From assembly GCA_002811645.1 (NCBI GenBank), contig PDIP01000019.1, forward strand, positions 334,465 to 398,464: a stretch of DNA of 64,000 nucleotides, read 5' to 3'. A program made the translations under genes and the position numbers. The stretch comes from Corallochytrium limacisporum Hawaii (Eukaryota > Protista > Pluriformea). Positions 1 to 64,000 of the stretch are shown in pieces. Each line of letters begins with the position of its first letter. Position 1 is the stretch's first letter. The notes below the pieces were generated by a model. That model saw only the letters and a program-made list of their open reading frames with translations. It did no database searches and was not told the origin of the DNA.

Positions 1-1
1 C

Positions 2-3000
2 AAGCACATTCAGTCCGTGCTGCATCAGTACACAATGTGCTGGGTTGAGAAATGGAGTCAATCTGGAGCCATTCACTCGGACGAAGGGGGCTCACCAGGT
101 CATGAAGCCTTCAATCGGGAGTCCCACAATCTTCAGATGCTGTTGTGCACGGCTGTGACACTTGGATTTTTTGACGTCATGGCGGCTGTGAGGTCTCTTA
201 TCGAGAATGGGCAAATTGTTCGACGTGAGAATCTTTCCCTGTACTTGAAAGCCATTGCGCAATGCCCAATTGAAGATGGCAACACACGAAACATGCTGAA
301 TGTCTTGATCAGTCGCGTGAATGACCCTAGTCTTTGCCGCTTGTACCCGTACACTCAAGAACAGAAACTGTTGCAGAAGAATCTGTTGGTGACATTAACA
401 ACTCTGTTCTTGCCAAATCTGGCGGTCAAGCCAAGTTGGCAGTCCACCTTTGTACTTGGACAGGGGGAACGTATTTACCTGTCGTCAGCTGATCTCATTC
501 AAGGGCAGCAAACGACGCCTACTGATGCGGATGGTATTGAGGTACAGGTACTGAAAACTCTTCGTGGATTGGACACTCGTTTGAGAAGTCTGACGCTCAG
601 GTGGCTGATCTCCCAGTTGTGCATGACTTGCCCAAACAGACGATTCCAGCGAGAACTGTGCTCTTTTGATACTTTCCTATGCTGCGTTGACACTTGTCCT
701 GAAAGCAAAGATGGTGGCGCAGTTTTAGGAGGCTTGACACCTGAGAGATTCCTGCTGTTGGTCGAATGGCTTCACCATTTCGGTATGGTGCACCAGGCCT
801 TCAAGATGACCGTGACTGTCCTTTTGAGTTCACGCAATTTGGGAGACTTGCTCATCACAGCATGCATTGCTGTGGGTTCGCACTTTAGCCATCTAAACAC
901 CCTGCCTCAGAGCCTACAAATCCAGATATTTGAGGCTGTCAGCAATGCGGTGGACACAACAGTTGTTGGGTATTTGAAGACCATATTTGAAGGAATGCTA
1001 GCACGCATGTATCGCAACTGCCACTGTCTCGCGACTGCCTACCCAGACTTTAAGGACACTGCAGATCGCCTTATGAGCTTCATGGTCGATGCCGACATGT
1101 TCGCCATGGCACAACGTTGGACAGCCAATCGACGACCAGGATTTCTTGCCAAGGAAGTTAATCAGGGATTCGGGCAAAACGATCGGAGACTACATGACAT
1201 TAAGGAAGATGACGATATCTACTCCTTCATCTTGACTCTATTTGAATATTGCCAGGACCACGATCTGATTACGGCAAGCGGCAGAGAATCTGATGAATTT
1301 GAGGGTGTTCTCCTGCCAGTACGGGTTCAAGGCGCAACTGAAGCCATCAAGACCTTTAGCCACGTACTTTTCGTGGTCAGCAACAAGCTGAACTTAAAAC
1401 TGCCCTACAAGCCAGGTTTACGCAGCTTCATAGAGATCGAAAAGCTGATGCGAACGGGCAAGTACAAGCCTCAGTACCTAGATAGCTCAGTGTGCCTGGC
1501 GCTCATGTTGCTTGCCAAACAGTACTGCCCGCTTCATCAATTCATCGAACAGCAATGTATGCCGTATATTGAGTTCCTTGCAACGGGCAAATTTACAGCA
1601 GACGATCTGGTCTTCCTGACATTCATGTTGCGAATATTGAGTGCCATCTTTCCCGGTGATGGTACGAAGTTAGATCAGGGACCCAACACAGGTCGTCCGA
1701 TAAGTGACTATCTCGGGTTTCAGGATCGTAACTTGCTCCGCAACTGCGCGAATCACATGCAGTCAGCCGTATTGTTTGAAATGCTTCTGGCTCTTCTGCC
1801 ATTAGCGGAAGCAATGAGCGACATTCCTGAGGCCCAAGGTATGAGACAAGTGTGTGAGAACATCCTTCTTTCTCCAAAAGTCCAAATGGATCTGATGGAG
1901 GACAACCAACGCACTCGAATTCTTCAGCGCCTGCGGGATGAGTCCAACGGCGGTCACCTGAAGCACAGCGACGGGCGGTGGATTCTTCATCGCCTCTATC
2001 ATGACCGAAAGGACGCTCAACGCCTCAGTGAGCGGGCGATTGCGGATCAAAAGGACTTGGCAACTCTAGTGGCGGACATTCTGCCCATCACCACTCTGTC
2101 CACTCTACCCGAGGTCGCTGCCGAACTGTCTGCTGCGTTTCAAGAGTTTTTGATCCATCAGCAGCAGAGCAAGGATGCGACCAATGCTGGTGTGGATATT
2201 CTTAGTGACATAGTGTGGTTGTTAATCTCCCAAGCACAATTCGTGACAGTGAGTCCCCAGACTTACGATAGGCAGGTGGCCAGATTTGCGGTAGCCATGC
2301 CTTCGGATGTTATTCAGAACGTTCTTACGAAGGCATTGGAGAAAATGGCAGAATTTGATGCGACTAGCACTGGCTTTGCGGCAAGTTTCCAAACGGAAGT
2401 TCTCCAAGACTACCCCCCTGCGAATGCCTTTACGCGACTCCAGCTTGGGGCGCCAAGTATTCAGGATGACACTAAAAGTGATGGTTCCATGAGCGAGAAG
2501 CACAAGCAGCTTCAAGCAGAACGCTGCTTCATCAGTGTGATGGCAGCATGTATGGTGCGCCACGGTGAAACTGTCCGCGAATCATTCGCTATGCTTCTTG
2601 AGGAACAGGTATCACAGCTCTGCGATTCGTTTGACACCAGCATTGATACGACCGAGGACATGCTGCACCGCCTGCAAGCGTTGCAGCAGCGTGGTCGTCT
2701 ACTTATAGCGTCCAATCACCCAGACAGTATAGCGACATCTATGGCTTGGCAATGGATCCTTCTTTTGCTTAAGACCCTCCGCAGCCCGCTGCTGCAGGCT
2801 GCACATACGAAGATCTACCAATACTCTGCCCACGTTTTTGAAGGCTGCCTGAAGGAACTTTCTAGTGGCCAAGGTAGGACTGACGCGAATGTGCAGCAGA
2901 ATGGAGACGCAGGTGACCAGAACCCAGTGAGCACAAGCACTAACCAGGAATGTGAGGACACTATCAAGCTAGTGGTGCAACTGCTCATATTGTACATCAC

Positions 3001-4102
3001 TGCTATTTGCAGTCCATTTGCACAAAACTCTGAGAATGACCAAGCATCTAATGCTGGCAGCAACAAACCGACTCCTCGCGGTGGCAGCACCGGTAATGAG
3101 CACAGTGGCCATACCCTCAGCCGAGAGCAGCAGCAGCTGATCAAGTTGATCATTCCACAGATCAAGCGTCTCCCGCTGCATATAGCGGCAATGATCGAGA
3201 CCGCTATCCCAACTCTAAGACCGAGGCAGATGGTCTGGGTTCCGAATGAAAGTGGCACGTCCAGTGCACCAACCAAGAGTGGCAGTTTGCGCAACTCTAT
3301 CAATGGCATTTCTCATGCCAAGGCAAAGCGGAAGGGTAGCACCGCTGGTATGCCCATCGAAGACGGTGATAGCAACGATGCTGCTCAGGCAGCGGACCGT
3401 GACGATGGTGATGTTCTGCGCATTCAGGAGTATTTCATCAAACCCTGGGATCTTTTGGAGGGCCAGAGACAGATTCTGCCCATGGGCTGGCATTGGTTTG
3501 GATGGGAGCGCTTCAATACAGACGGCGATTGCGGTGTACAGCGCGGTACTGTACAAGCGATGCGACAGCTTTGCGTGCAACACAGCCACCAGATCATGCC
3601 CGGAGATGCCATCGACATTCAGTCCCTGGGGGAGGCGCTGAAAGCGGCCAACATTCCTGCCTTAGGTGCATTTGGCAACCCGATGATTGGACAAGGTGGT
3701 TTCATGGCATCAGGCATGGACAACGCTAACGCTGGTGGATACAGCTCTCCATTGAATCCAAGCGGCATCTCAGCCTCCAGCCCGGGAATTTTGCTGCACG
3801 TTCCAAGTGCACAGACGCAGGTGTCACAGGTCGAGAACGTCGGCGGTCCTCTGGCCGCGACGCCAACAGTCGTGGCCAAAACGGCCACTGCGCAACCGTC
3901 TTCGACACTGGCGTCGACGCCCGGAGGGAGTCCGCCCACAACGATCTCGGAGGCGGTAGCAGCAGCAGCGGCTGCTGCTGCTGCCGCTGCTGGTACCACT
4001 GGTGGCGGCCTGCGCGACTCCACTGCAACCGTGACATCAACTTCCAGTACTGGCAGCGCCAAGAAGGGAAGCCGTGGCCGTGGCACCAAGCGTCGGCGCT
4101 AA
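2..4102 (+). CDS. MED12: Mediator subunit 12-like protein (5'-truncated by the window edge)
   Basis: The frame is open from base 2 to TAA at 4100-4102. The motif KPWDLLEG..LPMGWHWFG resembles the MED12 PWDLFEG..PLSWGWFG motif. Long helical body and low-complexity Ala/Ser/Thr tail. Confidence 0.7.
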   Translation, partial: KHIQSVLHQYTMCWVEKWSQSGAIHSDEGGSPGHEAFNRESHNLQMLLCTAVTLGFFDVMAAVRSLIENGQIVRRENLSLYLKAIAQCPIEDGNTRNMLNVLISRVNDPSLCRLYPYTQEQKLLQKNLLVTLTTLFLPNLAVKPSWQSTFVLGQGERIYLSSADLIQGQQTTPTDADGIEVQVLKTLRGLDTRLRSLTLRWLISQLCMTCPNRRFQRELCSFDTFLCCVDTCPESKDGGAVLGGLTPERFLLLVEWLHHFGMVHQAFKMTVTVLLSSRNLGDLLITACIAVGSHFSHLNTLPQSLQIQIFEAVSNAVDTTVVGYLKTIFEGMLARMYRNCHCLATAYPDFKDTADRLMSFMVDADMFAMAQRWTANRRPGFLAKEVNQGFGQNDRRLHDIKEDDDIYSFILTLFEYCQDHDLITASGRESDEFEGVLLPVRVQGATEAIKTFSHVLFVVSNKLNLKLPYKPGLRSFIEIEKLMRTGKYKPQYLDSSVCLALMLLAKQYCPLHQFIEQQCMPYIEFLATGKFTADDLVFLTFMLRILSAIFPGDGTKLDQGPNTGRPISDYLGFQDRNLLRNCANHMQSAVLFEMLLALLPLAEAMSDIPEAQGMRQVCENILLSPKVQMDLMEDNQRTRILQRLRDESNGGHLKHSDGRWILHRLYHDRKDAQRLSERAIADQKDLATLVADILPITTLSTLPEVAAELSAAFQEFLIHQQQSKDATNAGVDILSDIVWLLISQAQFVTVSPQTYDRQVARFAVAMPSDVIQNVLTKALEKMAEFDATSTGFAASFQTEVLQDYPPANAFTRLQLGAPSIQDDTKSDGSMSEKHKQLQAERCFISVMAACMVRHGETVRESFAMLLEEQVSQLCDSFDTSIDTTEDMLHRLQALQQRGRLLIASNHPDSIATSMAWQWILLLLKTLRSPLLQAAHTKIYQYSAHVFEGCLKELSSGQGRTDANVQQNGDAGDQNPVSTSTNQECEDTIKLVVQLLILYITAICSPFAQNSENDQASNAGSNKPTPRGGSTGNEHSGHTLSREQQQLIKLIIPQIKRLPLHIAAMIETAIPTLRPRQMVWVPNESGTSSAPTKSGSLRNSINGISHAKAKRKGSTAGMPIEDGDSNDAAQAADRDDGDVLRIQEYFIKPWDLLEGQRQILPMGWHWFGWERFNTDGDCGVQRGTVQAMRQLCVQHSHQIMPGDAIDIQSLGEALKAANIPALGAFGNPMIGQGGFMASGMDNANAGGYSSPLNPSGISASSPGILLHVPSAQTQVSQVENVGGPLAATPTVVAKTATAQPSSTLASTPGGSPPTTISEAVAAAAAAAAAAAGTTGGGLRDSTATVTSTSSTGSAKKGSRGRGTKRRR

Positions 4103-4672
4103 CGCGGCTGTCCATAAACCTCAGCAAACACATTAAATAACAAGCCTTTCCCGATCGTAAACAATTGATTACCCGCCTCGCCAGTGCTTCTCTCTCGCGT
4201 TCCTTAGAAAATCCCTCCCCGCTCCGTCCTGCCCGGGCACCCCTGACCGTAAAAAATTCCAGCCCGCCGCCGATGGTGTGCTTTTTCCTTGATTGAGCGA
4301 AGAACCGCCCCGGAGTTTTGATTTTTTTTTTGGGGGGGGAGAAGGGGGGGCAAGGGCAGTGCACCGCTTAGGCCAACGCACCAAAGGAATAAGACTTTTT
4401 CGTTTCTGGGAGGGTGGATGAAATGACAAAACACTCAGCTTTGGGTCTCCCTAACACCCCGGGGCGCGCCGCCTTTGGGCCGTTATCCCACTTTTTTACG
4501 ACGTGGTTTTTGCCGTCGTTTTCTGTCGCCTTCGTTTTTTATTTTTCTATTTTTTTTTTTGTACGAACTCGGAGTGTCCTGCGCTGCCGTAATCCGCGCC
4601 AGATCTTTGATAGCGCAATAAAAAGAAAAGTGGCTTTTGGAACTCTCCCTAATAAACTTTTTGCCCCCCCCC

Positions 4673-4900
4673 NNNNNNNNNNNNNNNNNNNNNNNNNNNN
4701 NNNNNNNNNNNNNNNNNNNNNNNNNNNNNNNNNNNNNNNNNNNNNNNNNNNNNNNNNNNNNNNNNNNNNNNNNNNNNNNNNNNNNNNNNNNNNNNNNNNN
4801 NNNNNNNNNNNNNNNNNNNNNNNNNNNNNNNNNNNNNNNNNNNNNNNNNNNNNNNNNNNNNNNNNNNNNNNNNNNNNNNNNNNNNNNNNNNNNNNNNNNN
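4673..4900. other. Assembly gap (N run) flanked by C-runs
   Basis: Run of N in the sequence. Confidence 0.99.
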
Positions 4901-5383
4901 CCTCCCTGCCCGAGGCCAGGGCGCCCCCCCGCCCCTCGTTTCAGGGGGCCGAGAGAACTGTCAGTTCCAATTTTCCATTTGGGCGGGTTTTAGGAATGTG
5001 GCGTTGCGGGGCCGCTGCGGCCGATGGGAAAGGGGAGGGGGGGGGGCGGGAATGCCTTGGTGGAAGTTCATTGCAACGCAACACAATCCGGGTCACTGAT
5101 GAGGACACCTGCCGGCCCCATCTGTGTTATTGAAGTTGGATTTGAAGGATACGGGCCGACAGTAACGTGTCACATTTTTACGAGGAATCAGCCTGGATAC
5201 AGGTATGAAAGTAAACAGAGACTGGAAACCGTCTAAGAGTGTTGTGGGAATGTCAAGTCACTAAGATGTAACATGGTCTCGACAAAGTAGATCCGTTCGT
5301 GGCAGAGACCCGACCGAAGGAAACTTTCTTGATGGTTTAGATATATGTATAGATATTCCTGTGAATTGTGAATGTTAGGAACC

Positions 5384-7438
5384 ATGGACAGGTGGTTTGA
5401 GAGTGGAACCCAGAACGATGACCTGCCTGATAAGCCCCCGAACGCGGAGGAGATGTTGCTCATTGACTCCATTGCGTTCACGGTCTTTACAACGCTGATG
5501 ATCTTTACATTCTTCACAATTTATCGGTTCAAGCACAGTAAGATTCCCTTTGTGCATGAGAGTGGTATGAGTATCCTGTACGGTGTGATCATGGGCGGGA
5601 TTATTGCCAAGTTGCCCGGCCACATGGTTCAGAGCCGGATGATCTTTGATCCCCAAACATTTTTCTTCGTACTCCTACCCCCAATCATTTTCACCGCTGG
5701 TTATGAAATGAAGCGCTGGCATTTCTTTGTTAACTTTGGGCCCATTCTCCTGTATGCTCTGTTCGGAACAATGATCAGCACGGCCATAATCGGACTTGCG
5801 ACCTATGGCATCATTGTTCTTGCACTTGAGGACTATGGAGACACGAATATTGTCGATTGCATGCTGTTCGGGGCCTTAATCAGTGCCACTGACCCAGTGA
5901 CCACCTTGGCCATTTTCAGCGAGCTTGATGCAGACATCACGCTCTACAATCTTGTTTTTGGCGAGTCTGTACTCAACGACGCGGTAGCAATAGTCGTCTA
6001 CAGTGCCTTCTTCCGCTTCAAGGAAGCCCTGGACGAAGGTCATGCGGAAGACCGCACGATAGCGCAAAAGATTGGATATATTGCTGGATCGTTCCTGACA
6101 AATTTCCTCGGTGCCATTTGCATCGGTGTGGGCACGGGCATGTTCACCGCGTTGCTGACCAAATTCAGCGACTTGCGCAAGGAGCCAATGCTCGAGACGG
6201 CCATTTTTGTGACTCTATCCTACATGAGCTTCCTTATCGCCCAATCGGCAGGCATTTCAGGCATTGTCTGCATTCTGTTCTGTGGTATCACGAACGCTCA
6301 CTATACTTGGCACAATCTAAGCAAGCGCAGCAAGTCATGGACGAGTGATTTCTTTGGGTTGATGAATTTCCTGGCGGAAAACTTCATCTTCTCATACATG
6401 GGATTGACGCTCTTCGCATTCCCGAACCACGTGTACCGACCTTTCCTGATCTTTGGATCAATCGTTATTTGTATTGTTGCGCGTGTGTTCAATATCTTTC
6501 CGATCTCGTTCATCATAAATTTGCGCCGGAAGGTAGGAGATCGGATCCCGCTGAACATTCAGGCCATGATGACCTGGAGTGGACTGCGAGGTGCCATCGC
6601 CTTCGCTTTGGCTATGAACCAGACCTTCAATTATGGATCCGATGAAACGGAGGACATGTTCCTGACAACCACACTGATGATTGTGCTTGTCACTGTGATA
6701 ATCTTTGGCGGTTGCACGGAAGAGGTTATGAAGGCACTCAAAATTCCCATGGGCTGTCTGCCCGAAGACGAATGCGAGGCGGTTGTTGATGAGGCAGAAA
6801 ACGTACATTCGGGCGGTATCTACGCACGTTACGGTTCTATGACCCATAATGTCAGTAGTCTGGACCTCCAACGGCTGCTTGAGCAGTATCAGGCCAATGA
6901 TCTACCGGAACTAGACGGGATCCCAGAAAATCGCATGCCCTTGCGCAGCGATTCTGTTCGCAGCGAGACCGTGCCTGGACAGCGTCATGGAATCCACATC
7001 ACTTCTCCTCTGCAGGTGTGGACATTGCTCGATGAGCAGTTCCTTATTCCGCTGCTGGTCAGCGAGCACGGCAAGGCTTCCCACAACGAACTCCGCCAAA
7101 TTCGAAACGAGACTCTGGCACGGGTGAACTCAAGGACTTGGGCCGGTGGGGAACCCAGTAACAGACCGCCTTCCGCGCGCCGAGTGGGCTTCCAGGCCGT
7201 CAGTCAAACGAGCGGGAGCACTGATTCCCGAACAGCTCTACGGGAATCTGACGGTGGACACCTCATGACGCCCACTGGGCCGGGGTCTCGGCCCCACCAA
7301 AACTACGGCACTACAGGCAACACGAACGGCGCTCGGGAGCAGAGGTCGAGCCACAGTGATGATGGCTGGAGCATTGCGACATCTGATGATCCTAGGGTCG
7401 ATGATTTTGATCACCACCATCCAAATGCACATCATTGA
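5384..7438 (+). CDS. Na+/H+ exchanger, CPA1 family (organellar NHE6-9/NHX1-like)
   Basis: Motifs FFFVLLPPIIF, FGALISATDPV, VFGESVLNDAVAIV and WSGLRGAIAFALA; about 12 TM segments. ATG 5384 is in ACCATGG context; an upstream in-frame ATG lies at 5372. Confidence 0.93.
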   Translation: MDRWFESGTQNDDLPDKPPNAEEMLLIDSIAFTVFTTLMIFTFFTIYRFKHSKIPFVHESGMSILYGVIMGGIIAKLPGHMVQSRMIFDPQTFFFVLLPPIIFTAGYEMKRWHFFVNFGPILLYALFGTMISTAIIGLATYGIIVLALEDYGDTNIVDCMLFGALISATDPVTTLAIFSELDADITLYNLVFGESVLNDAVAIVVYSAFFRFKEALDEGHAEDRTIAQKIGYIAGSFLTNFLGAICIGVGTGMFTALLTKFSDLRKEPMLETAIFVTLSYMSFLIAQSAGISGIVCILFCGITNAHYTWHNLSKRSKSWTSDFFGLMNFLAENFIFSYMGLTLFAFPNHVYRPFLIFGSIVICIVARVFNIFPISFIINLRRKVGDRIPLNIQAMMTWSGLRGAIAFALAMNQTFNYGSDETEDMFLTTTLMIVLVTVIIFGGCTEEVMKALKIPMGCLPEDECEAVVDEAENVHSGGIYARYGSMTHNVSSLDLQRLLEQYQANDLPELDGIPENRMPLRSDSVRSETVPGQRHGIHITSPLQVWTLLDEQFLIPLLVSEHGKASHNELRQIRNETLARVNSRTWAGGEPSNRPPSARRVGFQAVSQTSGSTDSRTALRESDGGHLMTPTGPGSRPHQNYGTTGNTNGAREQRSSHSDDGWSIATSDDPRVDDFDHHHPNAHH

Positions 7439-7514
7439 TAGAGACTTGATCCCCTGGATTGGTCTGAGATTGCTTAATAGATGTATTCATATGTAAACGT
7501 CATATTTGTGTTCA

Positions 7515-10500
7515 CTATCCTTTTGTGAGGTGTTCCTCGGAACTGCTGTGCTCTGAATCTTCATTGTCAGGCAAATCCTCAACAGGTAGGGAGAAACTGA
7601 AGCGGAAGCGACCTCCTCCTCGTGGAGCCGGAGGGGGCCCAGTTGGTTGCTCTTCTCCGTCTGTTTCACTGTCATCTTCGTTGTCGTCCTCAACGTCTTC
7701 CTCAGAGGTCGGTTCTTCCTGCTGGTTATGGACCTGGGCAATTTGTTCAAGAGAAAGCCTGAAACCGGCGGGTGATTCCACAGATTCACCCAAGGGAGTG
7801 GGCGTCTCTCTCTCGTCTTCATGGGCATCATCTCCCTCATGTTCCATAGCGACAGTTGCTGCTGCTGCTACACCTTGGATCTCCTCCTCAGCACGAACCG
7901 TACTTCCCTCTTCTTCCTCGTCTCCTTGCTCATGCGCAAGTGTACGCTCATCCTCATCCCCTTCGTCTTCGTGGGCAGCATTGGCAAAATGCTCTTCATC
8001 AGTGTCGTAGATGGTGGGACGGGAATCTTCGCTCATTGGACCCGGGCCCTCGTGCTCAGCTTCATGTTCCAACATGTCTTGCGCATCGGATTCCTCACGA
8101 TGCTCCACCACGTCCATGTCTGGTGTAGCAGCCGGGTGGCGGGGGAGCACTTGTACGGCAAACCGCGACAGCCCAGCGGTGCGTCCCGGGGAGACAAGAC
8201 CACCAGTGCTCACTGCCGTACTCTCCGAGAAGGACAGTTGCCGAAGGGCAGGGGGCTGTGTTGAACCCGGAGGACTCGACGGCACTTCCTCGATCTCCTC
8301 ATCATCAGCACTGTTGTTTTCGCGGGGTAGCGGCGTCGGAGAGCGGATTTCGTTGCTGGCCGTACGCACACCCTCGGCACTGGAAGGTTCCACGTCTGCA
8401 GAGTCAGTGACATCCATGTTGTCGGTGGGCATTGGAGGCATGTTCACACCGTTGGCCTCTGTAAGCGTAACGTCTTCTTCATTTAACTCAAGAAGTTCGC
8501 CGACAGGGTCCAATTCTTTATCAACCGCATCCATAGTCTGATCGTCTTGCGGAGTGACCGTTTCCCCTCCCTGGGATTCAATGTCCATGGATGCCCTGGC
8601 GGAACGGTCGTCTACGATGGTGCTGGCACCTTCGTCTTCCATAATCGTAGGCGGAGGGCTTGATCTCCTGGGCCTATTGTTTTCTGATTCAAGGACTTGA
8701 ACAGGCATCACGACAGGGCTGCGGCGGTTCGGTACATAGGACACGGGATTGGACTGTTCACGAGTCAACGGCAGTGTAGGCAAAGACATCGACTCCTTTC
8801 GCGGCAACGCTCCGCTTTCCGACATAGACTCACCCTTCTCACTCAGATCTGAGCTCGGAATTTTGGCTTCGCCGACGCGTAACATGCCAACCATTCGCTC
8901 CAACTCATCACTGCCTCGGTGTTCGGCTTCGTCGACCTCCTCAGCTTCCCGTTCAGCAGACACAACTTCTGTCTTTCCCGGCTGGCGGAGGAGCATGGCG
9001 GGAGTGTGGAATTTGCCTAGGTCAGCCTCCACCTCCTGCTCCGGGCGCTGCGGGGTTTTCTCCGCGGCTCCAGGTGCGTCAGCTGTGTCCAGGCCATGCA
9101 CACGAAGATAGGTTTCATCTTCGTGGCTGAAACTGCCCCTGCCAGATTCCCTGTCCTCGTCTGTAGGGTCAACATGCCTGACAAAGTCAGGGTGATCAAA
9201 GCCAGATGACGAGATTGGCATGGTCGGACCCACTTGCACCTTTTGCGGAGTGGAGAGAGACTGTGCGTCGACTACTTCTTGTTGAATAGCTTCAGATTCT
9301 TCGGTTATTTGATCATCGATCCCGCCGCTGTGACGCGTACGTGATGGAAGGAGATCTTTTGCAGTAGCACCTTCCGATGCCGAATCGTCCAATACATGGC
9401 TGAAGTGACTCAGCGTTGCTGCAGCGTCTTCGATATGTAGATGGGATTCTTCGAATGCGTCCTCGTCCATGTTGTCCTCATGTTGAATGGATTCGGATGT
9501 CCCCTGATGACCGGATCCGGAGCTCTTGTTGGGCTCTTTGTCCAGCGAGGAATGAAGGTCCTCCTTCGCACACAAACCTGAAGCAACAGAAACGTGAGCA
9601 GGTGACATGGATTTGGATGCTTCCATGGCGCTCAGTTGCTCGGCCAGCGAAAGGCGCGCCAGTTCGGAACCCACGCCTATGTCAGTTAGCTTAGTTTTCG
9701 ACTTTCTTTTAAGTTCCGGTGAACTGCTCTGTTGTAGAGTGCGGAGAGCCTCGAGCACAGTCTGATTCTCCTCCCGCATCTCTTGAAGGGAACTCATCAG
9801 GGGACTCAAGAAATCAGTGCGACTCATTTTGGTTAGCGCATCACTGAGCACTTCTATGTTTGCTCCAGCAGGCTGTTGAGACCCATCAGGAGCAGCATTG
9901 AGGGTCGACAGTGCACCAGGTCCCAGGTTCCGCTGTGTGGTGGCTCGCAATCCCTGATTGACAAGGTCAGCATGCATGGCGCTGACCTCTGTGGAGTACT
10001 CTTGCACCAGCCTCTCGTTGAAATGAGAACGGCACAAGAACACAATGTCATCTGCATTTGACGGCTTGGCCCGAATAATGTTGTTCTGCCACAGATCCTG
10101 TGGACTCGCAACCATTGCATAACGCTGCTGTAGCTTGAAGAGGCTTTCGTTAATACTGTCAAGATCCAGTTCGATGCGCTCAACCAGCTGTTCCATGACA
10201 GCTTCCTGCAGATCCTCGAAGTCAATGTGGAGGTGCTTCTGCAATGTGGTGCTCAGTTCTCGCAGCCACTCGTCACGAATGTTATGGGGCAGATCCAGCG
10301 ATCCACTGTACGCTGCCGTGGAGTGCAATAGAAGGTACAAGGTGGCAGCAGACAACAGAAGAAGAGGCCGCATTTCAGTCGCCGTGAGCAGCATTGGGTA
10401 ACCGAATCCAGGTGCACAATGGCTTGGGTGCGCTTCGCAAACAAAGTGGATACGGAAATTCAGTTCATACTCCTTGTTCTCGATCAGATCGTCTCCGTTC

Positions 10501-13202
10501 GTGTCAGTAACCATGTTGAGCATTGCTTGGCTCGCACGGCTGAGCTCAGCCATCATGGCTGTCGTATCCTCGTCCTTGCTGTCCACTTTAGAAGACATCT
10601 TCCGCCAGCTGGGAAGAGTAGGTAAGATGAGCATAGAGGTGGGAATTTGACGACGCTGGTGCTCCGGCAGCACACACATCCATAAACTGCGGAAGAGGGT
10701 GGAGCATTGGCCAGCCACAGTTGCACCTGGCACTGTGAATGCTGCCAGATCCTTCTTTTCAATGCTTGCCGGACGGGCGTGGTGTGACGTCCTAAAGTAG
10801 TAGTGCGCCAGCTGAAGATCGAGGATTTCTCTGCTCTGCTGCAGGGACATGTAAGACTCTAAATGGCCTTGGTACCAGTGAGTCATGCTTTCTGGGATAG
10901 ACAACAGACTGGGAGAATCGCAGGTAAATACAAAGGCTGGCTTTGTGCGAGTCGGTCCAATGTCCTTTTCGTATGACGCGTCCTCAATTTGCCGGGCAAT
11001 GAGCCCATAATATTCCATCTGAGTCTTCACCATGTGGTCCTTTTGCGCATTTCTCGACCAGCATAGTTGAAAACAGCTTGCAGACTGCAGCTGCGGAATC
11101 GTTTCTGCAATGTTGGTGTACTTGGTCGGTACCTGTGCTGTGTGGTGAATTTGAAATCCTGCAGGTGGTTGCAAACGAATGAGTTCATGACTCAGCAAAT
11201 GGTCTTGCATACTGTGACAAACATACACCTTCGGGTACACATGCGGAGTTGAGCGCACTTCGTTGATTAAGGCGTAGGCAGCGACGGGCCGGGGTGGTTT
11301 CACAAAGACCTCCACAGAAGCCTGTGAAAACAAGACGAGTCCCCGGAAGAAGAAGTTCACCCGTCCACTGCGCACTTCCCGCTGAGGCCCCTTCTCCTGC
11401 TGACTGTGGGCATCCAGTTGGCCATTGGACAACTGAAATTGCAATTGGACTCCGCTACAAAATTCCTCCCAGGTCAAGCACCGCTCAGCGGGCTTGACCA
11501 CGATGCCTTCGATCTCTACTTTGCACTTGATCTCTAGTTGTCGAGAACTTTGGGCAATGGTCTTTGCAATCTTCTCATCCTTGATACCCTCATTTGTAAG
11601 TACACTCAAGTACTGTGGGCTGACAGAAATGGGAGAATGATACACCTCCTGAGGATACTGCACAAGGAGATCAATCGGCGTTGGCCCTGGGGCCTTAAAG
11701 CGGCTCTTCGTCATCTTTGCCTTGATGCTAGGGGACATGCTCACAACGCTCTGCTTCTCCATGGTCTCTGCCAGAGGTCTGGGAATTTTGATGTCCTTAG
11801 AACTCTTGCTTGCCTCGGGCTTGGCCAAAACAAGTTTGCTTGAGCCTCGCTTGTGCATCACATTCCGCACAAGAGAGGCCAATTCGGTCGGTTCAGGAGC
11901 ATCTGCCAAGTCTCTCTCCGAGGCTTTGGCGGACATAGTTGCACTACGGAGACGCTTCCATCCGCTACCCTTTGTTTGTGTTTGAGGCATGGGTGCGCTC
12001 ATCTCCCGTTCCATTCCCTTTTTTGGAGGATGCAGAGCCAGTTTCGATGTCTTGCGCCCCATAGAAACTTTTTCAGCGTCCATGGTTGATTGCTTTGAAG
12101 TCCTAGAATCTCTCGGGGCAGCTCCAAGCGTGGCAGCCCGGTTTCGAGCTTTTAGGGCCTGCACAACTTTGGTTTCAGGTCCCTTGCTTGCAGCTACCCT
12201 CAATGATACGGCATCGGACTCTTTTGAGACCTCATCATAAAACGGCTCACTTGTATCGGTGTGCAGTGGCGGTGCCGAGGTGGGGGCGTCAGTAGTTGCC
12301 ACCGATGTGTTTCTGAAGAGCATCATTCTCGCAAGTTTTGACTTCTGATTCTTCGTCTGATGAGCTGAGTCTTGGGCACTAGAATGATCCAATGAGGAGC
12401 TGCCTGATGAAATTCGAGGACTCTTTTCGCCCGATTTCCGGCGACCGAACAAGGCAGCGATGTTTGTAAGACTGGCATTCTTCTTTCTCATCTTCATAGG
12501 CTCTGGGGTAGGATGTGCGTCACTGTAAGCGCGCGACGCGCGGCGAGGCGGACACTTCACCATGGAAATGGGTATGGTTTCAGACTCAAGCTCGTAAATA
12601 GGATCCTGAGAGGCCTCTTCTTCGATCCGCTGTGCTTCCTTGCCCTTTATTGAAGCTGGGGTGACCACTTTCGGGGAATTCGTCATAATGTTCTCCACCT
12701 CAACAGAAGACATGATACTGCTGGGTCCCCGGGCAAGCTGTTCGATCCATTGTTCACACAACTCCCCGAGCTTTTCAATTTCGAATTGAGTGCAGAACAC
12801 GAGTAGTTTGCTTAGGATAAATGCTCGTTTAGCTTTCTCAGTGTCTGTGAAGGTAAAGACACCCGTATACATCCACTCCAGTGCCTTGTCAAGAGCTTCT
12901 CCAGTCACATGAAGGTCACTGAGGCGCACTCGCAACCGCCCTTCCTCGTCACGGTCCACTAGTTGGCGAAACAAATCTTCGAACTGGACAGAATGGGCTG
13001 CGAGTACCATGCGGTGCCCGGTGCGAGTCTTCCCCGGATTTGAGGCATCGTCGACGAAGCACAGGTCTGCGAATTGTTTGGTTGCGTATAGTTTGCTTAC
13101 TTCTGCCCCAAATCGGCCCGGAAGTATGACACTACTGCGCTGAGAACCGGGTAGCTCGCTGGGCAGTGAGGCCAGTGAGACCCTTGCAGGCATCTGTGCC
13201 AT
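7515..13202 (-). CDS. Large BTB/POZ-domain protein with acidic disordered C-terminus
   Basis: BTB signature FADLCF...GHRMVLAAHSVQFEDLF...ALEWMYTG...LGELCEQWI. The ORF-track TTG start lies in a predicted UTR intron; likely ATG is 13202 (alternatives 13244, 13337). Confidence 0.8.
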   Translation of the reverse strand: MAQMPARVSLASLPSELPGSQRSSVILPGRFGAEVSKLYATKQFADLCFVDDASNPGKTRTGHRMVLAAHSVQFEDLFRQLVDRDEEGRLRVRLSDLHVTGEALDKALEWMYTGVFTFTDTEKAKRAFILSKLLVFCTQFEIEKLGELCEQWIEQLARGPSSIMSSVEVENIMTNSPKVVTPASIKGKEAQRIEEEASQDPIYELESETIPISMVKCPPRRASRAYSDAHPTPEPMKMRKKNASLTNIAALFGRRKSGEKSPRISSGSSSLDHSSAQDSAHQTKNQKSKLARMMLFRNTSVATTDAPTSAPPLHTDTSEPFYDEVSKESDAVSLRVAASKGPETKVVQALKARNRAATLGAAPRDSRTSKQSTMDAEKVSMGRKTSKLALHPPKKGMEREMSAPMPQTQTKGSGWKRLRSATMSAKASERDLADAPEPTELASLVRNVMHKRGSSKLVLAKPEASKSSKDIKIPRPLAETMEKQSVVSMSPSIKAKMTKSRFKAPGPTPIDLLVQYPQEVYHSPISVSPQYLSVLTNEGIKDEKIAKTIAQSSRQLEIKCKVEIEGIVVKPAERCLTWEEFCSGVQLQFQLSNGQLDAHSQQEKGPQREVRSGRVNFFFRGLVLFSQASVEVFVKPPRPVAAYALINEVRSTPHVYPKVYVCHSMQDHLLSHELIRLQPPAGFQIHHTAQVPTKYTNIAETIPQLQSASCFQLCWSRNAQKDHMVKTQMEYYGLIARQIEDASYEKDIGPTRTKPAFVFTCDSPSLLSIPESMTHWYQGHLESYMSLQQSREILDLQLAHYYFRTSHHARPASIEKKDLAAFTVPGATVAGQCSTLFRSLWMCVLPEHQRRQIPTSMLILPTLPSWRKMSSKVDSKDEDTTAMMAELSRASQAMLNMVTDTNGDDLIENKEYELNFRIHFVCEAHPSHCAPGFGYPMLLTATEMRPLLLLSAATLYLLLHSTAAYSGSLDLPHNIRDEWLRELSTTLQKHLHIDFEDLQEAVMEQLVERIELDLDSINESLFKLQQRYAMVASPQDLWQNNIIRAKPSNADDIVFLCRSHFNERLVQEYSTEVSAMHADLVNQGLRATTQRNLGPGALSTLNAAPDGSQQPAGANIEVLSDALTKMSRTDFLSPLMSSLQEMREENQTVLEALRTLQQSSSPELKRKSKTKLTDIGVGSELARLSLAEQLSAMEASKSMSPAHVSVASGLCAKEDLHSSLDKEPNKSSGSGHQGTSESIQHEDNMDEDAFEESHLHIEDAAATLSHFSHVLDDSASEGATAKDLLPSRTRHSGGIDDQITEESEAIQQEVVDAQSLSTPQKVQVGPTMPISSSGFDHPDFVRHVDPTDEDRESGRGSFSHEDETYLRVHGLDTADAPGAAEKTPQRPEQEVEADLGKFHTPAMLLRQPGKTEVVSAEREAEEVDEAEHRGSDELERMVGMLRVGEAKIPSSDLSEKGESMSESGALPRKESMSLPTLPLTREQSNPVSYVPNRRSPVVMPVQVLESENNRPRRSSPPPTIMEDEGASTIVDDRSARASMDIESQGGETVTPQDDQTMDAVDKELDPVGELLELNEEDVTLTEANGVNMPPMPTDNMDVTDSADVEPSSAEGVRTASNEIRSPTPLPRENNSADDEEIEEVPSSPPGSTQPPALRQLSFSESTAVSTGGLVSPGRTAGLSRFAVQVLPRHPAATPDMDVVEHREESDAQDMLEHEAEHEGPGPMSEDSRPTIYDTDEEHFANAAHEDEGDEDERTLAHEQGDEEEEGSTVRAEEEIQGVAAAATVAMEHEGDDAHEDERETPTPLGESVESPAGFRLSLEQIAQVHNQQEEPTSEEDVEDDNEDDSETDGEEQPTGPPPAPRGGGRFRFSFSLPVEDLPDNEDSEHSSSEEHLTKG

Positions 13203-13374
13203 TTCGCCTCGATATTTACTTATGGATTTCGAGAACTCTCTCATGCTCCCGAGCCTCCGTACTATGAAGGTGGTAGGGTCACCACACACAGTTTCCCACT
13301 TGAAACCGAAATACCAACTCCAAAAGTGAGCGATCATGAGTCCATTTGACACCCACGGACAGCGGATATATGTC

Positions 13375-13422
13375 CTGGAGAGGAAAGGAAAGTCCGCCAA
13401 GCAAAGACAACTTATCCCTTAC
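13375..13422 (-). other. Predicted 48-nt spliceosomal intron in the 5' UTR of the BTB gene
   Basis: Minus strand reads GTAAGG...GACTTTCCTTTCCTCTCCAG|G: canonical donor, polypyrimidine tract and CAG acceptor. Confidence 0.6.
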
Positions 13423-14532
13423 GTTGACAATGTGTTAGGACGCCTTCACCACCGAGACCCACCCCCTCCATTCTTCTCAATATTTTGGGCCCCCGCTGGT
13501 GAGCCCCATAACATATTACTCGAAGACTTTTCATCTTAGTTCGTCGAATTCATGGTCCCTTTGTATTTTGAAAGGGGATCAACTTCGGAAACCTCCCCCT
13601 GGTTTTCCTCCGCAACCGCCACCATACCGGGCACATTTCGTTCGCCTCCCACTTTGCCTTTCTGGCCCGTAACACGCAAATTCAGCTACTTTTGGTATGC
13701 AGCCGACCCTTGGATCCCCTTAGTCCCTACACTCTCTTTGAATCCCTCCCGCCAAAAAAAACCGGACCCAATAGTTCGGATCGGGGCCTTCAGTATTTCA
13801 GTAAATACCGAAGCGACGAGAAGGACCGATTGGCCCAGGCTCACAATATTCTGCCACCGTTGCCACTGCTCCCAACCTTCGTTCGCTCCTCCCCGCCTAA
13901 GCCTCCGGAAGTCGAAATATGATGTGATTCAAAATATTGTTCGAATCAATTCCATAGCCATAGGAAACTGTGGAGTTGAGTGAGGGTGATCCACTCAATA
14001 GTGAATGTACTCTGATTTCGAGATCACTGTTTTCCCTCAGCTTTCTCGGGCGCCCGAAAAGCCAAAACACTGGAAGTGGAAAAGGGGAAGGGCTCCCTCG
14101 CGGGCAGCCAATTGCCCACTGTGGGTGTGCACTGGCTGCGCTTGGGGAGAGAGCCCGAGAAGGCAGACGAGGGCAACAGCCAGCACAAATGAGCGTACGG
14201 ACTGTGGAAAAGAGCGGAGTCGTTGGGGGCTGGACTTCCAGTACTTTCGGTACGGCCGGAGAAGTGACGCGGCAACTACAGGACGAGTGGGCCGCCAAGG
14301 CGAAACAAAGCACTCACGGTGATGTTGTCCAAAATTCTTTGTTCCTTGGGTGCGTTAAAATCAACGTGCACATAACTTCGTGGAGTGCCCTAAACATTTC
14401 ATTTCAAATGAAGTGATCCCAGCCATGTAGTTATTTAAGGTCGCTCAGGAACTGAATGGGCAAATAACGAAACAAAAAGTCAACAATCGGGTATAAATTT
14501 TCAATACAGGTTGGGACTAGATTCGTTGCATA

Positions 14533-15294
14533 ATGACCGAGCAGCAGCAATTGTTTGAGTCTTGGGGCAAGGCACACCCATTGCAGTCCCAGATCAACAG
14601 CATTTCTAGGGGATATGGTGAGCCCACGAAGCACACATTGTCCCCCACGGTGACAGGAACCAGCGTCCTGGGACTGCGGTGCAGTGACGGGGTAATCATT
14701 GCTGCTGACACACTCGGGTCATACGGTTCTATGGCCCGCTTTATGAATGTAAGTCGTCTACATCAGGCCGGATCACACGCTTGTCTTGGAGCCTCCGGTG
14801 ACTATGCCGATTTCCAGCAGCTCAAGGACATTATTGATGACATGGTCATTGCCGATAAATCCCGCGATGACGGCCACGTCCTGAAGCCGCGCTCCATATT
14901 TGCATACCTCGGACGTCTGATGTATTCCAAGCGCAGTCGGTTTGAGCCTCTTTGGAATGCTCTGGTCTTTGGAGGTTTCCAGGACGGTAAACCGTTCCTC
15001 GGCTTTGAAGATAAGATTGGTGTCTGCTACGAGGACCAGGTCATTAGCACCGGCTTCGGACAGTACTTGGGTGCCCCTCTCTTGCGTGAGAAGGTTGATG
15101 AGAAGGGTGAGCTGACCGTCGCCGAGGGCAAGGAACTCATTAACAATGTGCTGCGTGTGCTTAACTACCGTGATGCCCGAAGCTTTAACCGCTACGAAAT
15201 GGCCATCGTGACCGAGAAGGGCGTCGAGGTCAGCGAACCTTACACCTTGGACACCAACTGGGAGGTTGGAACAATGTTTACTGGCTACGAATAG
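14533..15294 (+). CDS. PSMB4: 20S proteasome subunit beta type-4 (beta7/Pre4)
   Basis: PTVTGTSVLG, AADTLGSYGSMARF, GASGDYADFQ, RSRFEPLWN and YRDARS motifs. Confidence 0.96.
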   Translation: MTEQQQLFESWGKAHPLQSQINSISRGYGEPTKHTLSPTVTGTSVLGLRCSDGVIIAADTLGSYGSMARFMNVSRLHQAGSHACLGASGDYADFQQLKDIIDDMVIADKSRDDGHVLKPRSIFAYLGRLMYSKRSRFEPLWNALVFGGFQDGKPFLGFEDKIGVCYEDQVISTGFGQYLGAPLLREKVDEKGELTVAEGKELINNVLRVLNYRDARSFNRYEMAIVTEKGVEVSEPYTLDTNWEVGTMFTGYE

Positions 15295-15395
15295 ATCAAA
15301 CAAAAAGCACAATATCTAACTTCTGGATACTTTAAGAACATAAGGTGTTTTAATAGAAATCGCTTACATGACCACCATGGTATACTATGTCCGCC

Positions 15396-16328
15396 TTAGT
15401 CGTCTGCGTACTGATCATCTGCTTTGTTGCTCCAACCGATCCCGAATGTATCCGCAAACAGGTGGCCTAAGCGTCGTTCTTCTAGAAAGTGCTTCAAGTC
15501 ACTGGGTGATTCGAAGGATAGTTCGCCTAGAAATCGTTCAGACTTGAAGGCTGCATCTGTGTCTGGGTTCTCCAGAACTTCATAGGACCGGGTAGTGATT
15601 CGTTGCCACTGCCATGACTTAACCACTTTGCAAAAGTCACTGACCGCCCGTTCCGGGCCTTCTACAATGACCATGCCCGGCTTGCCTGGTTTGCAGAACC
15701 CACCAAGTCTCTGATCCGCGGCCTCCTGGAGAATATTGGCCCGCTTTTTTTTACTGTATATGTGGTGCATGTAGAGCACTTCACGAGTGATGCGCCCGGC
15801 TGGGCTCTGATTGACGGCGTCTAGTGCTTTCGTTGGCTTCGGAGGGTCCACAAAAGCAATGATATGTTCCTGAAGCCACGGTAGAAGCTGGGCAAGAACA
15901 CCTTCCCCGTTGCCACCGTCTAGCGGACTGAGAGTAAGATGCCCATCGTCTGGGGCTTGCGATTCTCCGCGGTGCAGTAGGACATGCATGCATTGCTGGA
16001 ACTCCATCTGTCTGGCCCGTGGGAACCATTCTGAGTGCTCGAGCCGAACCTCCGGCGCGGTCTGTGCAAGCGGAGCCAATGGATAGGTTGAAGGGAGGTC
16101 AATGATCACTATGGCCTTGATCAGTCGATCCGGTTCTGTGTCCCCGAGTAGAGTCTTCAGACCAATTGCCTGTCGCAGATCTTTCGCCCGGGCCAGATCA
16201 TATTCTGCTTGCAAGCGAAACGTCAATTCTGTCAGGTCAGAAATGTTTCGAATCGTACACTCTTCCGGGTACATGGCCTGGAGAAGTTCCATCTCCTGGG
16301 CCCGTGGCCCCTCGTTTTCAAGTGTCAT
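15396..16328 (-). CDS. RWDD2: RWD domain-containing protein 2-like (RWD + DUF1115)
   Basis: N-terminal EMELLQAMYP and LPSTYP RWD motifs; C-terminal HHIYSKKKR..LGGFCKPGKPGMVIVEG..WQW motif. First ATG at 16328. Confidence 0.85.
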   Translation of the reverse strand: MTLENEGPRAQEMELLQAMYPEECTIRNISDLTELTFRLQAEYDLARAKDLRQAIGLKTLLGDTEPDRLIKAIVIIDLPSTYPLAPLAQTAPEVRLEHSEWFPRARQMEFQQCMHVLLHRGESQAPDDGHLTLSPLDGGNGEGVLAQLLPWLQEHIIAFVDPPKPTKALDAVNQSPAGRITREVLYMHHIYSKKKRANILQEAADQRLGGFCKPGKPGMVIVEGPERAVSDFCKVVKSWQWQRITTRSYEVLENPDTDAAFKSERFLGELSFESPSDLKHFLEERRLGHLFADTFGIGWSNKADDQYADD

Positions 16329-16550
16329 GATCCCGCAAATATCAACATGTTTCACAAGAGCGACAATATGATGAACAGTAAATGAGGTATTTATTTATTT
16401 CTTTACAACTGAAACAGTGTGTCATATCTGTGTTTCAAATAAGTGTTATGAATGTCAACTATGTGCTGAAAACAAAAAATTAGAAAGGGGGTAAAATGGC
16501 CAACTAAAAGAGAATTGGATGAAGAGGGCCCCACCTCAGGTATTCAGATC

Positions 16551-18170
16551 CTACTGCACTGGCATGATATCCTTTGTGGAAGTGGGGCGGCTGCCTGAGA
16601 AAACCTCCGCGGCCTGCGGCGGAGCGATCTCACCACCAGCGACAATTTCTCCCTCATCATCAGGAAGCAGTTCGCTGATGGCCATATGCGCTTCGGATCC
16701 TTTCTTCTCGCCGTCCATGAGGTGGACGCGGCTACCCATGCGAGACGCGCGGGTGGCAAGGACTTCCTTGACATCCACTTCTGGCATGAAGCGCATGCAG
16801 AACACAAGGATACCACCGACGATCATAGCCATACCAGAGATGATGAATGCCAGCTCCGGCTTGTCATCATACAGAGCACCCGCGGTAACCGGACCGGCCA
16901 GGTTACCAAAGGCAATGCCAAACATAACGGTACCCATGGTCGATGTCAGGTCGTCCAACCCGAACAAGTCGGCAACGATAACCGGGTTTAGGCTCACAAA
17001 GCCACCGGCAAACAAACCGTAGTACACGGAGAAGATGGCCACGCTCCATTCCTCGGTGCAGAGGGGCCACCAGAGCATGCCCGCACCAGCAATTACCAGG
17101 CAAACATAGAACGTCCTCAGACGGCCCAGACGGTCCGCAAAGTGACCCAGCGTGATCCGACCCACGGCAGAACCACCGTTGATCAAACCAAGCGCCAGGG
17201 CACCGAACGAGGCACTTAGGCCTTGGTCCTCTGCCCAGGTTGGAACAAAGAAGAACGGCACGAGGTAGCCAAACGAGGCAAACAAGTTAGCTGTGAACAG
17301 CAAGGAAAACCGCGGGACCTTGAACATTTCCAGCTTCAGCCGCTTCACGTTCGGATCGCGTGGCACGCGGAATTCAGCAAAGTATGCGGCGGTCATGAGG
17401 GTGCAGAAACTAAGTCCAGCGAAGATACGGAACGTCCAATCGGTGCCAACAGTCTCGATGAGAGCTTCACTTAGCGGGCCCATGATGAAGCCACCGATAC
17501 CACTGCCAGCAACAGCAATACCGGTCATCAAGCCCTTGCGGCGATCGTACCACTGCGAGACCATGGCCACGGATGGGAAATAGGCGAGCGAGTTACCAAT
17601 GCCAATCAGCGCCCCATAAGTAATGTACAAATGCCAGACTTCGGTAGTAAAGCTACTGAGTACTAGTCCGGTGACCTGGAACATGGAGCCCAGTGCAATC
17701 ATTTTCCTTGGTCCGAACATGTCTGCCAGAAACCCTGACAATGGCCCCAATGCAATCATGAGCGCGAGAGACATGGACCCAGGCCACGCCAGCTCAGCTT
17801 CAGAAGCACCAAACTCATCCTCGAACTCCTTTAGGAACACACCCCATGAGTATCCCAGTCCTAAAACTATGAAATGGACAAGGAAAGAGGACAAGACGAT
17901 CCTGTAACCATACCGTGAGTCGACCAGCTCTGCCCTTGGGCCTGTGGGACCGTCGGCTTGGGCCTCAACATCGCTCGATGAGATGGACGACCCGCTTCCT
18001 TCCCTTCTGCTCTGTTCCTGCTTGCGCTGTTCATTTTCCATAATCTCACGGATCTCCTGGATCTCGATTTCTTCTGTATTGGTCGAGCGGCGACCGAGAA
18101 GTGCTACATCGCTGGCGATGGACACACCAGTCAGCCGCAGGTCGTTGCTTTCCCGTGGTTCAGTAGCCAT
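16551..18170 (-). CDS. MFS monocarboxylate transporter (SLC16/MCT family)
   Basis: DSRYGYRIVLSSF, GFLADMFGPR, QWYDRRKGLMTGIAVAGSGIGG and GRITLGHFADRLGR motifs; 12 TM segments. Confidence 0.92.
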   Translation of the reverse strand: MATEPRESNDLRLTGVSIASDVALLGRRSTNTEEIEIQEIREIMENEQRKQEQSRREGSGSSISSSDVEAQADGPTGPRAELVDSRYGYRIVLSSFLVHFIVLGLGYSWGVFLKEFEDEFGASEAELAWPGSMSLALMIALGPLSGFLADMFGPRKMIALGSMFQVTGLVLSSFTTEVWHLYITYGALIGIGNSLAYFPSVAMVSQWYDRRKGLMTGIAVAGSGIGGFIMGPLSEALIETVGTDWTFRIFAGLSFCTLMTAAYFAEFRVPRDPNVKRLKLEMFKVPRFSLLFTANLFASFGYLVPFFFVPTWAEDQGLSASFGALALGLINGGSAVGRITLGHFADRLGRLRTFYVCLVIAGAGMLWWPLCTEEWSVAIFSVYYGLFAGGFVSLNPVIVADLFGLDDLTSTMGTVMFGIAFGNLAGPVTAGALYDDKPELAFIISGMAMIVGGILVFCMRFMPEVDVKEVLATRASRMGSRVHLMDGEKKGSEAHMAISELLPDDEGEIVAGGEIAPPQAAEVFSGSRPTSTKDIMPVQ

Positions 18171-21100
18171 GACTATTTCAAAATATCACAGAACCCGAGG
18201 GTCTTCCTTCTAGCTACAACTAAAATTGCTTTCTCCCTTTGGATCGAAAGCGATCAATTCGAACTAGTTCCACACTAAATATTCTATCACAACACTATGT
18301 TGCCCAGGGAAACCTACATAACGCAAATGTGTATGGCATGTTGAAGCCCTGTCTCCCAGATTAAGTACCAGAGCTGCGTACTATGATCCTGGGAAAGGAA
18401 TGCAACCGTGCATCAAACTCCAAAATGGAGAACAGCGCAGGAACACTTGCGTCCACACTAACATCCACCTGAACTCGAGCACACAGCCCAATACCACCAT
18501 GTTGACGGGGACAGGCGTGCACAGTGGGGCGCCACTGTGTGTGCTCGTCCGCAGTGGAATCTCTATCCAGAGCAACTCAGTCGCTCTGGCTCGCCACCGT
18601 TTCCGAAACTCCTCGCTGGCATCTCGTGACCGACCGCCCCTGGATTCCCCCTCAATCCTTTATTTCCAAGAGTTCTCAAATGCCGCGGTATGGCGAAACC
18701 CGTCCCATCTATGAAAAATGTACCGGCCAAAATCTTTCTGGCAATTCGTTAAGCGAGAAACTTTCGTCCGATCGGTGGAGAGGCAAACCCCGAAAAACCG
18801 GAGCTCGACGGGCACACGGAGAGCGGGAACGCACTCGCAAGCCAAAAAAGACCAAAATCGGGGGAGAGGGAGGCGGAGGAAAGGGGGGAAGGACACGGAC
18901 CCATTCCAGAGAGGTCTCACAGAATATTAGATTTAAATATGTAGAGAGTCACATAGAACTGTATACATTTAGTATAAAACTGTACAGTCGGTGTCTTTGG
19001 ATATTTTGGCAGAGGGGGGGGAAGAAGAGGCACAGAGAGACAGAGAAGGGGGGGGGGACCCTTCCCCTCCCTCCCCCACCCCCGCGCTCCCCCTTTTGCT
19101 ATCCCAATTTTCTCTCCGCCCGCTCCGTGGGCTGATGCGGTTGGGTTTCAATTGTGCAGTACATTTTATATAGACAATAACATAAAGAAGGCTCTCCAGG
19201 CGCCCCGACGCACGAAAGAATCCTTGTTCCGTGGTGTGTGTCCCCCTAAATTTCTGTTCGGGGGCTCACGGGGATCTAGTGCCCAGCTTTCCCTACCAAT
19301 TCATCACCCAGCCGATGCAAGTGTGATCCTGCTGCTGCTGGTGCTGCTGCGGCCATGCTCCAACATGGTACACAGTGGTCCACGCAGTGGTTGCCGTTCA
19401 ACAAAGAAGCACACATGGAGCTGTTGTCGACAGCCCCATGCACGCAAGGCTTCACAATTACTACAACGCCCGCACACAAAGCCATTGCATTCGGAGATGT
19501 CCATTAAACGTCAAAGGTACGAATTGTGCAAGAACGCTCGTTTGGGTTCAACGCCCGGCACACCCATTCATCGGTACGCTTGGGAGCATCGCCGGGGTAG
19601 TTCCTTAGGATGGCGATGACGATGGGTACACAATCGAACGAGTGAAGGGAAAGCAGTCTACATCGAAATACGCAAGGCCCAGGGTGCAGCGCCCATTTAC
19701 AAGAAATCTCCCTTTTTTGTTTTGCTTTTGGTTGGCAGCCAGGCCCTGGGGTTCACGTCGCTGCTCCTCCTCCTTTGTCGTCACATGTAGTAGGTGGTAC
19801 AGCCAATACCCCTGGGTGGCGCCCTACCGGCATGATCACGCTGTGTACACATCCCACTGCTACTTAACCCCGGGTAAACAAAAAAAAAAGGAGGAGTGAA
19901 ACATCATCATCGCCCGGCCCCGGCGGTATTAGTACTCCCGCTCCCCTTTTGATTTATTTCTATTTTGGAGGAACATTTCTTTTCTTATGAGAGGATTAAA
20001 GAACCCTTCCTTTTCTATTTTCTGTTTTCTAATTATCCCTGGGAGTCTTTCGACCTTCCTCTACCACACACACACCCACACACACACACACTCTCTCTCC
20101 CTCCCTCTCTTTCTTCTCCTTCCCCCTTTAGTCTTTGTCCTATTTTTTTTCCTTTCCTTGTACTCGAACCTGCGTTTTTCTCCCGTGTGTGTATATATGG
20201 TCTGCGTAAGCTCCGCTAATCGGTTCCAATATCGATGGGGCTTGCTAAGCTTTTTGTCCTCGGTCGTCATAGAGTTCCGCATTTCAATATCGATACTGAG
20301 GCTGCGGGTATTGGCCTTGTGGTCCACCAAACGGATTCTTCATACTTTTTCCTTGGTCGGTGTCTCTCTCGCTTTTTCTTTATTCTTGGGCAGCGGGCTC
20401 CCCTCCTTCTTTCTTTTTTTTTCTTTTTTTTTGGGGGGGGGGTTCTTGGTATCCGAACATTCCTTGTTTTCTTCCTTCATTTTTTGTTTCCTTGGCCCAA
20501 CGCCCCGCTCCCTGGGTCTCGCCTTGTCCGTTTTGTTCATTTCTCTCTGGTCGCAGTGACAGACTCTGTCCTGGCAGCAGCAGCAGGGAAGTCTCCTCCC
20601 AAACAAAAAGAAAAAGGGAAGAACGCAAGAGGCGAGGACTACCCCGGGGAAGTGTCACACGTACCCAAGAGAACCCTCTCTCTCTTCTCTTCTCTCTGTC
20701 ACAAACACACACTCCGTAGGTACCGCCGAAAAAATCGCGCAGCAACCGGGAGAAAGGACACGGAGGAAAAGGAAACTGCCGCGGTCGGGCGGAATGTGGG
20801 TCCTTTTTTTTGTCGTTGTGGTGGTGGTGTGTGATACCGCAGAGAGTGGAGGTGGTGTATGAGTGTGTGGAGAGGCGGAGGTGGCTTTGGGTAGTTAGTG
20901 AATGAATGAAACAGTTAGACTCTGGCTTTGGTCCTGCTCTTTCTTTCGTGTGTCCCCGCCCCTTCTTCCCTCTCCGCCCTTTTTTCCTTATTATCCGGCG
21001 TTGTCCTCTTTGGTAGTCATCGGTTTCGGTCGCCCTGCTATCAGCGCACTCTCCGTCTTTTTTTTTTCCCTTGTGGCTCTTCTTTTGTCTCTCTCACCAG

Positions 21101-22186
21101 CCCTCCACCCCCCCTTCCTTTCGCTGAAATGTATTTTGTCCCGTTCCGGCCCCCCTTTGCAAGCGCGCCTTCGCAGCGCCTCCCCCCTTCCCTCCCCACC
21201 AATTTTTTTCGCCCCTGCCTTTTCCTCTGTGTCGTTTGCGTTCGTTTTCAGCAGTTTTTATTCCAACCCACCCCGTGTCAGCTGACCATCACCACCAGGG
21301 ACCTGAGAGGAAGCGGACGCCCGCAGGGCAAGCCACCAGGGACCAAGAGATCCTCCCCCGTTGAGTCAGTGTCTATTTTTGGGGGAATGGGGCCAGTGAT
21401 CTGTTGCTGCACACTTCGCGCGCTTGGGTATGGCGATTGTACGGCAGAGAGCGGAGCGGGAAGGTGCAGAATTGCCTAGACAGGCAACCTGAAATTTCGG
21501 TTGGGTGGGGCCTGAGGAGTTGGTGCGTGCCGCATGACGGACCTTGCGCAATCTACCAGTACGCATTCCGGACTATGTCTAAATTCTGCATACCATTCCG
21601 TAGTATATAGATATTGTATACGGAATGTTTTGCAACCAAGCGATTGGCCCACGGTTTAAAGTGAGGCTCTCTTACTCCAGCAATTGTTGGGCCCGCCCCC
21701 CCTCCCCCGGCGGGGGGGGGCCGGGGGGTATTGTGTCGCTCGTCATTTTTCTTGAACCCGCACTCGCAGAAAATGCCCAAAACCCATACCACTGGTAGTG
21801 CCCACCGTTATTTTGCCCGGACCGAGCTGTGAATGGGAGTCTATTTTATGGTAACCCACAGCTCGTTCACTCCCCCAAAACCCGGGCTACACGCGTTGTC
21901 GAGGGGCTTTGGAATTTATTGGGTACCATTGTGTCGTCACACAGGTTGTGTCGCCACACCAAGACAGGCACACGCCTCAGTCACACACCAACCACATCCA
22001 AACGATGTGCGCTTGTTCGGACCGTCCACCGAACCCTGCTGTGCCGCTTGGTCGCTGTGCTTGCCAGTACAATTGCTGTGCTGGTTATAAGCTATTCTAG
22101 ATCAGCCGATTTGCAATGGTTCTGTACGCGAATGGATTACACACAAATGTCATAGTCCAGCGCAGTACATCCATTGCTAAAGAAAC

Positions 22187-23191
22187 ATGGCGGGGAGGTA
22201 CGGTCGTAAGCTGCTCGACTTGGTTGAGTCTGTCAATCCCATTGGCCTCAAATACACCCGGGATGCCCTCGCTAAGGAATACCACTTTTTTATGGTCGCC
22301 GGTAAAGAATTCGGCACCGTCCAGCGGGAGGTCGTCCAAGAACTCAGTGAAAGCCAGATCTTCAAACAGACATTCCATGTCGCCGAAGACCGCGTCGAGC
22401 TAGATCCATCTAACGTCATGTCGGTGAAGGAACGTAGCGAGAAGGTGGCGACTCTGCTGAATCACTTGCGGCGTGAGGTGACAGAGGAACGCAAGTACAG
22501 AAATACACCACTGTGTGCTTTGCTTGGATGGCGTGATGAATTATATCCGGTTAACAGTACCTACGGCGCGGAACCGTACCTGCTCATGGAGCGCAGCGCA
22601 ACTGGAATCTTTGGCATCGAAAAGTATGGTGTACATATCAATGGCTGGCTAACGGATCCCGAGAAGGGCATAATGATGTGGTTGGGCCGCCGGGCGCTCG
22701 ATAAGCCAACCTATCCGGGCATGCTGGACCAGATGGCCGCTGGAGGGCTGCCTGTGGGATTAGGTGTAATGGAAAACTTAATCAAAGAATGCTACGAAGA
22801 AGCAGGTATCGCCGAGGAATTGGCTTCTAAGGCTGTTCCTGTGGGCACCGTAAGCTACCAGAATCGCAATGAACGTGGAGTTCATCCAGAGATTCAGTTT
22901 GTTTATGATCTGGAGATGCCGGCCGACTTTGTGCCTCATAACACTGACGGGGAGGTCTGTGAATTCATCTTGGAGCCCATCCACAACGTCCTGGAACGCA
23001 TCTGTAAAGGCGAAGTCAAGGGCAACTCCGGGCTGGTCATCATTGACTTTTGTGTTCGCCGTGGTGTGTTGAACCCGGACGATGAGCCCCATTACTGCAA
23101 CATTGTCACGGCGATGCACACTGGCTGGAACCAACTCGCTTCTGCCTCCGGCCCACGTGAAAAGAACCTCAATGGAGATCATGGTAGTTAA
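22187..23191 (+). CDS. Nudix hydrolase, YJR142W/NUDT20-like (DUF4743 + Nudix)
   Basis: GWRDELYPV, ERSATGIFGI..YGVHING, RRALDKPTYPGMLDQMAAGG, KECYEEAGI and DGEV motifs. Confidence 0.9.
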   Translation: MAGRYGRKLLDLVESVNPIGLKYTRDALAKEYHFFMVAGKEFGTVQREVVQELSESQIFKQTFHVAEDRVELDPSNVMSVKERSEKVATLLNHLRREVTEERKYRNTPLCALLGWRDELYPVNSTYGAEPYLLMERSATGIFGIEKYGVHINGWLTDPEKGIMMWLGRRALDKPTYPGMLDQMAAGGLPVGLGVMENLIKECYEEAGIAEELASKAVPVGTVSYQNRNERGVHPEIQFVYDLEMPADFVPHNTDGEVCEFILEPIHNVLERICKGEVKGNSGLVIIDFCVRRGVLNPDDEPHYCNIVTAMHTGWNQLASASGPREKNLNGDHGS

Positions 23192-24363
23192 CAATACAGA
23201 CCTTCAGAGGTCGACAGTTTGGTAGAAACATGCAACTAACACAAGCCAGCAACGGTGGTCAGTCACGTTCGTCTTGAAACCCTAGGTGCGCATCGTCATG
23301 ATGGAGCCTGTTGGTTTGGGCAATCAACAAGAAGACTCGCATCATGCTTCGGACTTCCCACCTCCCGCACTTTGAATCGCCGGTGCCACCACCCCACTAT
23401 CGCGCACTCTGCGGAGCTCCACATACACGCTGCTAGCAACCAAAACAGGGCCCAGGCAGGAAAGCAGGAATGCCTAAGGTTTAGGTAGGGGCGGTCGGTG
23501 TGTTTCGCTTGGCAAACCCCGGGGAACAGAAACAAAAACCCGATATTGGGTGAACTGTTAATAAATACCACCTGCGGTACAAGCTTTTCCATGTGTTTCT
23601 GTCCCGCGACGATGCCTCGTAGCGGTGGGTTGTTTTCTGCTTTTGGGTTTCTATGTCCACCCTTGGTCGTCCGAAAAGAGGGCGGAACGGAGGAGGGCAT
23701 ATCGCGAGACGGTGACAAACGTTGGAATTGTAATTCGTGCAATCACAGGGCGTCATCGGCCCGGGCCAGCCAAGCAAGGGCCATTTTGTATCCGTGGGCC
23801 TTGGACCCCATCGTTCCGGAACGGAAACGGACCACCAAAGGAGCCGAAAGGGGGGAGGGGCGCCCGGAGAGAACAGGGAGTGCACGGCCGGCCCTCCAAA
23901 CTGCGGCCCTCGGTCTCTCTGCGCGTAGCGCGGGGGAACCCAGTGCTGAAGCAGAGAAAAGTCCCCCGGGGGTTTAGGGGGGGGGCTCCGGGCTCACACC
24001 GAAGGGCGCGGGTGAGTCTCCTCAGTGCAAAGCAGCCGTCCTGGTCCTGACCATTAGGTGTGCTGACGATTCGAGGACGGGTGGGCGGTGGTAAAGGTCT
24101 TTTAGAAGTGGAGGTGATCGTACCTTTCAATCTGAAAACGCAAGTTTAGAAGATTGCATAACATGTTGTTGTCATAGGTGGGTGTTGTTGGAGCAAAGGA
24201 GACACCCGTCGTGACACCAGCATACAACTGGACTTTTCCGGAACAAATACACAGCCACGGACATCATGACATAGTCCATGGCGCTAAACGAATGCTTATC
24301 TTCAAAAAGAACAAACTTACTTCGCCATTGGTTTAGGTTTTTTTGTAAGGAATAATTTCCAAC

Positions 24364-26508
24364 ATGTCGGACAATGGTGGGAGTCAGAGGGCCTCGCTCA
24401 TTTTGCGGGAGAGTTCGGAACAATCTGCGCCAATGATGGCTCTGGCAGAGCGCTTAAAGGATCCAGAGCTGCAATGCAAAGCAAACTGTGGATTCTTTGG
24501 CAATCCTGCATGGCAAGGGTACTGTAGTGTTTGCTACAAGAAGGCCAAAGCAGCGGGAAAACTGGGCCCCGCTGCAGAGCCGTCCACGGAGCGTTCGGTG
24601 AGTGCCACAGAAACGGTGAGTTCGACAGCATTTGGTGGGATTGGCCAGCCCCAGCAAACCAGGCCAGCTCATCTTGGCGTCGAAAGAGCCCACACACCGA
24701 ACAGCATAGCCAGCACAGACAGCAACGACCTCGGGACAATTCTACAAAAGGAATACACACGCACGGAAGAGCAACGGCAGCCCCCACAGGAAGTTGAGCG
24801 GAATCGCACTTTGCAAAGTCCTCGTGCTCACAGTCAATCCAGTAGTCGGCCTACCACACCGCACAGTGTCACCGGTTCTCCGCCGAATGATGGACTTATA
24901 CCGTACCCTGGAAAACAGGGCGGTGCGGCTGGTCAAAGATCGCCCAGTTCCCAAGTTGCCGCCTCTGCACAGGAAGTTGCGGGCCGTTTAGTTGGCATGT
25001 TTGAGCGTTCTGCTGTCCGAGAGTATCTCAACAATTTTACCGGCAGTAACGCACGACAGGCTCCAACCCCGGGCAGCAGTATACAGCCGGAGGATCGGGA
25101 CTCTGCCACCTTCAACAAATTCCTCAAGGTTATGCAGAAGCCACAGGCTCGGGATCTTGTGCAAGAGACAAAAGTGTTCGTTGACTCGATGCTGCGCGAG
25201 CCTGCTGAAGCATCCACACCACAGCAGCAAAGTGAACGAGTGCAGCATTTCCTGGGTACTATCGCTAATCGGCTGCCGAATCATCCCCTGTGGCGAGGAA
25301 GCCGGACAAAGGATATCGAAGAAGCCATGGATGGCTTTGAGCGCTACATTATGATCAAACTGTACAAGCGACTGTATCAACCGCACGGAACTCGGGAAGA
25401 TACCGAGAAGGAGGCTCGCATGTTGCACCAATTCCGCCTTCACCATTGGATTTCGCCAGAAAATCTGGAGATTCAGCTTGAGGACAGTCCTGAAGTGCTC
25501 AACGCTTTGCGCCTGAGCATGGAAGAAATTGCACGTCTGAGCCAGTACAAGGCGCCGCAAGACAAGTTGGAGCGCATTGTTAGCAGCTGCCAGTGGATTT
25601 TCCGCATCATCAAGGCATCACATGACACCGCGGAACGGGAACGCAGTAGGGAGGAAGAAGAAGTCGTTGCCCAGGAGCAGCTGATTGATCTGGATGCCCA
25701 GCCGAACATGGAACTCTCTCCTCGGGCGGATCAGCTCCCCACACGAAAGGCTGTCAGTGCTGACGATTTCCTGCCGCTGCTGATTTATGTGATCATGAAA
25801 ACGGCACCCCGTAACCTGGCCTATAATTTGCAGTTTATTTCTTTGTTTGCCAGTCCGTCCAAGCTGGTTAGTGGCGAAGGTGGCTACCACTTTACCAACG
25901 TGTGTGCTGCAGTTAACTTTATTGAGAACATTTCGTACGAGAAGCTATCAGGTATTGACAAGGAAGAATACGACCGGCGGGTCCAGGATACTTTGGACAC
26001 ATTGGCCGAGGATGAGCTCCAAACCGACACTACACCCAGCGGCAATGCCGCAAGCTCGGGTGAAGATCCGAGTGAGTCTTCCGCGGACCAGAACAATCCT
26101 GGCCAACAAAAATCTCAACCGGCGGTCCCGAACGGCCTGCGCCAGAGCGTCAGTGCCAATGGACCCTTGGCATCGGATATTATTCAGGCACGGGAATGGC
26201 AACGAACCCACGGTGAGCAGACCCGCGAGATTCAACACATCAAGTCAACTCTAGCGGAGGCTCGGAACGAGATTCCGGCAGAAGTGACAGCCGAAATGAC
26301 AGCCAGTCCATATGGTGCAGGCACTGAACTTACCAATGAGATGCCCACAGATGAGGAAATGGAAGCTCTGCACCTGGCCATGGCACTGTCCAACTCAATG
26401 GTGGACCTGGGACAGCCGACTCCGGGCAGTCAGAGCAATTCGACTTCCCCTCAGTCAGCCAAGCCTGAATCAGAGGCTCCCACCACCGGAAACCTTATCG
26501 ACTTGTAA
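24364..26508 (+). CDS. RABGEF1: Rab5 GEF Rabex-5-like (A20 zinc finger + VPS9 domain)
   Basis: A20 zinc finger CKANCGFFGNPAWQGYCSVC; VPS9 motifs KAPQDKL, SADDFLPLLIYV and GEGGYHFTN. Confidence 0.92.
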   Translation: MSDNGGSQRASLILRESSEQSAPMMALAERLKDPELQCKANCGFFGNPAWQGYCSVCYKKAKAAGKLGPAAEPSTERSVSATETVSSTAFGGIGQPQQTRPAHLGVERAHTPNSIASTDSNDLGTILQKEYTRTEEQRQPPQEVERNRTLQSPRAHSQSSSRPTTPHSVTGSPPNDGLIPYPGKQGGAAGQRSPSSQVAASAQEVAGRLVGMFERSAVREYLNNFTGSNARQAPTPGSSIQPEDRDSATFNKFLKVMQKPQARDLVQETKVFVDSMLREPAEASTPQQQSERVQHFLGTIANRLPNHPLWRGSRTKDIEEAMDGFERYIMIKLYKRLYQPHGTREDTEKEARMLHQFRLHHWISPENLEIQLEDSPEVLNALRLSMEEIARLSQYKAPQDKLERIVSSCQWIFRIIKASHDTAERERSREEEEVVAQEQLIDLDAQPNMELSPRADQLPTRKAVSADDFLPLLIYVIMKTAPRNLAYNLQFISLFASPSKLVSGEGGYHFTNVCAAVNFIENISYEKLSGIDKEEYDRRVQDTLDTLAEDELQTDTTPSGNAASSGEDPSESSADQNNPGQQKSQPAVPNGLRQSVSANGPLASDIIQAREWQRTHGEQTREIQHIKSTLAEARNEIPAEVTAEMTASPYGAGTELTNEMPTDEEMEALHLAMALSNSMVDLGQPTPGSQSNSTSPQSAKPESEAPTTGNLIDL

Positions 26509-26680
26509 AGCAACGAATGGCGCGTTATTTGATGGTAGGGATATGAAAGTCTGAGCCGTTTGACATACGACTCACTCAGAATGATATTATACGTCTACGT
26601 AATCTATATGTGGCAAACGATGTATTCAGATAAAGGATGGATGTTGGATTACTGTTTCAAGATATGTCCGCTTCGATAGG

Positions 26681-27583
26681 CTAGGTGTTGTCCGTGGTTT
26701 CCGACCCGGAATCCTTCAGATGAACGGATCCACTCTCACTCTCATTGCCGGTCACAACGGTGTCCACAGCAATTACGCTACTCACCCGAGGACCTTGCTC
26801 CTGCTCGTGTCTCCGCTTCTCTTTCTCTTTCTCATCTACCTGCGCCTGTAGTTCCTCCAACTCCGCCCGGAGGGCCTCCACTTTCTTCTTCATTTCCATA
26901 TTGTCGCGCCGGTAGTTCTTTATCAGCTCGTAGTCAATCTCAATGGCGGCAGCGAACCCGTGCAAGACTCTTACCACTCGCCAGAGCATTACCACAATCA
27001 CCACTCCGGCGGCCCTGGCCACGAAGAGCTCTAGAATTAGAGCCACAGTAACGACCACGAAATCTAGGACGTACCAGAAGTGCTTGAAGTAATCCCTACC
27101 GAAGCATATCATCAACAGGATCTGTTCCAGTTCAATAAAGAGCAAGATGCTGATAGAAATGTAAAAAAGCCGATCTTCCACCTCCTCGATTTTGTCCTCT
27201 GGCTCTTCGCAATTAACATGGACGATTGCCTCGGAAATGATCACCACAATATCCATGATCAGCAGAACAACAATGAATAGTTGAAAGGGCATATCTTCCA
27301 GGAAACAACCCAACTCATAGCGGTACTTGTGCCATTGGTTTTTGTCCAGGAGATGGAGTCTCGTGTCAGCTATTCGACGCCGAGACAGTTTGGCTAGCAT
27401 CATGACCAACCATTCGTGCAAACGACCGTGCCGCTTGCGGGCTGTGCCATCGAAAACGTATGAAGAGATATCCTCTTCGTTCATACGAATTTCCTCTTTG
27501 ATCTCTGCATCGTCCTGCAACTGTTCACCCTCTTCCTCTGACACTACTTGTTGGTCGCTTTTAGGATCCTCATGCTCTGACAT
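26681..27583 (-). CDS. HVCN1: Voltage-gated proton channel Hv1-like
   Basis: Four-TM voltage sensor with no pore domain: S1 Asp (LLIMDIV), S2 F..E, S3 LDFVVV, S4 LWRVVRVLHG, and a C-terminal coiled coil. Confidence 0.85.
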   Translation of the reverse strand: MSEHEDPKSDQQVVSEEEGEQLQDDAEIKEEIRMNEEDISSYVFDGTARKRHGRLHEWLVMMLAKLSRRRIADTRLHLLDKNQWHKYRYELGCFLEDMPFQLFIVVLLIMDIVVIISEAIVHVNCEEPEDKIEEVEDRLFYISISILLFIELEQILLMICFGRDYFKHFWYVLDFVVVTVALILELFVARAAGVVIVVMLWRVVRVLHGFAAAIEIDYELIKNYRRDNMEMKKKVEALRAELEELQAQVDEKEKEKRRHEQEQGPRVSSVIAVDTVVTGNESESGSVHLKDSGSETTDNT

Positions 27584-28613
27584 GGCTGGTTGCCCGAATT
27601 TCCCAAGTTCTAACTATCTAATTGGTCCAGTCCTTCTCATATGCACTAACCTTTTCTATTCCTTTACGCGTTAAGTACCTAGCTCCACAGATATCCATTC
27701 AATTTCGTAGCGAGGTCCACAGATATCCGTTCTCTGCAGGTGATGTTCCACGGCACGATGGTTTTTCCACCTCACATAGCTTCCCAAATCCACGGAATTT
27801 TCCTCTCCCCGTTCCTCCCAATTCCTACAGTCCCTACCTCCCCGTCTCAACCCCTCCGCCACCACCACCACCGCTGTCTCTCTCTGTTCCTCGGGGTCCC
27901 GGCTTAGGGGGGCCCCGGGCGATGAAGAAACTCGGGCCCGCCCGTTTCGGCCCACTTTTGAAGGAGGATTCTTCGCACTTGCAGGTATCTCTGTCTCTCT
28001 CGCTCTCTCTCTCTCGCTCTCTGTCTGCCCCTTCTCCCTCCCCCTTCCCCCCCCTCCACCCCTCGCTCTCATTTTTTTTTTCCCCTTTTTTTCCTTGGGT
28101 TGCCCTTTCCTGTGTTCGCCCGGGGGGCTCTCTCTACCCAACGGCCCGGACTGTACAGCCTGGGGCTGGGCTCATCACCCGCCTCTCTGGCCGGTACGCG
28201 GAATGTAGCAGAAGAGAACCCCCCTGCCCGCTGTCTCTCCACCACGGAAGCCAAGAACACACACACGCACACACCACCTCTCTTCCCCGCTGGCCTCACC
28301 ACACGGCGGCTCCGTTACAAAATTTTCACACATTTTTTTTTCTTCTTCTGCTCTCTTTCGTGCCTTCAGCAGCAATGGTGGGGTGATCCAATGGCAATAC
28401 GCCAGGAGAGGCGGCAGGAAAGAGCTTGGTTGGGGGACAGTTGGTGGTGGAGGAATGGGAAATTTTTCTCCCCTCCCCCGGTGTGGTGGTGGCATAGGGA
28501 AAATTTTGGCCCCCGGACTTGCAAAGCGAAAACCGAGTGATTTGGTGCGCGTCTGCCCATCCATCAGGAGGCCATGTCTCTCCATAGTTTCGATCGATGG
28601 CGTGCGCATTATC

Positions 28614-28636
28614 GTGTGTGTGTGTGTGTGTGTGTG
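28614..28636. repeat. (GT)n microsatellite
   Basis: About 11 perfect GT units. Confidence 0.9.
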
Positions 28637-28841
28637 AGTGAATAATGGGACGATGATGGACTATGAATGGGAAAACGCCTGTGTCTCATCTTGGAAATAG
28701 GTTAAGTGAAATGGGACTCGAGATACGATGGAGAGTATGGTGACGAGGAAGATGCCAACTCCCCCGTTCGGACGGTGTACCTTACGGATGACTATTCTAT
28801 TGCTATACATGGGCACGATGTGACTTTGCCACTACTTATAT

Positions 28842-30392
28842 TCAGCCAGTAGGGCTGATGACCTCGAGCTCGTGATTACCAACTCGAAACGGATGCTTCC
28901 GACTGGGCAAATGACCGCCCAAGACCTCAATGAATGTGGAATAGGAACCGATGATGAGCACGACTATACCCAGGCTTATCATTCCCAATGCCACCCATTG
29001 TTCCCGGCGGTTGTCAATGTGTTTCATGGCGCGGTAGTACACCATGCCTGGCATGATGAAAGTGACGTAAGCGCCCAGGGTGGACCCAAAGATGTGGAAA
29101 AGAGTCTCCAGGCTGCTGATGCTTGTGGCTACGACGAAAACGATTGCCGCCGCTCCGGCCATCTCCGTGAAATTAACCCAGTGTTTCAAATCTATGGACG
29201 CCCAGAAAAAGGTCGAATTGAAGATCTTGCGCAAAGGCAGGGCAATTACTGGCAACTTCAGCACATTAACCAGACCAAAGGCTAGCTGGCTCCAGAACAC
29301 AATGTATCCCTTTTGATCGCCACCGCTGAGTACGTCGCCTCTGGTGTGTGAGCCAAAGAGCAGGAAGGCCACGAGACTGAAAAACACGTAGAGCGGCATG
29401 GTCAGGCCGTACATGGCCAAAGCGACCGCCTTGCGGAAGTGATGTTTGGTCTTGCGCGGCATTTCATTGCGCAGAGCGATCACATTGAAATGACAGCAGT
29501 ATGCCAGCGCATGGATCGGCAAAATGAGTGCCATCTCCGAGAGTCCGTTGAAGGGACGGCTATGGACGGCTGAGCCCGCGGGTCCGTCGACCCCCAACTT
29601 GACCGCAAATCCCACAGCAACAACTATGGTCAGCACCAAACCCGCTGTGCTCACGAATCTACTTGCATTCAAGGTCTGTTGCATTGTGAATGGGATGGCC
29701 ACAACACTGACAACGGCCATGACCAGGAACCGATTAGCCACGTAGGGGCCAAGCCACGTATCTCCCAGCAGTGACACCAGGGCTGGCACCAGAAGATCGC
29801 CAGCAATCACCATGATGGCCATATACGCCGCAAACAAGATGAGGATCAAGACAACACGTAGAGTCAGCAATCCCCGTGGCCCGTAACTTGTTTCCATAAG
29901 AGTTTCAAGGTCCGGCACTTTGTACGCAATTGCGGAATTTACCAGCATCATTGCACTCTGATCGCTTATGAATGCAAAACACATTAGCATCAGTGTGCCG
30001 CCGAGCCATCCGCCCTCTCGTATAGTAACTGGCAAACTAAGGATGCTGGAGCCGAGGGCCGTCATGGCCAGGTTCACACTTGTACTCCACACTGTGGCCC
30101 GCGGCTTGTCAATGGGATCGTGGGGAATGGGGTCTTCGTCTCCGAACTCAACGTCACTCATTGAATCAGGAAGACTGCCCCATTCCCGCCGTAGTCGCCC
30201 TCCACCGTTGATTGGCCCGTTCGCATACTCTTCAGATCCGATGCTGCCGTAGCCGTTGGTATTTCCATTGTCGCCCAAGAATTCCTGCCTACGCATGAGT
30301 GGAGAATGCTCTGGCAGGCTGTTCTGTCGGAGGTCCTTGTGGATGCGCGGTGTTGGCGTGTTCTGCCGCCGCTTTTGGTCCACCGCAGACAT
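28842..30392 (-). CDS. Amino acid transporter, AAAP/SLC38 (Aa_trans) family
   Basis: VNLAMTALGSSILSLP, LPIHALAYCCHFNV and GSTLGAYVTFIMPG motifs; about 11 TM segments. Confidence 0.9.
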   Translation of the reverse strand: MSAVDQKRRQNTPTPRIHKDLRQNSLPEHSPLMRRQEFLGDNGNTNGYGSIGSEEYANGPINGGGRLRREWGSLPDSMSDVEFGDEDPIPHDPIDKPRATVWSTSVNLAMTALGSSILSLPVTIREGGWLGGTLMLMCFAFISDQSAMMLVNSAIAYKVPDLETLMETSYGPRGLLTLRVVLILILFAAYMAIMVIAGDLLVPALVSLLGDTWLGPYVANRFLVMAVVSVVAIPFTMQQTLNASRFVSTAGLVLTIVVAVGFAVKLGVDGPAGSAVHSRPFNGLSEMALILPIHALAYCCHFNVIALRNEMPRKTKHHFRKAVALAMYGLTMPLYVFFSLVAFLLFGSHTRGDVLSGGDQKGYIVFWSQLAFGLVNVLKLPVIALPLRKIFNSTFFWASIDLKHWVNFTEMAGAAAIVFVVATSISSLETLFHIFGSTLGAYVTFIMPGMVYYRAMKHIDNRREQWVALGMISLGIVVLIIGSYSTFIEVLGGHLPSRKHPFRVGNHELEVISPTG

Positions 30393-32017
30393 TGTCCTTA
30401 TGTTTGTATGCTGAAGTTGTTCTGCTAATTGTCTAGTTATACGAGTGATATTTCTAACGGTCTGCCCTGCACAAATGACCTATACCATGGTTTCTGGGTC
30501 CTGACCTACTACTATCTACTATTCTCTACTACTCACAATATCTCGCCATGGTAACATACGTAGGTATAATTACAAAGTGATCTCTGTAGTAGTGCTAACA
30601 TCTCCAAATAGCACACCGGGTCTGTCCCCAAAAAGCATCACACTCCGCCCTGCGCGCACCCGCCCAAGAGTCGCACTCGGATCCGCCGCCGCCCCCCCCT
30701 CCAACTCCCCCCTTTTGGACGCCGTTCATCCATCCCGGCAGGAAATTAAGAATTGAACCGTAGAGGAGCAAAAGTCACGCCCAATTTCACCTCCAAAGCA
30801 ATTTTCAAAACAGACACCACCGCCCCCCTTCCCAACCCTTGGTTCTCTTCCCCTTTGGCCACCACCCTACCTCCTCCCCCCCCCCTGGGCGGAAGGTTAC
30901 ACAATAGCACCAGGAAAGCCCTGACACAACCCCCCCCCCCTTCTTCTTCTTCCCCCTTGCAATCGTGTGTGAACCCGGGGTAACCATTAAAGGGCCCACC
31001 TTTTCTAAACCCGTCTCCAGATCTTTGGGGGGGGGGGGGGGGGCGACGGGGACCGACCGATGGCAAGATCATCATATGTCCACAACCGGGTCCAAGCTGT
31101 CGAGCCACCGGCCATCGCGCACCAGCCATTTCTAACAACACACCAAGTCCCGGGGAACGATGTCCAGTACGCTGCTTTTCTAGTGTGTTTGTGTGTGTGT
31201 GTGTGTCCACACAGGGCACAAAGAAACTGCGGTAGTGGCGCGCAGCATGCAAGCAAGCAAAGCAAAGCACCCCGTCCTGGCCGTTACACGGCCCAAAATG
31301 GAGAACACCGCGACAAGAGAAAAAGAGAGAGAGAGAGAGAGAGATAGCGAGGCGCAGGTACAACGCGGCTGACCGGGTGGTTTTTTTCTTCTTCTTTCTT
31401 TTTCAAGCGTCTCGGAAGGCCGGACACTACCAACGTTGAAAACGATGAAAGAAAATGGCCAGTGGGGAGGAGACCAACCAAAGACGCGCCCCGTAACAAA
31501 AATAAAAGAGGAAACCAAGGGAAAAAAAGATAAGAAAACAAAGAAAGGAGAGAAAAAATTTGCCCAGAAGAATTTGTCCGCACTTTTCATTATGAATGTA
31601 TACAAGGAGCCAAGGAAATGAAAAAATTGGGAAAGGAAGAATCGTTGGAAATACCAACAAAAAAAAATTGAAAATGAATTCGCGGCACCTTCGACCCACA
31701 ATGCGCGGGTTGGGTTGGCCTATCTCCCCCCTCCTTCTCTCTCCCTCCTCATTCTTTGCCGGTTTGGGGTATCGCCTTGGTTTCAGTAGTGAATGTATGG
31801 CGAAACGGGTCATACTTTCTTTGGACCATGATTCTTCTTGGGACCCCATGTGGATCTCCCTAAGAATTCACGTCAACTTTCTGCAGTACATTCACTACCG
31901 CGGGTGCCACGGGCCTCCGGACGGGACAAGCGGGTAGGTTGTGCCCCTTCCCCCGCGGGGCGGGGCAAGCACTGGTGTGTGCCGGAGCGGCCATTTCACC
32001 GGGTAAATTCCCCCCCC

Positions 32018-32230
32018 NNNNNNNNNNNNNNNNNNNNNNNNNNNNNNNNNNNNNNNNNNNNNNNNNNNNNNNNNNNNNNNNNNNNNNNNNNNNNNNNNNN
32101 NNNNNNNNNNNNNNNNNNNNNNNNNNNNNNNNNNNNNNNNNNNNNNNNNNNNNNNNNNNNNNNNNNNNNNNNNNNNNNNNNNNNNNNNNNNNNNNNNNNN
32201 NNNNNNNNNNNNNNNNNNNNNNNNNNNNNN
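32018..32230. other. Assembly gap (N run)
   Basis: Run of N in the sequence. Confidence 0.99.
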
Positions 32231-33087
32231 GAGGGGGTGCGGTGGATTTATGCTTAAACCTTCCCTGCTTCTGTTTTCTTGGGGTTTTCTTTTTTTTCTT
32301 TTTTCTTTTTTTTTGGCTATTTTGTGGGAATGGAGGGAGGGGGGGTAATTTTGTGAGCCCTTTGGTTCTTTTTCCTTGGGGTTTCTTTCTTACACAGCTT
32401 CTTTTTTTTTTTCTTTTTTTGCGTCTTTGGCTACTTGGACTAAGGGTCATTTGGTAGCAGAGTGAGACAAATCCCCCCCGCCCTCCCTAAGGATTTGCCT
32501 TTTTATGTTTTTCCTTTTCTTTTTTTTGCTTTTGTTTTTTGCTTCTTTAGTTTTCTCCCCCTTTTTATTTATATTGTCCTTTCGCATCAGCGCCGTGGTC
32601 CGCTAAAGGTTTTTATTCTCTTTGTGGGACAGGGAACGTGCCACGGTGGTCCGATGGCAAAATTGGAACAAAATGCATGATAGCCATGGGAAGAAACCCA
32701 GGTGCTGCATCGAACTTGGGTCGGTCATCCTGCGATTTCACTCTCACACGGACGAACTGCGTACGTACACATTCCTGGAGACATACATACTGCTTTCACA
32801 CTCCGACGTACGTAAGCACAAGACATACGGAGTGACCATGTAAGCCCGCCATGACACATCCATACTCGCTCATTCTGTTGGCCGGGCAACTCTCACTTCT
32901 AGTGCGAGGGATGGGGTGGTGCGGCCGCCCCCTTTTGCCTGGAATGTTCGACAAAGTGCTACAGATGCTGCTAGGTACGTGCTATGATTTTACTACTTAC
33001 TAGGCATATTACTGTACAGAAACAAATTGTTAAGATCCCTCACCCACGGCCACATCTTCGGGTTCTGGCTCTGGCTGCGAATTTCAA

Positions 33088-35340
33088 TCACAGTCCCATC
33101 CAAGAACTACTGCCATTCACATTCTGGACGGCACTGAGGGGCAGGCCTTTGGCGTCGCAGAAGCACCATTCATACCACACGCGCTGGTGGTCGTGACGCC
33201 GCCAGATCTGCAGGTTAATCGACTCTCCTGCACTAAGGTGGATTGGATGGCGAATTGGAAAGAAGATCGGAAACCAACTGCTCATGCCGGCACTCATGGT
33301 CTGGGGCACCGTGGACATCAGCACTGCGGGATGTAGGCGCGATTCAAAGTAGCCAAGGAAGCCGTCCAATTGCACCTCCTGCGGTGCGGTGAAAGTAAGG
33401 CTACAGTGCCGCTCGTACTTCTCCTGTACGGACCAATCTTCGCCGGCTGCGGATCCAACAAGCGTAGACGGATGCGTGAAATCCCAGCACCGCTTGGCCT
33501 GATCAAACGTGTATGCGCACTGCGCCTTGACGACGTACGGAGTATCGTAGTTCTTGAAAGGTTCCCGCTGCGACGGCGCCACGAGGGCGTTCAGTGAATT
33601 GCGCAATTTTAGGGACATGACCGGTGCGGCGAAGGCAGTGTAGGACAACGGAACACTCTGTCCACGACCATCTTCGCGGAGCAAGTGGTACTCCGCAGAG
33701 TACAAGCACTCGGGAGACAGTTCATTGTCACCGAATGATCCGAGCAATTCGCTGACGAGCAGATCCGCCCGTTTGCCCTTAAGCTGCGGATGCATGCGTC
33801 GCATATCGGTTTCGATGACAGTGACCTTGCCATCCCACTCACGCTGATTGCGGTAGTTCAGAGTCGGCACCGCACCAGCATTCTTTTCTATGGCGAAGCA
33901 GGTAATTGGTACCCCTGTACTCTGGGAGGCGGTGAGAGCGGCGGCCACTAGAGGACCACGGCCTGCACCAACCACCATAACCATCACGGGTCGCTCGTTG
34001 ATCGGAACTGCAGGATCATCTCCCGAACTCAGCCCTTTCAGACAGTGTTCGATGGCATCTTTGTACAATTGGTACTTGATTGGATCCTGTTCAAAAACAG
34101 CATACGTCTGGCTCTGCAGATTATCACTCAATGGTTGTAAAGGTGCCTGCAGATAGTCCTCCCAACCGCCTGTGTTCTTGTGATACAGTTCCTGACGGCG
34201 CGCCTCTCGCAGATTGTGGCAAATGTAGTTGCAGTAGTCCTCGTGCAGAGCAGTAGGTTCATCCTCCAAAACCTCCTCATGTCCCCAACCGAGGACCTCA
34301 GACCGTTGGCTACTACGCAGAAACAGACGCGCTCCGTTCGGCATCAGACGCGCAATGACCTTTTGGTGGAACTGCGAGAGCACAGCGACGCCCTTGCGGT
34401 TTACGATAAACCGATCGGTGCAGATCTCAATTGCTCCGACGGGCTCTCCAGCCCACCGATCCATGGCCGCGGCAACATCAAAAGGAATTCCGTTCCGATC
34501 AATGGCCTCACTCTTGGTCTGTCCATGGGCAGGACCATTCAACACCACCCCCTTGAGGTCTTCGTGAAAGAGCAGTGTAGGCATGATGTGCGCATTGCCA
34601 CCGCTGGCAGTCTTGATGCTACTCCAAATATGCCAACTATGGATGTCATTGACCGGAAAGGTAATCCACATGCCAATCTCCCGCGTTCCAGTCATGGGTC
34701 CGAGAACACTGGCAATGATGCCAGGTATGTACTTTGGTGGACAGTTGGCCCAGTCCACACGTATAAGGATGCCTGCGCAACCGCAGTGCAGGGCCCAGTT
34801 AATGTCAGCAACCATACCCTTTTGCATTGCAGGGCCCCATAGGTCGTCCTCTGTTAGTGCCTTGCTGTTCTGTTGTCCTTCCTGCTTGGCACCTTCAAAT
34901 TTCTCTTGCTCATCGTTTTCTTTAGGATCCGTATGGTTTTGGTTGTTCTTCATGTCTGTGCTCTTGAACCAGGCATTGTTCTCGTCCTTCGCCCCAGTTG
35001 CTCCCGTTGGTCCGTTTGCGACTGCAGAAAGATCGAAGGGCTTCGGACGCCCAACATAACTGTGGCCGTTGACGCGATCCAGCACCCCATGCGGCTGTAC
35101 GGTGCCCGGTTTGTCCGGAGGGCCCACGTTCGGCCCACCATAGATCTCCGCAACGACCCGATCTGACCACTGGCGCGTATCCAGATCGAAATCGGCCGAG
35201 ACGCCTGACCTCCAGCGGTTAATGTGTTTACTGTCTGGATGGCACATTGGCAGAACTAAGAACGAGTAGCCCGCTGCCAAAGCATCATTGAGCACCCGCT
35301 TTGGGTCGGCATAACCACTGAGACATGCTCTACCAACCAT
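33088..35340 (-). CDS. PRMT5: Protein arginine N-methyltransferase 5
   Basis: EDYLQAPLQPLSDNL, YAVFEQDPIKY, VVGAGRGPLV, VSELLGSFGDNELSPECL, SWFPIFFP and VWYEW motifs. Confidence 0.96.
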   Translation of the reverse strand: MVGRACLSGYADPKRVLNDALAAGYSFLVLPMCHPDSKHINRWRSGVSADFDLDTRQWSDRVVAEIYGGPNVGPPDKPGTVQPHGVLDRVNGHSYVGRPKPFDLSAVANGPTGATGAKDENNAWFKSTDMKNNQNHTDPKENDEQEKFEGAKQEGQQNSKALTEDDLWGPAMQKGMVADINWALHCGCAGILIRVDWANCPPKYIPGIIASVLGPMTGTREIGMWITFPVNDIHSWHIWSSIKTASGGNAHIMPTLLFHEDLKGVVLNGPAHGQTKSEAIDRNGIPFDVAAAMDRWAGEPVGAIEICTDRFIVNRKGVAVLSQFHQKVIARLMPNGARLFLRSSQRSEVLGWGHEEVLEDEPTALHEDYCNYICHNLREARRQELYHKNTGGWEDYLQAPLQPLSDNLQSQTYAVFEQDPIKYQLYKDAIEHCLKGLSSGDDPAVPINERPVMVMVVGAGRGPLVAAALTASQSTGVPITCFAIEKNAGAVPTLNYRNQREWDGKVTVIETDMRRMHPQLKGKRADLLVSELLGSFGDNELSPECLYSAEYHLLREDGRGQSVPLSYTAFAAPVMSLKLRNSLNALVAPSQREPFKNYDTPYVVKAQCAYTFDQAKRCWDFTHPSTLVGSAAGEDWSVQEKYERHCSLTFTAPQEVQLDGFLGYFESRLHPAVLMSTVPQTMSAGMSSWFPIFFPIRHPIHLSAGESINLQIWRRHDHQRVWYEWCFCDAKGLPLSAVQNVNGSSSWMGL

Positions 35341-35405
35341 TCTTAGGACGGTGCTCCTTGTGTCTGTCTATTAGGTGTGGTTGGTCCCCCTGCAAGTATC
35401 TCTCC

Positions 35406-35783
35406 CTAACGGAAAAGCTTCAGTCCCTTGAAAAACGACTCCACTTCCGGCTTGTGATATGGGCGCGTGGCCAGTGCAGTCGAGATCTTCTCCGGCTCCT
35501 CAAGCCAACAATAGTGATCCACGGAATTCTGCTGCAGCTTGTTTACCAATTTTTTCAAGTTTTCTTCGCTCTCAATGCTGAGTACAATCTTGCGCATATG
35601 CGCCAGGTTGTCAGGGGCAATGTAGGCTTCTGTTTCGGGATGCTCCCGATATTTGGCCAACGCTGCTGTTGTGGCGTGACAGGCTTGTGCCAATAGGGCT
35701 CCGACGGGCCACTTGAGTTCTCCAGCAATTAAGTCCTTACGGACGACAACGTACTGTACCAATTGCACAGCACCACTGGACAT
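35406..35783 (-). CDS. PTRHD1: Peptidyl-tRNA hydrolase PTRHD1 (Pth2 family)
   Basis: LVQYVVVRKDL..WPVGALLAQACHA, MRKIVL and WLEEPE..TALATRPY motifs. Confidence 0.93.
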   Translation of the reverse strand: MSSGAVQLVQYVVVRKDLIAGELKWPVGALLAQACHATTAALAKYREHPETEAYIAPDNLAHMRKIVLSIESEENLKKLVNKLQQNSVDHYCWLEEPEKISTALATRPYHKPEVESFFKGLKLFR

Positions 35784-36315
35784 TATTCAACCTGATAACC
35801 CCAGGCTTATGACTCAAATGGTATGACGCAATAGATCGTCCATGGCTGTCCACAATCGTCCACGATCCATGTATCACTCTTATAGGTATGGGGTTGCTAC
35901 AGAGGCCTTAGCAGCCACGGCACACATGTGTCGACACGTTGACAGTCGAAGTAATTGAGAACGCATATATGCGCATCGACATGGGTCAGTGAGGAATACT
36001 CCTCTGCGCGGTGCTCGATGTGCACAAGAACGGTGCGTATAGATCTTGAATGTATGAAAAGTGACCTCGCGTGACTCCGACCCTTTATCTTGTCACCCTC
36101 TGTCCGAACCCCACAACAGCAGAGCCAGCACGGGGATTTCGAAGGTCTGTAGTATTGAAGCGCCGGCCCAGGGAAGCGGAAAGCGAGGGAAGGGGGGAGG
36201 GGCCTAAAGGGCCGGGTACGAAGCATAGGAAACAATGCGGAGCGAAGGCAACCTGCAGAAGGAAAAAAAATGAGAAGATTAGGGAAGGGGGAAGGTAAAT
36301 GGATGTGGGTGTGGG

Positions 36316-36540
36316 NNNNNNNNNNNNNNNNNNNNNNNNNNNNNNNNNNNNNNNNNNNNNNNNNNNNNNNNNNNNNNNNNNNNNNNNNNNNNNNNNNNNN
36401 NNNNNNNNNNNNNNNNNNNNNNNNNNNNNNNNNNNNNNNNNNNNNNNNNNNNNNNNNNNNNNNNNNNNNNNNNNNNNNNNNNNNNNNNNNNNNNNNNNNN
36501 NNNNNNNNNNNNNNNNNNNNNNNNNNNNNNNNNNNNNNNN
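36316..36540. other. Assembly gap (N run)
   Basis: Run of N in the sequence. Confidence 0.99.
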
Positions 36541-37254
36541 GGGGAGGGGAGGAGGAGCGAGAGAGGGGGTGGGGAAATGGTGGTGGTGGTGGTGAGGTGG
36601 TGTTTAGGGTTGCAAAAAGTTACAAATTGCTTCGAAACATACACCACAGAAATCTGGGAAACGCCAAAATAAAGTAGAAAAAGGGAGAGATACTCTTAAA
36701 AAAGGAATAAATCAGAATGGAAGAGAGAAGATAGAGAGAAAAAAGCAGGCAGGGGCCGGTTGGTGGGGGTAGCTGGAAAAGCTACCCGGTGGAGAGGAAA
36801 GATGCCGACACCGGTAGTCTCAGAGACGAACGAGAGATAGGAAGAGAGGGAGACACAGTGAGCGAGAGAGAAAGAGAGAGAGTGGGAGATCGCCAATCGC
36901 ACAGAGATTGGGCCGGGTACCGGTCTCGTTGAGAGCGGGAGTGCAGGTGGCTACCCCTTCCAACTTCTCTCAGTCTGGCGACCGTTAGTCGGTGGCTTTG
37001 CCATATCTGGGCTGTGGTTGTATGTTGGCTTTTGGGTTCCCTTCACTCTCTCTCCCATTTACCACCCCCCCTCTCCTGGGAGTGGGCCCTTCTCTTTTTC
37101 TTTTTCAAGGCCCATACATTCTTCGGCCAATTTATCGGTGACGCAACATAAAATTGGACTCCCCACACGCATAAATTACAAATATTAGCCGTATGTAAAA
37201 TATCTCGTGTCACTACAGCACTACATGTACATATTTTTTGCCCCTCGAGTTCTT

Positions 37255-37398
37255 GCCAATCTGAGCCCATGTGGTCATGGGTGCAGGCTTCAAACCTGTA
37301 GGTGTCTCGCAGGCACAGGGGTTCGATACCCAACGTATTTCGTCCCAGGATCTTACTGCCCGGGGGTGTAAAGTGGGCGAAATTCCTCCTGATTGGCG
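37255..37398 (+). tRNA. tRNA-Sec (anticodon UCA), eukaryotic 9/4 fold, with a 56-nt intron in the T-loop (exons 37255-37327 and 37384-37398)
   Basis: Acceptor stem GCCAATCTG/CTGATTGGC (9 positions, one U.U). D-arm CCCATG-TGGT-CATGGG (6 bp, 4-nt loop). Anticodon arm TGCAGG-CT-TCA-AA-CCTGTA, with the anticodon at 37290-37292. Long variable arm GTGTCT-CGC-AGGCAC. T-stem GGGG/CCTC (4 bp). Discriminator G at 37398. The spliced T-loop reads TTCGATT. Confidence 0.93.
37328..37383 (+). other. Non-canonical tRNA intron (position 59/60) with bulge-helix-bulge junctions
   Basis: GGGG-TTCG-[ATA]-CCCA ... TGGG-CGAA-[ATT]-CCTC: a 4-bp central helix flanked by two 3-nt bulges and two outer helices. Confidence 0.88.
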
Positions 37399-37403
37399 CC
37401 ACA

Positions 37404-37412
37404 TTTTTTTTT
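37404..37412 (+). terminator. RNA polymerase III oligo(dT) terminator of tRNA-Sec
   Basis: T9 run starting 6 nt after the discriminator base. Confidence 0.8.
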
Positions 37413-37792
37413 ATGTCCCTTTTTTTTTTTACTTCTTTTATGAAGGGTTTCCGGTTCTTTATGTGTCCGTGGACATGGAGAACGAGAGAAGGCAGATGGC
37501 GGCTGGCCGCCAAGGGCATTGCCCAAACCACTGGGACACTAAAGAAATCTCTGAACGGAACGAACATCTTGATGGGCGAAGGGAGTTTGTTGTGTATTCA
37601 TAAAACTAATGCAATTTCAACACATCTACAAAGCAAAAAGGCCAACGACAAATTGTGCAGATTTGGGCGAATGTTACACAATAAGCCGTCATGCTCTTCT
37701 TGGACATGCTTGAATTTGTGTTAAACTGATAAGTTGTGTTGATTTGGGGGTGGGTGGGTCTTGAAGTGATGTTTTCTGGTTTTCAATAAAAT

Positions 37793-40700
37793 TTACAGCC
37801 CCTTCCTGCCAAGGACACGGTAGCGCTGCTCGCGCAGACGTCCAAGGCGCAAGCGGGCGTCCTGCAGCTCACGCTCCAGGCGCAGGACCTCTGTCTGGAG
37901 ATCCTGTTCCTTGCGCATAAACTGCACCATAGACATGGGGGTGTCAGTGTCGAATTTGCCGGAGTCCTTAGTCTCGCGCTGGCGCACGGCTTCGACGAGA
38001 CGATCGGTGGCACCCTTGACCTTCTTGCCGGCACTGTGCAGATTCTGAGAGGTCTTTGCGTTCGGGTCAGCCTTGACCTGCTGGGCCACCAACAGCTGGG
38101 CAGTGCAGGCGGCAACATTGCGGGCGCAGGCAATCAGACGATCCTCGGGGATGTCACCTTCGGCAGCAACAATATCATTACCGACGGTACACAGATCCTT
38201 TGTGCCAGAAACAACGGCCTTGGCAGCGGATACGAGACCTTCAGACCACATGAGGTCCTCATTGTAGCGAGTGGAGCTCTTATCGACGGTAATCTTTCCA
38301 TCCTTGATCAGTTCCTTGTTGGCAGCAATGGCGCAAGTGACCAGGCCAGCACAGGCTTGGGCAATCGCCTGTGTGGCTCCAAGGAGCATGGATTCCATCT
38401 TGACATCGTATCCAAGATCTTCTGCCTTCACATTCTGCATTTCCGCTTCGCGGGACTCCTTGAGGGCCTTCATGTCACCAGCAGCGGCCTCGATAGCGGC
38501 CACCGCATCAGTTAGGCTCTGCTCGGCAATCTTCGCAGGATCGTCGGCGTCGTCCTCAAAGTCCTGGCCAGCCAAGCGACGGCACATGTCGTTGATGCGA
38601 CCAAAGGAGTTGGCGACGAGGCGCATGACAGTGGAGTGATCACCGTCCTTGACAGACTCCGTGAGATCACTGTTCAGTGCCTCAAGGAGATCACGCAGAC
38701 AAATACCTCCTTCCAAGACCACACGCTGTAGGTTGCGGCTGCTGTCATCTGTTTCACAGGACAGCATGACGCTGCGGCAGGTGTCGAGCATGTTCAGGGC
38801 ATTCTTGCGCACAGTATTGGAACGCTCAGCCACGTCCTTCACGCGGCCTTCCTCCACAGCCGCGGACAGCTTGGCAGCCTCGCGGCTGGCCGTGAAGGAG
38901 AAGCGCAGGAGCTCTTCAGGCTCTGCCTGTTGGGGCAGTTGCTGAAGAGAAGACTGGGGACCGGACGAAGTTGCGGCCTTCTCAAGGTCTGACATTCCCA
39001 ACTCGAGGGCATCGAGTGTGCCTTGGAGAGCGAGAGAGGCGCGCATGTTCTCATCGTCTAAGGAGCCAGACAGGTCGTTCAAGTTCTTGACCAGTGATGA
39101 CAGCTTGGCAGCAGCCTCTGCCAAAGAGCTTTCGTCATTTGCGGTGGCGCTGGTGCCCTTGGCGGTCACACTCTTAGCCTGAGCCATCACAGCAGACATA
39201 GCACCGCAGATGTCCTTGGCGGAGTTGAGCAGCAATTCCTTGGTGGATTGGTCGCCGTCATCGGTCAGACTGCGCACTGCAGTTTTGGTGGCAGCCACAA
39301 GAGAAACACAGACACTGCTGGAGTCGTTGGCGATCTTTTCTAGCTCGTCTTGGACGGTGGAAGAATCGGCGCTGACAACCTTGTTGGCACCAGAAGCGGC
39401 GACGGCCACATCATTCAGAGCGTTCCGCAACTTCACAGCCGCGTCAGCAGTGGGCATAACCTCACCTTCCTCATCGGCGAAGGAGCCAGCTGCCATAAAT
39501 AGTGTGGCGGTCGCCAGTTCGTTCATCAGATTGTTTAGACGGCCAATGGAGGTGTCACACGCAAGAGAGCCCTTCTGCGCTTTCTGCAAAGTCACCAACA
39601 CATTCTGAATGGCAGTCATCACTTCGTTAGAACGGTCACTGAAGCCACGGCGAACAGGTGAAGAGGTCGGGCTGGCAAACAACTTGGAAGCAGCTTCCGT
39701 CATTCCAACATACTTCATACCGAGGGCCTTGGTGTCAGCCAGGATGGCCTCCCGCAACTCGCCTGCCAGCTTGTCCTTAGCAGCGTACGCGTGCTGAGCC
39801 ACACTGGCAAACTTGACGTACCCCTGGGCAGCCTCACGGCAGGCCCGGGGCAATTGCTCCGGTGGTGCCATAAGCACACCACTGGTACCCTGACCAACGG
39901 TTTTAGCAGCTTTGAAGAGAGCGTCCACCAGGGAATAGTTCGCACCAAACCCGTGATCGTTACCCTCTGGTGTATCGGTGAGTGTAGCACCAGCACGGTT
40001 GATAGTGGTAATAATCTCACCAAAGACCTTAGCATTGTCACCAGCGGATTGCAACTGGGTCTCCAGGGTGGCTAAGCTGCGGCTGAGGTCCTTACCAGCT
40101 GCTTCCACCTGAGTGTGGGCCTTGCGGGCCGCACGATTACCACCGGATTCCTTGGTGGCATAAATGAGTTGCATGCCGGCCTCGAGGGAGGTCTTGGCAT
40201 GGGTGATGGACTTGGCTTGGAGGACCTTGTCAGTCGATGGCAGCAAAGAGCTATAGCCCACAGACATATCTGCCACGGCGCGCACGTTTGCCTGCAAAGA
40301 CACGACGGCATGACCTAGACGGTTGGGCTCACCCTTGGCAGCCACAGTGACATCCATGATATCCTGCTGGACATTGCTGATCGACTCCAGGAGCTGACTC
40401 ATGTAGCCATCAATGTCTTGATCTTCACGGGGTTCAAGTTCACCCATTGTCACTGCCAGCAAGGCACGATCCAGTTCAGTCATGGCCATAGTGATTTCAT
40501 CCATGGCCTCAGCGCACTGCTTCTGACCAGGAGCAGCATCCTGAATGCACTGCAGTACGTTGCGAACCACATCATTGATGCCCTTCGAGTACAGGTTCAT
40601 TGCATGCACAGGCGCAGATGATCCACTCTCCACTGCAGAGTTATCAGCGCCGCGCAGCCAACCCCGTAGTTCGTCGGTCAGGCCGTCAAATTGGTCGGTC

Positions 40701-43700
40701 AAACGGCCAGCAGTGTCAATAATGGGTTCCATGGCAGCACGTCCCTCAAAACCAATGACAGCTGCAGTGCCGCTGAATTCAGGTCCACTCAGGGCCTGGC
40801 TGACGTTCTCAACCTGTGCACTAAAGGCGTCCGCAGCCTCTGAAATTTGGTCACGAACTTCAGCGTTGTCACCGGAACCGATGGTCTTGATAGAGCTAAC
40901 AATGCGGCTGAGACCGCTAGCCAGTTCCTGAGCCCGGTCACGCAGGCTGTCGGCGGAGTAGGAGTTGTCCTTCTCCTCAATACTGTCAGCCGCAGCACGA
41001 ATCATCTGAATAAGCGTACCACCGTCAACAGTCATAGAGGTTGCAGCCTGCAGGAACTCATCTGTGGTGCGAGTCTGCTGGCGAAGCATTGTGCACTGGT
41101 CCTGCAGCTTAGAGGTCACGTTAGTGACGCGCTCCATGGCAATCAAACCTGGCACGGCAGCGGTGGAGGACGGATCAGCAATGGCAACCAGATAAGCAGA
41201 GTGAGCAGAGGCGGTGAGAATATCGGAGAGCTCACGAGCAGCTTCCAATAGACGCGGGCCAACCTCTTCTCGCTCACTATTGCGGACCTTATTGGTGATC
41301 TCATTGAGCATTTGCTGGGCATCCTTGGACTTGTCTCGAATGTTCGCAACGCAGTCGAAGTAAGCAGCATTGAGCTGAGGGTATTGGGCCTGGTGCAAAC
41401 GGTTTGCACCCGTGAGCACAATGTTCTGGGCCTCGTCACACTCACGCAGACCAGGGATGTCGCGGGCGATCAGAGAGGCCAGCAGACCGTTGATGCTCTC
41501 GCTCATCTCACGAGCAGCGACAGCAAGGGCGTTGGTTAGCTGAGGGGAGGTCGGATCGGTGACGCCAACTTTAGCAGTGTTCAGCAATTTGACTGTGGTG
41601 ACAGCCAAAGACGCGACATAGTCGATAATGTCATCCCGGGCCTTGGGGTCACTGCAGATGTGGGCCAGACCACAGGTGGCCAGGTATAGCTCCTCAAAGC
41701 TGTGGTAGACCTGGTTTGCACTGCGTGCCACAGCATCATGGCCCTCGTGGGCAGCTGTCTGGAGCTCAGTGGTCGCATTGCGGAAAGTGGCAGCCAGCTT
41801 GTTCACACGGGCGGTGAGATCATCGTAGCTGAGCTCACCATTCATGCCTACAACATTGGTGGTGTCTGCCTCTCCGCTGATGAGCTCGTTGATAGCAGCA
41901 ACTGCCTCATCCACGTCGCGGACACCAGGCAGATGTGGAATCATTCCCTTGAACAAAGCGCTCAGGGCAGCAGCAGCAGACTTCAGATTTTCAATCTCTT
42001 TAGGCTGGACGGCACCCTCACCTTGTTCTTGGTGCTTCTGCAGAGCCTTCTGTGCACCGACAACAACGGCGCTGGACTGATCAAGAATAGCCAACAGGCT
42101 CTCCATGATACGGCGTTTGTTCTCCATACCGAGCTCATCGTCGCTGTCCTCAGCAGCCGCAATGGCACGGATGTCGAGACTGAGTTGCTTGGAAGCGCCA
42201 GCAACATCACGGGCAAGCTGAGAGCCCAGACGATTATCGCCAGACTCAGCAGCAGCACAAAGCTGCGCCATGGCGGACCGCAGCATACGAGCAGTGGAAG
42301 TCAGGTTCGACACTGCAGCGTCACTGTCTTCTCCAGGCAGCACAAGCAATTTACCGTTGTCAATGGCCTCCAAGTTAGCATTGGCGTTGGCCTTGAGCTT
42401 CTGCAACTGTTGCACCGCTACGGCCATTTCCAAGGGCACACACATTTCCTGCGCCCCTTTAGCCATCTCGTTCAACGCATTGGCAGCTTTGGCGGATTCA
42501 AAAGCAGCTTGGTTCAAGGTGACAGCAGACGCACGGTCCTCAATGGCAGGTCCACAGGACTTCGAGGTTTGCACAGCCCGTAGGGTTGGTACAATGGCCT
42601 CCAGGCAGGCACTGACGAGATTCAGGTGGCCTCCAGCATCGTCCATGTCATTTTCAAAACCATCGATGGCATCAATGAGCTGAGCACAAGTGGTACCGTT
42701 TTCCTTGAGCACAGCGGTCATCTGCTGCATCAGGTGCGGGTAACGGATCTTGTTAAGCATAGTGTTGGCTGTAGTGCCGAGATCAGTGTTGCGACCGTGC
42801 AACTGACGAGCACATTCAGCAAGATTGCGCATGACGCGCTTGCGCATGACATCCTCAGCAGCAGCAAAGGCAGCATCCTTGACCTTGTATGCGGCAGATT
42901 TGAGGTCAGCTTGGGCATCGGGGTCGTTGGGATCAACATGGGCTTCGCGAATGGCGGCGATAAGGCCAGAGGTTGCATCTGCAATACTCTTGGCAGCGCC
43001 CAGAAGGCGACTTTTCTCGTCGTCCCCGTCGGCCAGGTTCTCAGTGCGGGTCTTCAGGTTGGCAACCAGGACACCGGCAGCGCTGCCCATGACCTTGGCA
43101 GCCTCTACCATGCCACGAGTGTTACCCAGAGAGTCAATGAGTCTGTCGCAGCCGGTGACAATGTCGTTGCAGGCACGCTCCACCTCGCTCTCGGGGGTGG
43201 CAGTAACTTGACCACCGTCCTCGGCGGCTTGACCGAGATTTTCCAGAGCGTTCTTGAGGTCCTTTGCGGCAGACAAAAGACCACCAGAGTCATCACCAGA
43301 AAGCATGTTTGTGTCGCAAAGTTGAAGAGCCTCCTCCAAGGATTGCTCCACAGCACGAATAGCAGCCATCAGCTTCTGCTGAGCTACTTCAGAATGCAGC
43401 ACTGGGGTCAGCAGTTTGCTGATGGCAGCAAGGTCACTGCAACGCTGGCTAAGATCCTTGGCGCAGTCGATGAGACGGCTCTGCTCGAGAGGGTCATCAC
43501 AGGCAGAGGCAGACTGCTTAAGAGCGGTAAGCATGGCCTGACCGCGGGCAACCAAAGCCTTGCTCAAGTCGTGCATGCCCTTAACGTTGTCAGGGGTCAT
43601 GTGTTGACGACCACCCATGCGACTGAACAGCACCTGAGTGGCCTTACCAAGGCCTACGGCTGAAGCCAGCATTTCCATGCGTCCCATAGTCTCGTTATCG

Positions 43701-45604
43701 TCGATAAAGTTCATCATGTGGCCGGTAGCATTGGCCATTTCCCGAGCAGCAGCAAGAAGCTTGGCAGATGCCTCGTCGTCACCAGACAAAGCAGCGAGCA
43801 TGCGAATGTCCTTCACGCCAGCGTTCAGTCCAGCAATAATTGCAGCAATCTCCTTGGCAGCCAAAGCGTTGTCGAGACCTTCCTTACCATCTAGGCCGGC
43901 GGTCATCTCACAAAGATTGGCCGCAGCCGTGCAAATGTTGTTCAGATGAGTCATGACGTTCTGACGGGCACCGTTCTGAGTACGGTTCTTCCAGGCGACC
44001 GAGGCTGGGTCATCGCCCATTGGCGGCAGCTCAGTGGCAGCGTTCAGGTCAATTCCGGCCTGTTCCACAGCAGTGCGGGCATCGTTCAATTGGGAGCTCA
44101 AGAGCTGCTCAGCGACAGACATGGGCTTGGCGGCCTGGAAATGCTGCATCTGAGCCTGCTGCAGCTGCCCGTATTGGGCGACCTGAGGCATGCCTGAAAC
44201 ACCGGCGTAGGACACCGCTGCGGCACCAATGCGACCGGGCATGGCAACACTGCCTTCGTGGGCAAACTGCTGGTTGGAAGGCAAATACTGCAAAGCAGTG
44301 CCACGTGCAGGCTGGATATGTTCCTCCATGGCACCAGTCAGTTCCACATCGTCGATGTCAAGCTTGTCGGGGTTGGCACGCTTCTTCAGAATGATATCGA
44401 TGTAACCACCGATGAGGTTGGAGATGGCATCACCCTCAGTGGTCTGGAAAGGAACCGGAGGACGGTGGTCACCAAAATCAATGGTGAAGGTCTTAGGACT
44501 CGCTGCCCAACGGCGAATCTGGCCCATGGGCCATTTTTCCAGAACCTCTTTAGTCTGCTTGCTCAGGCGCATGACTGTATCACGGCTAATACCAAGAAGT
44601 ACAGGCTCCAGTTTGCTGCGTCCGGGTACCTCCTCACGTACCAGGAAGAAGGTGATACCATACGTGGGCAGACGGCGGCTGAGCTGAATGTAACGGTACT
44701 TAGCGTTCACTTCGTTCATACCCTTCAGTTTGGCATACTCGGTGGCTACCGACTTGTTGATGCCACGAATTTTCACGTACTCGTGCGGCAGGTAGTCCCG
44801 CACTCTCAAGGACTTGGCCTTCTCGTCGGTGTAATCGCCCAATTGCACCTGACATTGCATGGCAGAAAAACGAACGGTATCGTCTTCACTGCAAGGGTGG
44901 CTGCCATTCAGAATGGCATCACGGCTCTGTACGTACAGCAGATTCAGCTGAATGGGATCATTACGATCCACATTCTGGTCAGAGTAGAAGAATTTTTTCC
45001 GCAGAATAACCATAGACTGGTCCTCCAGTCCCTGTTCGCCCAAGGTACGGTCATGCTGCAGCCATTTGGTGTCCTCGTCAGTCTTAAGCTGCGCCCTCAG
45101 CTTTTCCATTTTACGGTTGACCTTTGCTTCGTAGTTCAATCGCTTCTTGGTGACACCGGCCTGGCTCTTTGGTCCTGCCTTGTCGGCCTCACCTTCATCA
45201 GGCTTCTGGTCATGGACTAGAGAGTATTCCTCAGGATTGGCCAGACCAATCTTACGGCACACTTCCTCAACAACGGAACCGACCTTCTGAGACTCATCAA
45301 TGATGACCATCTTGGTGCTCCCGTCCATCATCTTCACACGTAGAGGACGATGCTTCTTGCGATACTGCATCAAGTCACCAGTCTTGACGTCATAGTAGTC
45401 GAAGGTTTTGCCCATTTCCAACCAACGACCCTTGGTAGAAGATTCGTTCGGGAAAAACAAACCAAAGTCAGACATCTTGGACTCGTCACCGATGCGTTCT
45501 CTGATCATCCGGCATGCGTCGTAGACACTCTCACCAGCCTCGAACTGCATGGTCTTCATTGCTCCGGTCTCCCCGAAGGAGATGCGGAGGCTAATGGGTG
45601 CCAT
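37793..45604 (-). CDS. TLN: Talin (F0-F3 FERM head, helical rod, C-terminal I/LWEQ and dimerisation helix)
   Basis: KTMQFE, LRKKFFYSDQNVDRNDPIQLNLLYVQSRDAILNGSHP, RRWAASPKTFTIDFGD, LIGGYIDIILKK, WSEGLVSAAKAV and TAQLLVAQQVKAD motifs. 2603 aa in one uninterrupted ORF. Confidence 0.97.
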   Translation of the reverse strand: MAPISLRISFGETGAMKTMQFEAGESVYDACRMIRERIGDESKMSDFGLFFPNESSTKGRWLEMGKTFDYYDVKTGDLMQYRKKHRPLRVKMMDGSTKMVIIDESQKVGSVVEEVCRKIGLANPEEYSLVHDQKPDEGEADKAGPKSQAGVTKKRLNYEAKVNRKMEKLRAQLKTDEDTKWLQHDRTLGEQGLEDQSMVILRKKFFYSDQNVDRNDPIQLNLLYVQSRDAILNGSHPCSEDDTVRFSAMQCQVQLGDYTDEKAKSLRVRDYLPHEYVKIRGINKSVATEYAKLKGMNEVNAKYRYIQLSRRLPTYGITFFLVREEVPGRSKLEPVLLGISRDTVMRLSKQTKEVLEKWPMGQIRRWAASPKTFTIDFGDHRPPVPFQTTEGDAISNLIGGYIDIILKKRANPDKLDIDDVELTGAMEEHIQPARGTALQYLPSNQQFAHEGSVAMPGRIGAAAVSYAGVSGMPQVAQYGQLQQAQMQHFQAAKPMSVAEQLLSSQLNDARTAVEQAGIDLNAATELPPMGDDPASVAWKNRTQNGARQNVMTHLNNICTAAANLCEMTAGLDGKEGLDNALAAKEIAAIIAGLNAGVKDIRMLAALSGDDEASAKLLAAAREMANATGHMMNFIDDNETMGRMEMLASAVGLGKATQVLFSRMGGRQHMTPDNVKGMHDLSKALVARGQAMLTALKQSASACDDPLEQSRLIDCAKDLSQRCSDLAAISKLLTPVLHSEVAQQKLMAAIRAVEQSLEEALQLCDTNMLSGDDSGGLLSAAKDLKNALENLGQAAEDGGQVTATPESEVERACNDIVTGCDRLIDSLGNTRGMVEAAKVMGSAAGVLVANLKTRTENLADGDDEKSRLLGAAKSIADATSGLIAAIREAHVDPNDPDAQADLKSAAYKVKDAAFAAAEDVMRKRVMRNLAECARQLHGRNTDLGTTANTMLNKIRYPHLMQQMTAVLKENGTTCAQLIDAIDGFENDMDDAGGHLNLVSACLEAIVPTLRAVQTSKSCGPAIEDRASAVTLNQAAFESAKAANALNEMAKGAQEMCVPLEMAVAVQQLQKLKANANANLEAIDNGKLLVLPGEDSDAAVSNLTSTARMLRSAMAQLCAAAESGDNRLGSQLARDVAGASKQLSLDIRAIAAAEDSDDELGMENKRRIMESLLAILDQSSAVVVGAQKALQKHQEQGEGAVQPKEIENLKSAAAALSALFKGMIPHLPGVRDVDEAVAAINELISGEADTTNVVGMNGELSYDDLTARVNKLAATFRNATTELQTAAHEGHDAVARSANQVYHSFEELYLATCGLAHICSDPKARDDIIDYVASLAVTTVKLLNTAKVGVTDPTSPQLTNALAVAAREMSESINGLLASLIARDIPGLRECDEAQNIVLTGANRLHQAQYPQLNAAYFDCVANIRDKSKDAQQMLNEITNKVRNSEREEVGPRLLEAARELSDILTASAHSAYLVAIADPSSTAAVPGLIAMERVTNVTSKLQDQCTMLRQQTRTTDEFLQAATSMTVDGGTLIQMIRAAADSIEEKDNSYSADSLRDRAQELASGLSRIVSSIKTIGSGDNAEVRDQISEAADAFSAQVENVSQALSGPEFSGTAAVIGFEGRAAMEPIIDTAGRLTDQFDGLTDELRGWLRGADNSAVESGSSAPVHAMNLYSKGINDVVRNVLQCIQDAAPGQKQCAEAMDEITMAMTELDRALLAVTMGELEPREDQDIDGYMSQLLESISNVQQDIMDVTVAAKGEPNRLGHAVVSLQANVRAVADMSVGYSSLLPSTDKVLQAKSITHAKTSLEAGMQLIYATKESGGNRAARKAHTQVEAAGKDLSRSLATLETQLQSAGDNAKVFGEIITTINRAGATLTDTPEGNDHGFGANYSLVDALFKAAKTVGQGTSGVLMAPPEQLPRACREAAQGYVKFASVAQHAYAAKDKLAGELREAILADTKALGMKYVGMTEAASKLFASPTSSPVRRGFSDRSNEVMTAIQNVLVTLQKAQKGSLACDTSIGRLNNLMNELATATLFMAAGSFADEEGEVMPTADAAVKLRNALNDVAVAASGANKVVSADSSTVQDELEKIANDSSSVCVSLVAATKTAVRSLTDDGDQSTKELLLNSAKDICGAMSAVMAQAKSVTAKGTSATANDESSLAEAAAKLSSLVKNLNDLSGSLDDENMRASLALQGTLDALELGMSDLEKAATSSGPQSSLQQLPQQAEPEELLRFSFTASREAAKLSAAVEEGRVKDVAERSNTVRKNALNMLDTCRSVMLSCETDDSSRNLQRVVLEGGICLRDLLEALNSDLTESVKDGDHSTVMRLVANSFGRINDMCRRLAGQDFEDDADDPAKIAEQSLTDAVAAIEAAAGDMKALKESREAEMQNVKAEDLGYDVKMESMLLGATQAIAQACAGLVTCAIAANKELIKDGKITVDKSSTRYNEDLMWSEGLVSAAKAVVSGTKDLCTVGNDIVAAEGDIPEDRLIACARNVAACTAQLLVAQQVKADPNAKTSQNLHSAGKKVKGATDRLVEAVRQRETKDSGKFDTDTPMSMVQFMRKEQDLQTEVLRLERELQDARLRLGRLREQRYRVLGRKGL

Positions 45605-45638
45605 GATAATTCGCTCTGTTCTGATACTTCTAGTCCCG

Positions 45639-45700
45639 CTAAAAGTTGAATACGCAATATATACACACCAGTGTGCCCGCTTATGCTTTCTTTAACTCAC
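45639..45700 (-). other. Predicted 62-nt intron in the talin 5' UTR
   Basis: Minus strand reads GTGAGT...TTCAACTTTTAG, ending 34 nt upstream of the ATG. Confidence 0.55.
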
Positions 45701-45722
45701 ACGGTAGTTTGAATGTCACTCT

Positions 45723-45796
45723 CTGTGCTTAGTTGTCTGCCCAATGACAACTATTTCCCACAAAGGTGATTCGCACACTGAAATACACACACGCAC
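45723..45796 (-). other. Predicted 74-nt intron in the talin 5' UTR
   Basis: Minus strand reads GTGCGT...AACTAAGCACAG (branch-point-like CTAA followed by CAG). Confidence 0.5.
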
Positions 45797-48238
45797 TTAG
45801 AATATAAGTGGCACACTTGAATGATTGTTGAGAATGGGTGACTATATACCCCGTAACGCAGTGGTGATGAAGTACCTGGTCTCGTCCTTGATCACCGTAA
45901 AGAGATAGGGACATTCAGTACATGAGTAACCACTGTTGCTGATATCACACACATTGAAGAGTGGACCCGGAGAACAACGAGAAGGAAGACGATACATGAT
46001 TCCTTAGGACAGTGTCTGAGTGGTTGTGCGGTGGTCACTTCGATGCAGTCTGTGATGGATGGAGAACCTGCGTACACATCGCACCGTGGTGTGCCCAGCA
46101 CCAGGACAAAGTGGCGTTTGAAGCCATTGGACTCCGGAGAGGTGTCGCGTTCCCAATTCTCGTTCGTCTTTTGAATTTGCGGTACATATGATATGGATTC
46201 TCAATGCCCAAAACTGATGCAGAAAGGGAAACCAAGGTGGTGACCGATTGATAATTAAGCGTGGAAGGGGTATCTCATTCCTCCCCTTCGACGACAACGG
46301 CAGGGCTCTGTTACTAACCGTATTACGGTACAATCAGTACCAAATACAGTCCTGCCACTGGTAGCGAAGGAAAAAAGGGGACACAAAATAAAGTTGACCC
46401 CCAAGATAAGAAAACACCCCCGTGCACGCCATCGGGCACGGCAAGAAACGCTGCCTGGTGAAACAGGGCAACAATACGTGCCCACACCGAATATGTCCCA
46501 ATTACTATTGTGAATATACCGAGATTCTGTTGTGGCTTCCACAAACCGAGGCGTCTCCCTTGCGGTTGCCTCTTAGTTACCCTCCTCAGAAATTTCTCCC
46601 GGGCTGCAAAGAAGGGGGAGGCGATGAGGGTGGGACAGGCTTAGAGAAGGGGGACGAGGCGATTTAGGTAAAAATTGTAGAGGGACGGCAGGTAGGGGAC
46701 GGCAGGGGGAAAAGGGAAGGGGTTAGCATCGAGCTTCGTTGTGCTGTGTGTGTTGTCCGGTGAAATTTCACCGTGTTTCTCCCCAGGGACACGGATTGGG
46801 CCAATCAGAGCTCCGTATTTCGAGGGGCTGGCCAGAGAACGGAGGGTTTCTGTGTGGGGGAGGAGGGGGATGAGCTGGGGAGGGTGGGCTGTCCGGCAGG
46901 GGAGCTGATGTACCGGACCGATCGATGGGTGGGCACTCGGTTACCAGTGGTTGTAGATGGGCCAATGGTCCTGTTACATGCGAAGAGTATGGCCGGTTTG
47001 GGGTTGGGGACTGATAAGTCCTTGACCTTGTTTAAATAGGCCCCGGTTCTCACCCTGTCCACCACCTCCCCCTTGAAGCGTCGTGTCCGTAGAGAATGTT
47101 TGAGTTCTGCTAAGTAAGCAGGAATTGGAGGCACTACCAGTGCAAAAAGAACAGAAAATGAAATTTAGGCGTTGCGCCCGCCGTGGGTGAACTACACTGA
47201 TACAGACCGATGTGCTTTAGTTTTGTTTTGAAAGTGTATTGAAGAAATAAGAATCAAAGGAAACACGAGAAGTCAATTAAAAACATGCGCGCGTCATGAA
47301 AGTGAAGACAGTTCCGTTGCGCAAAACGGACTGACGGGTGTGATTGCGTGTGCCTTTGTATCCAAGGACGACAGGGACTGGGGCGGGGCAGCAGCGGCGT
47401 AAAGAGAGCGTGTGAGAGCTGAGGTCGTTGCAGAATTAAGTGAGTGACAAGGGCGTGTACTACTTGCTGACGCTGCTGGTGGTGCTGCTGTAAACATCTT
47501 GTATAGCACCGTTCCATCTTGTACTATCAGAATCACCATCATTTAGTCTTCCTATAGTGCACTGTTTGAAGTGCACTGCGGCACCAAGACTCTTGTTGTT
47601 GAGTGCCCGGCCTTGATCCTCCGCGATTCGCAGGTGGGGACTCTGCGATCCTCGCTCTCCAACGCCCACATTTCCGCGCACCGTGCCCTGACCCGCAGAT
47701 TCAGCCAATCAATGGCCTGGAATCCAGAACTGGCTGGCTGAATTTCACGTAGGGAGGAGGGTCTCGGCTTCTCGTTCCGTCTGTCCGAGTCGCTTTTGCT
47801 TGAGAGAGAGTGTGTGCACTTAGTGAAACGTTTCTACTCTCGTCTCAAATTTCTATTCTTTCTGCTCTCTCTCTCACTCCGAGCAGGAAAGAGCGAGACA
47901 CATATTTCGCACATGTCACCAAAGCGCATTGTTTGGCATGCCGCACATTCCAAATGGAACACAAACTGCGGAATGCCTTGGAAACTCTGCATGGCAGAAG
48001 TTTCACGCAGAAGTCTCCGGTGCGATAGAACACGAAGAGGTAGGTGTCTATTTGTTGAGCTGCGCCGTTCCCTGTTCTCGGTTTGTTTTGTTTCATATTC
48101 TCTTCAGAATTTCGTCATAAAGGCCATGCTCTTTAGGTCACATACTGGACGTTCGCGGGCTGATTTCGACTCTGTGTAGGGATGGGTGTATGTATATATC
48201 TATGCGCTATACAAATGAAACTGATGTTTAGTGCGGGT

Positions 48239-49588
48239 CTAGGCCGACATCTCAGATGTCTTGGAAGTGACCTCTTCATTATCTTGTGTTCCGGCAACAG
48301 CCAAATTGTCTAGACTCAGAAATGTGGCATCGGCCGCCGTGGCAGTCGATTCCGTCTTTGCTACCGGCTCGTCGGTCTCTTCCTCGTCATCATCGGCATC
48401 CACGACCATAAGGTTTGAAATCGAGAGCATCATTGAGTCTGTACGGTCAAGATCATCATTGGATGACCTTTGCAAGCCCAAGATGGGCATGGCAGTCTCT
48501 GTAATGGCAGTGGCAAGATCACAAGCGGCATTCACTAGACCGTTGACAAGGCTCTCTCTGGAGCCTTTGCGAGAGGATTTTGACCATTCTCCAAGCTCAA
48601 GGTCTTCAATGTCGAAGAATTGATCGTTTTCTGTTGAATCTCTCTTGATGTCTCCCTCCAATTGTCCACCATTGTCCGATGCCTTGGATACATCAAGATC
48701 AGACGCAGAATTTGGTCTGCGACTGGTTGATCGCTCAATAGTGGCCCGTAGAGCATTCTCATGGTTCTTATCGGCAATGCCAGCAATCCTCTTTTCCGCC
48801 ATCTTAGAGTTATAGATCTTCTTAAGACAGCTTAGGAAATGTTCAGATTTTACGTATTCTGGCAGCAAGCACTGCTGCAACATGGTCATGATTTCCTTTA
48901 GTGCAAGCTCGTAGAGATCCGGCCCAATGGTGTTGTCTTCCATGCGTTGGATGATGCTGTTTCGAAGATGGGCACTGATGTTCACCTCCATTTGAGCTTC
49001 ATCATCTAAATGCCATTCAAAGATCTGATCTGCGACATGTTGCCGTTTGGCTTCATCCTTAATCTTGGGAAAAGCAAGGGCTTTCAATGCGAACAAAACA
49101 TTCTCTGCACAATAATTCGACGCCGCATACTTCTTGAAGGCCTGAGACATGACCGGATGCTCTAGAACATAGTTGACCCTGGCTCGTGCTGCCTTTGCCT
49201 CGGGCATAGCCCTCAATTCTGTTTCATCATAGAAGATGGTTGTGTCAAAGGACAACTGACTCTGCGACCGCTTTGCGGGTGTCGTTGCCACTGGTGTCAC
49301 ACTTGACTTCTTTGACTTGGATTTCTTTTCCTTGGTCTTTTCCCTCTTTTTGAAGCTCATGGTTCGGCTAGCATTAGTACGGAAGCTACTAGAAGAAGAT
49401 TTGGAAGTCTTAGATAAAATACTCCAACGAGTGGATTTTGGCTTCGAATAGGAATCTACCGATGAGGCAATCGATCCAGTATCCGAGTCTTTCCCTTGTT
49501 GAGAAGCGGCAACACCCTTGAGCTTGCTGCTCTGATGTACAGGTTCAATGTCCTGTGCATCAAGCCAGTCACCAAGAGCTTCCGACAT
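48239..49588 (-). CDS. Regulator of G-protein signalling (RGS) domain protein
   Basis: VLEHP..QAFKKYA..NYCAENVLF..., EVNIS and LLPEYVKSEHF: an RGS box flanked by disordered regions. Confidence 0.88.
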   Translation of the reverse strand: MSEALGDWLDAQDIEPVHQSSKLKGVAASQQGKDSDTGSIASSVDSYSKPKSTRWSILSKTSKSSSSSFRTNASRTMSFKKREKTKEKKSKSKKSSVTPVATTPAKRSQSQLSFDTTIFYDETELRAMPEAKAARARVNYVLEHPVMSQAFKKYAASNYCAENVLFALKALAFPKIKDEAKRQHVADQIFEWHLDDEAQMEVNISAHLRNSIIQRMEDNTIGPDLYELALKEIMTMLQQCLLPEYVKSEHFLSCLKKIYNSKMAEKRIAGIADKNHENALRATIERSTSRRPNSASDLDVSKASDNGGQLEGDIKRDSTENDQFFDIEDLELGEWSKSSRKGSRESLVNGLVNAACDLATAITETAMPILGLQRSSNDDLDRTDSMMLSISNLMVVDADDDEEETDEPVAKTESTATAADATFLSLDNLAVAGTQDNEEVTSKTSEMSA

Positions 49589-50728
49589 CTTGCAATTTAC
49601 GGTTTACGCGACTAATTGATTCCCACTGTTACATGTCTTGACCTGTAGTTCTCGTGCTGTGTCAGAACTTTATTCACGCCATGTTCTCTTTGTTAATCGC
49701 CTCAAAATGGTTACCAACACCATATAAAATACCATCATATGTGACTAAATTAATGTTTACGTCCAATATGGACAGCAATTATCTAAAACTCGGAAGTTGC
49801 TGTACAATTATGACGCATATGTTGAGTATTTGCTTCGATGCCAAAAGGCCCGTTCGGAGCTCTCCCCCCTTTCCCCTTTCCGACTCCCGACCCTGTGTCT
49901 TCGTCAAAGGGCGGAACATTAGAGGCAGCCACTCCTCGTTGTCCCTCGGTCGTCGCCGTCAATACGCATAGTTATGTGTTCCTTGCGTGCTGCTTTTGGT
50001 GATGGCGTTCGAAAAGCAGTGTTACACGACCACAGCAATCGCATGGCAGGGGGCCCGTTCACGGTGAATTTGCACTATCTATCCACGCATGATTAGCGTC
50101 TGCCAAAATTGACACGGCGCTTTCCCCTCGCCCTGGGTACCCTTGGTACCCCGGGCTCCCCGTGCGCACTGCAATACTGCATATATTTTCTATGGGAACA
50201 AGAACCCGGCAGTACCGGTCTGAACCGACTAAAAATTTTTCTCACTCGGGGAAAAAGCAAGATTGAGAGATTCCTGGACGGGAAGGAGTTCTTCTTTATT
50301 TCTTCGTTTCCTTTCTTTTGCGATTGGTTACGGCCCCCCTCTCCTGGAACATTTACTATGAATTGCGGGGAGCTGTTTCGGGGTCACTACTTTGGACTAT
50401 TGTGTTCATTGGCCGAACCCGGCGTGAAACTTCAGCGAATGAGCGATGAGTAAAATCGGGGGTCCATTTTAGTGTTCTCCACAGACCCAGCCGGGGGACC
50501 CCGCCCAAAAAGCCATAAGCGCCAGACTGGGACGTCTGCCTCATCAACTCCATCGGTGGCACTTGGCTCTCTTGTGCGCACAGCACGGTGAAATGCATAT
50601 GTACTGATAAGTCCGTCATAATGACCTTACACCTACGTAAACAGATTCGCAGATCAGGAAGCCAACATTGTGGCAGGGGAAATATCCCCATTGTAGGCTT
50701 TGGCGAAGTTCTCTGTTCGTTTGTATTC

Positions 50729-51481
50729 ATGTCCGTTAGGCAGACAACGGGGAGTAAACTGGCGAAGAAGCAAAAGACATTATTCCAAAGTTTTGGACTA
50801 CCAGAGCCCGTGAAACATGGCTCAAGTACACAAGTCTCCGGATCAAGCTCCCACTCTGTTCCGTCGAAGAAGTCTGTATGGGCCAGATTCACTCCCCGGG
50901 GACCCAGTCTCTATTCATACGTCACTGCCACTGCGGGAGACGCAAGAGAAGCGCGGGTATACCACGATGACCATGTGACCATAATTCGGGATCGATATCC
51001 CAAGTCCCGTTACCATTTTTTGGTTTTGGCCAACAGGCCAGTTTTGTCAATTTATGACCTCTCGGACAGTCGACAAGATCTAGATCTCATTGACACCATG
51101 AGCACCAGTGCAGATAAGTTCATCGAAAAATTAAAGAAAGAGGACGGGAAGTGTGAACTAGTGTTCCTCAAGGGCTTCCACGCGGTACCAAGTATGAAGC
51201 ACTTGCACGTACACATTCTCACCAATGATCTCGAAGGTGCATACATGAAAACCCGCAAGCATTGGAACTCGTTCACTTCCGAGTACCTTGTCACACCAGA
51301 ACGGCTGCGGGAAGCGATCCAAAAGCACGGGTCTTGGCCAAAGGAGGATATTCCGAAACATGAATTGTTACTCAAAGGACCGTTACATTGTAATTTGTGT
51401 GGTGAAGCATTCCCTCAATTCGCAGTCTTGGCAGAACATCGCAAGCTGTGCAGGAAGGGTAGTAATGAAGACAGATCGTGA
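50729..51481 (+). CDS. APTX: Aprataxin-like (HIT domain + C-terminal zinc finger)
   Basis: IRDRYPKSRYHFLVL, GFHAVPSMKHLHVHI, KHWNSF and CNLC..F...LAEH motifs. Start is uncertain (in-frame ATGs at 50621 and 50729). Confidence 0.9.
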   Translation: MSVRQTTGSKLAKKQKTLFQSFGLPEPVKHGSSTQVSGSSSHSVPSKKSVWARFTPRGPSLYSYVTATAGDAREARVYHDDHVTIIRDRYPKSRYHFLVLANRPVLSIYDLSDSRQDLDLIDTMSTSADKFIEKLKKEDGKCELVFLKGFHAVPSMKHLHVHILTNDLEGAYMKTRKHWNSFTSEYLVTPERLREAIQKHGSWPKEDIPKHELLLKGPLHCNLCGEAFPQFAVLAEHRKLCRKGSNEDRS

Positions 51482-51620
51482 TCGCAACCACATCGACTAT
51501 TGCAAAACTCAATGACGAGAATTCAGACTGAGCCGGTTGGTTTAGGTTTACATGTAGTACAATGTGGAAAATGGTGTATTTGATTTCTTGGCCGTGTTTT
51601 GATTACATATAATTTAAAAT

Positions 51621-53291
51621 TTACTTCGGAAGTTCTTTCACCGATGCCTCAGCACCGTGGACAGAAGCAGCTAATTGATTGAGGTCGTTGAGAATGTCAC
51701 CAAGTCCCTCCTGGTTCCGAGCGCGAATTTGCACAACGGCCGACGAGGGCAGAGGGATGCCCTTTGGATTGGGCTGACTCATACATTCTAGGATACTGTA
51801 CGTACCTTCTTTCTCTTCAATGAGATCCAGAGTCCGGTTGATTAGACCAGAGTCAAAGAGATGTCCTCGAAGCAAGATGTTGGTCGTCGGTGCAGTACCA
51901 TCGTCCTTGAGCTCTTCAGCCATGCGCGACTCACGCGTGATCTCTCCCCGCATCTTGTTGATGTATCCATATGGCTGGGTGGTGTTGCCGCCGGTAGTGA
52001 TCACGGCACTCTGTAGTGCAGCCATGCTCTCCAGGCCACTGACGTCACTTAGATTGCCGTCATTGGCAAGAGCAGGCAGATACTTGAGCAGGGCGGACCC
52101 AAAATGCTCTGTCGCATCTCGTGGCATTTCAGCAGCGAGCTCGGGGGTAGCCATGGCCAAAATACCTTCATCTTCGTGCATAATATTGGTAGCAATATAG
52201 CGACGGGCAATATCGTAGGTGTAGAAAGGATGTTCAATGGTAGTCTGTTGCTTCAGGAACTGAATAGAACCGTCCACATCCGCAGACAGGTCAGCCACTG
52301 CAACCAGTCGGTGTTTGCCGGCACTGTGGGCGCTTTCCATATCGTGCAGACTGAGCAGGCGTGGGAAGCGGTAGTCCCAATACGCGGTGTTCAGGACTAC
52401 GGAGGCGTAAGGCAGCATGGTATCGGCAAACGTGGAACGGAATTCTTGAGGACTGTCCGCGTAGTGCTGGGGGTCAAAGGTACCGCCAGCGATAGGCGAC
52501 ATGATATCTGATTCCTTAACAGTGGTGATAATGATGCTGTGGGTCTGGCCCGGCCCACCCTTGGAGCCTTCCACCGCGGCGGCAAGATCTGACGGCTCCA
52601 CATGCTTATGTGGCAACAGACTGAGAATATCCCGCACACCTTTAGATGTCTCACCATCACCTACGACGCAAAAGACCAACGGTCCAATCTCCTGCGGCAC
52701 GCCACGACCCTCCAGAGCTTTGCCAGCAGCCTCCACTGCAGTGCGTGCGGTCTCGAGGTCGTGGTACATGTATGCACTGGCAATGCCAAGGAAGGGAGTG
52801 GAGTATCCCTTGGCGAGGAATCGCTCACCCAAACCGCGAAGAATATCAATGGCACCCACAGCACCAGTTGTCTGACTGAACCCAACTACACGCTTTCCGA
52901 AACTGCGGAGCTCACCTTCAATAATACCGGTGTGGTCGACCAGCCGCACCTTCTTAGCCAGAGCTTCGTCATACATGGCCAATCCGTGACGCTTCATCTT
53001 GACAATGTCAGAGCAGTTCGTGACATATGTACGGTCAGCCATCAATTCGCTGGGGCTCTGTGGCCCGGTAATGCCCAAGATAGTACCCGCCTGCCGGAGA
53101 TCCTCGGTGATGGTGGCCCCGGCAGCCTCATATTCAGAATTGCTGTAAACCCGACGGGTGCATGGCTGCACCAGGACCTGAATACCCTTCAGATCCTTTA
53201 GCATGCGAACGTGCAATGGAGAAATTGGGGCACGTCGTTCCCAGACATTACTGGTCTCCCGAAGGATACCAATAATGCCACGTCCGGCCAT
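51621..53291 (-). CDS. Lysine-ketoglutarate reductase (LKR)-like protein plus LKR/SDH linker region, with no saccharopine dehydrogenase domain
   Basis: GILRET.NVWERRAP, VLVQP..RR, GLGERFL..GYSTPFL, YWDYRFPRLL and DLSADVDGSIQF motifs; linker GHLFDSGLINRTLDLIE. The stop codon follows the linker. Confidence 0.85.
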   Translation of the reverse strand: MAGRGIIGILRETSNVWERRAPISPLHVRMLKDLKGIQVLVQPCTRRVYSNSEYEAAGATITEDLRQAGTILGITGPQSPSELMADRTYVTNCSDIVKMKRHGLAMYDEALAKKVRLVDHTGIIEGELRSFGKRVVGFSQTTGAVGAIDILRGLGERFLAKGYSTPFLGIASAYMYHDLETARTAVEAAGKALEGRGVPQEIGPLVFCVVGDGETSKGVRDILSLLPHKHVEPSDLAAAVEGSKGGPGQTHSIIITTVKESDIMSPIAGGTFDPQHYADSPQEFRSTFADTMLPYASVVLNTAYWDYRFPRLLSLHDMESAHSAGKHRLVAVADLSADVDGSIQFLKQQTTIEHPFYTYDIARRYIATNIMHEDEGILAMATPELAAEMPRDATEHFGSALLKYLPALANDGNLSDVSGLESMAALQSAVITTGGNTTQPYGYINKMRGEITRESRMAEELKDDGTAPTTNILLRGHLFDSGLINRTLDLIEEKEGTYSILECMSQPNPKGIPLPSSAVVQIRARNQEGLGDILNDLNQLAASVHGAEASVKELPK

Positions 53292-54166
53292 CTTGAATGT
53301 ACTGTTTATTGCTTATCCCGGAGCGATTGAGTAATGCTGATTCGTACATCGCTTAGCAAAACAATTAAAACTTAAGAACCAGTCTAAACAAGACATAATG
53401 CCTCACCTTCATCGTCTTCGAGCAACTCGGGAATATGGCGCAGAATCTATGCTGCTTGTTGTGAATGACCGGGCAGTCTGGTTTGGATATGGTCTGTGAC
53501 CGTGGCATACGCAGCAACCATAACAAAATGGAACTGAGGGGAGAACAGCTTCCCACAACTCTACCGCTGCAGGAATGAGGTTATGTAATGGGGGGGCGTT
53601 ACGTTACGACACGTGGAGAAATGAGGCAGGAATCTATTGCGACACACACAGTGAGCAGGGAGGGAAAACTCAAGGAGCGCGCGCGCAAAGTTTCCAGACG
53701 AGAGCGAGAGAGAGAATGAGCGAGGGAAGCTCTACCGCACGGAAAAACCAAAGTTCGCCCTGCACTCCAAAAATTTGCAGTTGGCAGCGCCCCGGAGGGG
53801 TTGAAGGTTGCCATTTGCTGCTGCTGTCAGCAATACGCAGTCGCTGGGTGAGAAGGGGGGGACGTTGTTGCCGAAACGCCAAAACAAAAAGTTGGTAACA
53901 AAACGAAGACAGGGGAGCACGCACTTTTGCGCCAAGCCCCAAGCCCGGGGAGGGAAGGAGAAAGTGGGGGGGTTGGGGGGAGGGAGAGGGGAAGAAGAAC
54001 GAGAGGACTTTTTCTGCGGCGGTGCCGGGTAGAAATAGCGAGCAAGGGGTCGCATCCCGAAGGGGCCTTGGAAGGCCGGTCATTTACCAACATAGTTCGG
54101 ACTCGGGTCAAGATGGCAGGGGGAGGGGGGGGGGCGGAGAGACACAGGCAGGAACCACGGAGGGTG

Positions 54167-54277
54167 GCCATAGCAAATGTACTGACGCCTCAGATCTGCC
54201 ATAGTAAACGTTTTGACGCCTCCCATCTGCCATAGTCAATGTACTGACGCCTCAGATCTGCCACAGTAAATGTACTA
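54167..54277. repeat. 31-bp minisatellite, about 3.6 copies
   Basis: Units: GCCATAGCAAATGTACTGACGCCTCAGATCT / GCCATAGTAAACGTTTTGACGCCTCCCATCT / GCCATAGTCAATGTACTGACGCCTCAGATCT / GCCACAGTAAATGTACTA. Confidence 0.9.
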
Positions 54278-55226
54278 GTAGCGGATTCATCTAGAATTAA
54301 AGCCGTCCGTATACGTTCCCCCACGTTTTCTCCGGTCACCCCGCTTTATCCTTCATCAGCTACTTGCACTGGGGGTAGTGCGCGTCGTTCCTTGTTAGGG
54401 CGAGAAAACGGGTCCGGTCCTGCTGCCTGCGAATAGTTCGGAACAAGGCCGGGTGGCAGAACCAAGTGGGGTGGTATACTGCAGAACTGCGGGTTGTCCC
54501 TGCGCTTTGAAATCTCGGTGATGAGGGGTTGTGTGTTTGGCACAGGTTTTGGTCTCCTCGCTGGTTTGAGCAGCCAATGTTGCAGTTACAGGCCCATTTT
54601 GGGGGGGGGGGGGCGTTCCGGCGACAGCGCAGCCTGCCCCGGCCGCAAAAAGTAAACGGGAGGAAATCGCAGGGGGCCACCCACACCCGCACCCATCACA
54701 CCAGTCCCGCTAGCTTGTAGTCAATGGCCCGCGGGGTATGACCTAGTGATATCTCTGTACGAACCAACTGTGCGACTGCGTGTATATAGGTTAACGGAGT
54801 AGTCCTACTGCACAAAAAAAACTAGGTCGTGCGCGTTAGTCATGAAGTTCGCAAACGCAGCAGTTCGTGCTATGCTTCTGCTATCTTCACCTTCTCCAGC
54901 TCTTAGCAGGTTTGTGTGGACCGAGTGACGTAGACAAAGGGGTTCCATGCAACAACGACAGACAGTTCACTTTTGTCAAGACGGGTACTTGATAGAGTCA
55001 ATAGTAAACACCGTCTGAGTACTAGCCTGCCAACAATAGAACTAGTTGATCCCTTAGCCGAGCAGGTCTTGGCGGGTAAATTTTGATAACGTGCTGGTTT
55101 AAATTTGGACGGTAAATTTGACTTCGGGAACAGGACTGTTAGGTCGCGCTGATTCAAAGGTATCAGAAGTGAATTTTGTCCGCATCTTTCACATTTGTAC
55201 ATTAGCAACTACAGCAATACGCCAAC

Positions 55227-55784
55227 ATGCGGGTCAGGGCCTTGTATAGAGATCCGGACACTGAGGTGGACGTGGCGCAGTTGTATGAAATTGATGAAGA
55301 TATGACGGTTCAAGATATGAAATTGTGTATTTTTGAGCGTTTCCTCTCACCAGAATTCAATATCCGTGTGATTCACCACGGCAGGGAGCTCTCGGATGAC
55401 TCACAGTTGTTCCGACAGGCTGTGAGGCTCATGCATGACACATATAACACAGAGACAGTGATCACTTTGCATGCGTTGATCCGTCGCATTGACGTGCACC
55501 AGACGCCATACGAAGCGGAGACTGGAGGGGCGAACGATAGCTTGGGAACTGGATTCAGCGGATCAAGCGTAGCCACCCTTACGAATAGCGGAAAGCACTT
55601 GGTTATGCTGACAGGTTTCCTGCTTATGGTGGCGTGGTACATTACATGGTCATTTCCACGGGCATTCAACTCAGCTGGTATGGTATTGCTCACGCTTTTG
55701 ACGGGTAGCTGGATCTTCTTTGTTACAAGCAGTCGGAGAGATGATCGTCCGGCTGCAGACATGGAGGAGCCTCCAATATTGTGA
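55227..55784 (+). CDS. Transmembrane and ubiquitin-like domain protein (TMUB-like)
   Basis: N-terminal Ubl domain (TVQDMK..., IRVIHHGRELSDD, TLHALI) and a C-terminal TM hairpin (WYITWSFPRAFNSAG..LLT). Confidence 0.75.
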   Translation: MRVRALYRDPDTEVDVAQLYEIDEDMTVQDMKLCIFERFLSPEFNIRVIHHGRELSDDSQLFRQAVRLMHDTYNTETVITLHALIRRIDVHQTPYEAETGGANDSLGTGFSGSSVATLTNSGKHLVMLTGFLLMVAWYITWSFPRAFNSAGMVLLTLLTGSWIFFVTSSRRDDRPAADMEEPPIL

Positions 55785-55959
55785 AAGCACCAACTTTATT
55801 GGCGTTATTACAAATCGGAACAAAACACCTTTGGCATCTGATCACTATTATTGTTGTTCATGTCCATTATCAATATAGGAAAAGCAAATTTATTGAATCG
55901 GTCGTTCGAATGTCTTGCTACGTATGTACATATGTGGTTTATTGAGAGAGAAACTCTGG

Positions 55960-57318
55960 TTATTCCATTCCGGCATTTCCAGCGTATGGTATCGCTCCAG
56001 ACTTTCTGAGCTCTGCCATCTTGTCATCGTCGAAACCCAAGTCCTGGACCAGTACCTCATCCGTATGCTGTCCGAGTAGCGGGGGCGCAGTGCGCACATT
56101 TGCCTCTGCCTTGGAGTACTTCACAGGCACTCCGACCACTTTGATGGAACCCGCTGTCGGGTGATCTACCGTCTGCACCATGCCTCGTGCCTTCACCTGT
56201 TCGTGGTCAAACGTTCCAGCAATACCATTGATGGGTCCGTTAGGGATGTTGATCTTACGGAATCTGACCAACCATTCTGCCGTTGGCCTCTCCTGCATCG
56301 CCTCCTCGATTATAGGGAGCAGAACGTCACGGTTCGTTACCCTGTCTGCATTTGTCAGGAACCGGGGATCGTCCCCCAATTCAGGCCGTCCGAGTTCTTG
56401 GCAAAAGAGCCTGAATTGTCGATCATTCCCCGCACCGATCAACATGCGGCCGTCTTTAGTGTGGAATGATTGGTATGGAACCACAGAACTGTGGGCTGTG
56501 CCCCATCGCTCGCCCTCCATGCCACCGATAAGGTACGAGGAGGCCACATTGGCCAACGATGCCACCTGACAGTCAATAAGACAGCAGTCAATGTGTTGGC
56601 CCTGACCACCATTCTTAGCGCGGTGCAACAGGGCAGCCATGATCGCACCATGGGCGTACAGACCGGTGGTTAGGTCGGTGATTGCAACACCAACTTTAGC
56701 GGGTTCTCCGTCGTGAGCCCCAGTGATGGACATGAGTCCAGCCTCAGCCTCAACGACAACATCATACCCGGCCCGGTCTCTCATCGGCCCGGTTTGACCA
56801 TAACCTGTTATTGAACAATAAATAAGTCCAGGATTATCTTTGCAGAGATCCTCGTAACCCAAACCCTTTCGGTCAAGTGTGCCTGGGAGATAGTTTTCAA
56901 TAACCACATCTGCCCATTCAGTGGCCATGCGTCGGAGAAGTCCAGCACCTTCGGGCTTGCTAAAGTCCACGGCTATGGACCGTTTGTTGCGGTTCACACA
57001 GAGATAGTAGGCAGACTCGCCTCCTGTTGCGTAGGGAGGTCCCCAGGCCCGTGTATCATCGCCAGTGCCGGGTCGTTCCACCTTGACTACGTCAGCTCCC
57101 AAATCCGCCAGGATCATGCTACAATATGGGCCTGCCAGCACTCGTGTCATGTCCAGGATCTTGATTCCTTCGAGGGGTGGTGTCTTATTGTGAGGCTGAC
57201 TGGCATTGCTGTTCATTAGCTGGCGGAAAGTCGACAGATAACGCCGTCCAAGGAGAGACAGCCCTGCCCGGCCAGCATTAGATGCCAAGCAAGAAGTGGG
57301 TCTGTAGAACCTGATCAT
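55960..57318 (-). CDS. SUGCT: Family III (CaiB/BaiF) CoA-transferase, SUGCT-like, with predicted mitochondrial presequence
   Basis: PLEGIKILDMTRVLAGP, GDDTRAWGPP, NRNKRS, SITGYGQTGP, GYD and PPLLGQHT motifs; Arg/Ser/Leu-rich N-terminus. Confidence 0.88.
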   Translation of the reverse strand: MIRFYRPTSCLASNAGRAGLSLLGRRYLSTFRQLMNSNASQPHNKTPPLEGIKILDMTRVLAGPYCSMILADLGADVVKVERPGTGDDTRAWGPPYATGGESAYYLCVNRNKRSIAVDFSKPEGAGLLRRMATEWADVVIENYLPGTLDRKGLGYEDLCKDNPGLIYCSITGYGQTGPMRDRAGYDVVVEAEAGLMSITGAHDGEPAKVGVAITDLTTGLYAHGAIMAALLHRAKNGGQGQHIDCCLIDCQVASLANVASSYLIGGMEGERWGTAHSSVVPYQSFHTKDGRMLIGAGNDRQFRLFCQELGRPELGDDPRFLTNADRVTNRDVLLPIIEEAMQERPTAEWLVRFRKINIPNGPINGIAGTFDHEQVKARGMVQTVDHPTAGSIKVVGVPVKYSKAEANVRTAPPLLGQHTDEVLVQDLGFDDDKMAELRKSGAIPYAGNAGME

Positions 57319-57598
57319 TATGTCTCACACCAACATTTCTTTGTCCATGACCACATCCATGTTTAGGTTTCAAATCTTGTGTGCATCATTCCATTAGTAC
57401 CAGCTAATGCACAACCTTGAACTGTGTGGCATGTGCCATGTTTTGTTCTCATCGTGGTGTGACAGAAGACGAACTGAACCCGCAGTGTGTACCCGGAAAC
57501 GTGTCACTTTTCTCCGATCTCGCCCGTTTGATGCCCGTTTTGGCTTGATCGACAGCAGAGGAAAAAAGTCCCTCCCCGCGGGCACTCTACATCTGCAA

Positions 57599-57651
57599 AC
57601 TGCCGTGGTAGATTAAACCGAACGTACTGCCGTGGTAGATTAAACCGAACG
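57599..57651. repeat. Perfect 26-bp direct repeat (period 27)
   Basis: ACTGCCGTGGTAGATTAAACCGAACG occurs at 57599-57624 and at 57626-57651. Confidence 0.92.
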
Positions 57652-58373
57652 CACCCACTGCACCCAGATTCTGGACCCCCCCCCTCCCGTCTCAGTCCTC
57701 CTCCTAGTGTCCTCGTCCTCTCACTACGCAGTGTGACCAACGAGCGGTGGCAGATCCATCACTGGATCGGGGGCCTAATTTCAAGGCTTAGAAAAATAAT
57801 TTCTTCCCGCCCTTTTGTGTCACCCTTCCTTGTCCACCTGCCCAGGGTCCATCACAACGCCAGGAGAAGACCGTGCCACACCGAAATCGAGCCAGTCGAC
57901 CCGGTCAAATAGAAAGAGTACGGGAGTGAAGGATATCCCCGCTGCCCACTGCGGAGAAAAGTGCAATTATCGTATTGGTAAAGAGAGAGATTTTCGGCGA
58001 ACACAGATGCGTTGATCTTCCGGTGTCGGATGTCAGCAATTACTGTTGGGGATGCGGGAGCCACGCCAAGGATATAAGCGAAGGCAGACGCAAAGTATGA
58101 TCTCTCAACCGCAGTACATTAACACCCTTCGCGTTACTGACTGTCTTTCGACTTTCGGGCAGGAATAAAATTTGCAGGGGCCCTGATGATCCGCCCTCCA
58201 CAATTAGCTGTATCTGGTTAATGAGTGTCGATATATTTGAACGGCCACAAGATTTCTTGAATGGTTTGGGGTGTGTAGTCAAAAGTAAAAAGAAAAAACG
58301 CTGGCGAAGGAGTCCGTACATGTGAACAGCTGCTGCCAGTGTCTTAGTGAATAGAATCGCTTGGCCGCAGACT

Positions 58374-61300
58374 TCATTTGGCGTTGCTGGTCCGGCCACG
58401 GATGCGCACCTGTGGAGTCTCCGACGAGGTCTTAGCACCTTTGCCTGGGGTTTTCGAGAAGTTCTTTCCACCGCGACCTCCTTTGTATCCACCTCGGGCG
58501 CTGCCTTTCACACCTTGCTGCGAAGCGGGTGTCACAGGTGAATCGGCCGTGATACTGGAATGCGGCTCGTAGTCGGAACTATCGTTCATGAGGTCGACGC
58601 CACGGGCTCCGAACGATGCGGAGGCACCGGCACCAGAACCACCACGGGGACGGACAATTGGACTCGGGAAGCCCTTCTTGTTAGATGCAGCAACTTGCTG
58701 CTGTGACCGACGGGTTTGCTCGTTCTGACTATTTCTAGAGCCCTGCTGTGGCTGTTGTCGATGGCGACCGTAGCCTGAAGGTTCTTGCCTCTGTTCATAT
58801 TGCCCTGCTCCGTACTGACCACCATGACGGTACTCATTGCCTGATGGGTTGCCATCCATGACGCTCTCCACCGCGGAAACTGCGATACCGCTACCACCGG
58901 ATGTGCCGTATGCTGATCCACTGTTGTCTTTCGCGTTGGCAGTTCCATAATCGCCGGAGAGGTCAAACTGCTGTCTCATCCGTGCAGTCTGCATCTCAGC
59001 AAGTTGGATAGCACGGGAACGCAGCATTTCCTGCTGCTGGCCCTGTGACAGTAACGATTGGTAGTGTTCAGACAGCTGCATCTCGTATGTGCTCAAATAT
59101 TGCTGTGCAGAGTCCGGATCAATACCGGACTGTTCAAGCTGAGCTTGATAAGCCACCAAGTGCTCTTGCATCTTTAGGCCCAGTTGCTGGCTAAGCTGAG
59201 CCTGCAAATGCTGCTCGATTGTTTGTACCAAGGCGGGGTCGACCCCAGCAGGAATGTTGGCGTCATCGTAGTCGAATTCTGAACTACCGGCTAAATTTGC
59301 TGGATTCGCGCTATAGGCGCCCATACTGTATCCCTGTTGCTGTTGTTGGTGTCCATAGTAATCATATTCGCCACTGTTGTAGCTCTTCTGCTTTTGGGCC
59401 TGTTGTTCTGGGGATCCTTCGACAGTGTCATCCTCTTGAGATTTTTGCTGCTTCGTGGATTCCCCGCCAGATGCGGTGCCACGATTCCATTGATCTTGCG
59501 AGTACCCACTATAGCCCTGAGGACTCTGGTTCGAACCCTGCTCTTCTATTCCACTGTAAGCATTTGAAGTCCCTTCATCGCTGGCTCCGAATCCGGCAAA
59601 CTTGCGCTGAGGTGATGCATTGTAGCTTGCAGATCCGTAGCTGCGGTAATACTCACCCTCGCCTGCAGAAGCAGAGAATGGAGAAGTCTGCTGTTGTCCA
59701 CGGCCACTTCCTGGGGCAGCACCCTCCCAAGCCATACGGGCAAGGTCCATTCGCTTGCGATCCTCTGGTGACACTCCCTGGCCACGGTATCCTACCTCCA
59801 CATTTCCGCTGGTCTGAGACGAAGAAAGGAAATCTGAACGCTTGTTGTGGCCAACACCTGGAAGCTCCTCATCACCTCGATGATCTTCATCATCATCGGC
59901 AATGAATGCACCAACTGCAGCCGTGGCCAGGGCCGCAGCGGACTCTTCATGAGTGTTCTGTTCCTGACCGGAGGCGGACACAGAAGATGCTCCACGCGCT
60001 CCTGGGGGACGCAAGGTAACGGAACCACCAGTAACTGCCTGTTTATGGTCACCACCTTCCGTATATGCCTGTCCCTGGATTGTACCCTCGCGCTGAGAAG
60101 CGACTTTGCCCTCGCTCTTTCGCTTCTCAGCATCTTTCCGCTGCAGATTCTCTAGACGGCGACGTTCCTTGTCGGCCTTCTTGCGTTCAAAATCCTTCTG
60201 CTTCTGGCGTTCCTTGGCCAACTCTCGTTTGCTCACTACGCTTGTGAATTCAGCAAGTTCTGAGTGGTCCACGGCCTGCGTACGGCCGACAACAACGCCG
60301 CTGCGGATTGGCTCCATAGCTTCAGGGTCAAACTTAGGCTTGTTCAACAGAAGATCTTCTAGACCCTCAGCCAATTCATCATCGACGCCGACCAGACCGC
60401 CTGCCTTGGTAGGCTTCCGCTTATCCTTGCGCTCCTGGTCAGCGCCAATAGCAGCCTGCTGTGCTGCTTTCCGCTCCCGGCGTTCGTTGGCCCTGCGCTC
60501 TTCCCTCATGCGCTTCTCCAATTCTTTCTGCTCGCGCCTGAGCGCTCGTTCTTCCCTGCGGCGTCGTTTCTCATCTTCGTCTTCAACGATCCCTTCGGCT
60601 TGCATCTGTTCCTTGCGCTTGCGACGAGCTTCACGACGAGCTTCACGTTCTTCTTCTTTCAGTTTCTCACGCTCTGCCTTACGCTTCTCACGCTCTTGTC
60701 TTCGGGCTTCTTTCTCAGCTCTTCGTGCCTCGGAAGCCAAGCGACGCTGTTCAGCGGCCTCCTCCTCAGAAATAGGCTCTCCAGTGGGACCGACAGGTGC
60801 TCTCAATTCCTCCTCAGGAATCTCAGATTCCTTCAGAGTCATGTCAGGACGACCAGAGGATCCACCACGGCCAGATCCAGAGTACGAAGCACTGGAGTTG
60901 TAGTACGGATCATAATCCAGAGGATCATAGAGACGATCAGAATCACGATGTGACTTACGGGAAGTAGGGTGTGTTCCTTCGCCAGCACCTGAAACTTGTC
61001 CCAGAGAACTTTCCTTTGTGCCAACGCCCGCAGAAGCATCGTCCTTTCCGGATTCACGCTTAAGCTTCTCCTGTTCTTCCGCGGAAATTATTTCAATGAA
61101 TGACTTGGGTTTCGGTCCTTCCGTATCATCCTTCTTCTGAATCTGCCACGGCATTTGTGGAGGTTTGAAATCTGGTACCTTGGCCGTGTTTTCAGTCGAA
61201 ATGGTGCTGTGCGACAGTGACGGCATCACATCGGTCTCTGTGATTTCCGGAGATTCTAGATCATTGAATGTCCTATCCTGTGCACTAACCCCAATTTCGT

Positions 61301-62243
61301 CTTCTCCTACGGGAGTACTACCCTTTTGACTCTCCTTGTCACCTCGCTTGAGAATCTTCACGGGTTTTTCAATGGGGGTAAATTGGATACCCTTCCGCGT
61401 AACAAGAACAGGCTGGGTTATTGCTGGAGCATACCGTGAACTTGCGCCAGCTTCCCGACCATATTCGTCCGTTTCGTCGTTGCTATCGAACTCCTCGGTT
61501 CTCTGTGGCTTTTCCTGGTGCTGCTGCTGCGATAGTGGTTGCTGCTCTTGCATGTGTCTTTGCCTTTGTCCAGGTGGAATGTATGGCTGGTACGACCGAT
61601 GTCGCGGAATTTCATCAGCCCACATGCCAGTGCTTTGCTGTTGCTGCCGATGGTACTGCTGCGTTTCACGGACCCCAGACGATCCAAACTGTCCTTGACT
61701 ATCAGTACTATGTTTACGCTCTGCTGGTTGTTCACCCAGCCCAGGAAAGTCTTGGTTGGATAAGTGCTGACCGCCAAATTCCCCGGCAATGTCAAAAGTA
61801 CTACCTGAGGCAGATGCGGGCCCCGCACTACTGGCAGGACTCATTTCACTACCCGTTCCGAGAAGTTCTGCAACACTTCGTTGTGTCTTTGGCGACGCAC
61901 TTTGCAAGTCGGTGGCTGATGTGCCATCGAAGGACTTTCGGGTACTTGATCCCCATCCTGTGGTACCCTTTGGCACAATTTTTGTGTGCGGATCAAGACC
62001 CTGATTCTCTTTCTTAAGTGATGCAAGAGTGACTGGCTTTGGCCCGCTACCAACACTGGCCACTACCCGGCTGCCCGTGATGCGACCAACAAATGGCCCA
62101 ACTGGCTTTTTTGCAGTTGACGCGGCAGCATTTTTGCTAGAAATCTGCTTGAATTTGTCAGCAACATTCAGTGCTGTAGGTTTCTTCTTTGCTGAAAGTG
62201 CGCTCGAGGATGAGGACATGGCGCCAGACTGGGACCCACTCAT
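58374..62243 (-). CDS. PRRC2: PRRC2/BAT2-like protein
   Basis: BAT2 N-terminal motif PKPVTLASLKKENQGLDP..IVPKG.TGWGS, DFPGL, a central Glu/Arg coiled coil, and FTSVVSKR and RMDLARMAWE motifs. First ATG at 62243. Confidence 0.75.
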   Translation of the reverse strand: MSGSQSGAMSSSSSALSAKKKPTALNVADKFKQISSKNAAASTAKKPVGPFVGRITGSRVVASVGSGPKPVTLASLKKENQGLDPHTKIVPKGTTGWGSSTRKSFDGTSATDLQSASPKTQRSVAELLGTGSEMSPASSAGPASASGSTFDIAGEFGGQHLSNQDFPGLGEQPAERKHSTDSQGQFGSSGVRETQQYHRQQQQSTGMWADEIPRHRSYQPYIPPGQRQRHMQEQQPLSQQQHQEKPQRTEEFDSNDETDEYGREAGASSRYAPAITQPVLVTRKGIQFTPIEKPVKILKRGDKESQKGSTPVGEDEIGVSAQDRTFNDLESPEITETDVMPSLSHSTISTENTAKVPDFKPPQMPWQIQKKDDTEGPKPKSFIEIISAEEQEKLKRESGKDDASAGVGTKESSLGQVSGAGEGTHPTSRKSHRDSDRLYDPLDYDPYYNSSASYSGSGRGGSSGRPDMTLKESEIPEEELRAPVGPTGEPISEEEAAEQRRLASEARRAEKEARRQEREKRKAEREKLKEEEREARREARRKRKEQMQAEGIVEDEDEKRRRREERALRREQKELEKRMREERRANERRERKAAQQAAIGADQERKDKRKPTKAGGLVGVDDELAEGLEDLLLNKPKFDPEAMEPIRSGVVVGRTQAVDHSELAEFTSVVSKRELAKERQKQKDFERKKADKERRRLENLQRKDAEKRKSEGKVASQREGTIQGQAYTEGGDHKQAVTGGSVTLRPPGARGASSVSASGQEQNTHEESAAALATAAVGAFIADDDEDHRGDEELPGVGHNKRSDFLSSSQTSGNVEVGYRGQGVSPEDRKRMDLARMAWEGAAPGSGRGQQQTSPFSASAGEGEYYRSYGSASYNASPQRKFAGFGASDEGTSNAYSGIEEQGSNQSPQGYSGYSQDQWNRGTASGGESTKQQKSQEDDTVEGSPEQQAQKQKSYNSGEYDYYGHQQQQQGYSMGAYSANPANLAGSSEFDYDDANIPAGVDPALVQTIEQHLQAQLSQQLGLKMQEHLVAYQAQLEQSGIDPDSAQQYLSTYEMQLSEHYQSLLSQGQQQEMLRSRAIQLAEMQTARMRQQFDLSGDYGTANAKDNSGSAYGTSGGSGIAVSAVESVMDGNPSGNEYRHGGQYGAGQYEQRQEPSGYGRHRQQPQQGSRNSQNEQTRRSQQQVAASNKKGFPSPIVRPRGGSGAGASASFGARGVDLMNDSSDYEPHSSITADSPVTPASQQGVKGSARGGYKGGRGGKNFSKTPGKGAKTSSETPQVRIRGRTSNAK

Positions 62244-64000
62244 GTGGGACGTCGACTTCTTCTGGGCAAGCTCACCATTGAGCGAACCCAAATTAATGGT
62301 TGGTCGGTCGTTTGAGTATGGGACGGGAATTTTTCCTGTTGACCCAAATGTTTGGGTCTTGGTTCTGGATTCCCGTTTATCACTTGTCTCCGTACGGACT
62401 CCTTTTCAGTAGGCCACTGCGCTTGCCTACTTTCATTCGTTGATTCTATATGTTGGAAATGTACTACGTCCTCGTAAAAGTTTGGATTTTGACTCTGCAA
62501 TACCTTAGTGATGTCAAGGAGTATCAGCCATAAGACGGAAGACCCTCATTCGCCCCTTAATTCTTCTTATCGTACGATACCTGGTCGCACACCAATCCCT
62601 TTGCATCGGCGCCACCGTGGCACGCACACATGGGACGCAAGTCGTCGCTGTTCACATAAGCTCTCACCACCGCCTCAATTGGTATTCTTGGTACTGAACA
62701 TATGTACCAATGACTCCCATACTTTGCACAATCCATATAAGTGTCACTCCCTTACTCGTCCGCGTTTTTCCTCCACCACACCAACAAGCCAAGCTCACCA
62801 CCACCCATCAGTGGCTGTGGGCCTCCCTCCCAACCTCTCTGCAACCTGGAGCCCCCTCTCCTCGTCCACCTCCTCTCCAAAAAAAGAAAAAGAACCAACT
62901 CGCGGGAGAGGAGCCGATGCCAAGCGCGCTGCGGGGCGCTGCACGATGCCAAACACAGCGCAAAGCCAAACCTTCGGACCGTCGCCTCTTACGCGGGTGG
63001 TGGTACGGAACCACGAGGGAACCAGCCTCAAGAGCGCCGCACAGCAACAAGCACGGGGCCCAACCCCGCGACGCGGTCAATTTTGACCCAAAAACGCCCA
63101 ACGGCTGTTATTTTTTTTTTCTGGTTCCTTTGGGCTTGGTGTGGCCCTGCTTTGGTCGAGATCCGTTGGCCGTGTCTTTTTCTTTTCTTTTTTTTACCGG
63201 AGGCGATCTCTCTCTCTCTCTTCTCGCTCTCTTTTTGGTCCTCGCCGGGTGGTCGGCCACCACCCGAGAAGGGGCCGTCTCAGCTCAAGTACGGCCCGGC
63301 CCTCTTATCTCGAAAACAGGAACGAAATGGCTTTTTTTTCCCTAGAAGAGCGGTTGCGGAAAAAGGGATGAGCCCAAACGAAGGAAGAAGAAGGCGGGGG
63401 AGGGGGATAGCGCGCGGTGTTATTTCCTTTTTCTTTTTTGGTGGCGCTCGGCCGTTGACTTTCCCTCTGCGGTCTCTCTCCGTTTTTATTCTACTTTTTC
63501 TCTCCCGGGGAGGTTCAAGTTTGGAGCATGACTAAGGCTCTTTCGGGGGACCACCCCGCAAGGGTGGAGGCGAGTATGTACAAACCCGGGAAAAGGAAAA
63601 TAAAAAGACCGGGTGCGCGCGCATGCGCGCGGCGGTTGAGCAAAAAGGGACTCCCTTTACATTCTTGGCGCCGGGTGCTTCAGTATGAAACTGTGCGGCA
63701 GCGGGGGAGGGGAGAGGGACAAAAAAAACACCTGCAGCAGCAAAGGAATAACAGAGGAATAACAGAGCAGTTCAGTCGTCGCAAGGCAGCACGGACCCGT
63801 GCATTCTGAGCTGTCGTTAAAAGCTTCTGGAAAGATCATTCATTTTTTAGGTCAGCGAGACAACCGGGGAAAGAGTGGACTGGCAAGGGGAGCGGGGTGG
63901 TGCAGCCGCCCGCGCCGCTCGGGGACCCACCCACCTTTGCAACATCTTCCTCGGACTCCCCTCTTCTCTCTTCCACTTCTTTTTCGGGAAGAGAGTGGGG

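Follow-up and report, generated by a model that had tools for sequence, protein, structure and literature searches.

The locus at positions 37255-37398 raises two questions: whether it is a working selenocysteine tRNA gene interrupted within its T-loop, and by what route such an interruption would be removed. The window, which is the whole stretch of DNA that was analyzed, is 64,000 nucleotides in length. The original prediction, made from these letters alone, placed it in an apparent unicellular holozoan, and its source is indeed such an organism, Corallochytrium limacisporum. Judged on its sequence, the locus is most likely a functional tRNA-Sec gene broken by a genuine intron at position 59/60.

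The gene lies on the forward strand and is composed of two exons. Exon 1 (37255-37327) matches Rfam RF01852 with 48.8 bits (E 9e-07) and contains the 5' strand of the acceptor, the D arm, the anticodon arm, the variable arm, the 5' strand of the T-stem, and T-loop positions 54-59. The anticodon TCA (37290-37292) sits within a CUUCAAA loop (37288-37294). The 56-nucleotide intron (37328-37383) is followed by exon 2 (37384-37398), which is 15 nucleotides in length and supplies U60, the 3' strands of the T-stem and acceptor, and discriminator G73. The hallmarks first listed for this tRNA (9-position acceptor, D-stem, UCA anticodon arm, variable arm, T-stem, and G73) are all in place, and its last 15 nucleotides are split off by 56 nucleotides as described. 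The D-stem has 6 base pairs and a 4-nucleotide TGGT loop, and the variable arm is long. The acceptor forms 8 out of 9 pairs, with T.T at the eighth position; human tRNA-Sec likewise has T.T there. The 9/4 acceptor/T fold of 13 base pairs (8 out of 9 plus 4 out of 4) arises only once 37328-37383 is removed. By every sequence feature, the spliced locus is a eukaryotic tRNA-Sec (RF01852). The insert falls outside the canonical 37/38 class with its anticodon-intron pair, in that the anticodon loop is uninterrupted and the insert is at 59/60.

The junctions had been predicted to fold into a strict bulge-helix-bulge (BHB), and every pair of it is present. The structure is of the hBHBh' form with 4+4+4 pairs and two 3-nucleotide bulges around a 4-base-pair helix. 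Its 5' strand (37318-37332) runs through the T-stem, the central helix strand TTCG, the bulge AT/A, and the intron helix strand CCCA, with the 5' splice site at 37327/37328. Its 3' strand (37374-37388) contains the intron helix strand TGGG, the central helix strand CGAA, the bulge AT/T, and the 3' strand of the T-stem, with the 3' splice site at 37383/37384. The T-stem pairs 37318-37321 with 37385-37388, the central helix TTCG/CGAA pairs 37322-37325 with 37378-37381 (four Watson-Crick pairs), and the intron helix CCCA/TGGG pairs 37329-37332 with 37374-37377. Cutting after the second base of each bulge yields, as proposed, an 88-nucleotide tRNA with a 7-nucleotide T-loop, a 4-base-pair T-stem, and G73. 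The eight intron-dependent BHB pairs were reached by 0.08% of 20,000 intron shuffles (P 0.0008). The T-stem, acceptor, and G73 are completed at only 3 of 127,970 window positions, one of which is the true exon 2, 56 nucleotides downstream.

Standard finders were expected to miss or truncate such a gene, and they do. ARAGORN reports no tRNA on the genomic window, and the RF01852 match to the unspliced gene (cut-off 47 bits) misaligns the 3' strand of the acceptor to the insert with most pairs broken, giving a wrong, unpaired 3' end. With the sequence spliced in silico, ARAGORN calls tRNA-SeC. An intact tRNA-Sec elsewhere would have counted against the locus; across the genome, the only RF01852 match above cut-off is this one, and the exact Sec anticodon arm occurs once. 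The genome has a use for tRNA-Sec, since SepSecS (E 3e-111) and an Rdx-family gene with one in-frame TGA are present. No orthologous locus was found by a metagenome pattern scan; its 11 loci are all uninterrupted bacterial selC genes that match the pattern by chance, and they were rejected as orthologues.

Upstream of exon 1, an AT-rich TATA-like element followed by a T run (37222-37240, forward strand) is a putative external Pol III promoter. The related motif TATATA-N2-6-ATTTTTS has 32 matches in the genome against 6 for a control, most of them preceding tRNA genes, and it is likely to be an external Pol III promoter; the tRNA-Sec copy is degenerate and lies outside the strict pattern. A protein resembling the TFIIIC B-block was found in the genome with a weak score. 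Copies of another short motif, GTACTGAAT, are found both among tRNA leaders and within the spacer of a permuted tRNA-Ala (L009, L053, L083, and L087). Downstream, a T9 run (37404-37412, forward strand) is the likely Pol III terminator. A genomic CCA (37399-37401, forward strand) directly follows G73 and may be chance; genomic CCA is found in about 3% of eukaryotic tRNA-Sec genes (PMC5330540). The neighbors on the minus strand are intronless genes for PRMT5 (33088-35340) and talin (37793-45604, 2603 amino acids). Two probable RNA runs of the organism cover the flanking mRNAs only, with none on tRNA-Sec, and because they differ by a few SNPs at these flanks, a second strain is on record.

The assembly used for the genome-wide census is 24.1 Mb in 286 contigs and is incomplete (83.4% BUSCO; PMC5560861). 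The census is composed of 42 nuclear RF00005 matches and the loci behind the upstream TATATA...TTTTT motif. The tRNA search covered the best 63 of 584 candidates, and intact copies could thus be missing. Inserts at 59/60 were identified in eight nuclear tRNA genes on eight contigs: Sec, Gly(UCC), Gly(GCC) in two copies, Cys(GCA), Arg(ACG), Ser(CGA), and Leu(UAA). They are 23-57 nucleotides in length. Since the introns of both Gly(GCC) copies are related to each other, the eight genes amount to seven independent cases. A mobile intron family was considered and rejected, as the intron sequences are unrelated save for this pair.

Splice points were fixed by T-stem and acceptor pairing and not by the BHB, so the central helix is an independent test. 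Intron bases -6 to -3 pair 4 out of 4 with T-loop positions 54-57 in all eight genes, and the shuffle chance of this helix ranges from 0.009 to 0.044 per gene. Every spliced product has a 7-nucleotide T-loop and the expected ARAGORN call. A good intron helix is present in six or seven of the eight; Arg(ACG) is without one. The partner strand complements the T-loop, as TTCA/TGAA in Arg(ACG), with a compensated pair, and as TTCG/CGGA or TTCG/CGGG in Gly, with G.U pairs. When folded with ViennaRNA, the BHB is the minimum structure in four genes and lies 1.1-4.2 kcal/mol above the minimum in the other four (Sec, Gly(UCC), Gly(GCC) copy a, and Arg(ACG)). The Sec BHB is at the upper end, 4.2 kcal/mol above the minimum with a pair probability of about 3%, because the CGAA strand is taken up by a helix formed within the intron.

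About 10 of about 47 nuclear tRNA genes read are non-canonically disrupted, and 59/60 holds 8 of the 10 non-canonical junctions. The original prediction had centered on Sec. The T-loop intron stands, but it is not special to Sec and characterizes the C. limacisporum tRNA set across the genome. Each of the three Gly genes identified carries such an insert, and so does the single exact match to Cys. Splicing at 59/60 looks essential for Sec, Cys, and Gly decoding: as every Gly and Cys gene found is interrupted, Gly and Cys codons would be unreadable without it, unless the assembly misses intact copies. That the sole Gly and Cys genes found are interrupted is the strongest functional argument. 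Within the best 63 of 584 candidates and the loci behind the TATA-like motif, genes for Gly(CCC), Leu(CAA), Ser(UGA), Val(CAC), and Arg(UCU) were not found.

The remaining two non-canonical junctions are in other positions. The initiator tRNA-Met gene (L060, contig C22, about 166400-166570, minus strand) has two introns, one of 31 nucleotides at 37/38 and one of 57 nucleotides at 43/44. The latter has a strict BHB, the outer helix of which uses the end of the 37/38 intron. A tRNA-Ala(CGC) gene (L053, contig C242, about 178000-178160, minus strand) is circularly permuted with its junction at 15/16; it contains (left to right) the 3' half, a 26-nucleotide spacer, and the 5' half, and when rejoined gives a normal 72-nucleotide tRNA-Ala. 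The D-loop of the rejoined tRNA is identical to the one in Thr(CGU), whose D arm is uninterrupted. Its termini form a BHB-like structure of the HBh' form, with 4 out of 4 pairs in the central helix, a flanking helix of 5-6 base pairs, and no exon-side helix. An A-box-like copy in the leader, upstream of the 3' half, could restore the order of A box then B box. Introns at 37/38 are also present in Ile(AAU), Ile(UAU), elongator Met, Ala(AGC), and Thr(CGU), with looser pairing, which is usual in eukaryotic 37/38 tRNA introns. These BHB-type junctions at 59/60, 43/44, and 15/16, and also at 37/38, support the position-independent BHB splicing that had been suggested for this organism, as far as sequence can indicate it.

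Several other tRNA loci are unusual. The canonical intron of tRNA-Ile(UAU) (L083:1824-2125, contig C268, minus strand) is 227 nucleotides in length and exceeds the cited range of 6-133 nucleotides (PMC4090602). Between this gene and the TATA motif upstream of it lie about 300 nucleotides, which include a T-arm-like fragment. Acceptor positions 1-2 are mismatched in Thr(CGU) (L051, C257:40820-40955), Leu(UAA) (L075, C238, about 23530), and Ser(AGA) (L047, C21:607-688). Two Thg1-family genes are present in the genome, which fits 5' repair or editing of nuclear tRNAs with such mismatches. Alternatively, Thr(CGU) may be permuted at 2/3, where GG immediately follows U73 and the central helix has 3 out of 4 pairs; the equivalent is weaker in Leu and absent in Ser. 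A search for acceptor-stem permutation in Ser(AGA), His, Lys(CUU), and Ala(UGC) gave no convincing BHB. A tRNA-like sequence in permuted order (L067:1690-1930, contig C173) has a 3' half with a 6-base-pair T-stem, G73, and genomic CCA, and a 5' half about 80 nucleotides downstream with a D-loop insert; its anticodon reads TTC or TCA, and it may be degenerate. A probable tRNA-Tyr D-loop/anticodon motif (C253:47134-47153, minus strand) lies 43 nucleotides behind a TATA motif and is probably disrupted, since RF00005 missed it. Contig C286 is AT-rich, carries about 20 tRNAs including Trp(UCA), and is the mitochondrial genome.

The genome encodes only two PF01974 endonuclease genes, Sen34 and Sen2; no archaeal EndA was seen among them. 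Both best match the human subunits (E 1e-22 to 1e-26), and their Tyr/His/Lys triads align to the catalytic residues of human Sen2 and Sen34 (PMC8479045). The Sen2 protein is 100% identical to the eukprot entry Clim_evm64s152. Genes for Sen54 and RtcB are present. In the same genome search, Sen15 gave matches below cut-off only, and a Trl1-type ligase gave no match, with the control equally empty.

The favored route starts with a precursor that Pol III would transcribe, running from the TATA-like element in front of exon 1 as far as the T run. The T arm and the intron ends would fold into the BHB, and the organism's own Sen2/Sen34 pair, with or without Sen54, would make its cuts two bases into each bulge, reading the local motif instead of measuring from the tRNA body. 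RtcB would then join the halves into the 88-nucleotide 9/4 tRNA-Sec. The same route would serve at least seven more T-loop introns, the 43/44 intron, and the permuted tRNA, which would make the decoding of Sec, Cys, and Gly dependent on it. Transcription, cutting, and ligation are proposed by analogy with C. merolae, which excises its T-loop introns in vivo (PMC3728597), and from the ability of a eukaryotic endonuclease to splice BHB substrates (PMC4090602). This sequence of Pol III precursor, BHB fold, ruler-free Sen2/Sen34 cutting, and RtcB ligation is given high confidence. Human TSEN recognizes chiefly the mature tRNA body (PMC8479045). Counting against it are the retention of Sen54, the ruler subunit, and the energy of the Sec BHB relative to its best fold.

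These two points belong equally to the best-surviving alternative, in which the introns are spliced but not by free reading of the BHB. Cutting would instead follow a second, body-guided register at 59/60 or be done by another nuclease. The strong bias of the non-canonical junctions to one site, the presence of Sen54 without a Sen15 match above cut-off, and the four genes whose BHB is not the minimum fold would all be in keeping with such guidance. However, the BHB register holds at 43/44 and 15/16 as well as at 59/60, and the genome has no PF01974 endonuclease genes beyond the two. This alternative is given a small chance.

Slightly less probable again is that the interrupted genes are pseudogenes with T-loop insertions, for example remnants of tRNA-targeting elements, with the working tRNAs absent from the assembly. 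Insertions in the D or T arm of eukaryotic tRNA genes are usually classed in this way (PMC4090602), and as TTCGAA is palindromic, a duplicated target site might look like the central helix. The position of the partner strand speaks against this, as it lies at -6 to -3, the BHB register, and not at -4 to -1, where a duplication would place it. It is also a complement and, in Sec, Arg, and Gly, no copy of the loop; target-site duplication was rejected as the source of the helix on both grounds. Exon pairing is complete, the upstream motif and T run are retained, and all Gly, Cys, and Sec genes found are affected.

That the Sec tRNA is used unspliced, folding a GGGG/CCCA mini T arm and keeping the insert as an additional domain, is very unlikely. 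The minimum-energy fold does show the GGGG/CCCA hairpin together with a full acceptor stem, and a B-box-like GTTCGATAC is retained at the start of the intron. Sec enzymes and eEFSec, however, need the 13-base-pair acceptor/T helix, and 56 additional nucleotides placed between its two arms would disrupt it; this reading also leaves the BHB register in eight genes unexplained. An assembly artefact, raised at the outset as a refutation, has the lowest probability of all, since a separately assembled contig from a DNA run spans 36765-38843 without difference or gap (although the run is possibly from the same sample as the assembly) and a single structural rule is followed by eight distinct inserts, each on its own contig.

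If splicing guided by the BHB is correct, C. limacisporum would, on the literature searched, supply both the first opisthokont case and the first non-canonical intron known from a eukaryotic tRNA-Sec. That literature, largely without subscription papers, yielded no report of non-canonical tRNA introns or permuted tRNA genes for Corallochytrium or for holozoans and opisthokonts in general, and nothing relevant on selenoproteins. Eukaryotic non-canonical tRNA introns and permuted genes are listed only for certain algae and nucleomorphs (PMC3978253, PMC4090602, PMC13578239), and a 2026 review leaves ancestral relic, convergence, or transfer undecided for them (PMC13578239). A holozoan case argues that an ordinary eukaryotic TSEN of the four-subunit type can be recruited for motif-only splicing near the animal lineage, and that algal disrupted tRNAs require no special archaeal link. 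The host is a culturable close relative of animals, and its enzyme, being close to human TSEN, would allow the question of ruler versus BHB to be put to the test, namely which changes in Sen54, Sen2, and Sen34 permit cuts at 59/60. Finders of tRNA-Sec and tRNA censuses will mis-score such genomes, reporting Sec, Cys, or Gly tRNAs as lost when they are not.

Known systems share parts of this arrangement. At the level of sequence, the C. limacisporum Sec intron has all the features of the BHB introns of archaea and C. merolae. Its splicing logic is thus familiar, but as far as the literature searched shows, the occurrence of that logic in this lineage and this tRNA is without prior report. The tRNA-Sec of Daphnia pulex also has introns, but these are canonical 37/38 introns of 16 and 25 nucleotides (PMC5330540). 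A 31-nucleotide T-loop intron is described for Lokiarchaeota tRNA-Sec, which is the same tRNA species and the same arm (PMC4989117). That tRNA is archaeal with a 7-base-pair D-stem, whereas the C. limacisporum tRNA is of eukaryotic type with 6 base pairs; shared ancestry of the two introns is unlikely because the C. limacisporum pattern is genome-wide. Crenarchaeal non-canonical introns follow a strict BHB, including at 59/60, and are cut after the second bulge base (PMC4090602) as proposed here, and Thermofilum permuted tRNAs are joined at 59/60 (PMC3978253). Archaeal 59/60 introns are cut by EndA, while C. limacisporum encodes eukaryotic Sen2/Sen34. The type V permuted tRNA-Ser(CGA) of the green alga Ostreococcus tauri, flagged in its source as needing an experimental test, has its junction at 15/16 like Ala(CGC) in C. 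limacisporum (PMC3978253).

The closest likeness is to Cyanidioschyzon merolae. It shares nuclear BHB introns outside 37/38, including in the T-loop, multi-intron and permuted genes, an upstream TATA-like element, a T run, and Sen2, Sen34, and Sen54 without a clear Sen15 (PMC3728597, PMC3978253). It differs in being a red alga with 63% of its tRNA genes disrupted, in which D-loop introns dominate (14) and T-loop introns number 4, against about 10 non-canonically disrupted among about 47 nuclear genes read, with 8 at 59/60, in C. limacisporum. TFC1 and TFC3 were not found in C. merolae, in contrast to the weak TFIIIC B-block-like match here, and no tRNA-Sec case is described for it in the available portions of PMC3728597 and PMC3978253. 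Taken together, C. limacisporum probably combines Cyanidioschyzon-like disrupted tRNAs, with Sec, Cys, and all Gly in need of 59/60 splicing and Ala(CGC) permuted, with TSEN and RtcB of the animal type.
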